Shown: piece after piece, positions 1 to 64,000 of the stretch
Layout: each line of letters opens with the position of its first letter
Position numbering within the stretch: position 1 is the stretch's first letter
Source: Octopus sinensis
Taxonomy: Eukaryota
Direction of reading: 5' to 3'
Length of the DNA stretch: 64,000 nucleotides
NCBI RefSeq assembly: GCF_006345805.1
Contig: NC_043014.1
Coordinates: 30,132,001-30,196,000, forward strand
The notes under the pieces: generated by a model
The model's database searches: none
What the model saw: the letters and a program-made list of their open reading frames with translations, nothing else
What the model was told of the DNA's origin: nothing
Made by a program: the position numbers and the translations under genes

Positions 1-473
1 TACATTGGTTTATATGTTTCTTTGTTGTAGTTTTATTAAAGTTAGTGTTTAATCCTGCCTATATATTGATTGATTTAAATAATGTCGTTATTAAGCTTTT
101 ACTTTTATATTATACTATGGAAGACGGTAGGGATGATAATTTTTTATGACTTAATAGATTTGTCGATGTTTAGTTACATATTTAGGACGAGTTGTAATTT
201 ACTTACTGAATTTATTTACTGATATGGTTGTACATAGGGTAAATGTGTTTGAAAGTTGTAGTTTATTTGGTTTGTTTGTTTCCAAACAACACTTATTTTA
301 GTGCTGTTGACACCACTGGATTGAATGGTTCTGCCCAGGTGTCAAAACCATAATGATATCCATGAAGCAGTTGCTGCTGAAGGTATTTGGGATTGTTAGT
401 ATGGCTGTGGAACAGTATTATAACACATCCTTTTGATATATATATGAATATATAGACTTTCGACTTAGCTGGT

Positions 474-544
<71 letters not shown>

Positions 545-629
545 AATTAAATTAGGCACCAGATTAGCAATGTATCACTGAAAGGAAAACTATAATTGTC
601 ATTAAATATGACTGAGCATATTAAAACAC

Positions 630-1790
630 CTACAATGCTAGAAATAAGAGCTAAAGAGGTCTGATGCTGCAGTCAACGCACATAACTTCTTCTTTTCCAC
701 TTCGCCTTTGGCTATGTATACCTGCCGCCCACCCTCCTTTTTGGCTACGTGGTACAGTTCCCTGCTACCCACACCCTTCCTGGCTTTCCAGGCCCATTTC
801 TTTGCTCTAATAGCTTTGTCTACCATACTATTCTACCACCACGTAACTCTAGGTCTAGAAGGGACTTTGCACCATCCACAGACTCGGTCTGTGGCACTCA
901 GCAAGCTGTCCCGTAGGAATTTCCAGCTATCTTCTATGTCCAATGTCTGTAGCTCCTCCTCCCGCTCATCAAATTTCTTGATGAGGATGTCCCTAAATCT
1001 CTGACCATGTGAAGGGTTCTTTAGCTTCCAAATCCTTCTTTTTTGGATTGATCTGCTTCTTGGTATCCTTCTGGCCTCGAGCCTAAAGTCACTAATGACT
1101 AGCCTATGCTGGGGGGTACATTCTTCACCCGGGAGGGTCTTTGTATTTAAGAGCAACCCTGCGTCCTGCTATCAGGTGAGGATGAAATCAATCTGGCTAG
1201 CAGAGTCCCCTGATTGATAGGTTAACAGGTGGCTGTCTGGCTTCCTGAAGTTAGTGTTGCAGATTAAAAGGTTACATGCATCACAGAACTCCAGTAGCCT
1301 AGTTCCCTCATTGCTTCAGGCGCCAATACCATGGCCACCATGTACCCCAGTGAAGATACCAGATTCCCGCCCAACATGCCCATTAAAATCTCCAGCCACT
1401 CGTCTTTGAGGTAGCCTGTAGAAGGGTATCATAAAAGTGGTCCTTCTGATCATTTGGTATCCCCACATGTGGGGCGTAGGTGGAGATAATTGTAGCTGTG
1501 CTGTATTGCAGGACTAGCCTGAACTTAAGCACTCTATCACATACCCTAACAACCTCTATGACTTTATCCACCCATTTCTCCACAAGGAGTATGCCTACAC
1601 CCCCTATGCCATCCATGTTACCTTGCCAGAAGACTTTATACCTATGGGCCTTGCCTGTGAGGACCCTAGCTGAAGCTCCTCTCCATCTTACCTCTTGTAT
1701 GCAGCAGACATCAACCCGTCTCCTTTCAAGCATCTCTATCACTGTCATTTAACATCTGTTTTCTATGCTGGTATAGGCTGGATGTTTCAA
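630..1790 (-). mobile_element. RTE-clade LINE fragment (APE endonuclease and linker), degraded
   Basis: VDVCCIQEVRWRG...GVGILL...IISTYAPHVG endonuclease motifs; KRRIWKLK and TWW motifs; frameshifts and stops. Confidence 0.88.
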
Positions 1791-2043
1791 CAGGGCTAGC
1801 AAACGAGAGAACTGTACCAAGTTCCAATATTTGCTTTGGGTTCTTCCTAATGCCAACAACTATAGAGAATGTACTGGGTGCTTTTTACATGATACCAGCA
1901 CTAATGAAGTTAGTAAGGAACTCACTAGAGACAAGAACCTTCAACTGAGGAAAGGGGAATAGTATGGAGGGATGTGGTTTTAAGTTGAGTATTGCCGGTT
2001 CCTAGGGAACAACTCTGTTTAGGTGGCCTTAAACACTATTTCC

Positions 2044-2075
<32 letters not shown>

Positions 2076-2619
2076 GTATGTATGTATGTATGTGTGTATG
2101 TATGAATGTATGTTTGTGTTTTTGTGTGTGTGCGCGTTTGTGTGTGTGTGTATGTGTGTGTGTGTGTATCCTTAAGTCACCAGTATATCAATGTATTGTT
2201 TTATATCTATATATAAAGCAGATATAGATACATCTGTAACTTACATGTGCAACAAAATTTCTTTAAAATGGTACAATCACAGAAACATCAAACTGTATGT
2301 CTGCAAACCCCACCATATACACTGTCAAAAGTTTGCAGAACTGCTGCAGATGTTCAGTCACGAACTTCAGGAAGCATTCAGACATTGACTAATTGTTTTT
2401 ATTTTATTCATCATGTATGGGTGACAATAATAGTAACAGTAGTAAAAAGAATAACAATAGAAGGATAAATGTTGTAAGACTTCAAACAGCACATGAAGAT
2501 AATGATGGTAGAAAGAGAAAGAAAGAGCAAGTAAAGATGATAATAGTTGGTATCTGTGAAGTCATTAAAGTAATCTTTGAAATGATTTATTTGTAGTTCA
2601 AATGTTTTAACACCTTAAT

Positions 2620-3240
2620 CATGTGAAGACTAAATTACCATAGAGTAGGGTGTTGTCTCTAAGTGATGTCCGGAGCAGCTGAAAGCATTCTTGTATAGGT
2701 TCCATCAATTTTCTTTTCAAGTTGCATTGTTAGAGTCCATATTGTCATCCATATAACAGAAGTGACTACACAACCACCTGAAAGAACATATCTTAATTCT
2801 CCATTGGGTGGGCTTTCCATTTACTTTGTTGAAATTCCCACATGCAGTAAATCTGTATTTAAAACTGGGTATATAATTGCAATTGAACAGTGATCCACCT
2901 ACATTTTACAATACTTGTTCTCAAATGTTACATCAAGAGAATTATTATGCAAAAGCCCTCGTGCTTGAAGACTCAAGAAAAGTGCATTCTTCCATAGGTT
3001 GTAACCTCCACCAGATGTAACCATCTCTTCCACGGAGTATACTGTCCACATCCTCTACAGGATATACTTATGTCTCTCCATAGAATATACCCAACAAGCT
3101 GTTCCTCAGACAATAATCAAATGAAAAAAAATCATGATCTCTTTCACCTCTTCTATAGTCTTGAGTCTACAAAATGCTGAAGCTTATCTTGGTTTCCACA
3201 GAATTTTGGAATTCAAGTAACTATGGAGTACAAAACTTCC
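2620..3240 (-). mobile_element. RTE-like LINE fragment (RT C-terminal region), different subfamily
   Basis: Minus strand encodes degraded SLLLYG.ETWTLT..LEKKIDGTYTRML-like sequence. Confidence 0.6.
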
Positions 3241-3429
3241 TCTGTGGTGATCCAGTGTCCTTAAGGAATGCTGTCCCACCCCAGCAATCACTGGAACTCA
3301 TTTTCAGCTGAGTGAACTGAAACAATATGAAATGACATGCCTTGCTTCCTTTCTCTCTAATCTTCACATGTTCTCTACATTCAGGGCCAACATCTCACTA
3401 CCATGTAGCATTGAAGTTCATACATATGC

Positions 3430-6250
3430 ATCATACAATCTTCCTTTCACTCAGAGAGACTGACTTTTGGTTGCCAACAGAGATAAAATTTCTTTAAACT
3501 TTCTCTATCTTATTCTTATTCTAGAAAATACACTTTCTGTACATCCTCTTCCACTGCTAATTAGGTCACCTGGGTAGCAGAAATCATCTTCAACTTCCAG
3601 AGAGCCTCCAGAACATGAGGAAATCAGTTTCCCATGTATCTGTAGACTTTATGGCTCCTGTACTTCTTCTACATACAAACACTACTTTCTCTGTTAACCG
3701 TCTCATTATTCCACTGCACTCTTGTATGTCCATAGCTTGCACTGCACACACCAAATGGAATTTCTGCCAACACCATTCCTACATATTCAGAAGAGCCATT
3801 TACCTGAAGTGGGAAGAGCCCTGCTTAATTGCTTGATTACTAGGACCTTGGTCCTTGCTAAGTTAACTTTAAGAATCTTTGAATCTAGGTTTTGTTTCAA
3901 CACCTGAAATTTTTTGTTATAGATTCTGCTATAAAGGGAACATCATCAGCATATAGTAGTTCCCATGGGCTTCCAGTCTTAAATCCCTCTATAGAGGATG
4001 ATGATGAATGAGAGGGGGATGAGAACTGAGTCTTGGTGAACACCTCCCTGTACACTAAATTCATCACTGTAACCATGGCTGACTCTTATCTTACCAGCAG
4101 TATCCCTGTACATGGCCTATACAGCTTTCACAAGCTATTCATCTATCCCTTGCTTCATCAAAGACCACCATTTCACAGAGGTGCTCTGCCGAGAGCTTTC
4201 TCTAAATCAACAAATGCCAAGTACAATGGCTTGTTCTTAGCTAAACACGTCTCTTGCAGCTGACTAAGAAAATAGTATCTGCGGTGCTTCTCCCCGGGAC
4301 AAAGCCAAACTGCATTTCATCTAGTCTAATCCTGTTCCTAATTAGTTGGGCTTTAACTCTCTCCACAACTTTCATCACCTTGTCCATCAATTTGATGCCT
4401 CTATCTAAAGCATCTTCCTTACTCTTACCATAGCAGCTGACTATGATGCTGCTACACCAGCCACTGAGGATTATGCCTTTCTGAATAACCTAATTAACAA
4501 CATGGGTGACTAGACCATATTCAACTCCATCAGATATTTTAAGCATCTCACCAGTATCTTCTGATACACCAAGACCTTCCCTGTCTTCATATCTTTAATT
4601 GCTGTCTACTAGACTAACTGGTCCCTCTGTTGGGTTGACATGAGGAAGACACCCTTTTTCCCATTCATTCTCTACATTTAATAGCTTTTCATAGTAGCTC
4701 TTCTGCACCTCTTTCTTTAAGAGCAAGTATACCGTTATCTGTCCATACGCACAACATCTTGATTCTCTCTAACACACTGTCTGGCAATCCAGAACACTTC
4801 AAGTCTCTCAACTTCATGTTGTAAGCAAACCTTTTCCTTTCTACTTCTACCCTAGCCAAATAAGCCTGAAGCCTAGCTTCTCTTATAATTATCTGATATA
4901 GTTCTTTGCTATCCCAACTCTTTCACTCTTTCCAAGCCTGTCACTTCTCTTTTATAGCCCTGTTGATCTCACTGTTTCACTACCTTGTCACTTGGTCTGG
5001 TAGAAGCTTTACTCCAGCCAAAGATTTGGTCTGTCACCTTCAGTAGATTGTCCTGTATGAACTTCCAGTTGTCCACTATGTTGTATGTCTCCATCTCTTC
5101 CTCCTTCTCATCAAAGGCTTCATAAAGAACATTTCTAAATCTTTGTCCATTTAACCCTTTCACTACCAACCTGGCTGAAACTGGCTCTGAGTACAAATGT
5201 CTTGTTTTCATAAGTTTTGAATTAAAATCTTCCACCAAACCTTAGTCATAATTTATGTTCCTAACAGTAGCTGAATGATAACTAAGTTATTTTACTAAAT
5301 TCTTTGTTATATTTAAAGTAACTGAAAGAAACACAAAGCATCTCAAAATATATACAGTAACGAAAGGGTTAAAGAATCTTTGAGATTCCATAGATGTGTC
5401 TCAGGATCCTTCTAGCCTTAAGCCCTAAGTTGATAACTACTAACCTATTTAGAGTGGTACATTCTTCACCTGGGAAGGACTTTGCATTCACAAGCATACA
5501 CCTGTCTCTGTTTCTCGTGAGGGTGTAGTCAATCTAGCTAGTGTGTCCATCAGGTCGATAAGTGATCAGATGGCCAGCAGGTTTCCTGAAGTTGATGTTA
5601 CAAACCATTAAGTTATTTGCATCACAGAACTCCAGCAGCCTTGTTCCATTCTCATTTCTGGAACCAGAACCATAGCATCCATGAACACCATGAAATCCAT
5701 TGGAGTGTTTTCCAACATGGCCATTGAAGTCCCTTGCCACAATGAGAATGTCATTATCTTTCATCATTGTAGTCTGCAGAATGAATTCATAGAAACAGTC
5801 CTTCTGAATATCTGCAAGTCCAACATGTGGAGTATATTCAGAGATAGATGACACTGTTACATTAAATAGGGCCAATCTTAGCTTAATAATCCTATCACAC
5901 AACTTGACTGCCTCAGTCACCTTATCCACTCATTTCTCTGCCAATACCTACATCACCTAACCCATCATTGTTGCCCACCAAGAAGAATTTGTATCTATGC
6001 CTCTTGCCCACAAGCAGTCTAGCTGAGGCTCCCTTCCATCGTTCCTCTTGCACACAGCACACATCTTTACACCTCCACCAAACATTTTAACAGTCTCACC
6101 AGACCTACCTTTCATTACACCAATGTTGACTGTGACAGCTCTGACTTGTGAACCTGGGATGTCTGGGAGGGAAGTTGAGGTATGTTTTCAGCATTTGCAA
6201 TGAAGATCTTTGCAGTTGCTTGCCTGAAGGTAGCAGGTCTTTTTGCTTAG
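3430..6250 (-). mobile_element. RTE-clade LINE remnant (APE, RT, C-terminal region), interrupted by a MITE
   Basis: APE ORF 5534-5929 (DFNGHVG, NENG.RLLEFC); RT motif PWELLYADD at about 3935-3975; many stops. Confidence 0.88.
5155..5368. mobile_element. 214-bp TTAA-flanked piggyBac-type MITE inside RTE
   Basis: TTAA at 5151-5154 and 5369-5372; CCCTTT...AAAGGG ends; reverse-orientation sister of 11944-12157. Confidence 0.8.
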
Positions 6251-6668
6251 TGTAAGCAGGTACAGGTACAGGTTGCAGCATGTGTTACAATTACAATTTC
6301 AATTTCCTTCAGTCCCCTAAAGCCTTTGTGAGTATGCTACTGCCATGGGAAGTGGGGGGAAAGAGAACGAGAAGTTTTCATCATTATTCTTATACTTATT
6401 ATTATAATTATTAAGACAACAATTAAGTTTCAGCAATGCAGAAGAAGCCACACACACCATGATAATATATACTTCTAAATTACCATCAGCATCACTGTGT
6501 AGTCATATATACATAAACATACATGTGTAAATGAACAGTGCATTATACACAGAAATGGGGCCCATGGGATCCTTATATGCATTACATGTGACCATATACC
6601 TACGCAGTTGTAAAAACATTTCACAGGCTGTAAAATTATCAAGTGCAATATCTACCTATCTATCTATC

Positions 6669-6699
<31 letters not shown>

Positions 6700-6728
6700 C
6701 TATCTGTCTGTCTACCTATCTATGCCTG

Positions 6729-6790
<62 letters not shown>

Positions 6791-8379
6791 AGCACATACA
6801 TAGATATAATTATGTGCATGAATACATGCCATTGTTCTCCAATGAATATGCTCATACATGAGCAGAAGAAACACACACACATATGAGTGTATATGTTTGG
6901 GGTGAGTGTGTGTGTGTCTGTGTCTCCTTATCTTGACATTGAATGATAGTTGTATAACTGTCATATAAGCAATGTTATTCATTTCCAGTATTTTATGACA
7001 ACATGTCTGGTGATGGAGGAAATATTGCCTTTCTTGGAAACAGGTAAGGGCTGGTGACTGGACGGACAAATGGCCAAAGAAAATCTGCCTAAATAAACAC
7101 CATCCAACCCATACAAGCATGGAAAAGTGAATGAACATTAAAATGTTGATGATGATCATCATCATCATTATTTAAGCATTTTTAAATGAAGGTTTTAGAA
7201 AAAAGCTATATTGTTCACCTTCAGACATTTTTATACCTTGACCAGGCTCTGGTCAAATTCAGCTTTTCATAAAGTGACTGAGTTAAGGGGATCCTTTTAG
7301 TAATGGCCTTGCATAGCCATCATTTGTTGTTAGTGGTATCAAAGTGCAATGACAGTTGGACCAGAGGGATTTCTTTCAAAATGAAGTTTATTACTTCAGT
7401 AATTATATACTCTAACTATTCCAGCATTAAGATGAACTTGAGAGTACAGGTGACCAATAGTGAACCAAACAATCCTCATCATTGTGGGAGCAACATCAAA
7501 AATTCTGAACAGCATGTCTTAGCCAAGTCTCTTGTTGTTCTTTCCCCTTAAGTTAACTCTGAGCAGTCTTACAATCAAAATTATTCTAGCCTAGATCATC
7601 CTATCTCTGTTTCTCAAGCACAGCAAGTAAAGGGCTAAGTTGTCCAATCTGTCCATCCTTTTTTAAGCTGAGTGTGATTTGAATGAGATTTGGTTGCTAT
7701 TTCTAGCAGATTGAACAACCACATAGAGGCTCCCTTATTGGCTTGTGCTGTAACAACTATAAGGTGGTATGGTTCACCATTGAAAGCAGGGAGTGGAATT
7801 GTGGAAATGGATAAGTGTATCATGAAATAATAGTGTTAAATCTCAATCACTATACTACAAAATATTCCCAGTGTCAACCACTGCTGTGGACTTCCTTATC
7901 TCAGACGCTACAGACCAGTGTCTTGTCTTAATCATTACAGTAAATACTACTCCTTGTTTCAGTCACTACAATAAAATGTATTCCTTATCTCAATCACTAC
8001 ATCAGTGTTCTGAACACTGACATCTCTGCTGGCTGTATCTCCTATCTATTTGAAGTGTGTAGGTGTGTAGTTGTGTGTGTGTGTGTGGGGGGGGGCATGG
8101 TTTCAGACCATGCCACTCAATGTTTTCATATATCACTCTCCTTAGTGGCACACACCCATAATTTATTTCGTAAATGCAATAGGAGACACTCCCTAATACC
8201 AACTGCACAAAGGTCAAAGTTGCCTTGTATGTAAATAGAGGCAGCAAATGTCCCATGATTTAAAAGTTGATCATTTTGTCATGTTAGGTTTTTGATTTGG
8301 TTGTCAGAGAAACTTGACAGATACATTTTCAATTTAGTGGAAGCGGAGAGAGAGAGATGTACATATGTCGGAGACTAAA

Positions 8380-8830
8380 ATTAGATGTGTAACTGTAAAA
8401 TCATTAAAGTACACTACAGGTGAATCTGGAATAAACAGGCTGATTGGTAGTCAGAGATTAAAATTATCCTTCAAGTAAATGACCCTGTTTGATATGTAGA
8501 AACTGTGTTTGTAGAATTTCCATTTGGTGTACCCAGTGGTACACCAAACTACGGATACATAAGGACTGTAGTGGTATTAAAGGAAGGCAAACAGAGAAAG
8601 TAGATTTTGTAGCAGATATTCAGAACCGATAAATACTAAGAACACATGGGAAATAGATTTTCTCAAATACCCTGGATGGTTCTTTGAGGGAGTAGATAAT
8701 TTCTGTTGTCTAGGTGATCTGATTAGCAGTGGAAGAAGATGTTCGGAAAGTATAGTCACTAGAAGGACTGACTGGAGCAAATTCAGAGAGCTATTATTTC
8801 TATTGGTTAGAAAAAAAAAATCTTTCTGTC
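8380..8830 (+). mobile_element. RTE LINE fragment (Cys-rich C-terminal region)
   Basis: Degraded WPC.IC...V..NSI.C..C..W.H..CSGIKG-like motif; homologous to 22990-23800. Confidence 0.65.
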
Positions 8831-9594
8831 ATTGAAGGTTTAAGAGCTGATTATCAGAGAAACCTGACAACTCATCATGTATGACAATTTAGGTCAAGAG
8901 AGTGGGGGGAGAGAGAAAGAGATGCATATCAAATATGAAATTGTGTATAAGACTTTAAAATCAGATGTGTGTAACTGTGAAATTGTTAACCCTTTAGCAT
9001 TTAAACTGACAATATCTGGCTGATATATTCTACTTGTTTTATGTTAAAATTGGCCAGATCCAACCTCTCGCACATATCCTACAATGTCATAGATAAACAA
9101 TCACATCTTCAAAATCTTGAATTTCAAGATAATTCATGATTAATTCAGCATAAAGTGGATACATAGGCATTACATTTGACATAGTAATCTAATTGTTAAT
9201 CTGGAACGACCATCTGTAAATAAAATACCTGTGCACCTATCTTTCTTCTAACCAGAGTCTACTTGTATTCCTGAACAGGTGGTGTATAGGAACACAGCTG
9301 CAACATTTTCTGACAGACAGTCAGAAAACTACATGTGGAGAAAAACAAACACACACACACATACATGTTAACATGCACATACACACACATATACACGTAA
9401 TTGATTTAGTGATTAAAGATATATAATGAAAAAGACAGCAAGTTATATATATAAAACAACCAGCCAGTAATAAAGTTTACCACATATTGCACATATCACA
9501 TTTGCAATGACAAACATGCATGCACACATCACAGATACATTGATACATTTATACACATTGGCATACACGCATCTAACAAGTATACTACATGAAT

Positions 9595-9636
<42 letters not shown>

Positions 9637-9796
9637 TTACTACTGGTATTGTTGGTGGTGGTGGTAGTGCTGATGGTAGTAGTAGTAGTAGTAGTAGTAG
9701 TAGCAGCAGCAGCAGCAGCAGTAAAACAACAACAGCAAAAGAAAGATAAAATGATGCTTTGCTACATGATTTCATTTTATTTTTAACCAGCATTAA

Positions 9797-9830
<34 letters not shown>

Positions 9831-10106
9831 TTTATAATCATTATTATTATTTCTTAATATTATCATTAACCAACAGTTTAACAAATTTTGGTAGAGTCAA
9901 CAAAACAACTGCAACAGTTTGTGTGAAACAACTGTTTCAAATTTTGGCACAAGGCCAGAAATAATAGGGGGAGGGTGTAGTCGATTACATTGACCCCAGT
10001 ATTTAACTGGTACTTTATTTTATTGACCCAATACGGACACAACATGCCACCAGTTTTCGAACTCACAACCTTATGAGTGTGAGCTGAATACCCCAACCAT
10101 TAAGCC

Positions 10107-10181
<75 letters not shown>

Positions 10182-10261
10182 TTCAAATGAATATGGTACT
10201 TAACTTAGATGCACCAGAATTTTTTTATGGTATTACCCATAAAATTATGTGGGGTGATTAA

Positions 10262-10436
10262 AACCCCAAAAATAAGAAACAAGAATGGATCAGTAGTTTA
10301 GTACAATTGTTTCATACTATAAACATTTTATTAAAGCTGCAAAAATTACAGCAAATATAATGTCCAGTAATATAATGTATAGTATGAAACAATTGTACTA
10401 AACTACTGATCCATTCTTGTTGCTTATTTTTTGGTT
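10262..10436. repeat. Inverted repeat, 44 bp perfect core (10278-10321 / 10378-10421), 56-nt spacer
   Basis: Read directly; arms extend about 10 bp further with one mismatch. An unfolded sister copy starts at about 27105. Confidence 0.92.
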
Positions 10437-10617
10437 ATATATATATATAAGCATGGCTGAGTGGTAAGAAGCTTGCTTCCCAACCACATGGTTCTAGGTT
10501 TAGTCCCACTGCATGCCATCTTGGGCAAGTATCTTCTACTACAGTTTTGGGTCAACCAAAGCCTTGTGATGAGTGGATTTGGTAGATGGAATTTGAAAGG
10601 TCATCATATATATATTT

Positions 10618-10654
<37 letters not shown>

Positions 10655-11178
10655 TTTGTGTCTGTGTTTGTCCCCCACTGAACCTTAACAACCAGTGTTG
10701 GTGTGTTTACATCCCTGTAACCCAGTGGTTTGACAAAAGAAACCGATAAGTACCAAGCTTAAAAAAAAGGTACTGGGGTCAAGTCGTTCAACAAAAAATT
10801 CTTCAAGGCAGTGCCCCAGCATGGCTGCAGTCTAATGACGGAAACAAATAAAAGATGAAAGATGAAAGATATATCATAGTTATGCGCGTTAATGTATAGA
10901 TATGTTAAGATCCCACTGGAGCTGGATGCAGTCCTGCAGTTTTCCAGTTCCCTGTCAAACCATTCTACCCATGCCAGCATGGAAAGCAGATGTTAAATGA
11001 TGATGTTGATGATAATGATGATGATGGAATACATATAGACATATGTGCAAAAAATAAGTCTCCCAAATTCCAGGTCTTCCCACTCTACCTATGTTCATCG
11101 AATACCACAGATGAAGTGCAGATAAACAAAAAAAATACTTTCATACAAAAGTATAAACCAAGACATAACAAACTTTAA

Positions 11179-11605
11179 GGCGCAGGAGTGGCTGTGTGGT
11201 AAGTAGCTTGCTAACCAACCACATGGTTCTGGGTTCAGTCCCACTGCATGGCACCTTGGGCAAGTGTCTTCTACTATAGCCTCGGGCCGACCAAAGCCTT
11301 GTGAGTGGATTTGGTAGACGGAAACTGAAAGAAGCCCGTCGTAAATATATATTTATATATATATGTATATATATGTGTGTGTGTGTTTGTGTGTCTGTGT
11401 TTGTCCCCCCCCCCCCCCAACATCGCTTGACAACCGATGCTGGTGAGTTTACGTCTCCGTAACTTAGCGGTTCGGCAAAAGAGACCGATAGAATAAATAC
11501 TGGGCTTACAAAAAATAAGTCCCGGGGTCGATTTGCTCGACTAAAGGCGGTGCTCCAGCATGGCCGCAGTCAAATGACTGAAACAAGTAAAAGAGTAAAA
11601 GAGTA
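11179..11605 (+). mobile_element. tRNA-derived SINE family A (head GGCGCAGGAGTGGCTGTGTGG, central TA/TG tract, (GTAAAAGA)n tail)
   Basis: Pol III A/B-box-like head and repeated tail. Many copies in the window, also about 10450-10860, 19350-19590, 29140-29300, 43830-44140, 44600-44830, 45295-45450, 57010-57175. Confidence 0.88.
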
Positions 11606-11943
11606 ATGTGTTCATTCTCTACAAACAATAATATAAACTTCCAGAGTATTGATTGTTTGGACTTGTTCAGTCAACTGTATCAGCCTTAACTTTCAATTCC
11701 AAACATTGTCACCTGATACTAACACATAGATGTAGTGGAGAACCTACAAATATTTCTAAGACCAGTCATGTGACTATCTTCTACTCATCAAATCCCATTC
11801 AAAACATACACTAATTTGAGCCATTAATTTCCTATAAAAACAGGGCAAACTTCAAACAGTAAGAAGCAAGCCATATCTTTCTATTAGAACTTTTTGAAAA
11901 TCAGTGTAAACTGTGAAACCAGTTAAAGCTTCAAATATATTAA

Positions 11944-12157
11944 CCCTTTTGTTACTGTATGTATTTTGAGATGCTCTGTGTTTCTTTCAATTACTTTAAA
12001 TATAACAAAGAATTTAGTAAAATAACTTAGTGATCATTAAGCTAGTGTTAGGAACATAAATTGTGACAAAGATTTCGTGGAAGATCTGAATTCAAAACGT
12101 ATGAAAACAAAACATTTGTACTCAGAGCCGGTTTCAGCTGGGTTGGTAACAAAAGAG
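11944..12157. mobile_element. 214-bp TTAA-flanked piggyBac-type MITE
   Basis: TTAA at 11940-11943 and 12158-12161; 12-bp TIR CCCTTTTGTTAC / GTAACAAAAGAG with 1 mismatch. Confidence 0.85.
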
Positions 12158-12531
12158 TTAATGAAAAAATATGTTGGCTATTCTCAGTGCATTTTAAACT
12201 TCTTCTATTTTTCCTATACATACATATACATATATCTGTGCTTCATCAGTGGTATAGTTTATGGCCATGAAATGTACGGAGTGGTTTTACTTATTATCTT
12301 ATATTAAACTTTTTAATACTTTTTGAGAGTTATATATATTTTAATAATAATAATAATAAATTAATAAATATAAATATAAATATAAATTAATAATTTTAAA
12401 TTTAAATAATTTAAATTTTAAATTTTATATTTTATATATTTTGTAAATTATATTAATTATTCTTATTTGTATGTTTTGGTTTATGTTTTTCACTGTTTGA
12501 TTTGCCTAATAGTGGTTTTATCTCTAATTTA

Positions 12532-13913
<1,382 letters not shown>

Positions 13914-14008
13914 TGTGAGTGTGTGTGTGTGTATATATATACATGCAGACACACACGTCTGCATGTGAGTGTGTGTGTGTGGGTATCATCCTCATATGTA
14001 ATATATAT

Positions 14009-14064
<56 letters not shown>

Positions 14065-14847
14065 CATACATACACACATATATAGCATCATCATCATCAT
14101 CATCATCATCATCATTGTCATCATTTAACGTCCATCTTCCATGCATGCATGCATAGGATGGTTGACAGGAGCCAACCAAGTAGAAGATCTACCCAAGGTT
14201 ACTGTATACATTATATACATAAATATATGTGAAGGTGCATGACTTAGTGGTGAGGAGTGTTGCACTCACAATCTTAAGATCGTGGTTTCCATTCCTAGAC
14301 CAGTGGTGCACTGTGTTCATGAACAAACACTTCATTTCACATAGGTAACCTTGCAACAGACTACTATTCTGTTCAAAGGGTAATGTTGGCCTGCCCTCCT
14401 AGCCAGCAGCAGGGTGGTACCACTCAAAAGCTAAAACAATACAAAGTACATGGTAACCAGTAGTGTATAACAACTTACAACAATCTGGTTGATACCATGG
14501 TAAAAATATATATCATATAAATGTAAGTATATATATATATATATGTTAATACATATATATGCATGCATATATTATATATGTACTATGTTATTTTTTTGTC
14601 TGAAGAATTTCTAATAGGAAATTCCTTATATGTCTATCTAACATATAAAATTTTGTAATTCCTATTAGCAAATGAAACACATGTAATGGAGAATAAATAA
14701 TACCCAAAAATATTCAATTTCCTATTTTGTTATATTATATATGCATATATATATATACTACTAATATAGGATGAAGTTTTTTTCTCTACAGAAAAGAATT
14801 CCATCAAGAAATGTGGCAGCATATTAAAATACCTTTACGGTTAAAAT

Positions 14848-15290
14848 TATAAGCAACTTCTAAGTAAGGGCTAAAGAAAATTATTTCAAAGCCAATATGC
14901 TGATAAGAGACTATTAAATCGTCAATTTCCACATATAATCTACTCGCTACAGAAAAAATTGAACTGAAGTCGGACAAGCTGGCCGTTAGAATATTTAATA
15001 TTCGTTATCTCTATATTGAATCAATTTCGGAATTAATCTCATAAAAGATTTATTCATATTCTCTCGTAAGCTCTACTCAAGACAAATAAATCTTTTATGA
15101 GATTAATTCCGAAATTGATTCAATATAGAGATAACGAATTTTAAATATTCTACGGCCAGCTTGCCCAACTTCAGTTCAATTTTTTCTGTAGCGAGTAGAT
15201 TATATGTGGAAATTGACGATTTAATAGTCTCTTATCAGCATATTGGCTTTGAAATAATTATCTTTAGCCCTTACTTATAAGTTGTTTATA
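14848..15290. repeat. Long near-perfect inverted repeat (arms 14848-15054 and 15085-15290, 30-nt loop) in the putative AMPD 3'UTR
   Basis: Manual alignment of the arms shows about 6 substitutions and 1 single-base indel over 207 bp. Confidence 0.97.
15049..15054 (-). promoter_or_regulatory. Candidate poly(A) signal AATAAA for AMPD
   Basis: tttatt on the + strand. It is the first canonical hexamer I found downstream of the stop; a variant ATTAAA lies at 15225-15220. Use is not demonstrated. Confidence 0.35.
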
Positions 15291-15417
15291 TATATATATA
15301 TATATTTATATGCATATATATGTATATTTATATGAATATATAACATGCATACACTCACACAAAGACACTCATTGGCACAAGCATACATGCACAACACTAA
15401 AACGCACATTCACTCAC

Positions 15418-15450
<33 letters not shown>

Positions 15451-15490
15451 TACATAAACATTACATAATCTCTACTTAATACTGGATACG

Positions 15491-15730
15491 TTAATAGCAA
15501 GTGAAATCATTTGTATGGAAATGAGGAAGGGCTTGTTTATGTATTTTTCTAATGTCGCTTGTGTTGCTGTCTGGGCTACCAGCTTGCAGTCCACGGCAGA
15601 TATACTGCAACTCTTCCACCAGCGTCTCATAGCGGTACGCCACTCGAATGTCTGGAACATTGGTACGACTCACATCATTCCCTGGAACTCCTTCACGTGT
15701 GTAATTAGGGCCTAACCAATGCTGTTTGAC
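15491..15730 (-). CDS. AMPD2: AMP deaminase (AMPD2-like) probable terminal coding exon
   Basis: [79 protein letters not shown]-stop. Matches the conserved AMPD C-terminus (WLG.NY...G..GND...TNVP.IR..YRYETL..EL). Acceptor tttgatgcAG at 15732-15731, phase 0. The last ~30 aa are non-conserved. Confidence 0.92.
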
Positions 15731-16079
15731 CTGCATCAAATACAAAGATCACATTAACTTACAGTGAGGACAGAAGGGAGAGGCGGACATAAACCAAAAC
15801 ACCAAAAACAAAAAGGAAAAAGAAAACAACTAAAAGTGTAGATGAGTGCAAATGCACATGACATGTACATGTGTGTGTGTGTGTTTAAATGGATGATGAT
15901 GGTGGTGGTGTGTTGAAAAGATTGCATATGTTAATTGCTATTTTCAATGCTCAAAAAGCCTCCTACTCCCTTTATAAACTTTCTAGTTTGTGGATCTTGA
16001 GGTGGACTGAACTAGTCAGTTCTATGTATAAACTCTTTAATAAATTCTGCCTACTCTAAACTAGTTTCTAAACTCTGTG

Positions 16080-16630
16080 TGAGATGTGTGTGTGTGTGTG
16101 TGTGTGTAAGCTTATTTGTGTCTGTGGTCTGTATATATGTGTGTGTGTGAGTGTAGGTGTGTCTACCTCAGTCTGTTTAACTTTGTAATTATGTATAAAT
16201 ATGTGTATGTCAATGTATACTTGTATGTGTGTGTGTGTATGTCAATGCGTACATGTATGTGTGTATGCACATGTGAGTGTATATGTGTATTTGTATGCAT
16301 GTATGTGTGTGTATTTTTATGTGTATGTCAATGCGTATCTGTATGAATGTATGTGTGTGCATGAGTGTGTGTATGTGTATGTCAATATGTATATGTATGC
16401 ATGTGTGTATGCACATGTGTGTATATGTGTATGCCAATGCATACATGTATGCATGTATATGTGTGCATGTGTTTATATATATGTTAATATATATATGTAT
16501 GCAGGTATGTGTGCATGTGCATGTGTGCATACATGTTTCTGGCAATACATATATGTATGCATGTATGTGCATGTGCATGCATGTCTGTGTACATATATGT
16601 ATGTATGCATGTGTGTGTGTGTGTGTGTGA
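16080..16630. repeat. Long cryptic (TG/TATG/TGCA) microsatellite tract
   Basis: Alternating purine-pyrimidine tract; source of the spurious CVCM/HTHI ORFs. Confidence 0.9.
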
Positions 16631-16699
16631 GAGAGTATGTATTTAAAAGTTTTTGCAAAATGTATTATACTTAATACAGTCAGAATATTTTTAAAAAAA

Positions 16700-17520
16700 G
16701 AGTTTCTTGAAAGTTATTAACTATTTAAAAAAATATTTTAAATTCAGAATGTCATAAACCTTGGGGAAAGGAGTTTTCATATTGTGTGTATTTTGTATTG
16801 TGAGCACTTTTATTGTTCAACTTTTCAGACACATGTGTTCTGGGCTAATCCATATAGAAGAAGTTGTTTTTAGTAGTAGTGTTGGCTATTTCTGGTTTGA
16901 TTTTAGATTTAGAATTCTTATAAAGTATTCTTTTTTTTAGCCTATTTTGTAAAAAGGGAATATTTTGAATTTTCCTTTTGCACAAATGTCTAGATGTTTA
17001 CAGTATGGAACATTTCTTAAAAATGAATATCTAATTTGCTGTTTGTGCACACTCACATGGTTGGTTAGTTTTGTACATGTTTCTCTAATGTAATTTTCAT
17101 TGCATTGTGGTCATGAGACTCAACAGACAAGATTTTTTGTTTTGCAATTCATGCTGGGATTCACCTTCAATTCCTACTCATTCTTGAATCTTTTAGTTTT
17201 TTCTTCAATTATTTCACACGTCTCACAAGAGTCTCCATAGTTTTTTACCGACATATTTCTATCTCTGATGTGAATTACACCTTTGTTAGAAGTCTATTGA
17301 GACTTGGTGGTTGTCTTCAGTAGTTTATGATTTGTGATTCTCTAATTGTTTGTCAAAGATTCGATGGTAGTTCTAGAATTGGACCCTAGTTCCATCAGGA
17401 TGATATGGATTTCCTAAACCATGTTCCAGAAAGAGTAGATAAAGAAATGGCCCTGGTTATTTTCAATGTAACCAGTCTCTACACAGATATCTCCCATGGA
17501 TTAGAATTACTAACAGTAGA
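16700..17520 (-). mobile_element. Penelope-like element remnant (GIY-YIG on minus strand, with an inverted RT fragment)
   Basis: Minus strand about 17165-17040 reads MNCKTKNLV...CNENYI.ET-like. Plus strand 17398-17510 reads DDMDFLNHVPERVDKEMALVIFNVTSLYTDISHGL, the PLE RT motif FDV.SLYTNI. Confidence 0.6.
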
Positions 17521-17759
17521 ATTCACTGATGATGAATCCTAGTATTTGTGGAGATATCATCAGGGATCCACTTTTATGCTGTTCATATTTAGCAGAACAT
17601 GCTGCAATAATAACCATGTTAGTAACAGAACAGTTTATCTCATCACACACAAAACATTGCTGATGTAACAATGCTAATGAGAATATAATGCATAATCTCA
17701 TACATATTGTCAACAGCAGCAGCAACAGCAGCAGTGGGTGTTCCTCATTTGTTAATACA

Positions 17760-18270
17760 GGTACCTCCTGCATTATGAAAAGATTGCAGTTCTAAAAAAA
17801 TTGTATCATTATGTGGAATTCCATAAAGTGAAATATATTTCCCACTGACTTTCATTTTTCATTGATTTCCCAGTAATATGGAAATGAATGGGAAAAAGAA
17901 GTTCACATACAGGATGATACCATACGGCAAGATTTTCAGGAAAGCAGTATTTCCATAACATGGGGGATGCCTGTATTATTTCAATCTTCCTCTTCTTTCT
18001 TATTTGTTCTGTTGGTATTTCTGATGACCAACAAAACTGATCCTTGCAACAAGCAACACTTAATAGATGGAGGCAAAACTGATTGGAATAAGTGGATTTT
18101 TCCTTTGTGTCATTTGCCCTCTTTGTTTTTGCAATGTTCTCGTTCAAATAGTTTTGCTGCAATTAAGACAGTCTGATGCTAGAGTTTGCAATAAGCTGCT
18201 TGTTCTTCCCAGATTTTCAGGTTGATATTGGTCTTCTTATCATATTTGAGTTGGTCTTTATAACATTATG
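17760..18270 (-). mobile_element. Probable Penelope-like RT C-terminal remnant
   Basis: Highly degraded HP.HTK.SIP.SQ-like region; weak. Confidence 0.35.
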
Positions 18271-18818
18271 TGAACATAATCAACATTGATGGAAGTACAT
18301 TACAATATATAATGGGAGTACGATGTAATATGGAGTACAATAGAAATAATACTGATGAATCATTGTAAGGTGCAAATATGATGTACTTTGTATCACACAT
18401 TGAAATGTTTGAGAGTTAGCTTAAGTACATGGGTCACATTACAGGCAAGAACATTACTGAGATATTAATGTCAGTAACAGTATAAGTTACAGTTAATATC
18501 ATATAAAGGAAAGTCTCTGAAATATCAATATAGATAGCAATACAAAGTGTCACACATGAACAGTGTGTGAATTCAAAGTATTGAATATTCAGATTGGATT
18601 ATACTATTGATATTTCATTGTTAGCAATGTCATAAGGTATTTAATATTAGAAATTAAAAGGCCACTGATATTTCAGTATTCAGAGTACAAGGTGTCTTAT
18701 TCAGAATATCATACATACTCATATATCTTTTTTAGTGTAACAACTAGAGAAATAGTATCATCATATATGGGAATACCTCATATACAGACATACAAAGTTA
18801 TATCAATAGTAAACAAAC

Positions 18819-18929
18819 CTCATGAGGGAATCCACTCTGTAGAACACTGTTGCGGGCAATCTCACACATATCACAAGTGCTTAACTTCCACACCTGGGTG
18901 GCAATACTGTACTCTTCCATCAGAGGTTC
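18819..18929 (-). CDS. AMPD2: AMP deaminase (AMPD2-like) penultimate exon
   Basis: 111 nt, 37 codons: [37 protein letters not shown]. Found by reading; not in the ORF track. Acceptor ttacttgcAG at 18931-18930, donor GTTTGT from 18818. Continues ...HFTK in frame as in known AMPD proteins. Confidence 0.96.
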
Positions 18930-19879
18930 CTGCAAGTAAAATTAAAAGAAGGGATTAAGTTACGATAAGATTAGAGACACACCAGCTGAAGTTTTGACTC
19001 ATTAGCTTCCAGCAATCATTATGGAGGGTGAATTTAATACAACTGCTTGGTCCTTGGATGGTTTTAGTGAAGTTCAATTTCTTTTTCACATTCAAACCAT
19101 TCTTTTCCCTCCTACTATTGTTCTTGCCGTTATTGACCTGAAGATGTTCAATCTGAGGGTGACTAACTGAAAAAAATCATGAACACTGCACACTTTCCTT
19201 TAACTAACTTATTATGGTGTAAAATTAATGTTGTGCCCCAAAAGTATAACTTAAACATTCAATAACTATAGTGATCAAATAAACAGCAGACTGAAATAAA
19301 TGTTGGGGGTTGATGTGATAGACTAAAACCCTTAATGGCAGTGATCCAGCATGGCCTCAGTCCAATGACTAATCTTTTATTTTTTACTTGTTTCAATCAT
19401 TGGACTGCAGCCATGCTGGGGCACCACCTTGAAGGATTTAACTGAATAAATTGCTCCCAGTACTTGTTTTTAAACCTGGTACTTCAATCAGTCCCTTTTT
19501 GCTGGACCACTAAGTTACAGGGATGTAAACAAACTAACACTGGTTGTCAAGCAGTGATGGGGGACAAGTACAAATACAAAGACACATACACACATGCACA
19601 TGTACCTCCTCTGTAGCAAGACACCTATTTCTGCCTCTCTATTTCTCTGTCACACTCTAACCTTTCATCTGATACTGGATCACCTCCTCTAATGCCCCCT
19701 CTGTTGTGACAAGACACCTGCTTCTGTCTCTCTGTCTCTTTGTCACACTCTAACTTTTCCTCCTCTGGCACAAGTTCCCCTCTTCAAATGCCCCTGCCCC
19801 TCTTGTAATTCCTTGTATTGCAAGTTAATTAAAGAGCAGGGTTAAGCCATATAACTTCCCATTTTCTCATTGTTTTACT

Positions 19880-20390
19880 TCCAGTTTGCCTATACTTATT
19901 ATTGTTATTATACATGTTAGGATAACTAGGATGTCTCCTAAAATGATAGAGGTCCTGTTGTTCAGGAGGGGTTTTTTTTATGAGCAAGGTATCAATACCT
20001 AATTCAGCTATATTTGGAAAAGCTCACCTAATCTATATATGAATAGGGTATCTTTAACATATCTTCATTAAAACCACTATTCCTCAAAGCTGTGTTACAG
20101 ATAGGCACCATGTATTAAAAACTATTTGGTTTGCCAACTGGTTGGATATTCTAATTGAGACTTGCCTAATCACTCCATTGATAACACTTTGGGGGTGGTT
20201 AGATAGTGCATGGATATATTGGATGGTTTTATTCGGCTTGTATCCAAATTTAATGTTACATTTTATTCAGCTTGTATCCAAATTTAATGTTACATCAAAA
20301 AGTTAACAATTTTAGTGGTATTTTTGAACAAGATCTCTAAATTATATATCTTAAAGAATTTGACTAATTTTTTCTACATTCTATCAATTG
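19880..20390 (-). mobile_element. Penelope-like RT remnant with a 33-bp tandem duplication (about 20227-20293)
   Basis: FN...P.YNTALRNSGFNE-like motif; similar to 40100-40560. Confidence 0.45.
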
Positions 20391-20402
20391 TTTTTGAACT
20401 AA

Positions 20403-20568
20403 TGGCATAGGAGTGGCTGTGTGGTAAGTAGCTTGCTTACGAACCATATGGTTCCGGGTTCAGTACCACTGTGTGGCACCTTGGGTAAGTGTCTTCTACT
20501 ATAGCCTCAGGCCGACCAAAGCCTTGTGAGTGGATTTGGTAGACGGAAACTGAAAGAAGCCTGTCGTA

Positions 20569-20637
<69 letters not shown>

Positions 20638-20865
20638 TGTATGTGCGTGTTTGTATGTCTGTGTTTGTCCCCCAACATCGCTTGACAACTGATGCTGGTG
20701 TGTTTACGTCCCCGTAACTTAGCGGTTTGCCAAAAAAGAGACTGATAAAATAAGTACTAGGCTTACAAAGAATAAGTCCTGGGGTCGATTTGATCGACTA
20801 AAGGCAGTGCTCCAGCATGACCACAGTCACATGACTGAAACAAGTAAAAGAGAGTAAAGAGAGAG
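20403..20865 (+). mobile_element. SINE family A, full length
   Basis: Same head, central TA tract and tail as 11179-11605. Confidence 0.88.
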
Positions 20866-21334
20866 AGTATTCCTTTTATATGAAAATGTTCATCCATTAT
20901 AATATTCACAAATTTTACGGAACTCTGCATTCTACTTTTACAAATATTTTCATCTTTATTTGCACAAAGATTTTATTTTTGCAAATATTTTTCACTTTAC
21001 AATGATTTTTACAATATCTTTACGAACTTTTCTAAAAAACTAAAACATTATTTTGAAATGCTCCTATGCTCTGTAAGTAGATAATATTTTAAAACTATTT
21101 TAAAACTATTTTAAAAATATTTTAATTGCTTAATGTACTTCTGATGAGATAAATGTGGTCATTTGTATTGGCTGGAAGATTTGCCCAATACAAACACAAT
21201 TTGCTGAAACAATCGTAAGGATATATACTTTATTATATACTACTGCTCATCAAAGTTCATTGTTGACTTGTAATATTGGAATACTTGACATCTAAAAGTT
21301 CTGATGAATCTACATCTATATATATATATACACA

Positions 21335-21370
<36 letters not shown>

Positions 21371-21384
21371 CATAAATACATATA

Positions 21385-21520
21385 TATCATCATCATCATC
21401 ATCATCATTTAACGTCCGCTTTCCATGCTAGCATGGGTTGGACGGTTCAACTGGGGTCTGGGGAGCCGAAAGCTGCACCAGTCCAGTCAGATCTGGCAGT
21501 GTTTCTACAGCTGGATGCCC

Positions 21521-21525
<5 letters not shown>
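21385..21525 (-). mobile_element. RTE 3'-end-type element ((GAT)n tail), truncated at a TA tract
   Basis: (CAT)n-tttaacgtccgctttccatgctagcatgggttggacg on + strand. Other copies at about 6960-7170, 10880-11030, 14090-14200, 34225-34420, 36720-36975, 38485-38720, 38890-39200, 48890-49160. Confidence 0.75.
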
Positions 21526-21566
<41 letters not shown>

Positions 21567-22989
21567 CATACATATATATATGCATGGTGGTATACTTTCA
21601 GCTTCTGTCTACCAAATCCATTCACAAAGCTTTGGTTAACCTAGGGCTATTGTAGAAGACACTTGTCCAAGATGCCAAACAGTGGGACTAAATTCAAAAC
21701 TATATCGTTGGGTAGCAAGCTTCTTATCACCCAGTCATGCCTGCAACTATGAAAAGAATATGTTATACACATACGTATTATGCATATATATATATACACA
21801 GGTAGCAACATGGTCTTCAGCTACCTTTAGTGACGTTTATTTTATTGTAAAAGACAGATATACAGAAAATTTATGTGACTGAAAATGAAAGTGGAGATTT
21901 ATGTGACTGGTGCCTCAGTTGTGTGGTGGGGTCTACCTGCAAAGTCATAATGCTCTTCTCCACCTCACCTTCACTAACAAAAAGACAGGTTCAAACATAA
22001 CAACCATTACTATATTGACAATGATGTAATCTCAAGGCAAAATATTGCCATATTTCCTCTGTGTGTCTCAGTAGCTGTGTTGATGTTGTTAAACCCTTGT
22101 TCAGCCTTGTGCAAGCAGACTTATGATCAAAGACATTACAGCTATGACCATCTTGCCTTTTCATAAACACACTGCACCTAAGGCCACATTATCTTAAAGT
22201 TTCTTTGCCTCAGACAGTAAAGTAGGGTTTCAGGAAAATTGGCTGCTATTTCTAGCTGGTTGAGTGACTGTGTAGAGGCTTCTTCATCAGCTTGACTACT
22301 TAACTACTTGGTTCTGTGATCAGCTGATCAATAGTTCAAACCTTGTATCTACACCGGCATTACAGTGAGGTCTCCAGACAAAATACAGCATTTTACTTAA
22401 ATACCTCAGTCTGCCTGGCTTACAAAAGGTTGGTTGCTGACTTTGCAGATTAGCAGAGGCATAGCTGAAGAAGCAATTGATCTAATTATATTCAAATAAC
22501 CATCTCACTTCTATGTTAAGTTGATAAAATGAATGTAAAACATTAGAAGGTGAATGAATAAATATATTCAAACTAGTTAACAGAAAAATAGATCAGCTTT
22601 TGTTGCTGATGAAGACAACCAACCAACCAACAAACAAGCAAGCCAGTCAGACAGTCAATGTACGAACTATATATATTATAAATATTCAAACAATCATCCG
22701 AATCTATCCAACTGACAGAAAAAGTATGGTATTGTTGTTATTTTGTCTGCAATAGCCAGATGTGTGTGCAGTAAGCTATGTGTGTGTATATGTGTGTAGC
22801 AATCCAGGTCTACATGCTGTAAGGTAAGTTACATGTATGTGAAAGTAAGCTAGGCATGTCTGTAGCAAGCCAGATATGTACATAAACAGGGTCATATGAA
22901 TATAGTAAGCTACACACATATGCATGCATGTATGTGTGTGGAGAGTAGGAGAAATGGGAGAAAGAGAGGAGAAAGGAGAGAGAGGGAGG

Positions 22990-23800
22990 TGGGGAATGAT
23001 AATCCTGATCTTATAGTGGAGTCACTAGTAGAATTAGAAAAGAAATTCCAGGTGTGGGAACAAAACCTGGAATCAAAAGCATTAAAGTTAACTTAGAAAA
23101 GATATAAGTTCTAGTAAGCAGGAAAACAGACAGGACTCAATCCCTTCAAGTAAATGGCCCTACTTGATATATAAGAAAGGTGCAGGTAGGAATTCCTTAC
23201 AGTGTACCAAATGCAAGCTATGGATACACAAGAGGTACAGTGGGATCATGGAGAGACTAACAGAGGAAGATGTACAGGAGCAATAAACACAAAGACATAC
23301 AGGAAATAGATTTTCTCGAATGCCCAGGAGGCTCTTTTGAGGTAGAATATACTACTTTCTGTTACAGAGGTAATCTAATTTGCAGCAGTGGAGGATGTGC
23401 TGAAAGTATAGTTGCTAAAATAAGAATAGAACAGAGAAATTTCAGAAAGCTGTTACCTCTGTTGGCAACAAAAGATCTCTCTCTCTCTTTCTCTGAGTGA
23501 AAAGCAGACTGTATGATGCTTTGTATGAGCTGTAATGCTACATAATGAAAAGTGAGCATTGAATGCAGAGGACATTGCAGAGACTAAAGAGGAATGAAGC
23601 TAAGTGGTCATAACAGGTGACAAATTGTGTGTCTATGGCAATGAACTCAAAACTAAGGCTCAGTTTTTACAGTGGAAGACTTCAAAATGTTGAAGAAATC
23701 CAAGGGAATGCGATGAGACAGCTGCTTCCTATCCCAAAAATGGAGTCCAAGGAAGCTTCCATCAGTGAAAACAATACCGGATTACTTTGAAGGAGGAGAT
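22990..23800 (+). mobile_element. RTE LINE fragment (RT C-terminal and Cys-rich region)
   Basis: ESLVELEKKFQVW.QNLESK.LK, then KWP...C.KG.GRNS, then FRKLLPLLATK; frameshifted. Confidence 0.75.
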
Positions 23801-25292
23801 TAAATACAGAATTGATATGTGGTAGTTTTGTTTTTATAGCACAAGTCCCAATACTCTCTGATCAAACCTCACTTGCACATGTGCGTGTGTGTATGGGGGG
23901 GGTGCATGCAAGTGCGTGTGTACATTTATGTATATATGCATATGTGTGTGTGTGTGTGTATAAAAATGCATACATACATACACACATTACACACACACAC
24001 ACACACACATACACACACACAAAGACTAAATCATGCAGTTGTGTGTCTATGTGAGTAGTAGACCAGGTCTGTGTGAATAGGAAGCTAAATAGTAACCCAA
24101 AAACTGAAGTTGGGCTTAAAATCTTAATTGCAAAAACCTTTCGATAATATATTTAAACTGGGCTTTTTTGGTAATCAAAATAAAAGGAAAGAAGGGAGGG
24201 TATAAGCATGTATTTAATGTGCTTCATATTGACTGACCGAACTCTTGGAGAAGCCAAACATAGATGTTAAGTTCTCAATAAACCAATTGCATGATGCATG
24301 AAAAAGATACAAATTCAGATTGCAATTGCTTCATTTAAGTTGCTTACTATAACCATTGGGCAAGATGTGTCACTAGTCCCATCTGACCACTCATTAATCG
24401 ATACTTCTTCTGGTCACAAAATCTCCTTCAGGTGATTCACATTACACTGACATGCAATACTGACCATTATATAAGATAAAGTAACAGCTAAGTACTGGGA
24501 TCAGTTTAGTGTCCCTTTAAAACATCCAGCATGTGAATTGAATTACCAGAGAGTCTCTTTAATTATTCATTATTAACATTTATCTTATGATCCACATTCA
24601 ATAATAATTAATGATAATTACTTAACACACCTAATAAGTCAATATTTTATTTACGAGATACTCAGTGAAACTTAGGGTAAAAAATAATCCTTTAGTCAAA
24701 TACAGAGAGAAAGGAGAGGGAGAGAGAGTAAGCAAGAAAAGTACATGTCTGATCAAGTTTAACAGTCAAAGTATTGTGATTTTGATTTATATAGATTTCC
24801 TATATTATTTGTATATTAGTGTTTTGGTTGAACAAAATACTGGACCAATAATACTAGCAGATTTTTCAGTTGATTAATAAGTTGGCTAGTTGGACTGTCT
24901 GTCTCTGTCTATGTAGCCTAAAAAGTTAAATCTGTGCAAGTCAGGAGAGTTGTCTATCACCACAAACTTCTTGCTTTTGAGTGGCTTAAAATTGAAACCT
25001 TCCATCAAAATTTGATATTAATTTATGCTTGAAACATAATGACAGTTATTTTATTAAATTCTTTGCTATTTTAAAAATTAATTGAAAGAAAGACAGAAAA
25101 TTTCAATATAAATTTGGTAATGAAAGGGTTTATTTTGCTTGAGTCCTTAAAAGTCAACAAATGTGGTCACTCAACCTTCTACAAATAGCAACCAAACCAC
25201 TTCAAATCACACCTTACCATTTTAAAGAAAAGAAGGCTATACTGGGTGATGTCGCCTTTGATACACTATCATCTGAAAAATGATAGGATGGT

Positions 25293-25624
25293 CACAACTA
25301 TATATACAATGGAGCTTCTTTTAGTTTCCACCTACCAAAGCCACCCACGAGGCTTTGGTCAGCCTGAGGATATAGTAGAAGATACCTTACCAAGGTGCTA
25401 CATAGTGGGACTGAACCTGGAACCATGTGGTTGAGAAGCAAGCTTCCTCCCACACAGCCATGCCTGCACCTTTAAATTGCAACACTTAAATTGCAGGAAC
25501 AGTCAACATATGGCTTCTAGTAAGCTATTCGAACAATCCATGGTTTATATTTAAAAGCATTTTGAGAAGCCCAAACATCTAAACCTCTGCTCATCCTCTC
25601 AGGCAATGTAAAATTCCACTGCAA
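25293..25624. repeat. 332-bp direct duplicate of 28756-29087
   Basis: Near-identical across a SINE half plus non-SINE flank; constant offset 3463. Confidence 0.93.
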
Positions 25625-26439
25625 AACATACATTTGATTGTATGTTTTCTGAATGGCAGATTACTCAACTAAATATTTTGTGCTAATAGAGTCAATATGA
25701 TTGACTAAACAAGACAGTGCCCTATCACAACCTCAGTAAAATATTTCATGAACAACTGTATATAGTGTGTATGAATATATTACACTTTGTATGAATGAGT
25801 GTGTTACATTATAAGGCACAAAAAGAAAATGACTCTCCCCAGACACAACAGAATATGCTTCAACACACGAACTCATATAAAGAATCTTGCAAACCAAATC
25901 CAAAATTGAAATATGTATATAAATATATATATTTATATGTATGTCTCTCTTTCTCTCTCTCTCTCTCACACACACACATACACACACACATATGCATGGC
26001 TGTTTTATGGTTTCATTATTTCATGGCCTTTTGTTATCGGTGCAAAATATATATTTCATTCTTAGTTTTATCAGTGCAAAACATTATTTGATAACTTATA
26101 TTTATTTTTTAATTCTTTATAAGTCACCCTATTGCTTATACAAGAAGCATTCTACATTATAATCCAGTTCATTGTGTAGACAAGTAACACACAACTACCA
26201 AAATGTATTCTAAAGGAAATAAGTGAAAGAGACTAAAAAAATGAGGTGACTTTTGACAATCACCTGACTAGACACATCTGCACTTACAAGGCACCACAAC
26301 TGTTTGTATAGCATATCATGCATGAAGCACCATTGTACAATGGGTCGAAATGATTGTAGTGAATAAGAAAGAGTCTCATGAATTCCATTTTCTTTCTTTC
26401 ATATTTTTATATACACACATATTTATATATCCTTTAGCT

Positions 26440-26660
26440 TTTACTTTTCACTTGTTTCAGTCATTTGACTGTGGCCATACTGGGGCAACCAACTTCAAGA
26501 TTTTTCTAGTCAAACAGATCAACTCCAGGACATTTTTTTTTAAAGCTTAAAACTTATTTTATTGGTCACTTTTATTGAACTGCTAAGTTATATGGATGTA
26601 AATACAGCAACACTGGCTATCAAGCAGTGGTGGGAGACAAATTCATTCACAAACACACAT

Positions 26661-26697
<37 letters not shown>

Positions 26698-26860
26698 TGA
26701 CAGGTGTCCTTCAATTTCTATCTACCAAATCCACCCAGAAGGCTTTGGTTGGCCTGAGGCTCTGAGGCTATAGTAGAAGACACTTGCCCAAGTTGCCACG
26801 CAGTGGGACTGAACCCAGTACCATGTGGTTGAGAAGCAAACTTCTTACCACACACATCAT
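26440..26860 (-). mobile_element. SINE family A, diverged
   Basis: Reverse complement of the family A tail and head. Confidence 0.8.
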
Positions 26861-27027
26861 CATCATCAGCAGCAGCAGCATCATGCCTGAGGAAGGCTAA
26901 CAGTATGAAGCTTTGAAGTAACTGACACTTCTAAATATATTATAAATATGTATTCTATAGAAAGTATTGAATAAACTTTCAGTTTAATGTTAAGTTGTTT
27001 TTATTACAACTCAATATAAAGACAAAC

Positions 27028-27109
<82 letters not shown>

Positions 27110-27660
27110 CAAGAAAAAAGCAACAAGAATGGATCGGTAGATTAGTACAATTGTTTCATACTATAAACATTTTATTTCAAGCTGCAAATATTACAGCAAA
27201 TATAATGTCAAGTATTCATCAGCTAAATCACATATAGGTTTTCCAAGTTTCTTGTAGAGTGTAAATATCCTTATGAAGTTATAGGAGTGAGTTCCATGAA
27301 TCTGAAGTAAGATTCCAAGCATACTATATTTATAGTATATATATAAGAGAGGTATTGGTATCCAGAAAACCCAAGGTTGCAAGTAAGGTTATGTAAGTGC
27401 TATGGAATGACCATAGTTAAACTCTTGGTTCAATAATAATATGAGTGAGAAGCCTAATGCAGGTCTTGTATGAGCATGTGTATATATGTATATGTATGTA
27501 AAATTACAAATAAGGAAACAATTTTTAGTGGCTAATACCATAGCGGATCTATTTTTAGCGCTAGAGTCGACCATATAGTTGTCACTCTCTCTTATATTTA
27601 TATATGTATGTATGTATAAATGCATGCACATGCACACACACATATGTGTGCATAAGTATG

Positions 27661-27702
<42 letters not shown>

Positions 27703-27796
27703 TATAATGAAGAAGGAAAGTGAGTATAAGTAGATTCAATGTAATGCAATATTTTAAAACTTTATCTACTCTCACCACTGATAAACATCACACATA

Positions 27797-27855
<59 letters not shown>

Positions 27856-28419
27856 ACAAACACACAGTATGCTTGACAGAAATGAGGTATTTCAGTGACT
27901 AGGCTAAACAATAAATAGTAACATTATAAGATGCCACAGTTAACAACCAGGCCACAAAAAAAGAATGTGAGCAGTTGAAAGTCTGAACACATAAGGGGAG
28001 GTAAGTCTAAACTATAGAAACTAACAAAAATTTTATCAAAGTGAAATTTGGAGAGTTTCCTTTTTAAAAGATAAATAAGAATAACAAAATAATACAAAAA
28101 AAAATTATCTGTGTGACAAAACCAATAATATCACATAGAGTAATTCATGACAATATCAATCACTGACATCATTATTACTATCATTCTCCTCACCATTGTT
28201 GTAACAGCTATTGTTATTAAGACCAAGATAAGATCTATGATTAATTCATTCCAGGCTTGACAAATCTATTCCTTCCTTACACAGTATATCAAGGACTACA
28301 TTATTCAATGTATCCTGTGTTTAAGAAATGACTGAAATACCTTCGGTCATGGATGTATGTGACCAGGGCTGATTTGGGGTCAAATAACAACTACACTTTG
28401 ATTAGATTTATTTCTTAAT

Positions 28420-28935
28420 CTTTTCTTTTACATTTTACTTCTGTCAGTCATCAGATTGCAGCCATGCTGGAGCACCACCTGAAAGAATTTTGAATCAACC
28501 CCAGGACTTAGTTGTTGTTAATTCTGGTACTTATTCTATCTCTTTCTACCAAACTGCTAAGTTGCAGGGACGTAAACACACCAACACTGGTTGTCAAGTG
28601 ATGGTGGATGATATACGCACACACACACACACACACACATTCACATGCATGCACACACACACATACACATGCATGCACACACACACATACACATGCATGC
28701 ACACATACACATACACATGCATGCACACACATACATACATGCATGCATGCACACACACAACTATATATACAATGGTGCTTCTTTCAGTTTCCACCTACCA
28801 AAGCCATCCAAGAGGCTTTGGTCAGCCTGAGGATATAGTAGAAGATACCTTACCAAGGTGCTACATAGTGGGACTGAACCTGGAACCATGTGGTTGAGAA
28901 GCAAGCTTCCTCCCACACAGCCATGCCTGCACCTA
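28420..28935 (-). mobile_element. SINE family A, diverged, with expanded CA/CATG centre
   Basis: Both halves recognisable. Confidence 0.8.
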
Positions 28936-29314
28936 TAAATTGCAACACTTAAATTGCAGGAACAGTCAACATATGGCTTCTAGTAAGCTATTTGAACAAT
29001 CCATGGTTTATATTTAAAAGCATTTTGAGAAGCCCATACATCTAAACCTCTGGTCATCCTCTCAGGCGGTGCAAAATTCCACTGCAACTTTTGTGCAACC
29101 ATTGCATAGCACAAGAACAGACACACATGAATATAGACCTTGTACTGGCTGCGCAGTAAGAAGCTTGCTTTGCAACTACATGATTTGGGGCTCAGTTCCA
29201 CAGCATTGCACCTTGGGCAAGTGTCTTCTGCTATAGCTTTAGGCCAACCAAAGCCTTATAATTGGATTTGGTAGATGGAAACTGAAAGAAGCCTGTCATG
29301 TTTTTTCTTTTCTT

Positions 29315-29527
29315 TCTTTTTACTTGTTTCAGTCATTTGACTGTGGCCATGCTGGAGCACCGCCTTTAGTCGAGCAAATCAACCCCAGGAATTATTCTTT
29401 ATAAGCCTAGTACTTATTCTATCGGTCTCTTTTGCTGAACCGCTAAGTGACGGGGACGTAAACACACCAGCATCGGTTGTCAAGCAATGCTAGGGGGACA
29501 AACACAGACACACAAACACGCACATAG

Positions 29528-29558
<31 letters not shown>

Positions 29559-29725
29559 TACGACAGGCTTCTTTCAGTTTCCGTCTACCAAATCCACTCA
29601 CAAGGCATTGGTCGGCCCGGGACTATAGCAGAAGACACTTGTCCAAGGTGCCACGCAGTGGGACTGAACCCGGAACCATGTGGTTGGTTAGCAAGCTACT
29701 TACCACACAGCCACTCCTGCGCCTA
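29315..29725 (-). mobile_element. SINE family A, full length, low divergence
   Basis: Close to the other young copies. Confidence 0.88.
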
Positions 29726-29954
29726 TGTATATGTGATGTGTATATAAGTGCGTGTGATTGTGTGTGTGTGTGTGTGTGCGCACGTGTGTCCATGTCCTAC
29801 CCATCACTTGACAACTGGGGCTGGTGTGTTCCAATCCCTGTAACTTGACAGTTTGGCAAAAAGACACCGACAGAATAAGTATCAGGCTTAACAAAATCTA
29901 AGTACTGGAGTCAATTCATTTGAAAACACAAACATACTAACACACACACACATA

Positions 29955-30590
29955 GGCGCAGGAGTGGCTGTGTGGTAAGTAGCTTGCCACACATGGTTCT
30001 AGGTTCAGTCCTACTGCATTAGCTTGGGGAAGTGTCTTCTTATTTCTTTATTGCCCACAAGGGCTAAACATAGAGGGGACAAACAAGGACGGACAAAAGG
30101 ATTAAGTCGATTACATCGACCCTAGTATGTAACTGGTACTTAATTTATTGACCCCAAAAGGATGAAAGGCAAAGTCGACCTCAGCAGAATTTGAACTCAG
30201 AACATAGCAGCAGACGAAATACCGCTAAGCATTTTGTCCAGCATGCTAACATTTCTGCCAGCTCACCGCTGGCAGAAGTGTCTTCTATCATAGCCTCAGG
30301 CTGACCAAAGCCTTATGAATGGATTTGGTTGACAGAAACTGAAAGAAGCCCATCGTGTGTGTGTGTGCACACGCATCTATATGTTTGTGTGTCTGTGTAC
30401 CTCCCCCCCGCCATCGCTTGACAACTGCTGTTGGGGTGCTTACATCCTTGTAACTTAGAGGTTTGGCAAAAGAGACCAGTAAGATAAGTACTAGGTTTAC
30501 AAAGAATAAGTCCTGGAGTCGATTTGTTTGACTAAAGGTTGTGCTCCAGGATTGCCAATCAAATGACTGAAATAAATAAAAGAAAAAAAG
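29955..30590 (+). mobile_element. SINE family A interrupted by a family B SINE (30043-30270, minus strand)
   Basis: The head breaks at aagtgtcttct and resumes with aagtgtcttctatcatagcc after the insert. Confidence 0.8.
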
Positions 30591-30756
30591 AATATATATA
30601 CATATACACATACACATATACATATGTACACACACACACATACACACAATCTGTAATAATAAGGTAAAACCAAATGATGAAATTTTGAAAGTATTTGATA
30701 TCTGTGTTTCAGATGTGCATAATAGGAAAACCTTCAGTTTGTACATTTCAAAATAC

Positions 30757-30795
<39 letters not shown>

Positions 30796-30808
30796 TATAT
30801 ATATATGG

Positions 30809-31353
30809 TATGTCCCATGATGACAGTGTATTTCGTCATCCCCATGGGACTGGTCTGAACTGCGTAACTTCGACGACCAACACTACTGACTGTGTCAGTC
30901 CACTATTTATTATCTTTTCGTTCCACACAGAACCGTAATTTTTTTTTTTTTCAAAATACCGGCAGGTAGTACTAAGCCTAACATTATTACTGGTAGCACT
31001 ACTACACATAGCAACCTTACTTATAAATCCTTCAGATGGACTTATTATTATTTTTTCGTTCCACACAAAACCCCAATATTTTTTTTTCAAAATGCCCGCA
31101 GGTAGTACCAAGTCTAACAATATTACTGGTAGCAGTACTACATATAGTGACCTGAACTTACAAATCCTTTGAACGGACTTATTATTTTTTTGTTCCTATA
31201 TTATTGTATAAACTTGATATGTCCCAGTCGCAATATTGCCCAAACCCTCATCACTACTGATATGTCCCATGATGACGGATTTCATTGTCTCTATGGGATT
31301 GATCTGAACAGCATACCTTTGCTGACCGACACTACTGACTGTGTCAGTCCACT
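30809..31353. repeat. Composite A-B-B-A repeat (A about 95 bp, B about 135 bp)
   Basis: A units at 30809-30904 and 31261-31353; B units at about 30905-31045 and 31045-31190. Confidence 0.8.
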
Positions 31354-31435
31354 TCTTATTCATAGAGAACCAGCCCACATCTCGCCTGGGGGCGTCTGCC
31401 ACAATATATATACAGTATATATATACATATATATA

Positions 31436-31467
<32 letters not shown>

Positions 31468-31479
31468 TATTTATATATC

Positions 31480-31807
31480 ATTTATTTATTTATGCACCCA
31501 TTTCAAGCCTAGCCAGGCTCATGGGCCCGGTTTTCCGGTTTCTGTGGTATGTGTTCCCCCCAGCTTGATGGGACGCCAGTCCATCGCAGCATTACTAAAG
31601 AAACAGGAAGAGAGAGTGAGAGAGAAGTTGGGGCAAAAGAGTACAACAGGGTCCACCACCACCCTGCCAGAGCCTCATGGAGCTTTAGGTGTTTTCACTC
31701 AATAACACACCCACAACGCCGGTCTGGAATCGAAGCCATGATCCTTCGACTGTGAGTCTGCTGCCATAACCGCTGGATCATTGTGCCTCCATATATATAT
31801 ATATATT

Positions 31808-31848
<41 letters not shown>

Positions 31849-32159
31849 CATTTATTTATTTATGCACCCATTTCAAGCCTAGCCAGGCTCATGGGCCGGT
31901 TTTCCGGTTTCTGTGGTATGTGTTCCCCCCAGCTTGATGGGACGCCAGTCCATCGCAGCATTACTAAAGAAACAGGAAGAGAGAGTGAGAGAAAGTTGGG
32001 GCAAAAGAGTACAACAGGGGTCACCACCACCCCCTGCCAGAGCCTCATGGAGCTTTAGGTGTTTTCACTCAATAAACACACACAACGCCCGGTCTGGGAA
32101 TCGAAGCCATGATCCTTCGACTGTGAGTCTGCTGCCATAACCGCTGGATCATTGTGCCT

Positions 32160-32161
<2 letters not shown>
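31480..32161 (-). mobile_element. Tandem pair of near-identical tRNA-derived SINEs separated by a TA tract
   Basis: Head rc TGGAGGCACAATGATCCAGCGGTTATGGCAGC, related to the head at 61897; copies at about 31480-31791 and 31845-32161. Confidence 0.88.
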
Positions 32162-32220
<59 letters not shown>

Positions 32221-32250
32221 ATATGTATGTATATATATATATATGTATAT

Positions 32251-33006
32251 ATAAAGAAATATGATCATAGAACAAACATCAAATTCGAGTCAATAACTTT
32301 ATAATTAAAACACCATGCCTCAAACAGTTAATCACACATAGATATTACCATGGTTCCTAAACATAAAAATATACATATATATAAAAATATAGAAGGTAAA
32401 AATATATATGCGAATAAAATACAAATATATAGAACAGCCTATCAAAAAAGTAAATATAAATTACTAAAAATTCATAAAAGTTCCAAAGTGTGTCATGCTA
32501 CCTCAAAACTGATAAACTAAGATAAATTATCATATCAAATGACTAAAATTATTTTTTTAAAGTTTTTTTTTACTCCCCTCACACAAAAGTATGTCCAAAA
32601 AGTTCAATACTTAAAACCATAGTAGGTTAAAGTCCATGAGCAAAAGGAGTTCCACAAGGTCAATTCAAACACAGGGGAGTAAAAAAAAACTTTTTAAAAA
32701 TATTTTTAGTCGTTTGATATGATAATTTATTTTATCTTAGTTTATCAGTTTTGTTGTAGCATAACACGCATAACACGCTTTAGAATTTTTATCAATTTTT
32801 AGTTGTTTATATTTACTTTTTTGATAGGCTGTTCTATATATTTGTATTTTATTCACATACCTTCTGTGTTTTTATATATATGTATATTTTTATATGTTTA
32901 GGAACCATGGCAATATTTATATGTGATTAAATGTTTGAGGTATGGTGTTATATATAAAGTCGTTGACTCGAAAATGATGTTTGTTCTATGATCAATGTTT
33001 CTTTAT
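32251..33006. repeat. Long inverted repeat (arms 32251-32579 and 32673-33006, 93-nt spacer), probable inverted Penelope pLTR
   Basis: Arms align end to end with scattered mismatches, roughly 85% by eye; abuts the PLE ORF. Confidence 0.9.
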
Positions 33007-33109
33007 CTTTGTCTCATTTACACTTGAGCACTTCTTTTTTGCAGTCCTATAAAGCCTTTTGTTTCCATAAAAGGAGACAAATATTATTTCTTGTCATATA
33101 AATATATAT

Positions 33110-34210
33110 ATATGTGTGGGTGGGGTGTATATTAACTGACACCCAAATAGAAATTCTAAGTAAGGGACTGAAGTTTACACCCACACCACAAAGACCAAAC
33201 TTCCTTGAACTGAAAAATGACATTGCAGAATTCTGCCGAAAACTCTGGCTGGCTGAACACTCCACCAACAACTCTAATGATGAGGACGAGTCACCAGCCA
33301 GCAACAAAAGCAACTTTTACCCAAATAAAGGGTTAAATAAAGCACTAGACACCTACTGTGAATACATTATGAACTTCCCCTTTTCAAAAATTGAACATAG
33401 AAATACTAAATCAAAGTTTACAAAGCATGAATGGAAGAACCTACAGGACTTACAATAAGATACAGATGCAACTATCAAAGAAGTAAATAAAGGGAGCATT
33501 GTCATTATCATGGACACAAATTACTATAAAGACCTAGCACTCACAATGCTAGAGGACAACAACTACAAAGAATAAAAAATAATGGAAAACCTCACAACTC
33601 TTTTAAAGAAGTATAACAAAGGCTTAACCAGCAAAGAAATTGACTACGTAGGCTATTTCAAATGCAAAACAAGCAACTTTTATGGTTTACCAATATCTAA
33701 AATTGAGATCAACCATAGCAGGCTTGGTATGTGAAACACACAGACTCAACAACTTCTTGGACATCTTCCTAAAACCCTCCCTAAAACATATACAGAGCTA
33801 CGTACAAGATGACCTAGACATGCTAAATCATCTGCCAAAAACGGTAAGTAGACATACAATTTTTACTTCATTCGATGTTGTCAACCTATACACTAACATT
33901 CTCAATGATTATAGAATAACTACAATACAATACTGGTTAGACACTCACCAATCTGAACTTCCAGCATGCATAGAAAAGGAACTTATCATTGATGGGCTCA
34001 GATTTATACTTGAAAACAACTTTTTTACTTTCAATGGTTCAGATTACTGCTAAACACATCAGGAACAGCAATGGGTATGAAAGTATCCTCTACAAACACC
34101 AACTTAGTCATGGGATTTCATGAACAAAAAATTTACAACTAATCTTTTCTAATATTTGGTCACACATTCCATACACAACTCAGAAACAGTTAGTAAAAAT
34201 ACCTGGATGA
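33110..34210 (+). mobile_element. Penelope-like element RT pseudogene
   Basis: LSKGLKFTPTP, degraded ADKG..IVIMD, SFDVVNLYTNI, GTAMG and a DD motif at about 34205; stops and frameshifts. Confidence 0.85.
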
Positions 34211-34500
34211 TTGCGTTATCTTCATCATCATTTAATGTTGATTGTCCATGCTGGTATGGGTTGGACGGTTTGAGTGGGCTGGCATGCTGGAAGGCTGCAC
34301 CAGGATCCAGTCTCATTTGGCATAGTTTTTACAGCTGGATGTCCTTCCTAACACCAACCATTCCATGAGTGTAATGAGTGCTTTTACATGCCACCAGCAT
34401 GGGTGTCATTTGCGTGACACCAATATCTGCTATGACAGCAATTTTGCTCAGCTTGATGGTCTTCTTCTCAAGCATGACATAATACCAAAGGTCTTGGTCA

Positions 34501-34884
34501 TTGCCTTCATGAGGCCCAACAGTCAAAGGGAGTGCAGCCACTTGCCTCCATGAGGCCCAACACTTGAAAGGAACTCAGCCACCCCACATCCGTGAGGCCC
34601 ATTCAAAAGGAACTCAGCCACCTCACCTTCATAAGGCCCAACACTCAAAAGGAACTCAACTACTTTTCTTCCATGAGGCCCAGGAGCTCAGCCACTTTGC
34701 CTCCATGAGCCCCAATGCTTGAAAGGAACTCAGCTACCTTGCTTCCATGGGTCCCAACACTCGAAAGGAACTCAGCCACCTCACCTCCATGAGGCCCAAC
34801 ACTTGAAAGGAACTCCTTCACCTTGCCTCCATGAGGCCCAGGAGCTTGGCCACTTTGCCTCCATGAGGTACAACATTCAAAAGG

Positions 34885-34888
<4 letters not shown>
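34501..34888. repeat. Minisatellite, unit about 41 bp (cttgcctccatgaggcccaacacttgaaaggaactcagccac), about 10 degenerate copies
   Basis: Direct reading. Confidence 0.88.
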
Positions 34889-34937
<49 letters not shown>

Positions 34938-35042
34938 AATTAATTAATAAGGGTGAGAGAATTAGATACTAATTTAATAGCATATCTATTCAACACCAAG
35001 TGGCCCAGTGCTCCGAGAAACCAGGATTATTATAATATTTTG

Positions 35043-35077
<35 letters not shown>

Positions 35078-35703
35078 TAATCCAAACAAGAAAGCACAAA
35101 AAAACACAACAACGCGAGGATGTGGAACAAATATAGTATTATTGGACGTTCAGGAAAGAAGGAGGGTTTAACGTTTCGGGCAGAGCTCTTCGTTGGAAAC
35201 ATAGGAGAAGGAAAGATCCAGAGAAGGGAAGACAGAGGAAAAAAAATCGCCAATGTATGCGCAGGTCATATACACACACACATACACACACACACACATA
35301 CATACATACAGAAACTGTCCAAAGCCTAATCTAAGAAGCTCTACTTTAAGATATTACAAAGACAAACTTAACTGTCAATGTTCAACTGGGACTTCAACTT
35401 TCTAACTTCATCACACAGGTATTTCTAATGTGAATGTGAAAATTTTGAACTTTCAGACTTTACAGTTTTAAGGAACTGAATTTAAATGACACTCACCAGA
35501 ACACCACCACCCTCTGTAACCTTTGTCCTGTTGCCAAACTCTTGACATTTCTTAAGTGTTATTGTCTTGATAATGTCATAACTGAGACACTAAGAGAAGG
35601 TCCTTTCTATTGCTTAGCAATCCATTTATCCTTTATCTTACATACACTCACTCTCTGTACTTCTTTTCTCCTTCCTTTTGTAGAACTATCAGTAAAATTA
35701 CAT

Positions 35704-35753
<50 letters not shown>

Positions 35754-36971
35754 ACACTGTGTTTATGTTAGTGTGTGCACATGTGTGTATTTGCGTATGT
35801 ATAAGTTTATGAGGTTGTGCATGTGTAAGAATATGTGTAGAATTATCAGATTACGTATATATCTGTTATGTGAAAAGTGTGTGTGTGTGTGTGTGTGAAA
35901 GAGAGAGAGACAGACAGATAGACAGACAGAGGGCTGCAGTTATAAGGTCATCCCTGGTGTTACATTGTTGTAAACATCTAAGTATTTTACTTTTCAGTTG
36001 TTAAGTGTGTGAGCAACTATGAATATGTATCAGTCGCTGTGTGTGTATATGTGTGAGAATGTGTGTGTGTATGTGTTATCTATCAATGTCTCTCAGCTAA
36101 CTTTATTCATGAGTGAAAGAAGTAATAATAATCTATGGCAGATAAATGACAAGAGTGTCATTGCTCTTAGTAGACCACCCCTGAAGGTTCCACTCAGCCT
36201 AAAACTGCACCTCATTATAAAAGAGTTGCTGTTTTTAAAACACACCACTTCTCTCATTCCAACTACCACCACCACTAACAACAACAACAACAACAACAAC
36301 AATTTGTGCAGCTATAGAAATTTGCAGATTCATTCAACCCGTGTTATTATAGAAAACAACTACAAGAATATCAAATATATGTGTATATTTATATACATAC
36401 ATATACACATATATTTATCTATGGATAAGAGTGGATGATGTACTTAATTGTATTGACTCATATATCGTTGATATTTATTTATAGAACCTAAAATAATGAC
36501 TTCAAATTTTGGCACAAGACCAGTAATTTCAGGGGAGGAGGCTAGTCAATTACTTCAACCCCTGTGTGCAACTGGTACTTATTTTACCAACCCCGAAAAG
36601 ATTAAAGGCAAAGTCGACCTCTGTGGAAAAAATTAATCTGTCATGAGTAACAAGTGAAGTCTAAAATTTCAAAAAGAACACATCATTTGAGATATAGTGG
36701 TAAATACATACATACATATATATCATCATCATCATCATCATCGTTTAACGTCCGTTTTCCATGCTAGCATGGGTTGGACGGTTCAACTGGGGTCTGGGAA
36801 GCGAGAAGGCTGCGCCAGGCCCAATCTGATCTGGCAGTGTTTCTACAGCTGGATGCCCTTCCTAACGCCAACCACTCTGAGAGTGTAGTGGGTGCTTTTT
36901 ATGTGCCACCTGCACAGGTGCCAGACGGAGGCTGGCAAATGGCCACGATCAGATGGTGCTTTTTACGTGCC

Positions 36972-37012
<41 letters not shown>

Positions 37013-37029
37013 TGCATACATGACTACAT

Positions 37030-37988
37030 GTATATATACATTTCGCTTAGGCATTGTGAGACTAATAACTTGGTGTAGAACTCAATATACATAAGCTTCC
37101 GAATGAAGCATTAGTCGAGTACAAAGTGGTAATATGCAAATGTCTGGCAAACAGTTTGACCAGGAAGAATAAATACTCTGTGGACAATTTCTTTTGCATT
37201 GATGAAATATATCAGCATCGTCTTGACATTGGACTTCATTTGACACGTTTTTGTGGGTTATGGTGACATTGAATGCTTCCATGGACTTGATTGCTGTGTT
37301 GTTTCCAGCTCATAGCCATAGCACCAGCTTTCATCACCAGTGATGTCCTTTGAAAAAATCTCTGGATCAACTTCCAACTGTTCTTTTAGTTCACAACACG
37401 CATTCAGTCGTGACTGCTTTTGATCTTCCATGTGCAAGTGAGGCACCAATTCTGCTGTAACTCTTTTCATTCGCAATTCCTCGCTCAAAATTCATAGACA
37501 GGAGCTCCAGGGCACACCAATTATGTCAACAAGTTCATCAATTGTTTGGCAATGGTCCTCCCAAATCAGTTCATGAGTTTTTGTTTGGGAGGCCGATGGT
37601 CACCCTGAATGAAGTTAGTCTTCAAGCAACAAGTGACAATTCCTAAAGAGTGAAAACCACTCATAATCTTGTATTTTGCTTATGGCAGCGTCCTTGTAAG
37701 CTGTTTGAGGTTTGACAACTGTTTCAGTTGCTGTTTTCCCTGGCAGAAGACAGATTTTCACAGAAGCATGCTGTTCCTTCATTTCAGCCATCGCAAAAAT
37801 CGACCAGCAGTGGAGAAGCACTACAAAACAAAGATGCATCACATGGCAATATGACCCCACACAACAACGCTAGTCAGCAGACTGATACCTCAGGGTTGCA
37901 TCAAGTGGCTTCTAGTGGTGGAAGCCTGAACTAGGTACAAATGGCTTGTCCCACAGAGAATATTTTCCACTTACTTTTGAGTACCCCA
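37030..37988 (-). mobile_element. Mariner-like transposon remnant
   Basis: MAEMKEQHASVKIC...GKTATET N-terminal HTH and ITGDESWCYGYE.ET.QQSS.WK motif; TIR-like GGGGTACTCAAAAGT near 37988. Confidence 0.82.
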
Positions 37989-38437
37989 TCCCATATATAG
38001 TTTAGAAATTCACTTCATAACAAAGTACTTTTTGGTTCAACCCAACTGTGTAGCAACATGGTCAAGAATCTTCTATTATATTCCAGATTAACCAATGCAT
38101 TGTGAGTGAATTTGGATCAATGGAAATTGTGCAGAAGCCTGTTTTATGTGTGTGTGTGTGTGTGTGTGTGTGTATGCATATGTGTATGTATATATTTTTA
38201 TGTGTATGTATGCATTTGTCATTGTAGTTGTCTCTTACTGTTTGTCAAAGGTAATTGCTTACATCTCAATAACTAAGGAGTTCAGCAAAAAGAGTCAGAT
38301 ACAATAAGTATCAGACCTAAAAATAAGTAACAGAATTGATTTGATCAATTAAACATTTCAAAGCATTGCCCCAACATGGTATCACAGCTCAATGATTGAA
38401 AAACAAGAATGTGTGTGTGCATGTCTGAGAATATATA

Positions 38438-38474
<37 letters not shown>

Positions 38475-39469
38475 TACATATATATAACATCATCATCATC
38501 ATTTAACGTCCACTTTCCATGCTAACATGGGTTGGATGATTTGACTGAGGACTGGCAAACCAGATGGCTGCACCAGACTCCAATCTGATCTGGCAGAGTT
38601 TCTACAGCTGGATGCCCTTCCTAATGCCAACCACTCCAAGAGTGTAGTTGGAGCTTTTATGTGCTACCAGCACGGGGGCCAGTAAGGCGATGCTGGTAAT
38701 GGTCACACTCGAATGGGAGATAGGATAAGTGAGGAAAAAAACAGGAGGGGGAGATATAAACAAAACAAAAAATGGAACAAGAATGTAGTTAGACGATACA
38801 AAAAAGGACAGGAAAAAAACAAGGTCAGGTCAATCAGAGCAACCAAATTACTTTCATCATCATCATCATTACTATCACCATCATCATTGTCATCACAACA
38901 TTTAATGTCCATTTTCTGTGCCAATGTGGGTTGGACAGTTTGATAGGATCACAAGCCAGAGGGCTGTGCCAAGCTCTGCTGTCTGCATTAGCATGGTCTC
39001 TATGGCTGGGTGTCCTTCCTAACACCAACCACTTTACAGAGTGTACTGAGTGTTTTTTACGTGGCACAAACACTTACAAGGTCACCAAGTAACTTGCAAG
39101 AGAAAGATTCCTCAACTGAGAAGGAGAATGGTATTGATGGAGGTGGTTTTGTGCCAGTTGACAACCAGGTGAAGTACAATAGAGGGATAGAAACACACAC
39201 ACAAACACGCAGATAGATAGATAGAATAGATAGATAGAGACAGACAGACAGACAGACAGATATAGACATATACATATATACACACATACATACACACATA
39301 TATACTCACACATATACATAGAGACACACACATATACATACACATGTGTACAGACTGCCTCAAACAGTTCTGATTAATCCATGCTAGCACAGAAAATAAT
39401 GATTTTGGTGGTTATGATAAAATGTAAATGTGTGTGAGTGTGTGTGTGTGTATTTGTGTGTGTGTGTCT

Positions 39470-39556
<87 letters not shown>

Positions 39557-39669
39557 ATGTGTGAATGTATGCATGCACAGGCATACAGTCCATTCATATA
39601 TAGACACATCACTTTAAACATTTCATCTCTCTGCAAATGTTAGAAATCTCTTCCTCACAACAGATAACT

Positions 39670-40015
39670 GTGAAGGCACATGGCTCAGTGGTTAGAGCGT
39701 TGAGCTTACGATCATGAGGTTGTGAGCTCGAATCCCGGTCCGGGCTGCGTGTTGTGTTCTTGAGCAAAGCACTTTATTTTTCACGTTGCTCCAGTTCACT
39801 CAGCTGTAGAAATGTGTTGCGACGTCACTGGTGCCAAGCTGTATCGACCTTTGTCTTTCCCTAGGATAACACTGGTGGCGTGGAGAGGGGAGGCTGGTAC
39901 GCATGGGCGACTGCTGGTCTTCCATAAACAACCTTGCCCGGACTTGTGTCTAGGAGGGTAACTTTCTAGGTGCAATCCCATGGTCATTCATGACCGAAGG
40001 GGGTCTTTACCCTTT
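39670..40015 (+). mobile_element. tRNA-derived SINE (family C) with 13-bp TSD
   Basis: TSD acaacagataact at 39657-39669 and 40016-40028; head ggcacatggctcagtggttagagcg...gctcgaatcccgg; (CTTTAC)n tail. Confidence 0.9.
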
Positions 40016-40099
40016 ACAACAGATAACTATTCCACTTTGTGTCTTGTACTTTAATTTTTGCTGATGCAGACCATCACTAGTTTCCACATATCCTATGGT

Positions 40100-40560
40100 T
40101 TTATTTTGATACTTAGTACCAAAATCTCCAATTTCTGCCATTCTTCTGACTTAGAATGACTTCTTTACTGAACTTTATGCAAAGTACATCCAACATTTTT
40201 TTAATAACTTCTATTTTTTTCAGTGGTAGAGGAAAGATATTTCAAAGAGACCTGATATGTATATTATGTAATAATGAATTGTGGGGACCAGACAAATGAC
40301 CTCACAGTGGCATTTTCTTTTATGAGAGTTAGGCCCTGGTATAAAGGAGCTGTCAAAGCCTCACTGTAATAGTGGGGATTCACAGTATCATCTAAAGAGT
40401 TAACTATGGTAACATTGGTCTTAAAGGTAATCTTAAGATCAAGGGAACTAAGTGTGTGAATTACATCTTCCCTAAGCATATCTAGGGTGTGCCCATTTGT
40501 GCTTCTAGAGATGGTTAAAGCTTCATTTCCATATAGACCAAAATGGACTGACTAGCAATA
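40100..40560 (-). mobile_element. Penelope-like RT remnant
   Basis: NVTIVNSLDDTVN..YY....APLY resembles the PLE V.FLDVT...Y.PY.KP..P.Y motif. Confidence 0.5.
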
Positions 40561-40822
40561 ACCAACAACTACATAATGTGTATGTGTGTGTGTGTGTGTG
40601 TGCGTGTGTGCATGTGTGTGTGTGTACGTGCATGCGTGCGCGTGTGTATATAGGAAGAGTGTGACAAATATACAGACAGACAGAGATTATTTAGCTATTC
40701 AGATATCTAAACAAAAGATTAACACTTCTAAGAAGTAGTACTTGAGAGATATATTTCAGAGTGGCAGGTGAAATAGGGAGGGTAACATTGAATACAGTGT
40801 GTATGGGTGTGTGTGCGTGTGC

Positions 40823-40853
<31 letters not shown>

Positions 40854-40854
40854 T

Positions 40855-40916
<62 letters not shown>

Positions 40917-41063
40917 GCAATTTAAAATATCTGGGAATCAAATATATATTTCTTCAATAGTTTACATGAGATTTGATAAAAACTAGATATGTAACCCTTG
41001 ATCTTATATTACAAATTTTGTAAATCATTGCCTCATATCTGATGTCAGCATGAGTATGCTTGT

Positions 41064-41122
<59 letters not shown>

Positions 41123-41562
41123 AATAATAGAGGGAGTGGAGGTGGGGTGATGGTAGTCGTGGAAGTCATACAGAGGTGTTTAACCCAAGGTACATATTCA
41201 TGCAGCAGAGATCAAATGTATGTCCCTATCACACCTTTTATTGAAGCATAGTACACATAGGACAATAATATTGATTTCAAACACCACAAAGCATTGTTTC
41301 TGATGCTCAAACGATTCTGCAGCCTTTGTGGTTTGTGATTTAGGCACAAGACTAGAAATTTTAAAGGGGATGAGGTTAGTAAGTTACATTGACTCCAAAT
41401 TTCTAATACTTTAGTCTGTCAGCCCTGAAAAGATAAAAAGCAATGTTCACTAGAACAAGATTTGAACTCAGAATGTAAAGAGGAAGAAGAAATACCATAA
41501 GGGCTGACCAAAACCATGTGAGTGGATTTGGTAGATGGAAAAAGCCCATTGTATATATATTT

Positions 41563-41790
41563 CTTTACTGCCCACAAGGGGCTAAACATAGAGGGGACAA
41601 ACAAGGACAGACAAAGGGAGTAAGTCGATTATATCGACCCCAGTGCGAAACTGGTACTTTTTTTATCGACCCTGAAAGGATGAAAGGTAAAGTCAACCTC
41701 GGCGGAATTTGATCTCAGAACGTAACGACAGACGAAATACCTCTAAGCATTTCGCCGGGGCGCTAACGTTTCTGCCGGCTCGCCGCCTAT
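41563..41790 (-). mobile_element. tRNA-derived SINE family B
   Basis: Head rc AGGCGGCGAGCCGGCAGAAACGTTAGC; also at 30043-30270, 51440-51667 and degraded copies at 41900-43400. Confidence 0.82.
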
Positions 41791-42129
41791 TGTATATATA
41801 TTGTGTGTGTGTGTGTGTGTGTGTGCACGTGTGTATGTGTGTGTGTATGCATTTGTGTGTCTGTGTTCGTCCCCACCCCTCATCATTATCATTAATAAGG
41901 CAGTGAGCTTGCAGAAACATTAGCACATTGGGTAAAACGCTTAGCAGCATTTTGTCCATCCTTACATTCTGAATTCAAATTTCACTGAGGTTGACTTTGC
42001 CTTTCATCCTTTCGAGGTCAATGAAATACATACCAGTTACACACTGGTATTGCTGTAATCAACTAGCCCCCTCCCCCAAAATTTCAGTCCTTGTGCCTTT
42101 AGTAGAAAGGATTTTGAACACTAAAGTTA

Positions 42130-42296
42130 ATTGGCTGTGTGGTAAGTAGCTTGCTAATCAACCACATGGTTCCGGGTTCAGTCCCACAGCGTGGCATCTT
42201 GGGCAAGTGTCTTCTGCTATAGCCACGGGCCGACCAATGCCTTGTGAGTGGATTTGGTAGATGGAAACTGAAAGAAGCCTGTCGTATATATGTATG

Positions 42297-42327
<31 letters not shown>

Positions 42328-42530
42328 TTGTGTGTCTGTGTTTGTCCCCCTAGCATTGCTTGACAACTGATGCTGGTGTGTTTACGTCCCCATCACTTAG
42401 TGGTTCGGCAAAAGACACCGATAGAATAAGTACTGGGCTTACAAAGAATAAGTCCCGGGGTCGATTTGCTCGACTAAAGGCGGTGCTCCAGCATGGCCGC
42501 AGTCAAATGACTGAAACAAGTAAAAGAGTA
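42130..42530 (+). mobile_element. SINE family A, near full length
   Basis: Matches the other family A copies. Confidence 0.86.
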
Positions 42531-42598
42531 ATTGACTCATCCCCTTCCCAAAAATTGCTGCCCTTGTGGCAAAATTTTAAACCATTATTATTATCATA

Positions 42599-42650
<52 letters not shown>

Positions 42651-43978
42651 GGCAGTAAGCTAGCAGAAGCATTAGTACATTGGACGAACTGCTTAGCAGC
42701 ATTTCTTCTGTTTCTTTACATTCTGAGTTCAAATGCCACCAAAGTTGGCTTTAGGTTGATAAAATATAAAATATAAGTTCCAATTGCTGGCCTTGTGCCA
42801 AAATCTGAACCATCATTATTATTATTAATGCAGCAAAATGGCAAAACTGTTAGATCATTTGGAAAAACTGCTTTGTAGTATTTCGTCTGGCTCCTTACAT
42901 TCTGAGTTCAAATCCTGCTGGGGTGAACTATACCTTTCATCGTTTAGATAAAATAAAGCACCGATCAAATGCTAGGGCTGATGTAATCAACTAGCTCCCT
43001 CCCAAAAAATTTCAGGCCTTGTGTCTATAGTGGAAATAATGATTATTATTATTACTTAACAGCATTTTGTCTGGCTCTTCAAATTCTGCCAAGGTTGACT
43101 TTGCCTTTCTTCCTTTCAGGGTTGATAAAATAAGTGCAAGTTGAGCACTTGGGGGGGGGGTTGATGTAATCAACTTACTCTAACCCCCACCTAAAATTGC
43201 TAGCCTTGAACCAAAATTTGAAACATCATTATTAGGGTGGTGAGCCAGAAGAATTGATAGAAAATCAGAATAAATGTTTTATGGTATTGTTCTGATTCCT
43301 TATATTCCAATTTCAAATCTTGCTATAGTCAACTTTGTCTTCATCCTTTCAGAATTGATAAAATAAAGTATCAGTCACCAGTCAAGTATGGGCGTCAATG
43401 ATATTGAGTAAACCCATCCCGTCAAAACTGCTGCCCTTGTACCTAAATCAGAAACCAGCAGCAAACTGGCAGAATTGTTAGTACACCACACAAAATGCTT
43501 AGTGGGACTGACCCTTAACCGTTTCCAAGTAAGGCAATATTTCTCCTTGACTAGACATGTTTTCATGGAAAATTGGAAATGAAGGGCACCATACAACTAT
43601 CACACAATTTTACAAGGAGACAAAATTACACACTCACATGCACACACATGCACAAATACCATGATGATATTTTGTCTCATTGATTGATGAGGAAAGCTCA
43701 GCTGTGAATATTCTATGTATTGTGTCTTTGTCTATTTTCCCCGTCTGTTAAGTTTTCATCTAGCTTCCTATTTGCTCTGCTTTCATCTAACTTTTTCTCC
43801 TTGTAGTGTTCTGTCTGTTCAACCCTTGATATGTGCGGCAAGAAGCTTGCTTCCCAACCGCATGGTCCTGGGTTCAGTCCCACTGTATGATACCTTGGGT
43901 AAGTGTCTTCAACTATAGCCTCGGGCCAACCAAAACCATGTGCATGGATTTGGTTAAAGGAAACTGAAAGAAACCTGT

Positions 43979-44016
<38 letters not shown>

Positions 44017-44138
44017 TGTTCCCCACCACTGTTTGACAACCGATACTAAAGTATTGGGGTCAATTCATTCAACTAAAAATTCTTCAAGGCGATGCCCCAA
44101 CATGGCCACAGTCTGACTGGAACAAGTAAAAGAGTAAA

Positions 44139-44193
<55 letters not shown>

Positions 44194-44580
44194 CAAAATT
44201 AGAGAATCGAATAGATAAAATCCAGGCTACATATGTTTCATAGCTAGCAGAACCTCAGGAGTAGTAATTATCCAAACAAGGGGTAATCCACTAGCTACTC
44301 ATTGGGCCAAAGATAGCTTAATCAAAAGAAGTTAGCACATTGGGTAAAACGCTATATGTTAACTTACAAAGATAGCAAACCCTGCTGCTAACCATAAGCT
44401 ATAAGACATTTTTTTCAGCTTATCAAACTTCAATTAAGGAAAAATTTACAACCTTCTACGTCAATAAAGCACTATAGTTCCTGAAAGTTGTTTTTTAGAC
44501 GTTCTACAGACTGCTAGAAGTGTACTGCCTTCTTACACCTTGATCCTTGGATCTTACCTTTACACATACTCCCACTCTCA

Positions 44581-44622
<42 letters not shown>

Positions 44623-45450
44623 TCCCACTCACACACACGCAAACACACACATACACATAAACACACACAATGCGCATATACATATGATGGATCTCTTTCA
44701 GTTTCTGTTGATCAGATCCTCTCACAAGACTTTGGTCAACCTAGGGTTATAGTAGAAGATGCTTGGCCAATGTGCCATACAATGGGACAGAATCCAAGAA
44801 AGTTTCTCAACCACAGAGCCACTCCTGGATAAACACTACCATTCTTTCCCCCCACCCTATAGACTCTGCTGACTCATAAAATGAGGCACATCCACATCCA
44901 TTCTTTGCCTTCATTTTCAAACAGTATGACATGCCCAACTTGTGCCTTTTATTTAATAAAGGAATGGGAGAGAAAATTTCATATTAAATGATTATGCAAA
45001 AATGCTCTCCTCATTAGAAAACAATAGTTAAGTTAATGTCAACATACTTAAAACAAGGAGCATCTAAAAGGTAATTAGAAGTATTTAAGTGGTGAGGAAA
45101 TGTAGATAACATCCTACAGTAATTTATCCTTTAAACAATTCCAATTCTCCATGTCACTTGTATATATCCTCATAAATCTACTTCTTAATTCTCCTTTCAC
45201 TATTGTGGCAAGTACAATGAAGTTTATGATGACCTCACTGATGGGGCCGTTATAAGACCAATACTTGCTGACATAATTACAGAAATATGTGTAATTATGT
45301 GGTAAGAAGCTTGCTTCCCAACCACATGGTTCCGAGTTCAGTTCCACTGTGTGGCACCTTGGGCAAGTGTCTTCTACTATAGCCTCAGGCCAACCGAAAT
45401 CTTGTGAGTGGATTTGGTAGATGGAAACTGAAAGAAGCCTGTCGTATATT

Positions 45451-46468
45451 TCTATACATATAAAACTGAGAATGTGTGTCTGTCTGTCTGTGTGTTTCCC
45501 TAAAACTTGAGAACTACACAACCAATTTCATGCAAATTTTACACATGCTTTACTTAGGGTCCGGGGAGTGTCATTGGTAATTTTTAACTTTTTGCCTAGG
45601 GCAAGCCCACAGCAATATCATATCTTCTCCACTATTTCAGTATTACGTGTTAAAAGTGAAACAAAAACATTTCTCTATTTTAAGTCAGATACTTTCACTT
45701 TAACAATAAAAATAATAATAAAAATTGAATTATATGTAGTAAGTAATAATTAAAATCAAACTAAAGTATAATATAATCGTAACATAACAAAAGTAAAAAT
45801 AGAAATTGGTATAAAATTGCATCAATGACTTGAACTTGAATAAATGATTTCACATGAATGGGAATAAATTAAAAATAAAATTAGCGTGCAGAAATGGAAT
45901 AGTCCAGATGGATAATAAAAAATTAAATTAAAGAAAAGACTATTGTCTATAAAGTATACAATGTAGAGAAAAAAGATTTGAACACCTGGAGGAAAGCACC
46001 ATCGAAAAGTGTCTTGGTGTAACTATGAAAGATATCTAACCAGAGGCGGTAAATTCGCCACAACAGAAGCAAGATTCGAGTCAAAGGAGTGTGCAAGGGA
46101 GTACTTGACTCGAACTTGCAAAGTGGAAATATTTTATTTTTACCTTTATATCTGGGACGTAGGACGTGCCGGATAAAAACTAAAAATCCCCCCCCCCCAA
46201 GTTGAGGTAGGCTGGATTGTAGCCACACTTCTATACAAGAGGGAGGACAAGATACAATTGATCGAAATTGCAAGAGACGAGCTTACAATTCCAGTGTGTT
46301 ATATATTTTGAGTATTGTTATCACTATCGATATCAAGATATAACTTTGTATTTTGTATTTTATGTGTAGATGTATATATATAGATGTACATGTAATATGT
46401 ACACATATATATACACATATATACATGCACTAGCACTATGACCCGGCAACGACGGGTCATAATGCTAG
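45451..46468 (+). mobile_element. Non-autonomous Helitron-like element
   Basis: 5' TCTATACATATAAAA; 3' hairpin GACCCG-gcaacga-CGGGTC (46440-46458); CTAG at 46465-46468 followed by T. Confidence 0.75.
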
Positions 46469-46504
<36 letters not shown>

Positions 46505-46999
46505 ATATATATTATATATATATATATATATATACATACATATATATATACTATTAAAAGTCAAATTGAATCTTGCTTGCTTGCAATGTTACTCAGCCAA
46601 ACTGGTCCATAATGGGAAAATACTATGATTCAAGTTTACCCTGAAATTTTAATATAAACGGAATGAAACAAGTTTCACATAAATCAGTAAAGTAGTTTTT
46701 GAGATATTAGAGATTTGCAGGGTATAAATACCCAAAACAGAAAGAATATTTGGTCCAAATATGGTCAGTTTAAATGCCAAAGGCTTAAATGTTTAAACAT
46801 TAAAATAGAAGATTGTTGAGTTGTTTCATTGTTCTAGTTAGTTTATGGTTCATATGTAGCTGTTATCATTGTTGTTTAGCCCCAGTTAACCCAAACCAAC
46901 AATCAAAGGCTTTCCAGTCATGACCATTCCATCTTTTTCAAGGTGTGTTAGGCTATATTGTTTAACTCTTTAGCATTCAGATTACTCTCTTATATGCAA

Positions 47000-47636
47000 C
47001 TAGCAGTATCGCCCGGCGTTGCTCGGGTTTGTAAGGGAAATAACTATATAAGCATTTTTAGAGAGTTATAGCCAAAAAATAGCAAAAAATGAATTAAAAA
47101 TGGAAAAAATATGATGGTAAATTTTTTTAAAAATCGTTGACTCATCGTAGACATTTTTAGAGAGTTACTTCCCTTATATAATAGCGAAAAAATGCATTAA
47201 AATGGAAAAAAAACGATGGTAAATTTTTTTTTAAATCGTAGACTCATGTAGACGCTTTCTTAGCCATTTCTGTTTTGGTGTCTTCAAGCCATGAAGTCGT
47301 TGTTCTAAAAGAACACTGGTCTCCTTGACAACGCATTACGACGTTGATTTCCTTACACTCCCTTCCCCACAGGTGCAGGTGTGAGCGTGGACGCCAACTC
47401 CGCCGCCATCGACACACGAAAAATTATGCATTAAAATGGAATAAAAAATTATGTTAAATTATTTTTAAAATCGTAGACTCATCGTAGACGCACGCTAATA
47501 TTCAGACGGGCTCGATATGAATCACGACTATAAGCTACCCAAATTTGGTTAAACTGCACCGCAAAATGTGGGAGTATTTAGGAATCTAAATCGAAGGGGA
47601 CAGACACTCACACAACTACAGTTTTATATATAGAGA
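47000..47636 (-). mobile_element. Non-autonomous Helitron-like element
   Basis: Exact A|TC...CTAG|T termini on the minus strand; subterminal hairpin cccgagcaacgccggg. Confidence 0.8.
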
Positions 47637-47639
47637 TAT

Positions 47640-47960
47640 ACATAGCGCAGTAGTGGTGAGATGTGACAGCAAAGAAAAGCATACATTCACTCTCTGCATG
47701 CAATTAGACTCGGAAAGTTCGTGAGGAACCCATTGACCCAATTTGCTGACTTTTCCGATAGCACACAGGTCTCAATGAATGGTTGACTGACCAAATCCAA
47801 GCTTCTCTGCTAGTTCCTCAACAGTTACGATGAGATTTTGTTCCACCAGGGTTTTCAGGATGTCCTTGTCGAGTTCTACAGATCTTTCAGGATGAGGCTC
47901 GTCTTCTAGGCTGTAGTTTATGGCTCGGGATTTCTGGAACCACCATTGACACTGCCTTAC
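47640..47960 (-). mobile_element. Mariner N-terminal fragment
   Basis: SLEDEPHPERSVELD.D.LK.LVEQN...TVEELAEKLGFGQSTIH HTH region. Confidence 0.75.
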
Positions 47961-48320
47961 ACTTACTGTCCAATCCCCATATACTGCATTAATATTTCTT
48001 GTACTTTGCACACATTTATATTCTGTTATTCTTTTATATGTTTCAGCCTTGAGGTTGTGGCCATGCTGGATCATGTGTGTGTGTGTGTGTGTGTCTATCT
48101 GTCTGTCTGTCTGTATGTATATATGTATATGTATGTGTGTGAACAATAATATTTTCAACAGATGTGTTGCAAATGTATCTGATTGTTCTCAAGCTTCAAT
48201 ACTGTGTGTGTGTGTATGTGTGTGTGTATGTATGTATGTATATGTATGTATGTATGTATATGTATGTATGTATGTATGTGTGTATGTATGTATGTGTGTG
48301 TGTGTGTATGTGTGTGTGTA

Positions 48321-48353
<33 letters not shown>

Positions 48354-48377
48354 ATGTATGAGTGTATGTTTACTTTA

Positions 48378-48844
48378 TTACTAACACAAGCCACTACGGT
48401 TATTTAATGTAAAGTCTTCGTCAAATCACTCTCTCTCTCGCTATTTACTCTCTTCCAAGAACATTTTCACTCACTCTTAGCTCTTAGCTTCCCATACATT
48501 TTACTCATGTATCTATCAGCGTCATAGACAGAATACTTTCAGTTTAGTCTTCCTCAAATCACTCTGTCGCTATTTACTTTCATTTTATTTGTTGCACACT
48601 GTGTGTGTGCGTTTGCGTGTGGTGTAAACCAGACTAAGAAAAGCATTTGACACACACACCAGAATGTGAGTTTTCTGTAAATTTTGCTTAATTGGAGTTT
48701 AAATTTAAAAAACTGGACCTGGCATGACGCGATGCATTGTACTCTTAAAAATGCTAGGTAAATTGTAATTGAAGAAATCCTATATTGTAGATTTCTATAA
48801 CTCCCAAAGGGAGGCAGATAAAATCTGCCTTTTATAATAAGAGA
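48378..48844 (-). mobile_element. Probable third Helitron-like element
   Basis: 5' A|TCTCTTATTATAAAA on the minus strand; 3' end degraded. Confidence 0.45.
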
Positions 48845-49595
48845 TATTTATTCACATTGTTTTGAATTAATCATGCATTATCTCATAGCATTGGGATTTT
48901 GATGGTGCTCTGTGCCAGTACCAAGTAAAAAGCACTCATGCCAGTGCCCTGTAAAAAGCACCTGTGTTGGCACCATGTAATAGCATCCAACACACTCTGG
49001 AAAGTGGTTGATATTAAGAAGAGTATCCAGCTGTAGAGACCAAGTCAAATCAGACTGGAACCTATTGCAGCTTTCCAGCTTGCCAGCTCTGGTCAAACTG
49101 TCCAACTCATACCAGCATGGAAAACAGACATTGAAGGATGATGATGATGATGATGATATGATTGCTTATTTTTAGAATGGGTAGGTGTGACGGGCCAGAT
49201 TTGGTCAGCTTGAACATAGAACAGGAAGAATATATGGCCAGTTTAAATGTTAAAGTATAAATGTGTCCTAGTTTCATTATAAGACCATGGGATGCAATTT
49301 GAAGGAAATTTGGTTTAGGAGTAACCTACAGGTCCAGCTCTTTGAGTGTAAGCCTCCATCAATCAGAAGGCTTAATATTTGACCAATTCTTACTCTACTG
49401 AACTTCTAGAATCACCTCCACACACCCATTTTCTCTGAATATCATTCATATCCATTTCAACACTCTGTAAGGGCCTTCAAGGATCACAGGCACCGATGCT
49501 CTTTTTCTCAGTACCAGAGAAGTTTACAGTGTGCATTTAGTTTTAGTGAGTATTGTTTTGAAGAGTATAGGTTTGTGATGAAAGACTTAGCATGT

Positions 49596-49996
49596 AGGTG
49601 TAGGAGTGGCTGTTTGGTAAGTAGCTTGCTAACCAACCAATGGTTCCGGGTTCAGTCCCACTGCGTGGCATCTTGGGCAAGTGTCTTCTACTATAGCCCT
49701 GGGCCGACCAATGCCTTGTGAGTGGATTTGGTAGACGGAAACTGAAAGAAGCCTGTCGTATATATGTATATATATATGTGTGTGTGTGTGTATTTGTGTG
49801 TCTGTGTTTGTCCCCCTAGCATTGCTTGACAACCGATGCTGGTGTGTTTACGTCCCTGTCACTTAGCGGTTCGGCAAAAGAGACTGATAGAATAAGTACT
49901 GGGCTTACAAAGAATAAGTCTCGGGGTTGATTTGCTCGACTAAAGACGGTGCTCCAGCATGGCCGCAGTCAAATGACTGAAACAAGTAAAAGAGTA
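49596..49996 (+). mobile_element. SINE family A, young
   Basis: Full head, centre and tail. Confidence 0.9.
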
Positions 49997-50323
49997 GAGA
50001 GAGAGAGAGAGTATGTCACACTGAACAGAAGTCACTCTCCATTGTGTATGTGATTGTATTACAAGATGTTTTGACAGGTAAATATGGTGTGTGGGGTGGG
50101 TGGGCTGCGTGTGGGGGTGGGGGTGGATGTGTAAGTGTATTAAACTGCATTAAATATTTACATTTGCTGAAGAAGGAACAAATAAATAAGTTGTAAATGT
50201 TAAAATGAATGTATACACGTGCACATATGCTTGTATGTGTGTGTATGTGTGTGTGTGTGTAGGCATATAAGAAATGAAGTGCATGTATATGAATGTATTT
50301 ATTTATATGCATTTGAATGTCAT

Positions 50324-50372
<49 letters not shown>

Positions 50373-50495
50373 ATGTGTGTGAGGTATCTTCTTTGTCTGC
50401 TTGTGTCACTCTGTCCTAATCACTGTGTATGTGTGTTTGTGTGTTCATATGAATATCAGTGTGAGACTATGTGAGTGTGAATCTGAAAGTGCATA

Positions 50496-50905
50496 TACTC
50501 TTTTACTCTTTTACTTGTTTCAGTCATTTGACTGCAGCCATGCTGGAGCACCGCTTTTAGTCGAGCAACTCGACCCCGGGACTTATTCTTTGTAAGCCCA
50601 GTACTTTTTCTATCGTTCTCTTTTGCCGAACCGCTAAGTGACGGGGATGTAAACACACCAGCATCGGTTGTCAAGCAATGCTAGGGGGACAAACACAGAC
50701 AGACAAACACACACACACATACATATATATATATACATATATACGATGGGCTTCTTTCAGTTTCTGTCTACCAAATCCACTCACAAGGCTTTGGTCTGCC
50801 CGAGGCTATAGTAGAAGACACTTGCCCAAGGTGCCACGCAGTGGGACTGAACCCGGAATTATGTGGCTGGTAAGCAAGCTACTTACCACACAGCCACTCC
50901 TGCGC
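50496..50905 (-). mobile_element. SINE family A, young; inverted partner of 49596-49996
   Basis: Full head, centre and tail in opposite orientation. Confidence 0.9.
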
Positions 50906-53052
50906 TGTATGAGTGTTTACATATTTTGTTTTTTTATATATTTATCCATGAAGTAGTCAAGTTGAAAAGGTGGCCAGCTATGGCTGACTACTGATGGAAG
51001 AGAAGTTTGGAGTAGATAATTATTTCATCACACACACACACACACACGCATGTGCATGTGAACAAACACAAACGTACATACCACCAGGCTCACTTCTGCA
51101 TTAAAATATGAAGTTTTGTGAGAACAAACCCTACCATCACCAATCCAGTCAACTTTGTAATTTGTGCTATAACATTGGATGTAAAAGGTCAATGTTAACT
51201 TAATGCCAACATTTCAAACAAATTAATACTAAGGTTAAAGTTGAAAGTTTATATATATATATATAAAACCAGTTATGTTGAGTGCATGCGTAACAAAAAC
51301 AATAAGAAACAAGGTTATTGTGAAGAGAGGTGCATCTTGACGGCACTGCTTCGTTAAAGAATTTTGGTTTTGAAAGTCATCTATTGTTATTGCCCTGATT
51401 GAACAAACCTAGAACAGGAGCATTCATGACCATACCTATTTCTTTATTACCCACAAGGGACTAAACACAGAGGGGACAAACAAGGACAGACATAGGTATC
51501 AAGTCGATTACATCGACCCTAGTGTGTAACTGGTACTTAATTTATCGACCCCGAAAGGATGAAAGGCAAAGTCGACCTCAGCGGAATTTGAACTCACAAC
51601 GTAACGCAGACGAAATACCGCTAAGCATTTCGCCCGGCGTGCTAACGTTTCTGCCAGCTCGCCGCCTTTCATGACCATACCATTTTTGTTTCCAGCAGCG
51701 GTAGTGAACCTTGGATTACATTATGCAATGTGTCATTTTTGAAAGAGGTAGGGTGCTGTTTGATTGTGACTTGCTTATTATTTCTAGCATGTTGAGCAAC
51801 CCTACATGACATATGTAGAGGTTTCCTGTTATTAGGGTTTATGTATGTAGAGGCACATGGCTTAGTTGTTAGGGTGTTGGACTCATGATTGTAAGATTGT
51901 GGTTTTGATTCCTGGCTGGGAGATGTGTTGTTGCTCCAGTCCACTCAGCTGACAAAAATGAGTAATCCTGCAACGGATTATCATCCTATCCAGGGGGACT
52001 ATATATACCACAAAATCCAGGAAACCAGTGCTATGAATCTATATGACTCGAGAAGGAGTCATTTATACTTTATTTTTTAAGGTTTATGTATGTTACAAGT
52101 CAATAAGGGATCCTCTACATGGTCATTTGACTTGCCAGGAAGAGCAGCCAATTTTTCCACAACCCACACCTTACTATTTTTAAAGAAAGTGTAGGACACA
52201 AGACAAGGTGGTCATAACTGGAATGCTTTTGATCACAGATCTACTCAGTCATAACTGATGTTGTGGTATTTTAGGTGTGAAATCTGAATTAATCTGCAGA
52301 TTCTAATAATAAACCTGCTCAAGGACTGAGATAATTATTACATTCACAAGCAATTGGTGTTGTGTCGCCCTTTTGTTACTGATAAAGCACAAACGTGTAT
52401 ACACACATATACATACCTACATACACACACACACACACACAAACATACACACACTCATAAGTGATCACACACACACACACACACACATACACTCTTCCAC
52501 ATGCACATACATATACACACATATATAGACACATTCATAAACATATACATACATATACATGCACACGCATACACATTCGAATTAGCACTTTTGTATAAGT
52601 AGCGGACTATAATACAGTAATTTCCCTTTGTATAACGGTCTTTTTTCATAGCGTTTTTCAGCTGGCCAGATAACCGAAGAGATGGTGTTGTGGATTTCCA
52701 CCTCGGCATCCGAAACTTGGCTACCGAATAATTGTCACATATTATTTTACAGATAAATTTCCTCTATTTACATAATATTGAGGTCTCTTTCTTTCTTTTA
52801 TCTTACTAAGAAGTTATGTATCCCAATAATGTAAGGAGTAGCTTCACTAGCAAGGGGTTCCCGATGGTAGTCTAAGACAGCATGTTATAAATGTTACCCT
52901 CATTGTAAATGTAAGTAAAAATAGGGAGTTTTATAGAAAATGAAAGTATTGATGTCACCATGAAACAATGTGGTGGTTATAGAGTGGGGAGGCAGCTAAC
53001 AAGTAGGGTTATCCAAATAAACTTTATGATTCATATGTTTAATAAACATATA

Positions 53053-54948
53053 CCGTAAATTCCGGACTACAGAGCGCACCTGATTAAAAGCCGCATGCTC
53101 TACTTTTAGAAAGAAAATCAATTTTGTCCTTGTACAGGCCGCACCGGATTTTAAGCTGCAGGTGTCCAACGTTGTAATATGAGATATTTACACAGAAAGA
53201 TATTACACGTGAGGACTTTTTGACTTTTAATTTAGTCTGTATGATATCATAAACAAACACATTTTGCAAATGCTTTTTTTCAAACAGTGCCTGCTACCTT
53301 TAAATATATGTATGTATCAGTAACACACAAATTACGTTGCTTATGCTTTTTTACTGAACAGTACACGAACGACATTCCTCCTAACGACATTCCTCCTATA
53401 TATATACACACACTGCAGCTTACCAGGTCAAAAGTTATTGATCGCCTTCTTCATCTTCTTCCTGCACACTGAAACCATCGAAGTCCTCTTCTTCAGTGTC
53501 CGAATTGAACAAACTCAGGATCTCGTCACTCACTTCATTGTCGCTCTCACTTGAGCACACCCAGTACTCTTCATCATGCAGCAGTCCAGCTTTTCAAAAC
53601 CCGTTGGTGATGATGGATGTTTTGACACGGCTCCATGCATTTAGTTGAGTGAAAGATGCTCTTCGCATGCAGCCTGTTTTGGTGAAGGATTTCTCGCTGC
53701 TCGTCATCCAATCCTCCCACTCACGGCGCAGTGCCACTTTAAATGCCCGGTTCACGCTGATCTCCAGTGGCTGCAAATACTTAGTGGTGCCACCAGGAAT
53801 TACAGCTGGAATTGAGTTTGTACTCTTGGTGGCAGCTTTCACTGAATCTGTTATATGGGCCCTCATGCTGTCCATAAAGAGCAATGCTTTTTTTGTGTGA
53901 AAAAATCCCCCAGGTCATTTGGCATAGCACTCTCTGAGCCAATCCTTCATTAGGCTCTCCATCATCCAACCTTTCTTATTGACTTTCACCACAATTTCTT
54001 TTGGGAATTTTTCCTTTGGCATTGTCAGCTGCTTAAAAATCACCATCGCTGGAAGCTTTAGTCTGGATGCTGTGCACCCCAGAACACAGGTAAAATGCAT
54101 TCTCTCATGGCCACTTGTTTTCAGTGTGATGGATGAGTCACCTTTTTTATTAACAGTCCAAGTGAGTGGCAGGTCAAACGTCAAAGGTACTTCATCCATA
54201 TTTATGATATTTTCTGGCCCGATGGAATCCTTTGCTATCTTTGTTTGAGTGAATGTGCGAAAGTTAACAAGTTTTTCCTCATAGTCGGGAGGGAGCTGCT
54301 GACACAAAGTCATGCATGCCCTGACGGACAGGCCTCTTCTCATAAATCTAAAACACCATGATGGCCCACATCCAAAATCTTCGATTTTCATTTCAGTGAC
54401 GATTGTTTTAGCCTTCAGTCTGATCTGCACAGTGGAAATACTGCAGTTTCTTGCTCTCCATATGTTAACCCAGTCTTCAAGAAAGTTTTCAAGTTTGAGC
54501 CATCTGCTATAGTTACCTCTGAAAGCTTTCGTTGTTTTTTTGCACTGACTCAGTTCTTCCTGCTGGCATCTCCACTGTCTCACCCTCGATTCATTTATGC
54601 CAAGTTTACGTGCAGCAACTCGATTTCCTTCTTCAACCGCCAGATTGACCGGCTTCAACTTAAAAGCTGCATCATATGCTTTTCTTCAAGTGTTTTCCAT
54701 GTTAACGAGGGTGAATACAAATGACAGCTTTACAATACCGGTAATCGATTTGTGAAAGTGCTCTTGATTTATCGCACAATTTCATTGGACCTCTGTGACC
54801 TACTCATCAATTTGATTGGTCTACTGTTGTGAGGCAAAACGTTTTTTGCGGCATGACAAAATAAAACATGCATTAGCCGCACCATAGTATCAGCTACAAT
54901 GTTCAAAGTGTGGGAAAAAAGTAGCGGCTTATAGCCCAAAATTTACGG
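53053..54948 (-). mobile_element. Full-length pogo-superfamily (Passer/POGK-like) DNA transposon, inactivated
   Basis: TA TSD at 53051-53052 and 54949-54950; TIR begins CCGTAAATT at both ends. Transposase starts at ATG 54700 (MENT*RKAYDAAFKLK...GNRVAARKLGINES, Brinker-type HTH) and includes a CENP-B-like HTH, NMDE, MDS and QPLE; in-frame stops at codon 5 and at 53915-53917. Confidence 0.93.
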
Positions 54949-56144
54949 TATTTTGTCTGGCTGTGAACAAGCAGCTGAAAGCCTTGTGATTTAATGACAG
55001 AAACCATCTTCATAAGGAGATCGAGCATATTTATAAAGCATATGGATATGGTTCTATATATTCTGCATTAAATCAAGAAATGCTGATGAGTGAAAATTTT
55101 GTAAATAATAATTGGTGTGGGTCTGATTCCCATTTTTTTATGTTGAGGGCTTATGTGCCCCAATATTGGACTATTTTCTATAGCCAATACACGATGAACA
55201 CTTACAAGTTCTGTCACCACTGTAAGAGACAAATATACAGCAACACTAGGAACTTTCTAGGAGGTATATAACTTCTACTATCATTGGTTAGCTTTCACCT
55301 TTCTATGTTAGCATGGGTCAGATGGAATCCATTGGGGCACACTTTGCAGCCAGATATCCTTCCAGTTGCCAACTTTCACTGGTTTCCAGTAAAAAATAAT
55401 ATTTCTCCATGACCAGACACATATTTCACAGAACATTGGAAACAAAGAACACCACTTGTCTGACGGTATGCTTCTTTACAACTACTGAGTTGGGGACTAT
55501 TGAAGCAAGCTTGCTTCAATACTCCTCACACTACCATGAAACTACTTACTTTCTCCCTCCACTACTGCTTACCTTCCTCTTCACCCATTCTACCTTTAAA
55601 TTTCCTTGCATTATGATTTGAAATGCTAGATTTTTATCTCTCCACTCTGAAAACAGAACCAGATCTATCCAATATTTATGAGCTTCCGTTACTGGTTGCA
55701 TATTTTTGTGAACTACATCTGCCAACATTATGAAGTAAATCTGAGTCCCCAGAAACAGCAGTTGGACCTGTAACACCAGACCTTCTCCCCTTTAATTTTT
55801 CTGTGTCTTTGTACTCTGTGTAAGTTTGCTCTGTTAAATAGCTATCTATATAATTATACATGAATATTAATTGTCTGAAATTTTTCAGTCTTTGCTTTCT
55901 CTCTATTTACATGTATACATAAATGTATATTTTATATATCTAACCCAAACAATCTTATTTCTTTATTTTCATCATTATCTCCATATCTGCTTACCTGGAT
56001 TCCTCTTATAGCCACTCTTTACTCCAGAGCTTTGGTCCTTTGTAATAATTTTGGAATATAGGTTCAAATCATTTGAGCGCTACAAAGTGTTTCCTATATT
56101 GAGGATTTTTGGATCACATCTTTTGACTATATATATATATATAT

Positions 56145-56430
56145 ATATCATCATCATCATCATTGTTTAACGTCCGCTTTCCATGCTAGCATGGGTTGGA
56201 CGATTTGACTGAGGGCTGGCGAACCAGATGGCTGCACCAATCTCCAATCTTGATCTGGCAGAGTTTCTACAGCTGGATGCCTTTCCTAATGCCAACCACT
56301 CCGAGAGTGTAGTAGGTGCTTTTACGTGCCACCGACATGGGGGCCAGTCAGGTGGTACTGGCAACGACTTCGCTCAAATGTTTTTACATGTGCCACCGGC
56401 ACAAGTGCCAGTAAGGCGACATCTTGTAGT
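56145..56430 (-). mobile_element. RTE 3'-end-type element
   Basis: (CAT)n-gtttaacgtccgctttccatgctagcatggg; inverted relative to 57870-58110. Confidence 0.78.
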
Positions 56431-57283
56431 ATGCCATTTAAAGCCCATACACTATATACAGCTACTTGATGTCATCAACAGTATGGCTGTAAGTGCCACT
56501 GGATTTACTTCAGGAATTCATTCATGTTCATAGAGTTTATAAGATATGAGAGAAAGAAAATGGAATTCACGAGACTCTTTATTATTCACTACAATCGTTT
56601 CAACCCATTATGCCCCAGTGCCTCATGGGTAAGATACTGTACAAACAATAGTGGTGCATCATAGATGTAGATGTGTCAAAAGGTACCTCACTTTTTAATC
56701 TCCGTTTTTGCTTATTTTCTTCAAAATACATTTTAGTAGTTGTAGTTTGCTACTTGACTATACAAGGAACTGGGTTATGATGTAGAATGCTCCTCATATA
56801 AGCAATAAGCTGACTTACAAAGGATCAAAAATAAAACAAAATAAATTATATATATACATATTATATTAATATATACAGTATATTATACATATTATACACA
56901 TTATATTATATATTATATATATTATAAACATTATATTGTATGTGTATAAATATGTATATATATATATATATATGAAGACAGAGGGGGGAAGAGAAAGAGA
57001 AAAGTGAGAGAGAGAGAGATAATGGCTTTTTCTTTTAGTATACCAAATCCACTTACAAGGCTTTTGTCAACCCGAAAAGCTATAGTAGAGGATACCTTCC
57101 CTAGGTACCACACACTGGAACTGAACATGAAGCCTTGTGGTTTGGAAGGGAACTTCTAAACCACATAGCCATGCTTTATATATAACTCAACAAGACAAGT
57201 ACTTGTGGTGTGCTCAGCCAGTTATACTATGACTCAATGAATAAAAAGTTCATTTGCTTAAAAAGGTGGAATACTCATAATCA

Positions 57284-57658
<375 letters not shown>

Positions 57659-57869
57659 CTAGTGAGAAACAAATAATAATAAGATTCAGTGACCAAACTC
57701 ATGAAACAAACTGCCAAAATGTTCATCTTACAGAATGGGTTTTCTGTTTTCTTATTTGAAAATAAAAAAATTATGCCATTAATTTACAAATATTGACTGT
57801 CACTTTGAAACTTTTGGATGCCAGGAATGACATCAAGTAATGGAGCTAATGTTGGATGATGTGGCTAAT

Positions 57870-58110
57870 TTTGGTTACAAATTTTGGTCATGTAAAAGCG
57901 CCCATGCAGTACCATGTAAAAGCAACCGGTACACTCTGTAAGGTGTGTTGGATGCTTTACATTAGGAAGAGCATCCAGCCATAGAAACCATGGCAAATTA
58001 GACTGGAGTCTAGTGCAGTTCCCTAGTTTGCCAGCGATGGTCAAACTGTCCAACCCATGCAAGCATGGATGACGGACGTTAAATGATGATGATGATGATA
58101 ATGATGATGA
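57870..58110 (+). mobile_element. RTE 3'-end-type element, diverged
   Basis: Ends ccaacccatgcaagcatggatgacggacgttaaa(tga)n. Confidence 0.72.
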
Positions 58111-58454
58111 TTGCCAGAAATTTCAGGGAGCAGGTAAGTCAATTACATCAACCCCAATGTTCAACTGGTACTTATTTTATAGACCCCGAAAGGATGAAAG
58201 GCAAAACTGACCCTGGTAGCATTTGAACTAAGAAAATAAAGATGGACGAAATACCACTAGGCATTTTACCCAGTATGCTAACAATTCTGTCAGCTCACTA
58301 CCTTAACCCTTTAGCATTTAAACCAGCTATATATCTGGCCGAAATATTCTACATGCTTTATATTGAAACTAGCCAAATTCAGCCTCTCACACCTACCCTA
58401 CAATGTTAATCTAAAAATAAACAATCACATCTTTAAAATTTTGAAGCTACAAAG

Positions 58455-59930
58455 TAATATACTCTTTACTCTTTACTCTTTTACTTGTTTCAGTCATTTG
58501 ACTGCGGCCATGCTGGAGCACCGCCTTTAGTCGAGCAAATCGACCCCGGGACTTATTCTTTGTAAGCCCAGTACTTATTCTACCGGTCTCTTTTGCCAAA
58601 CCGCTAAGTAACAGGGACATAAATACACCAGCATCGGTTGTCAAGCAATGCTAGGGGGACAAACACAGACACACAAACACACACACGCATATATATACAT
58701 AACTGGTTGAAATCCTTCATCCTCAGCCGAAAGGAGGTAGTCACAGTTCTAGGACAGCACTCTACACCATATGAGATGTCATCGGGTGTACCACAGGGAT
58801 CTGTCCTTGGTCCCCTCCTGTTTGTGGCATACATTAATGACATAGATGCCAATTTAAAGAATGCCACAGTATTGAAATATGCAGACGACATCAAGCTGTA
58901 CCTTGAAATCAAGAGGACTGATCCTGATGTCTACAACTCTTTCCTGCAATCAGACCTAGACACAATGCAGCAATGGATCACAGACTGGCAACTGAAACTG
59001 GCTGTGGACAAGTGTACCACCATGCATTTTGGGAGAAAAAACCCTGCGTCCACATACTCCCTTCACAACACTGATATCAAGAAATCCTCTTGCGAGCATG
59101 ACCTAGGCATCACTGTCAGCAGTGATTTGCGTTGGACAAAGCATATCTCTAAAATTGTCAAGAAGGCCAAGGGTGTCTTGGCATCACTCAGCAACACTTT
59201 TGTTAGCCGCTCTCCAGCCATCTATTTAAAACTGTATACAGCTATGGTACGACCACACTTGGAATTCGCATCATCAGTTTGGAATCCCTATCTTGCTCAG
59301 AACATTGACCTCCTGGAATCTGTCCAGAGACGTGCAACCAAATGCATACCCTCCATCAGACACCTACCATATTCTGAGCGCCTTGTTTCCCTGGGCATGG
59401 ATTCACTGAAGCTCCGGCGTCTGGCGACGGACTTGGTAAACACCCACAAGGTTATCAACCACCTCACCAACAACAACACTGAACACCTTTTTGATCTCCA
59501 TGTGTCTAACACACGTGGACATGCCTACAAAGTCAGAAAACAGCACAGCTCCCATGACTTTCGGAAACATTTTTTCACGCTCAGGGTTGCTGAAGCGTGG
59601 AATAAACTGCCTGCATCAGTTGTTGACTGCCATGACACTGCATCCTTTAAGGCCCTCATGCTTCCCGAAATCCGTCGAAACTACACCTGATTATATATAC
59701 ACTTTAGATGAGTTGTAGTGCACCTGAGCACTGTACACAATTATTATTATTATTATTTTATTTTATACGACAGGCTTCTTTCAGTTTCCGTCTACCAAAT
59801 CCACTCACAAGGCTTTGGTTGGCCCGAGGCTATAGTAGAAGACACTTGCCCAAGGTGCCACTCAGTGGGACTGAACCCGGAACCATGTGGTTGGTAAACA
59901 AGCTACTTACCACACAGCCACTCCTGCACC
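58455..59930 (-). mobile_element. SINE family A split at its central tract by a CR1 LINE
   Basis: Tail half at 58455-58700, head half at 59762-59930. Confidence 0.88.
58701..59760 (+). mobile_element. 5'-truncated CR1-clade LINE with an uninterrupted RT/C-terminal ORF (329 aa to stop at 59690), short 3'UTR and (ATT)n tail
   Basis: GVPQGSVLGPLLF..YIND, YADD, DLG...DL.W..HI, LY..MVRPHLE....VWNP, LE.VQRRATK, NTRGH and R.HFF..RV...WN.LP motifs. Confidence 0.95.
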
Positions 59931-60154
59931 TATATATGATTAAATTTAAGAAATGTGAATAAATAAACATCACTTTTGACAAAGTAATCTGACTGCTAAA
60001 GGGTTAAAGGCAAAGTTGACATCTGCGGAGTTTGAACTCAGAGCATTAAGCTGGAAGAAATGCCGCTACACATTTTGTCCATTGTGCTAATGATTTGGCC
60101 TGCTTACCGGCTATGATGTGGTTAATATTGTTTGGTATTTGGATTAACAGTGAT

Positions 60155-60320
60155 TAGTAGGGTTAACATTGGGAGGGGATCTAATATTGGGAAGCAAGTT
60201 TAATATTGGGTGATAGGGTTAACATTGAGTCAAAAGGGCTGACATTGGGTGACAGGGCTAATATTGGGTGACACATCCAACATTGGGTTATGCACCTAAA
60301 GTTAGGTGACAGGTTTAACA
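60155..60320. repeat. Degenerate minisatellite, unit about 19 bp (ggtgacagggttaacattg), about 8 copies
   Basis: Direct reading. Confidence 0.75.
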
Positions 60321-61894
60321 TCTTAGTCTTTCTTCTAACACATTCTCATCCTCATTCTCTCTCTTTTACCATCCCTTCTTCTATGGTCCTCTCTATCATA
60401 TTGCCCAGAACAAGTGGAAACAATATGGAGCAGTGAGTTTTGGCTGGAAACAAGGCAATCTTTCTAGTGCTGTGCTAAGATAAAAATACATCCACTACAC
60501 CCTGTAAAGTGGTTGGTGTCAGGAAGGGCATTTAGTCATAAAAACCATGTTAAAATGGAAAGTATAAGTGATACATGGTCCTCAAACCATCTTGTTCACA
60601 CATTTTGTTTATGAAATGTATGAGTGAGGCCAATAAGAACTAACTCAAACTATAACAACACATGTTTTACCTCCACAAACTGAGTATAAAATGATGATGA
60701 TGATGATGATGCTATATTGGTATATATTACTTTACACAAATGCTCTAATTTTGCTCATATAAATTCCTTTACAACACACACACATGCAAATGCTATTTCT
60801 ATGTTGAGTACTCCTGCCAGTAAATATGTGTTAACCTGTTCTATGTGAGACAGCAAAATAGTTGTCTAAAATCATCCTTAATATTTCCCTTCATATCTCT
60901 CATAGTTCAAGACTTAACAACTCCCAACTGCTACATACACAGAAAAACTCTGGTTGTACAGGTGAATAATACTAATTACAACATTACACAGCAACACTGT
61001 TGTTATACAGGTGAGAGATACTAACTACAATACCACAGTTAGTCTGCTTTTATACAGGCAATATTGACTACAACACCACATACATATATTGTAGCTGTAC
61101 AGATGAGAAATGATAATTTCAGTGCCTTGAGGCAATGACCAACCCTTACCATCTGAAAGACATTTACATAGTATTTACAATATCAAGGGTATGAAAACCA
61201 TTTGGAAAAGACCAGAAAGTTCTTTTACCTTTCAATTTGCTGCTAGACTTTCTGTTTCTTCTCCAAATCATCCTTCTTTGCCAAAACTGCAAAATCTCTA
61301 GAACTTACTCCTAATCCCATATTACCTACAGGTCTCAACTTAGAGAAGTTGATGTTCAGCTGAGGAGGTTGATGTTCAACTTGAACACAACTTCATCAAG
61401 TGAAAGGGTTTGAAAATGATATCCACCTTCTTTGGTTAAATTACAATAGTAGCAGCAAACACAACAACGGTAATAATGATTTCAAGCATGGACACTAGGG
61501 TTGATTAGATTAACTATTATATTTATCCTAGTATATAACTGGTACTTTAGTTTTATCAGTCCCAGAATGATGAAAGTCAGCATCCACTTAATCAGGATTT
61601 GAAATCAAAATGTAAAACAACAAAAGTAAATACTGTAAGGTATTTTTTCTCGTTGTTCCACTACCCATTCTGCCACCCACCACAATTTACTACAACTACA
61701 ATTACTACTACTAAACCAAAAGAATAAATCCCTCGTTTTATAAACAATATACGAGGAGCAGCAGTGTCTAGAGTAAAGGGAGATAACAGTGTCAATTTAA
61801 CTTTTAACAAGAAGCAAGAAAGATTTTAAATTACTAGACTCAAATGTACGCTTAGATTAAAGAAACAGTGTTACATAATAATTATCTTGTGATA

Positions 61895-62258
61895 GTGGAG
61901 GCACAATGGCCCAGTGGTTAGGGCAGCGGACTCGCGGTCGTAGGATCGCGGTTTCGATTCCCAGACTGGGAAAACACCTAAAGCTTCACGAGGCTCCTGC
62001 AGGGGGTGGTGGTGAACCCTGCTGTACTCTTTCACCACAACTTTCTCTCACTCTTTCTTCCTGTTTCTGTTGTACCTGTATTTCAAAGGGCCAGCCTTGT
62101 CACACTGTGTCACGCTGAATCTCCTTGCGAACTACGTTAAGGGTACACGTGTCTGTGGAGTGCTCAGCCACTTGCACGTTAATTCCACGAGCAAGTTGTT
62201 CCGTTGATCGTATCAGCTGGGACCCTCATCGCCGTAACCGACGGAGTGCTCCTATATA
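61895..62258 (+). mobile_element. tRNA-derived SINE with 12-bp TSD
   Basis: TSD tatcttgtgata at 61883-61894 and 62259-62270; head ggaggcacaatggcccagtggttagggcagcggactcgcgg...gtttcgattccc. Confidence 0.9.
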
Positions 62259-62790
62259 TATCTTGTGATAATAAAGAGGTAATTCTTTCCTAATGACATG
62301 AGCAAGCAGATGTGTAAATGTATCCAGAGTAAAAATAAGAAGTACTTCATTGTAACCTAAGTAGTACCTCCTTGTAATCCCATTACTAGAACTGGTTCAT
62401 ATTCATCCTTGTCATCAAATCTTCGATAAGTGTTCCACTAAATTGCAATGCTGAAGTTACATCATCTCATTGTTACTACAATATATCTCTCTAATTTGCA
62501 GTTGTCAATTTGGAAATCAGGATTGTTGTTGTATAGCTCCAGGTGAGCCCTAAATGAGATGTGCATTTAAATAGTTTCCAGCCAACCACTTATTCTCTTT
62601 TTTAATGCCTATATTTATTCCTTTGCTGAACCTCTAAGTTGCAAGGATGCAAACACACTCATACTAGTAGTCAAGTGGTGGTGAGAAACAAACACAGACA
62701 CAAAGATATATAAACACACACACATACGTACACATATGCACACACGCGTGCATGCACGCACGCACGCACACACAGACAGACACACACACA

Positions 62791-62879
<89 letters not shown>

Positions 62880-63040
62880 GAATATCAATGATAATTTTGG
62901 TGATCATCAGATCTAAGGGGCAACTTTAAGCAAGTAAGCAAGGACTATATTATGCAATGTGTTTCTACCTCATTAAAATCGGGATGAGATTTGAAACAGA
63001 TTTGGCAACCATTTGTAGCAGGTTAGGTGACAATATAGAA

Positions 63041-63150
63041 CAGTGGTTCCCAACCGGGGTCCATATCCCCCTGAGGACTCACATAAGATTTTGAGGATCC
63101 ACACAACAAAATAGCAAATTGGAGATCTACAATAGCATTTTAAGGGCCCC
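63041..63150 (+). mobile_element. hAT-type terminal fragment
   Basis: Starts CAGTGGTTCCCAACC, typical of Charlie-like hAT TIRs; no partner TIR found. Confidence 0.45.
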
Positions 63151-63924
63151 TGAAGAAATTTTGCTTTTGATGTATATGTAGTGACTGTGCATGCAGATAA
63201 GGGGCTTCCAACAGGCCTTCCAGAAGACTACTCCCTGCACATGCATGAATGAAAATCACAAAATGGTGTCTGGAACCAGGCGTCACTACAAGAGCTTTCT
63301 TAACATGAAACCAATGGTAGCCTTAATCCAGAAATAAAGAATCTTTATCCACCAACGTGGTGATGAGCACTCACTATCATTGTTTGATATATATGTATGC
63401 TCACACACACACATGCACACAGAGAGGAATAGGAAACCTAAAGATTATGACAAAATATATTGAAAGAAGAAAGAAAAATTAGTACAAATACACTTTTATC
63501 AGTGATAATATTTCTTAGTATTATTTGTATTATTTAACCCTAGAAGTAAGTATAAGACAGTAAGGTGAGGTATAGCATATAAATTATCTTACTTTACATG
63601 TTATATGTGTCAAAGAAATAATCAACAATTAAAATATATAACTAGAATTTCCACCCATTAACACTTAAACAAATAGATATGTTAAGTCAGACATGGAATT
63701 CACTTAAAGTATTCTTTGTTGTTTAATTTAAATTGAGATCATTGACGTCGTCATCATCACCATAATAATCATGGTTACTATGCAGGTGATAACCGTGCTG
63801 GTGATGATTGTGCCAGCTTGGCTTGGACAAGACTTCTTGAGACAGTATTCTATGAACGATTGCTATTCTCAATGCCAACCCTTCACTTGTTTGTAAGTAA
63901 AGTATTTAATTCCACCAGTCTTAG

Positions 63925-64000
63925 ACGCAGGGGTGGCTGTGTGGTAAGTAGCTTGCTAACCAACCACATGGTTCCAGGTTCAGTCTCACTGTGTGGCATC
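63925..64000 (+). mobile_element. SINE family A head (runs off the window)
   Basis: gacgcaggggtggctgtgtggtaagtagcttgc. Confidence 0.85.

What the first reader, a model, noticed from the sequence alone, without database searches (positions are those of the whole stretch)
14848..15290. ~207-bp near-perfect hairpin in the putative AMPD 3'UTR: candidate ADAR/Dicer substrate
Seen: two arms (207 and 206 bp) with about 6 substitutions and 1 indel, a 30-nt loop, starting 200 nt after the AMPD stop. The arm sequence is not simple repeat and I found no other copy in the window. Known: duplexes this long are efficient ADAR substrates and can feed Dicer, and coleoid cephalopods have very high A-to-I editing. 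Inference: if included in the mRNA, this is a single-locus regulatory duplex (hyper-editing, nuclear retention, Staufen binding or hp-siRNA) on a purine-metabolism gene. The high arm identity implies recent origin, arm homogenisation or selection.
Basis: partly seen in the sequence, partly recalled or inferred. Interest (0 to 1): 0.75.

Follow-up and report, generated by a model that had tools for sequence, protein, structure and literature searches.

The report
Young palindromic insert behind octopus AMPD gene
A real, nearly perfect 443-bp DNA palindrome lies just behind an AMP deaminase gene of the common octopus, but it looks like one of many young, neutrally decaying foldback or transposon-type inserts in this genome, not a special regulatory device.

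Summary
The arms are 14848-15054 and 15085-15290, with 6 substitutions and 1 indel, a 30-nt loop, and a start 200 nt after the stop codon of the minus-strand AMP deaminase gene. As RNA it folds at -339 kcal/mol (z = -41).

The gene is Octopus vulgaris "AMP deaminase 2-like".

The arm sequence has no other copy in the window, and none in the 102-kb orthologous locus of O. bimaculoides. An assembly gap there prevents a clean empty-site call.

Arm divergence (JC 0.030) is about 0.3 of the local neutral divergence between the two species. This puts the origin at roughly 4-10 My ago. An older palindrome in the same gene decays neutrally with no arm homogenisation, so high identity here means youth, not selection.

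Tight whole-element palindromes occur about once per 20-25 kb in both loci.

The ends are TA-flanked, at the edge of a (TA)n tract, in a locus full of TA-targeting transposon remnants. The best reading is a MITE or foldback-like insertion. Genome-wide copy number could not be tested.

The only canonical poly(A) hexamers within 2.9 kb of the stop lie inside the element, so inclusion of both arms in mature mRNA is uncertain.

ADAR editing is plausible if the region is transcribed, but that is an already known kind of event. Interest is low to moderate.

The parts
14848..15054 (.). Left arm, 207 nt. This is the gene-distal arm and is transcribed second in the AMPD sense.
   Evidence: alignment; fold.
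15055..15084 (.). Unique 30-nt loop or spacer (CATATTCTCTCGTAAGCTCTACTCAAGACA).
15085..15290 (.). Right arm, 206 nt. This is the gene-proximal arm and is transcribed first in the AMPD sense.
   Evidence: alignment; fold.
14848..14849 (.). TA dinucleotide at the left end. It may be one copy of a TA target-site duplication. TA is palindromic, so it reads as part of the inverted repeat.
   Evidence: Inference only.
15289..15290 (.). TA dinucleotide at the right end, a possible second copy of the TA duplication. It runs directly into the (TA)n tract 15289-15306.
   Evidence: Inference only.
15049..15054 (-). AATAAA on the gene strand, 437 nt after the stop. These are the first six bases of the distal arm, immediately 3' of the loop. 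It is the only AATAAA within 5.1 kb downstream of the stop.
15220..15225 (-). ATTAAA on the gene strand inside the proximal arm, 266 nt after the stop. A second ATTAAA lies at 14994-14999 (+492).
15491..15730 (-). Last coding exon of AMP deaminase 2-like, with the stop codon at 15493-15491. Upstream exons in the window are 18819-18929 and 57485-57658.
   Evidence: Pfam AMP_deaminase 1.2e-16; splice sites read; 100% identity to the O. vulgaris CAI9737662.1 C-terminus.
15418..15490 (-). First 73 nt after the stop. They are 97% conserved with O. bimaculoides, as conserved as the coding sequence, and are followed by a (CA)n microsatellite.

Best explanation
The feature is a genuine, evolutionarily young palindromic insertion, specific to the O. 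vulgaris lineage. Its age is roughly 4-10 My. It lies 200-642 nt downstream of the stop codon of the O. vulgaris AMP deaminase 2-like gene.

It is most likely a non-autonomous DNA transposon of the MITE or foldback type. It is 443 bp long, has no coding capacity, and its two arms make up almost the whole element. It went into a TA site at the edge of a (TA)n tract, and it has been decaying neutrally since.

Any transcript that runs through both arms would fold into a duplex of about 207 bp with only a few mismatches and two G-U pairs. Such a duplex would be a good promiscuous ADAR substrate. That is an incidental consequence shared with very many such palindromes in octopus genes, not a selected device.

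The element also carries the only canonical poly(A) hexamers in the first 2.9 kb after the stop. It may therefore act mainly as, or compete with, a cleavage/polyadenylation site, in which case many mRNAs would lack the second arm.

Shown: the structure, its position, its absence from the assembled O. bimaculoides orthologue, the neutral-looking arm divergence, and the abundance of similar palindromes.

Inferred: transposon origin, the TA duplication, and any RNA-level consequence.
For: - Structure and significance.
- No coding potential: the only arm ORF (57 aa) has no Pfam hit and no relative among 5.8 billion protein clusters.
- Ends: they read TA|TAAGCAACTT...AAGTTGTTTA|TA and abut a (TA)n tract.
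- Candidate transposase sources: the window holds at least three remnants of TA-targeting transposases, namely Tc1-like DDE_3 at 12958-13724, pogo/Tc5 DDE_1 at 53597-54685 and mariner HTH_48 at 47775-48188. In O. vulgaris, Tc1-Mariner is the TIR group with the most recently active families and insertions, and structure-based MITE calls exist (PMC13282606).
- Foreign origin of the arm: it matches nothing else in the window or in 102 kb of the O. bimaculoides orthologous locus. Flanking homology is clear on both sides: 17858-15418 at 87% and 14287-13262 at 85%. This points to sequence brought in from elsewhere.
- Age: arm JC distance 0.030 against 0.089 (intron) and 0.112 (3' flank) between the species. 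With a split of 34 My (PMC10700109) or 13-33 My (PMC13282606), this gives about 4-10 My.
- Local control: the 756-bp palindrome at 32251-33006 is orthologous in both species, and its four arms differ by 8.5-10.7% in every pairing. This means neutral decay with no concerted evolution.
- Abundance of the class: three tight whole-element palindromes in 64 kb here and four or five in 102 kb of O. bimaculoides. At least two of them belong to multi-copy families.
- Poly(A) hexamers.
Against: - No second copy of the arm was seen anywhere, so the defining multi-copy property of a transposon family is unproven. About 166 kb searched out of a genome of roughly 2.8 Gb excludes only a very abundant family.
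- The TA 'duplication' is ambiguous, because TA is self-complementary and the right flank is (TA)n.
- The termini do not resemble classical Tc1/mariner ends (no CAGT-type start). They also do not match any transposase-bearing remnant in the window.
- No IR/DR or tandem sub-repeats occur in the arms.
- The O. bimaculoides assembly has a 259-N gap (L008 96042-96300) exactly where the empty site should be, and a different repeat follows it. Presence or absence is therefore not cleanly resolved.
Confidence: 0.55

Rival explanations
1. Local inverted duplication that is not a transposon. A double-strand break or stalled fork near the (TA)n tract was repaired by fold-back priming or template switching. 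This copied about 207 bp of unique local sequence in reverse next to itself and left a 30-nt spacer. It is neutral and single-copy.
For: No other copy of the arm in 166 kb. The structure directly abuts a cruciform-prone (TA)n tract. The 756-bp palindrome at 32251-33006 is likewise single-copy in both loci, so single-locus palindromes do arise here. In the O. vulgaris repeat annotation, the recently active 'MITE' class comprises 65 families with 65 insertions, about one each. This suggests many structure-called MITEs are unique palindromes (PMC13282606).
Against: Neither arm has any counterpart in the O. bimaculoides orthologous region, though the gap weakens this point. TA at both ends and a locus rich in TA-targeting transposons fit transposition equally well or better. 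Other palindromes here do belong to repeat families.
Confidence: 0.27
2. Both arms are part of the mature AMPD2-like 3'UTR, and the duplex is a selected, single-locus regulatory element. It would act through ADAR hyper-editing with nuclear retention, Staufen binding, or Dicer processing into hairpin siRNAs, and so control a purine-metabolism gene.
For: The duplex is long and nearly perfect. Two of the three transition differences give G-U pairs rather than mismatches in the sense RNA. No canonical poly(A) hexamer exists between the stop and the hairpin. Octopus 3'UTRs are long, and their hairpins are edited (PMC9699675).
Against: There is no sign of constraint. The arm differences look neutral and include a CpG decay. 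The structure is young and absent from the assembled O. bimaculoides orthologue. The surrounding 3' flank evolves at or above the intron rate (10.4% against 8.4%), and only the first 73 nt after the stop are conserved. A sister palindrome in the same gene decays neutrally. Canonical poly(A) signals inside the proximal arm and at the loop could end transcripts before the duplex is complete. More distant cephalopods use a signal at about +120-130. Two of three G-U pairs is what chance gives.
Confidence: 0.08
3. Assembly artefact: a fold-back chimera from nanopore reads carried into the consensus.
For: The assembly was built from ONT R9.4.1 1D ligation reads with NextDenovo (PMC10700109). That read type is known, from general knowledge, to produce template-complement chimeras.
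Against: The arms differ at 7 positions, which Illumina/ONT polishing with Hypo would not invent. There is a unique 30-nt spacer. The arms are only 207 bp and lie inside a chromosome-scale contig, whereas read chimeras give kilobase palindromes without spacers at read ends. Similar palindromes occur in the independently made Illumina-based O. bimaculoides assembly, and one is orthologous between the two assemblies.
Confidence: 0.03

Closest known systems
Miniature inverted-repeat transposable elements of the TA-targeting Tc1/mariner/pogo superfamily (Stowaway-like MITEs; hairpin-forming animal MITEs such as zebrafish Angel, recalled from general knowledge)
   Same: Small size (443 bp), non-coding, AT-rich, inverted repeats, TA at both ends, insertion next to a gene in a TA-rich site, and the ability to fold into a long hairpin when transcribed.
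   Different: No second copy was found, so family status is unproven. The inverted repeats cover 93% of the element rather than 10-40 bp. The termini do not resemble known Tc1/mariner ends or any transposase-bearing remnant in the window.
Inverted-repeat Alu pairs and other long hairpins in 3'UTRs edited by ADARs (mammalian IRAlus; C. elegans 3'UTR hairpins; octopus intron and 3'UTR hairpins described in PMC9699675)
   Same: An intramolecular duplex of more than 200 bp downstream of a stop codon, in an animal with very active ADARs.
   Different: This is one compact palindrome rather than two dispersed repeat copies. Inclusion in the mature mRNA and editing were not shown. The poly(A) hexamers sit inside the structure.
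Hairpin RNA (hpRNA) loci that give endogenous siRNAs (Drosophila, mouse oocytes; general knowledge)
   Same: A long, nearly perfect inverted repeat with a short loop.
   Different: No small-RNA evidence, and no known trans target, since the arm matches nothing else available here. Endogenous hairpin siRNAs have not been established in cephalopods as far as I know.
Foldback (FB) transposons
   Same: Very long terminal inverted repeats with a short middle part.
   Different: FB arms are built of tandem sub-repeats. None are present here.

Membership tests
MITE (TA-targeting, Tc1/mariner-type) | Terminal inverted repeats | tested here: met
   Arms of 207 and 206 nt, 96.6% identical, reaching both ends of the element.
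MITE (TA-targeting, Tc1/mariner-type) | Small (under about 800 bp) and without coding capacity | tested here: met
   443 bp. The longest ORF is 57 aa, with no Pfam hit and no relative in the protein collection.
MITE (TA-targeting, Tc1/mariner-type) | TA target-site duplication flanking the element | tested here: inconclusive
   TA is present at 14848-14849 and 15289-15290. However, TA is self-complementary and the right flank is (TA)n. No 3-, 4-, 8- or 9-bp direct duplication is visible.
MITE (TA-targeting, Tc1/mariner-type) | Many dispersed copies in the genome | not testable with these tools
   No copy in the 64-kb window or in the 102-kb O. bimaculoides locus.
MITE (TA-targeting, Tc1/mariner-type) | Empty orthologous site in a related genome | tested here: inconclusive
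   The arm is absent from the O. bimaculoides locus, but a 259-N gap and a different repeat occupy the place.
MITE (TA-targeting, Tc1/mariner-type) | Termini shared with an autonomous element | tested here: not met
   No similarity to the Tc1-like, pogo-like or mariner-like remnants in the window. Only these few elements could be compared.
Foldback elements / IR-DR Tc1-like elements | Sub-repeats (tandem units or outer and inner direct repeats) inside each arm | tested here: not met
   The best internal direct-repeat score is 21, against 22.6 +/- 3.9 for shuffles. Only one shared 8-mer was found.
ADAR-edited 3'UTR inverted repeat | Long intramolecular duplex in the sense transcript | tested here: met
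   Continuous stem, -338.7 kcal/mol, z = -41.
ADAR-edited 3'UTR inverted repeat | Both arms lie within the mature 3'UTR | not testable with these tools
   No transcript data could be reached. The hexamer scan places the canonical signals inside the hairpin. Exact-ORF look-ups found no independent contigs.
ADAR-edited 3'UTR inverted repeat | Clustered A-to-G mismatches between RNA and DNA | not testable with these tools
   Needs RNA-seq mapping.
hpRNA / endo-siRNA locus | 21-22-nt small RNAs phased along the arms | not testable with these tools
   Needs small-RNA libraries.
Known RNA families (Rfam 15), including microRNA precursors | Score at or above the family's gathering threshold | tested here: not met
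   The best hits are plant MIR families at 54-61 bits against thresholds of 90-140, and they score equally on both strands. This reflects generic perfect-hairpin scoring.

The most novel reading that the evidence does not exclude
The palindrome is truly single-copy, is included in a long 3'UTR isoform of AMPD2-like, and works as a structure-gated switch. When the stem forms it hides its own AAUAAA and ATTAAA signals, which forces read-through. The resulting 207-bp duplex is hyper-edited or diced into endogenous siRNAs. This would be a first single-locus hairpin-RNA locus in a cephalopod, coupling alternative polyadenylation of a purine-metabolism gene to ADAR or Dicer activity.
Probability: 0.04. 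Interest if true: 0.7.

Novelty: new member of a known kind. Interest (0 to 1): 0.25.

Why it matters
If the element is transcribed, it is a clean, dated example of how a young palindromic insert creates a strong ADAR substrate and new poly(A) signals just behind a conserved metabolic gene. It is about 4-10 My old and is predicted to be present in O. sinensis and absent from O. bimaculoides.

That makes it useful as a test case, but it adds nothing new as a principle. Hairpins in octopus introns and 3'UTRs are already known to carry most A-to-I editing. The present evidence points to neutral decay rather than function.

The practical value of this check is to keep the finding from being over-read as a dedicated regulatory duplex.

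Tried and rejected
1. Copy number through proteins. The 57-aa pseudo-ORF of the arm was searched against 5.8 billion protein clusters in the hope that Logan contigs of octopus runs carry called ORFs from other copies. There were no hits. This is uninformative, because the window's own ORFs are not in the collection either.

2. Orthologous loci.
   - The last-exon ORF search reached only a more distant cephalopod (L001-L007), whose 3' flank is not alignable.
   - An X-padded C-terminal query identified the gene and the species.
One isoform was not on record.
   - Only O. bimaculoides (L008) could be fetched, and it has a gap at the critical place.

3. k-mer scans of the metagenome, prokaryotic-genome and viral collections gave nothing. 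The one exception was a 23-nt chance match in a bacterial-looking contig, with no extension.

4. Rfam gave only sub-threshold generic hairpin matches on both strands.

5. IR/DR or foldback sub-structure in the arms: none.

6. Supplements of PMC9699675 were searched for AMP deaminase, hairpin and inverted repeat, with nothing found. The supplement of PMC13282606 holds no repeat library.

7. Rejected: a microRNA precursor (far too long and perfect, and below every threshold); a coding feature; similarity to the neighbouring Tc1-like remnant, which is old and shared with O. bimaculoides.

Full report
OBSERVATION

The sequence at 14848-15290 is a near-perfect palindrome. The left half, aligned to the reverse complement of the right half, gives arms of 207 nt (14848-15054) and 206 nt (15085-15290). 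There are six substitutions and one single-base indel (96.6% identity), and the spacer is 30 nt long (15055-15084).

The six differences are three transitions and three transversions. One transition is a CpG-to-TpG change (AGTCGG against AGTTGG).

The sense (minus-strand) RNA of 14800-15340 folds into one uninterrupted stem at -338.7 kcal/mol. Dinucleotide shuffles give -98 +/- 5.9, so z = -41. The arms are not simple sequence, and a blastn with 7-nt words finds no other copy in the window.

GENE CONTEXT AND ORGANISM

The minus-strand ORF 15491-15745 matches the C-terminal end of Pfam AMP_deaminase (1.2e-16). The last three coding exons in the window are 57485-57658, 18819-18929 and 15491-15730, with good splice sites. 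The stop codon is 15493-15491, which leaves exactly 200 nt before the hairpin.

A search with the spliced C-terminus gave 100% identity to "AMP deaminase 2-like [Octopus vulgaris]" (CAI9737662.1; GCA_951406725.2). It gave 98% to the O. bimaculoides orthologue. A second AMPD2 paralogue lies on the same chromosome.

The gene spans about 122 kb. Its introns and 3' flank are full of repeats:
- a high-copy SINE-like family;
- LINE endonuclease remnants;
- a Tc1-like DDE_3 remnant (12958-13724);
- a pogo/Tc5 remnant (53597-54685);
- a mariner HTH remnant (47775-48188).

No neighbouring gene is visible in the 15 kb downstream.

COMPARISON WITH O. BIMACULOIDES

The only orthologous DNA that could be fetched was the 102-kb O. 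bimaculoides locus L008.

- Homology runs from the last intron through the stop to the (CA)n microsatellite (window 17858-15418, 87%).
- It resumes at window 14287-13262 (85%).
- In between, O. bimaculoides has a 259-N assembly gap, a (TA)n tract and 350 bp of a different repeat.
- The arm has no match anywhere in L008.

The palindrome is therefore not seen in O. bimaculoides, but the gap prevents a clean empty-site statement.

DNA for O. sinensis, for O. vulgaris outside the window, for the paralogue and for Argonauta could not be obtained, because each gene exceeds 100 kb.

AGE AND SELECTION

Local divergence between the two species, by substitution fraction and JC distance, is as follows:

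| Region | Substitutions | JC distance |
|---|---|---|
| Last intron | 8.4% | 0.089 |
| 3' flank | 10.4% | 0.112 |
| First 73 nt after the stop | 2.7% | 0.028 |
| Last coding exon | 2.8% | 0.029 |
| The two arms of the hairpin | 2.9% | 0.030 |

The arm distance is about 0.3 of the neutral species distance. With a split of 34 My (PMC10700109) or 13-33 My (PMC13282606), the arms were identical roughly 4-10 My ago. This is after the split from O. bimaculoides and before the 2.5-My split from O. sinensis.

A local control is available. The 756-bp palindrome at 32251-33006 in the large intron is present at the orthologous place in O. bimaculoides. All six pairwise distances among its four arms are 8.5-10.7%. 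That star-like pattern means such arms are neither homogenised nor conserved here.

High arm identity in the target therefore means youth, not selection or gene conversion.

HOW COMMON SUCH STRUCTURES ARE

With loops under 150 nt, non-simple whole-element palindromes occur at the following places:

| Locus | Coordinates | Size | Arm identity |
|---|---|---|---|
| Window | 10265-10434 | 170 bp | 93% |
| Window | 14848-15290 (the target) | 443 bp | 96.6% |
| Window | 32251-33006 | 756 bp | 84% |
| L008 | 33468-33570 | 103 bp | 94% |
| L008 | 52832-53148 | 317 bp | 98.5% |
| L008 | 55114-55373 | 260 bp | 73% |
| L008 | 77963-78233 | 271 bp | 88% |
| L008 | 83459-84224 (orthologue of 32251-33006) | about 770 bp | 89% (substitutions only) |

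This is about one per 20-25 kb.

Two of them belong to repeat families. The 10265 element has copies at window 27109-27212 and at L008 96301-96505. The L008 52832 element is an inverted pair of the SINE-like family.

Longer-range inverted repeat pairs are also frequent in the intron. The target is the longest and cleanest of the set but is not different in kind.

WHAT IT MOST LIKELY IS

The element is short and non-coding. It is built almost wholly of two inverted arms. It ends in TA on both sides (TA|TAAGCAACTT...AAGTTGTTTA|TA) and sits at the edge of a (TA)n tract.

TA-targeting transposons are abundant in this locus. They are also the TIR group with the most recently active families and insertions in O. 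vulgaris (PMC13282606). The arm sequence has no source in the surrounding 166 kb.

I therefore read it as a MITE or foldback-like non-autonomous DNA transposon insertion (confidence 0.55).

The main rival is a local inverted duplication by fold-back repair next to the cruciform-prone (TA)n (0.27). I cannot exclude it for three reasons:
- no second copy was found;
- the TA duplication is ambiguous;
- the termini match no known or local autonomous element.

An assembly artefact is unlikely (0.03). The arms differ at seven positions, there is a unique spacer, and comparable palindromes occur in an independent assembly, one of them orthologous.

RNA-LEVEL CONSEQUENCES (INFERRED)

On the gene strand, the only canonical poly(A) hexamers within 2.9 kb of the stop lie inside the element:
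- ATTAAA at +266, in the proximal arm;
- AATAAA at +437, the first six bases of the distal arm, right after the loop;
- ATTAAA at +492.

Variant TATAAA hexamers lie at +159 and +181 in the TA-rich stretch before the hairpin, and a third at +201 forms the first bases of the proximal arm. One search lists these as 161, 183 and 203, because it counts from the last base of the stop codon (15493).

In O. bimaculoides the first canonical hexamers (+458, +634) also lie in its own lineage-specific repeat. In more distant cephalopods the orthologous gene has a canonical signal at about +118 to +128, and a transcript contig ends at +135. Only the first 73 nt of the 3' flank are conserved.

Together this suggests an ancestrally short 3'UTR. 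Many O. vulgaris transcripts may end before or inside the palindrome. Only read-through transcripts, or the nascent RNA, would form the full duplex.

If the duplex forms, promiscuous ADAR editing is the expected outcome. In O. vulgaris most A-to-I editing is already reported to sit in intron and 3'UTR hairpins (PMC9699675). Nuclear retention, Staufen binding or dicing are possible but have no support here.

COMPARISON WITH KNOWN SYSTEMS AND NOVELTY

Structurally it behaves like a hairpin-forming MITE. At the RNA level it would behave like an inverted-repeat 3'UTR duplex of the IRAlu type.

- Membership in a MITE family fails on the untested copy-number criterion and on the ambiguous duplication.
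- Foldback and IR/DR architectures were tested and not met.
- No Rfam family reaches threshold.

It is at most a new member of a known kind. Interest is low to moderate (0.25).

The most novel reading that remains possible is a single-copy, structure-gated polyadenylation or hairpin-RNA switch. I rate its probability at about 0.04.

Noticed in passing
window 32251-33006; L008 83459-84224: A second, larger whole-element palindrome in the AMPD2-like intron: 756 bp, arms of about 330 nt, 93-nt loop. It is orthologous in O. bimaculoides. Its four arms are equidistant (8.5-10.7%), which indicates neutral, non-concerted decay. It is single-copy within the 166 kb available.
   Followed up: yes
window 10265-10434 (also 27109-27212; L008 96301-96505): A 170-bp palindrome next to a (TA)n tract that belongs to a multi-copy family. 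In O. bimaculoides a copy of the family sits in the AMPD2-like 3' flank, right after the assembly gap.
   Followed up: partly
window 49644-49996 / 50504-50858, 20409-20600 / 21551-21742, 29124-29297 / 29562-29735: Inverted pairs of a high-copy SINE-like family (more than 15 copies in the window) inside the 38-kb intron. These would also form long duplexes in the pre-mRNA.
   Followed up: partly
window 12958-13724 (+), 53597-54685 (-), 47775-48188 (-), 1383-1748 (-): Transposon remnants: Tc1-like DDE_3 and HTH, pogo/Tc5 DDE_1 and HTH_Tnp_Tc5, mariner HTH_48, and a LINE-type endonuclease fragment that scores below the Pfam threshold. The Tc1-like remnant is shared with O. bimaculoides, so it is old.
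   Followed up: partly
window 15418-15490: The first 73 nt after the stop codon are 97% identical to O. bimaculoides, as conserved as the coding exon. They contain no recognised poly(A) hexamer and are followed by a (CA)n microsatellite in both species.
   Followed up: partly
L008 96042-96300 and 99064-99306: Both O. bimaculoides assembly gaps in the 3' flank lie between a (CA)n tract and a (TA)n tract. These are the places where O. vulgaris carries palindromes, so such structures may be systematically missing from that short-read assembly.
   Followed up: no
proteins P0121/P0255 versus P0245/P0124: Octopus has two AMP deaminase 2 paralogues on the same chromosome, with different C-terminal tails. 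Each gene spans 120-220 kb.
   Followed up: no
P0122 (O. bimaculoides model), L008 6001-95945: The 777-aa gene model has an N-terminus with a faint reverse-transcriptase (RVT_1) hit. A retroelement fragment is probably fused into the annotation.
   Followed up: no
L012 1254-1276: A 23-nt exact match of the inner arm to a bacterial-looking metagenome contig (JABAOH010113751.1), with no extension. It is a chance match.
   Followed up: yes
window 14611-14670: A small inverted repeat (CTAATAGGAA.TTCC ... GGAATTCCTATTAG type, about 14-nt arms) in the unique stretch between the hairpin and the point where homology to O. bimaculoides resumes. It may be another tiny element.
   Followed up: no
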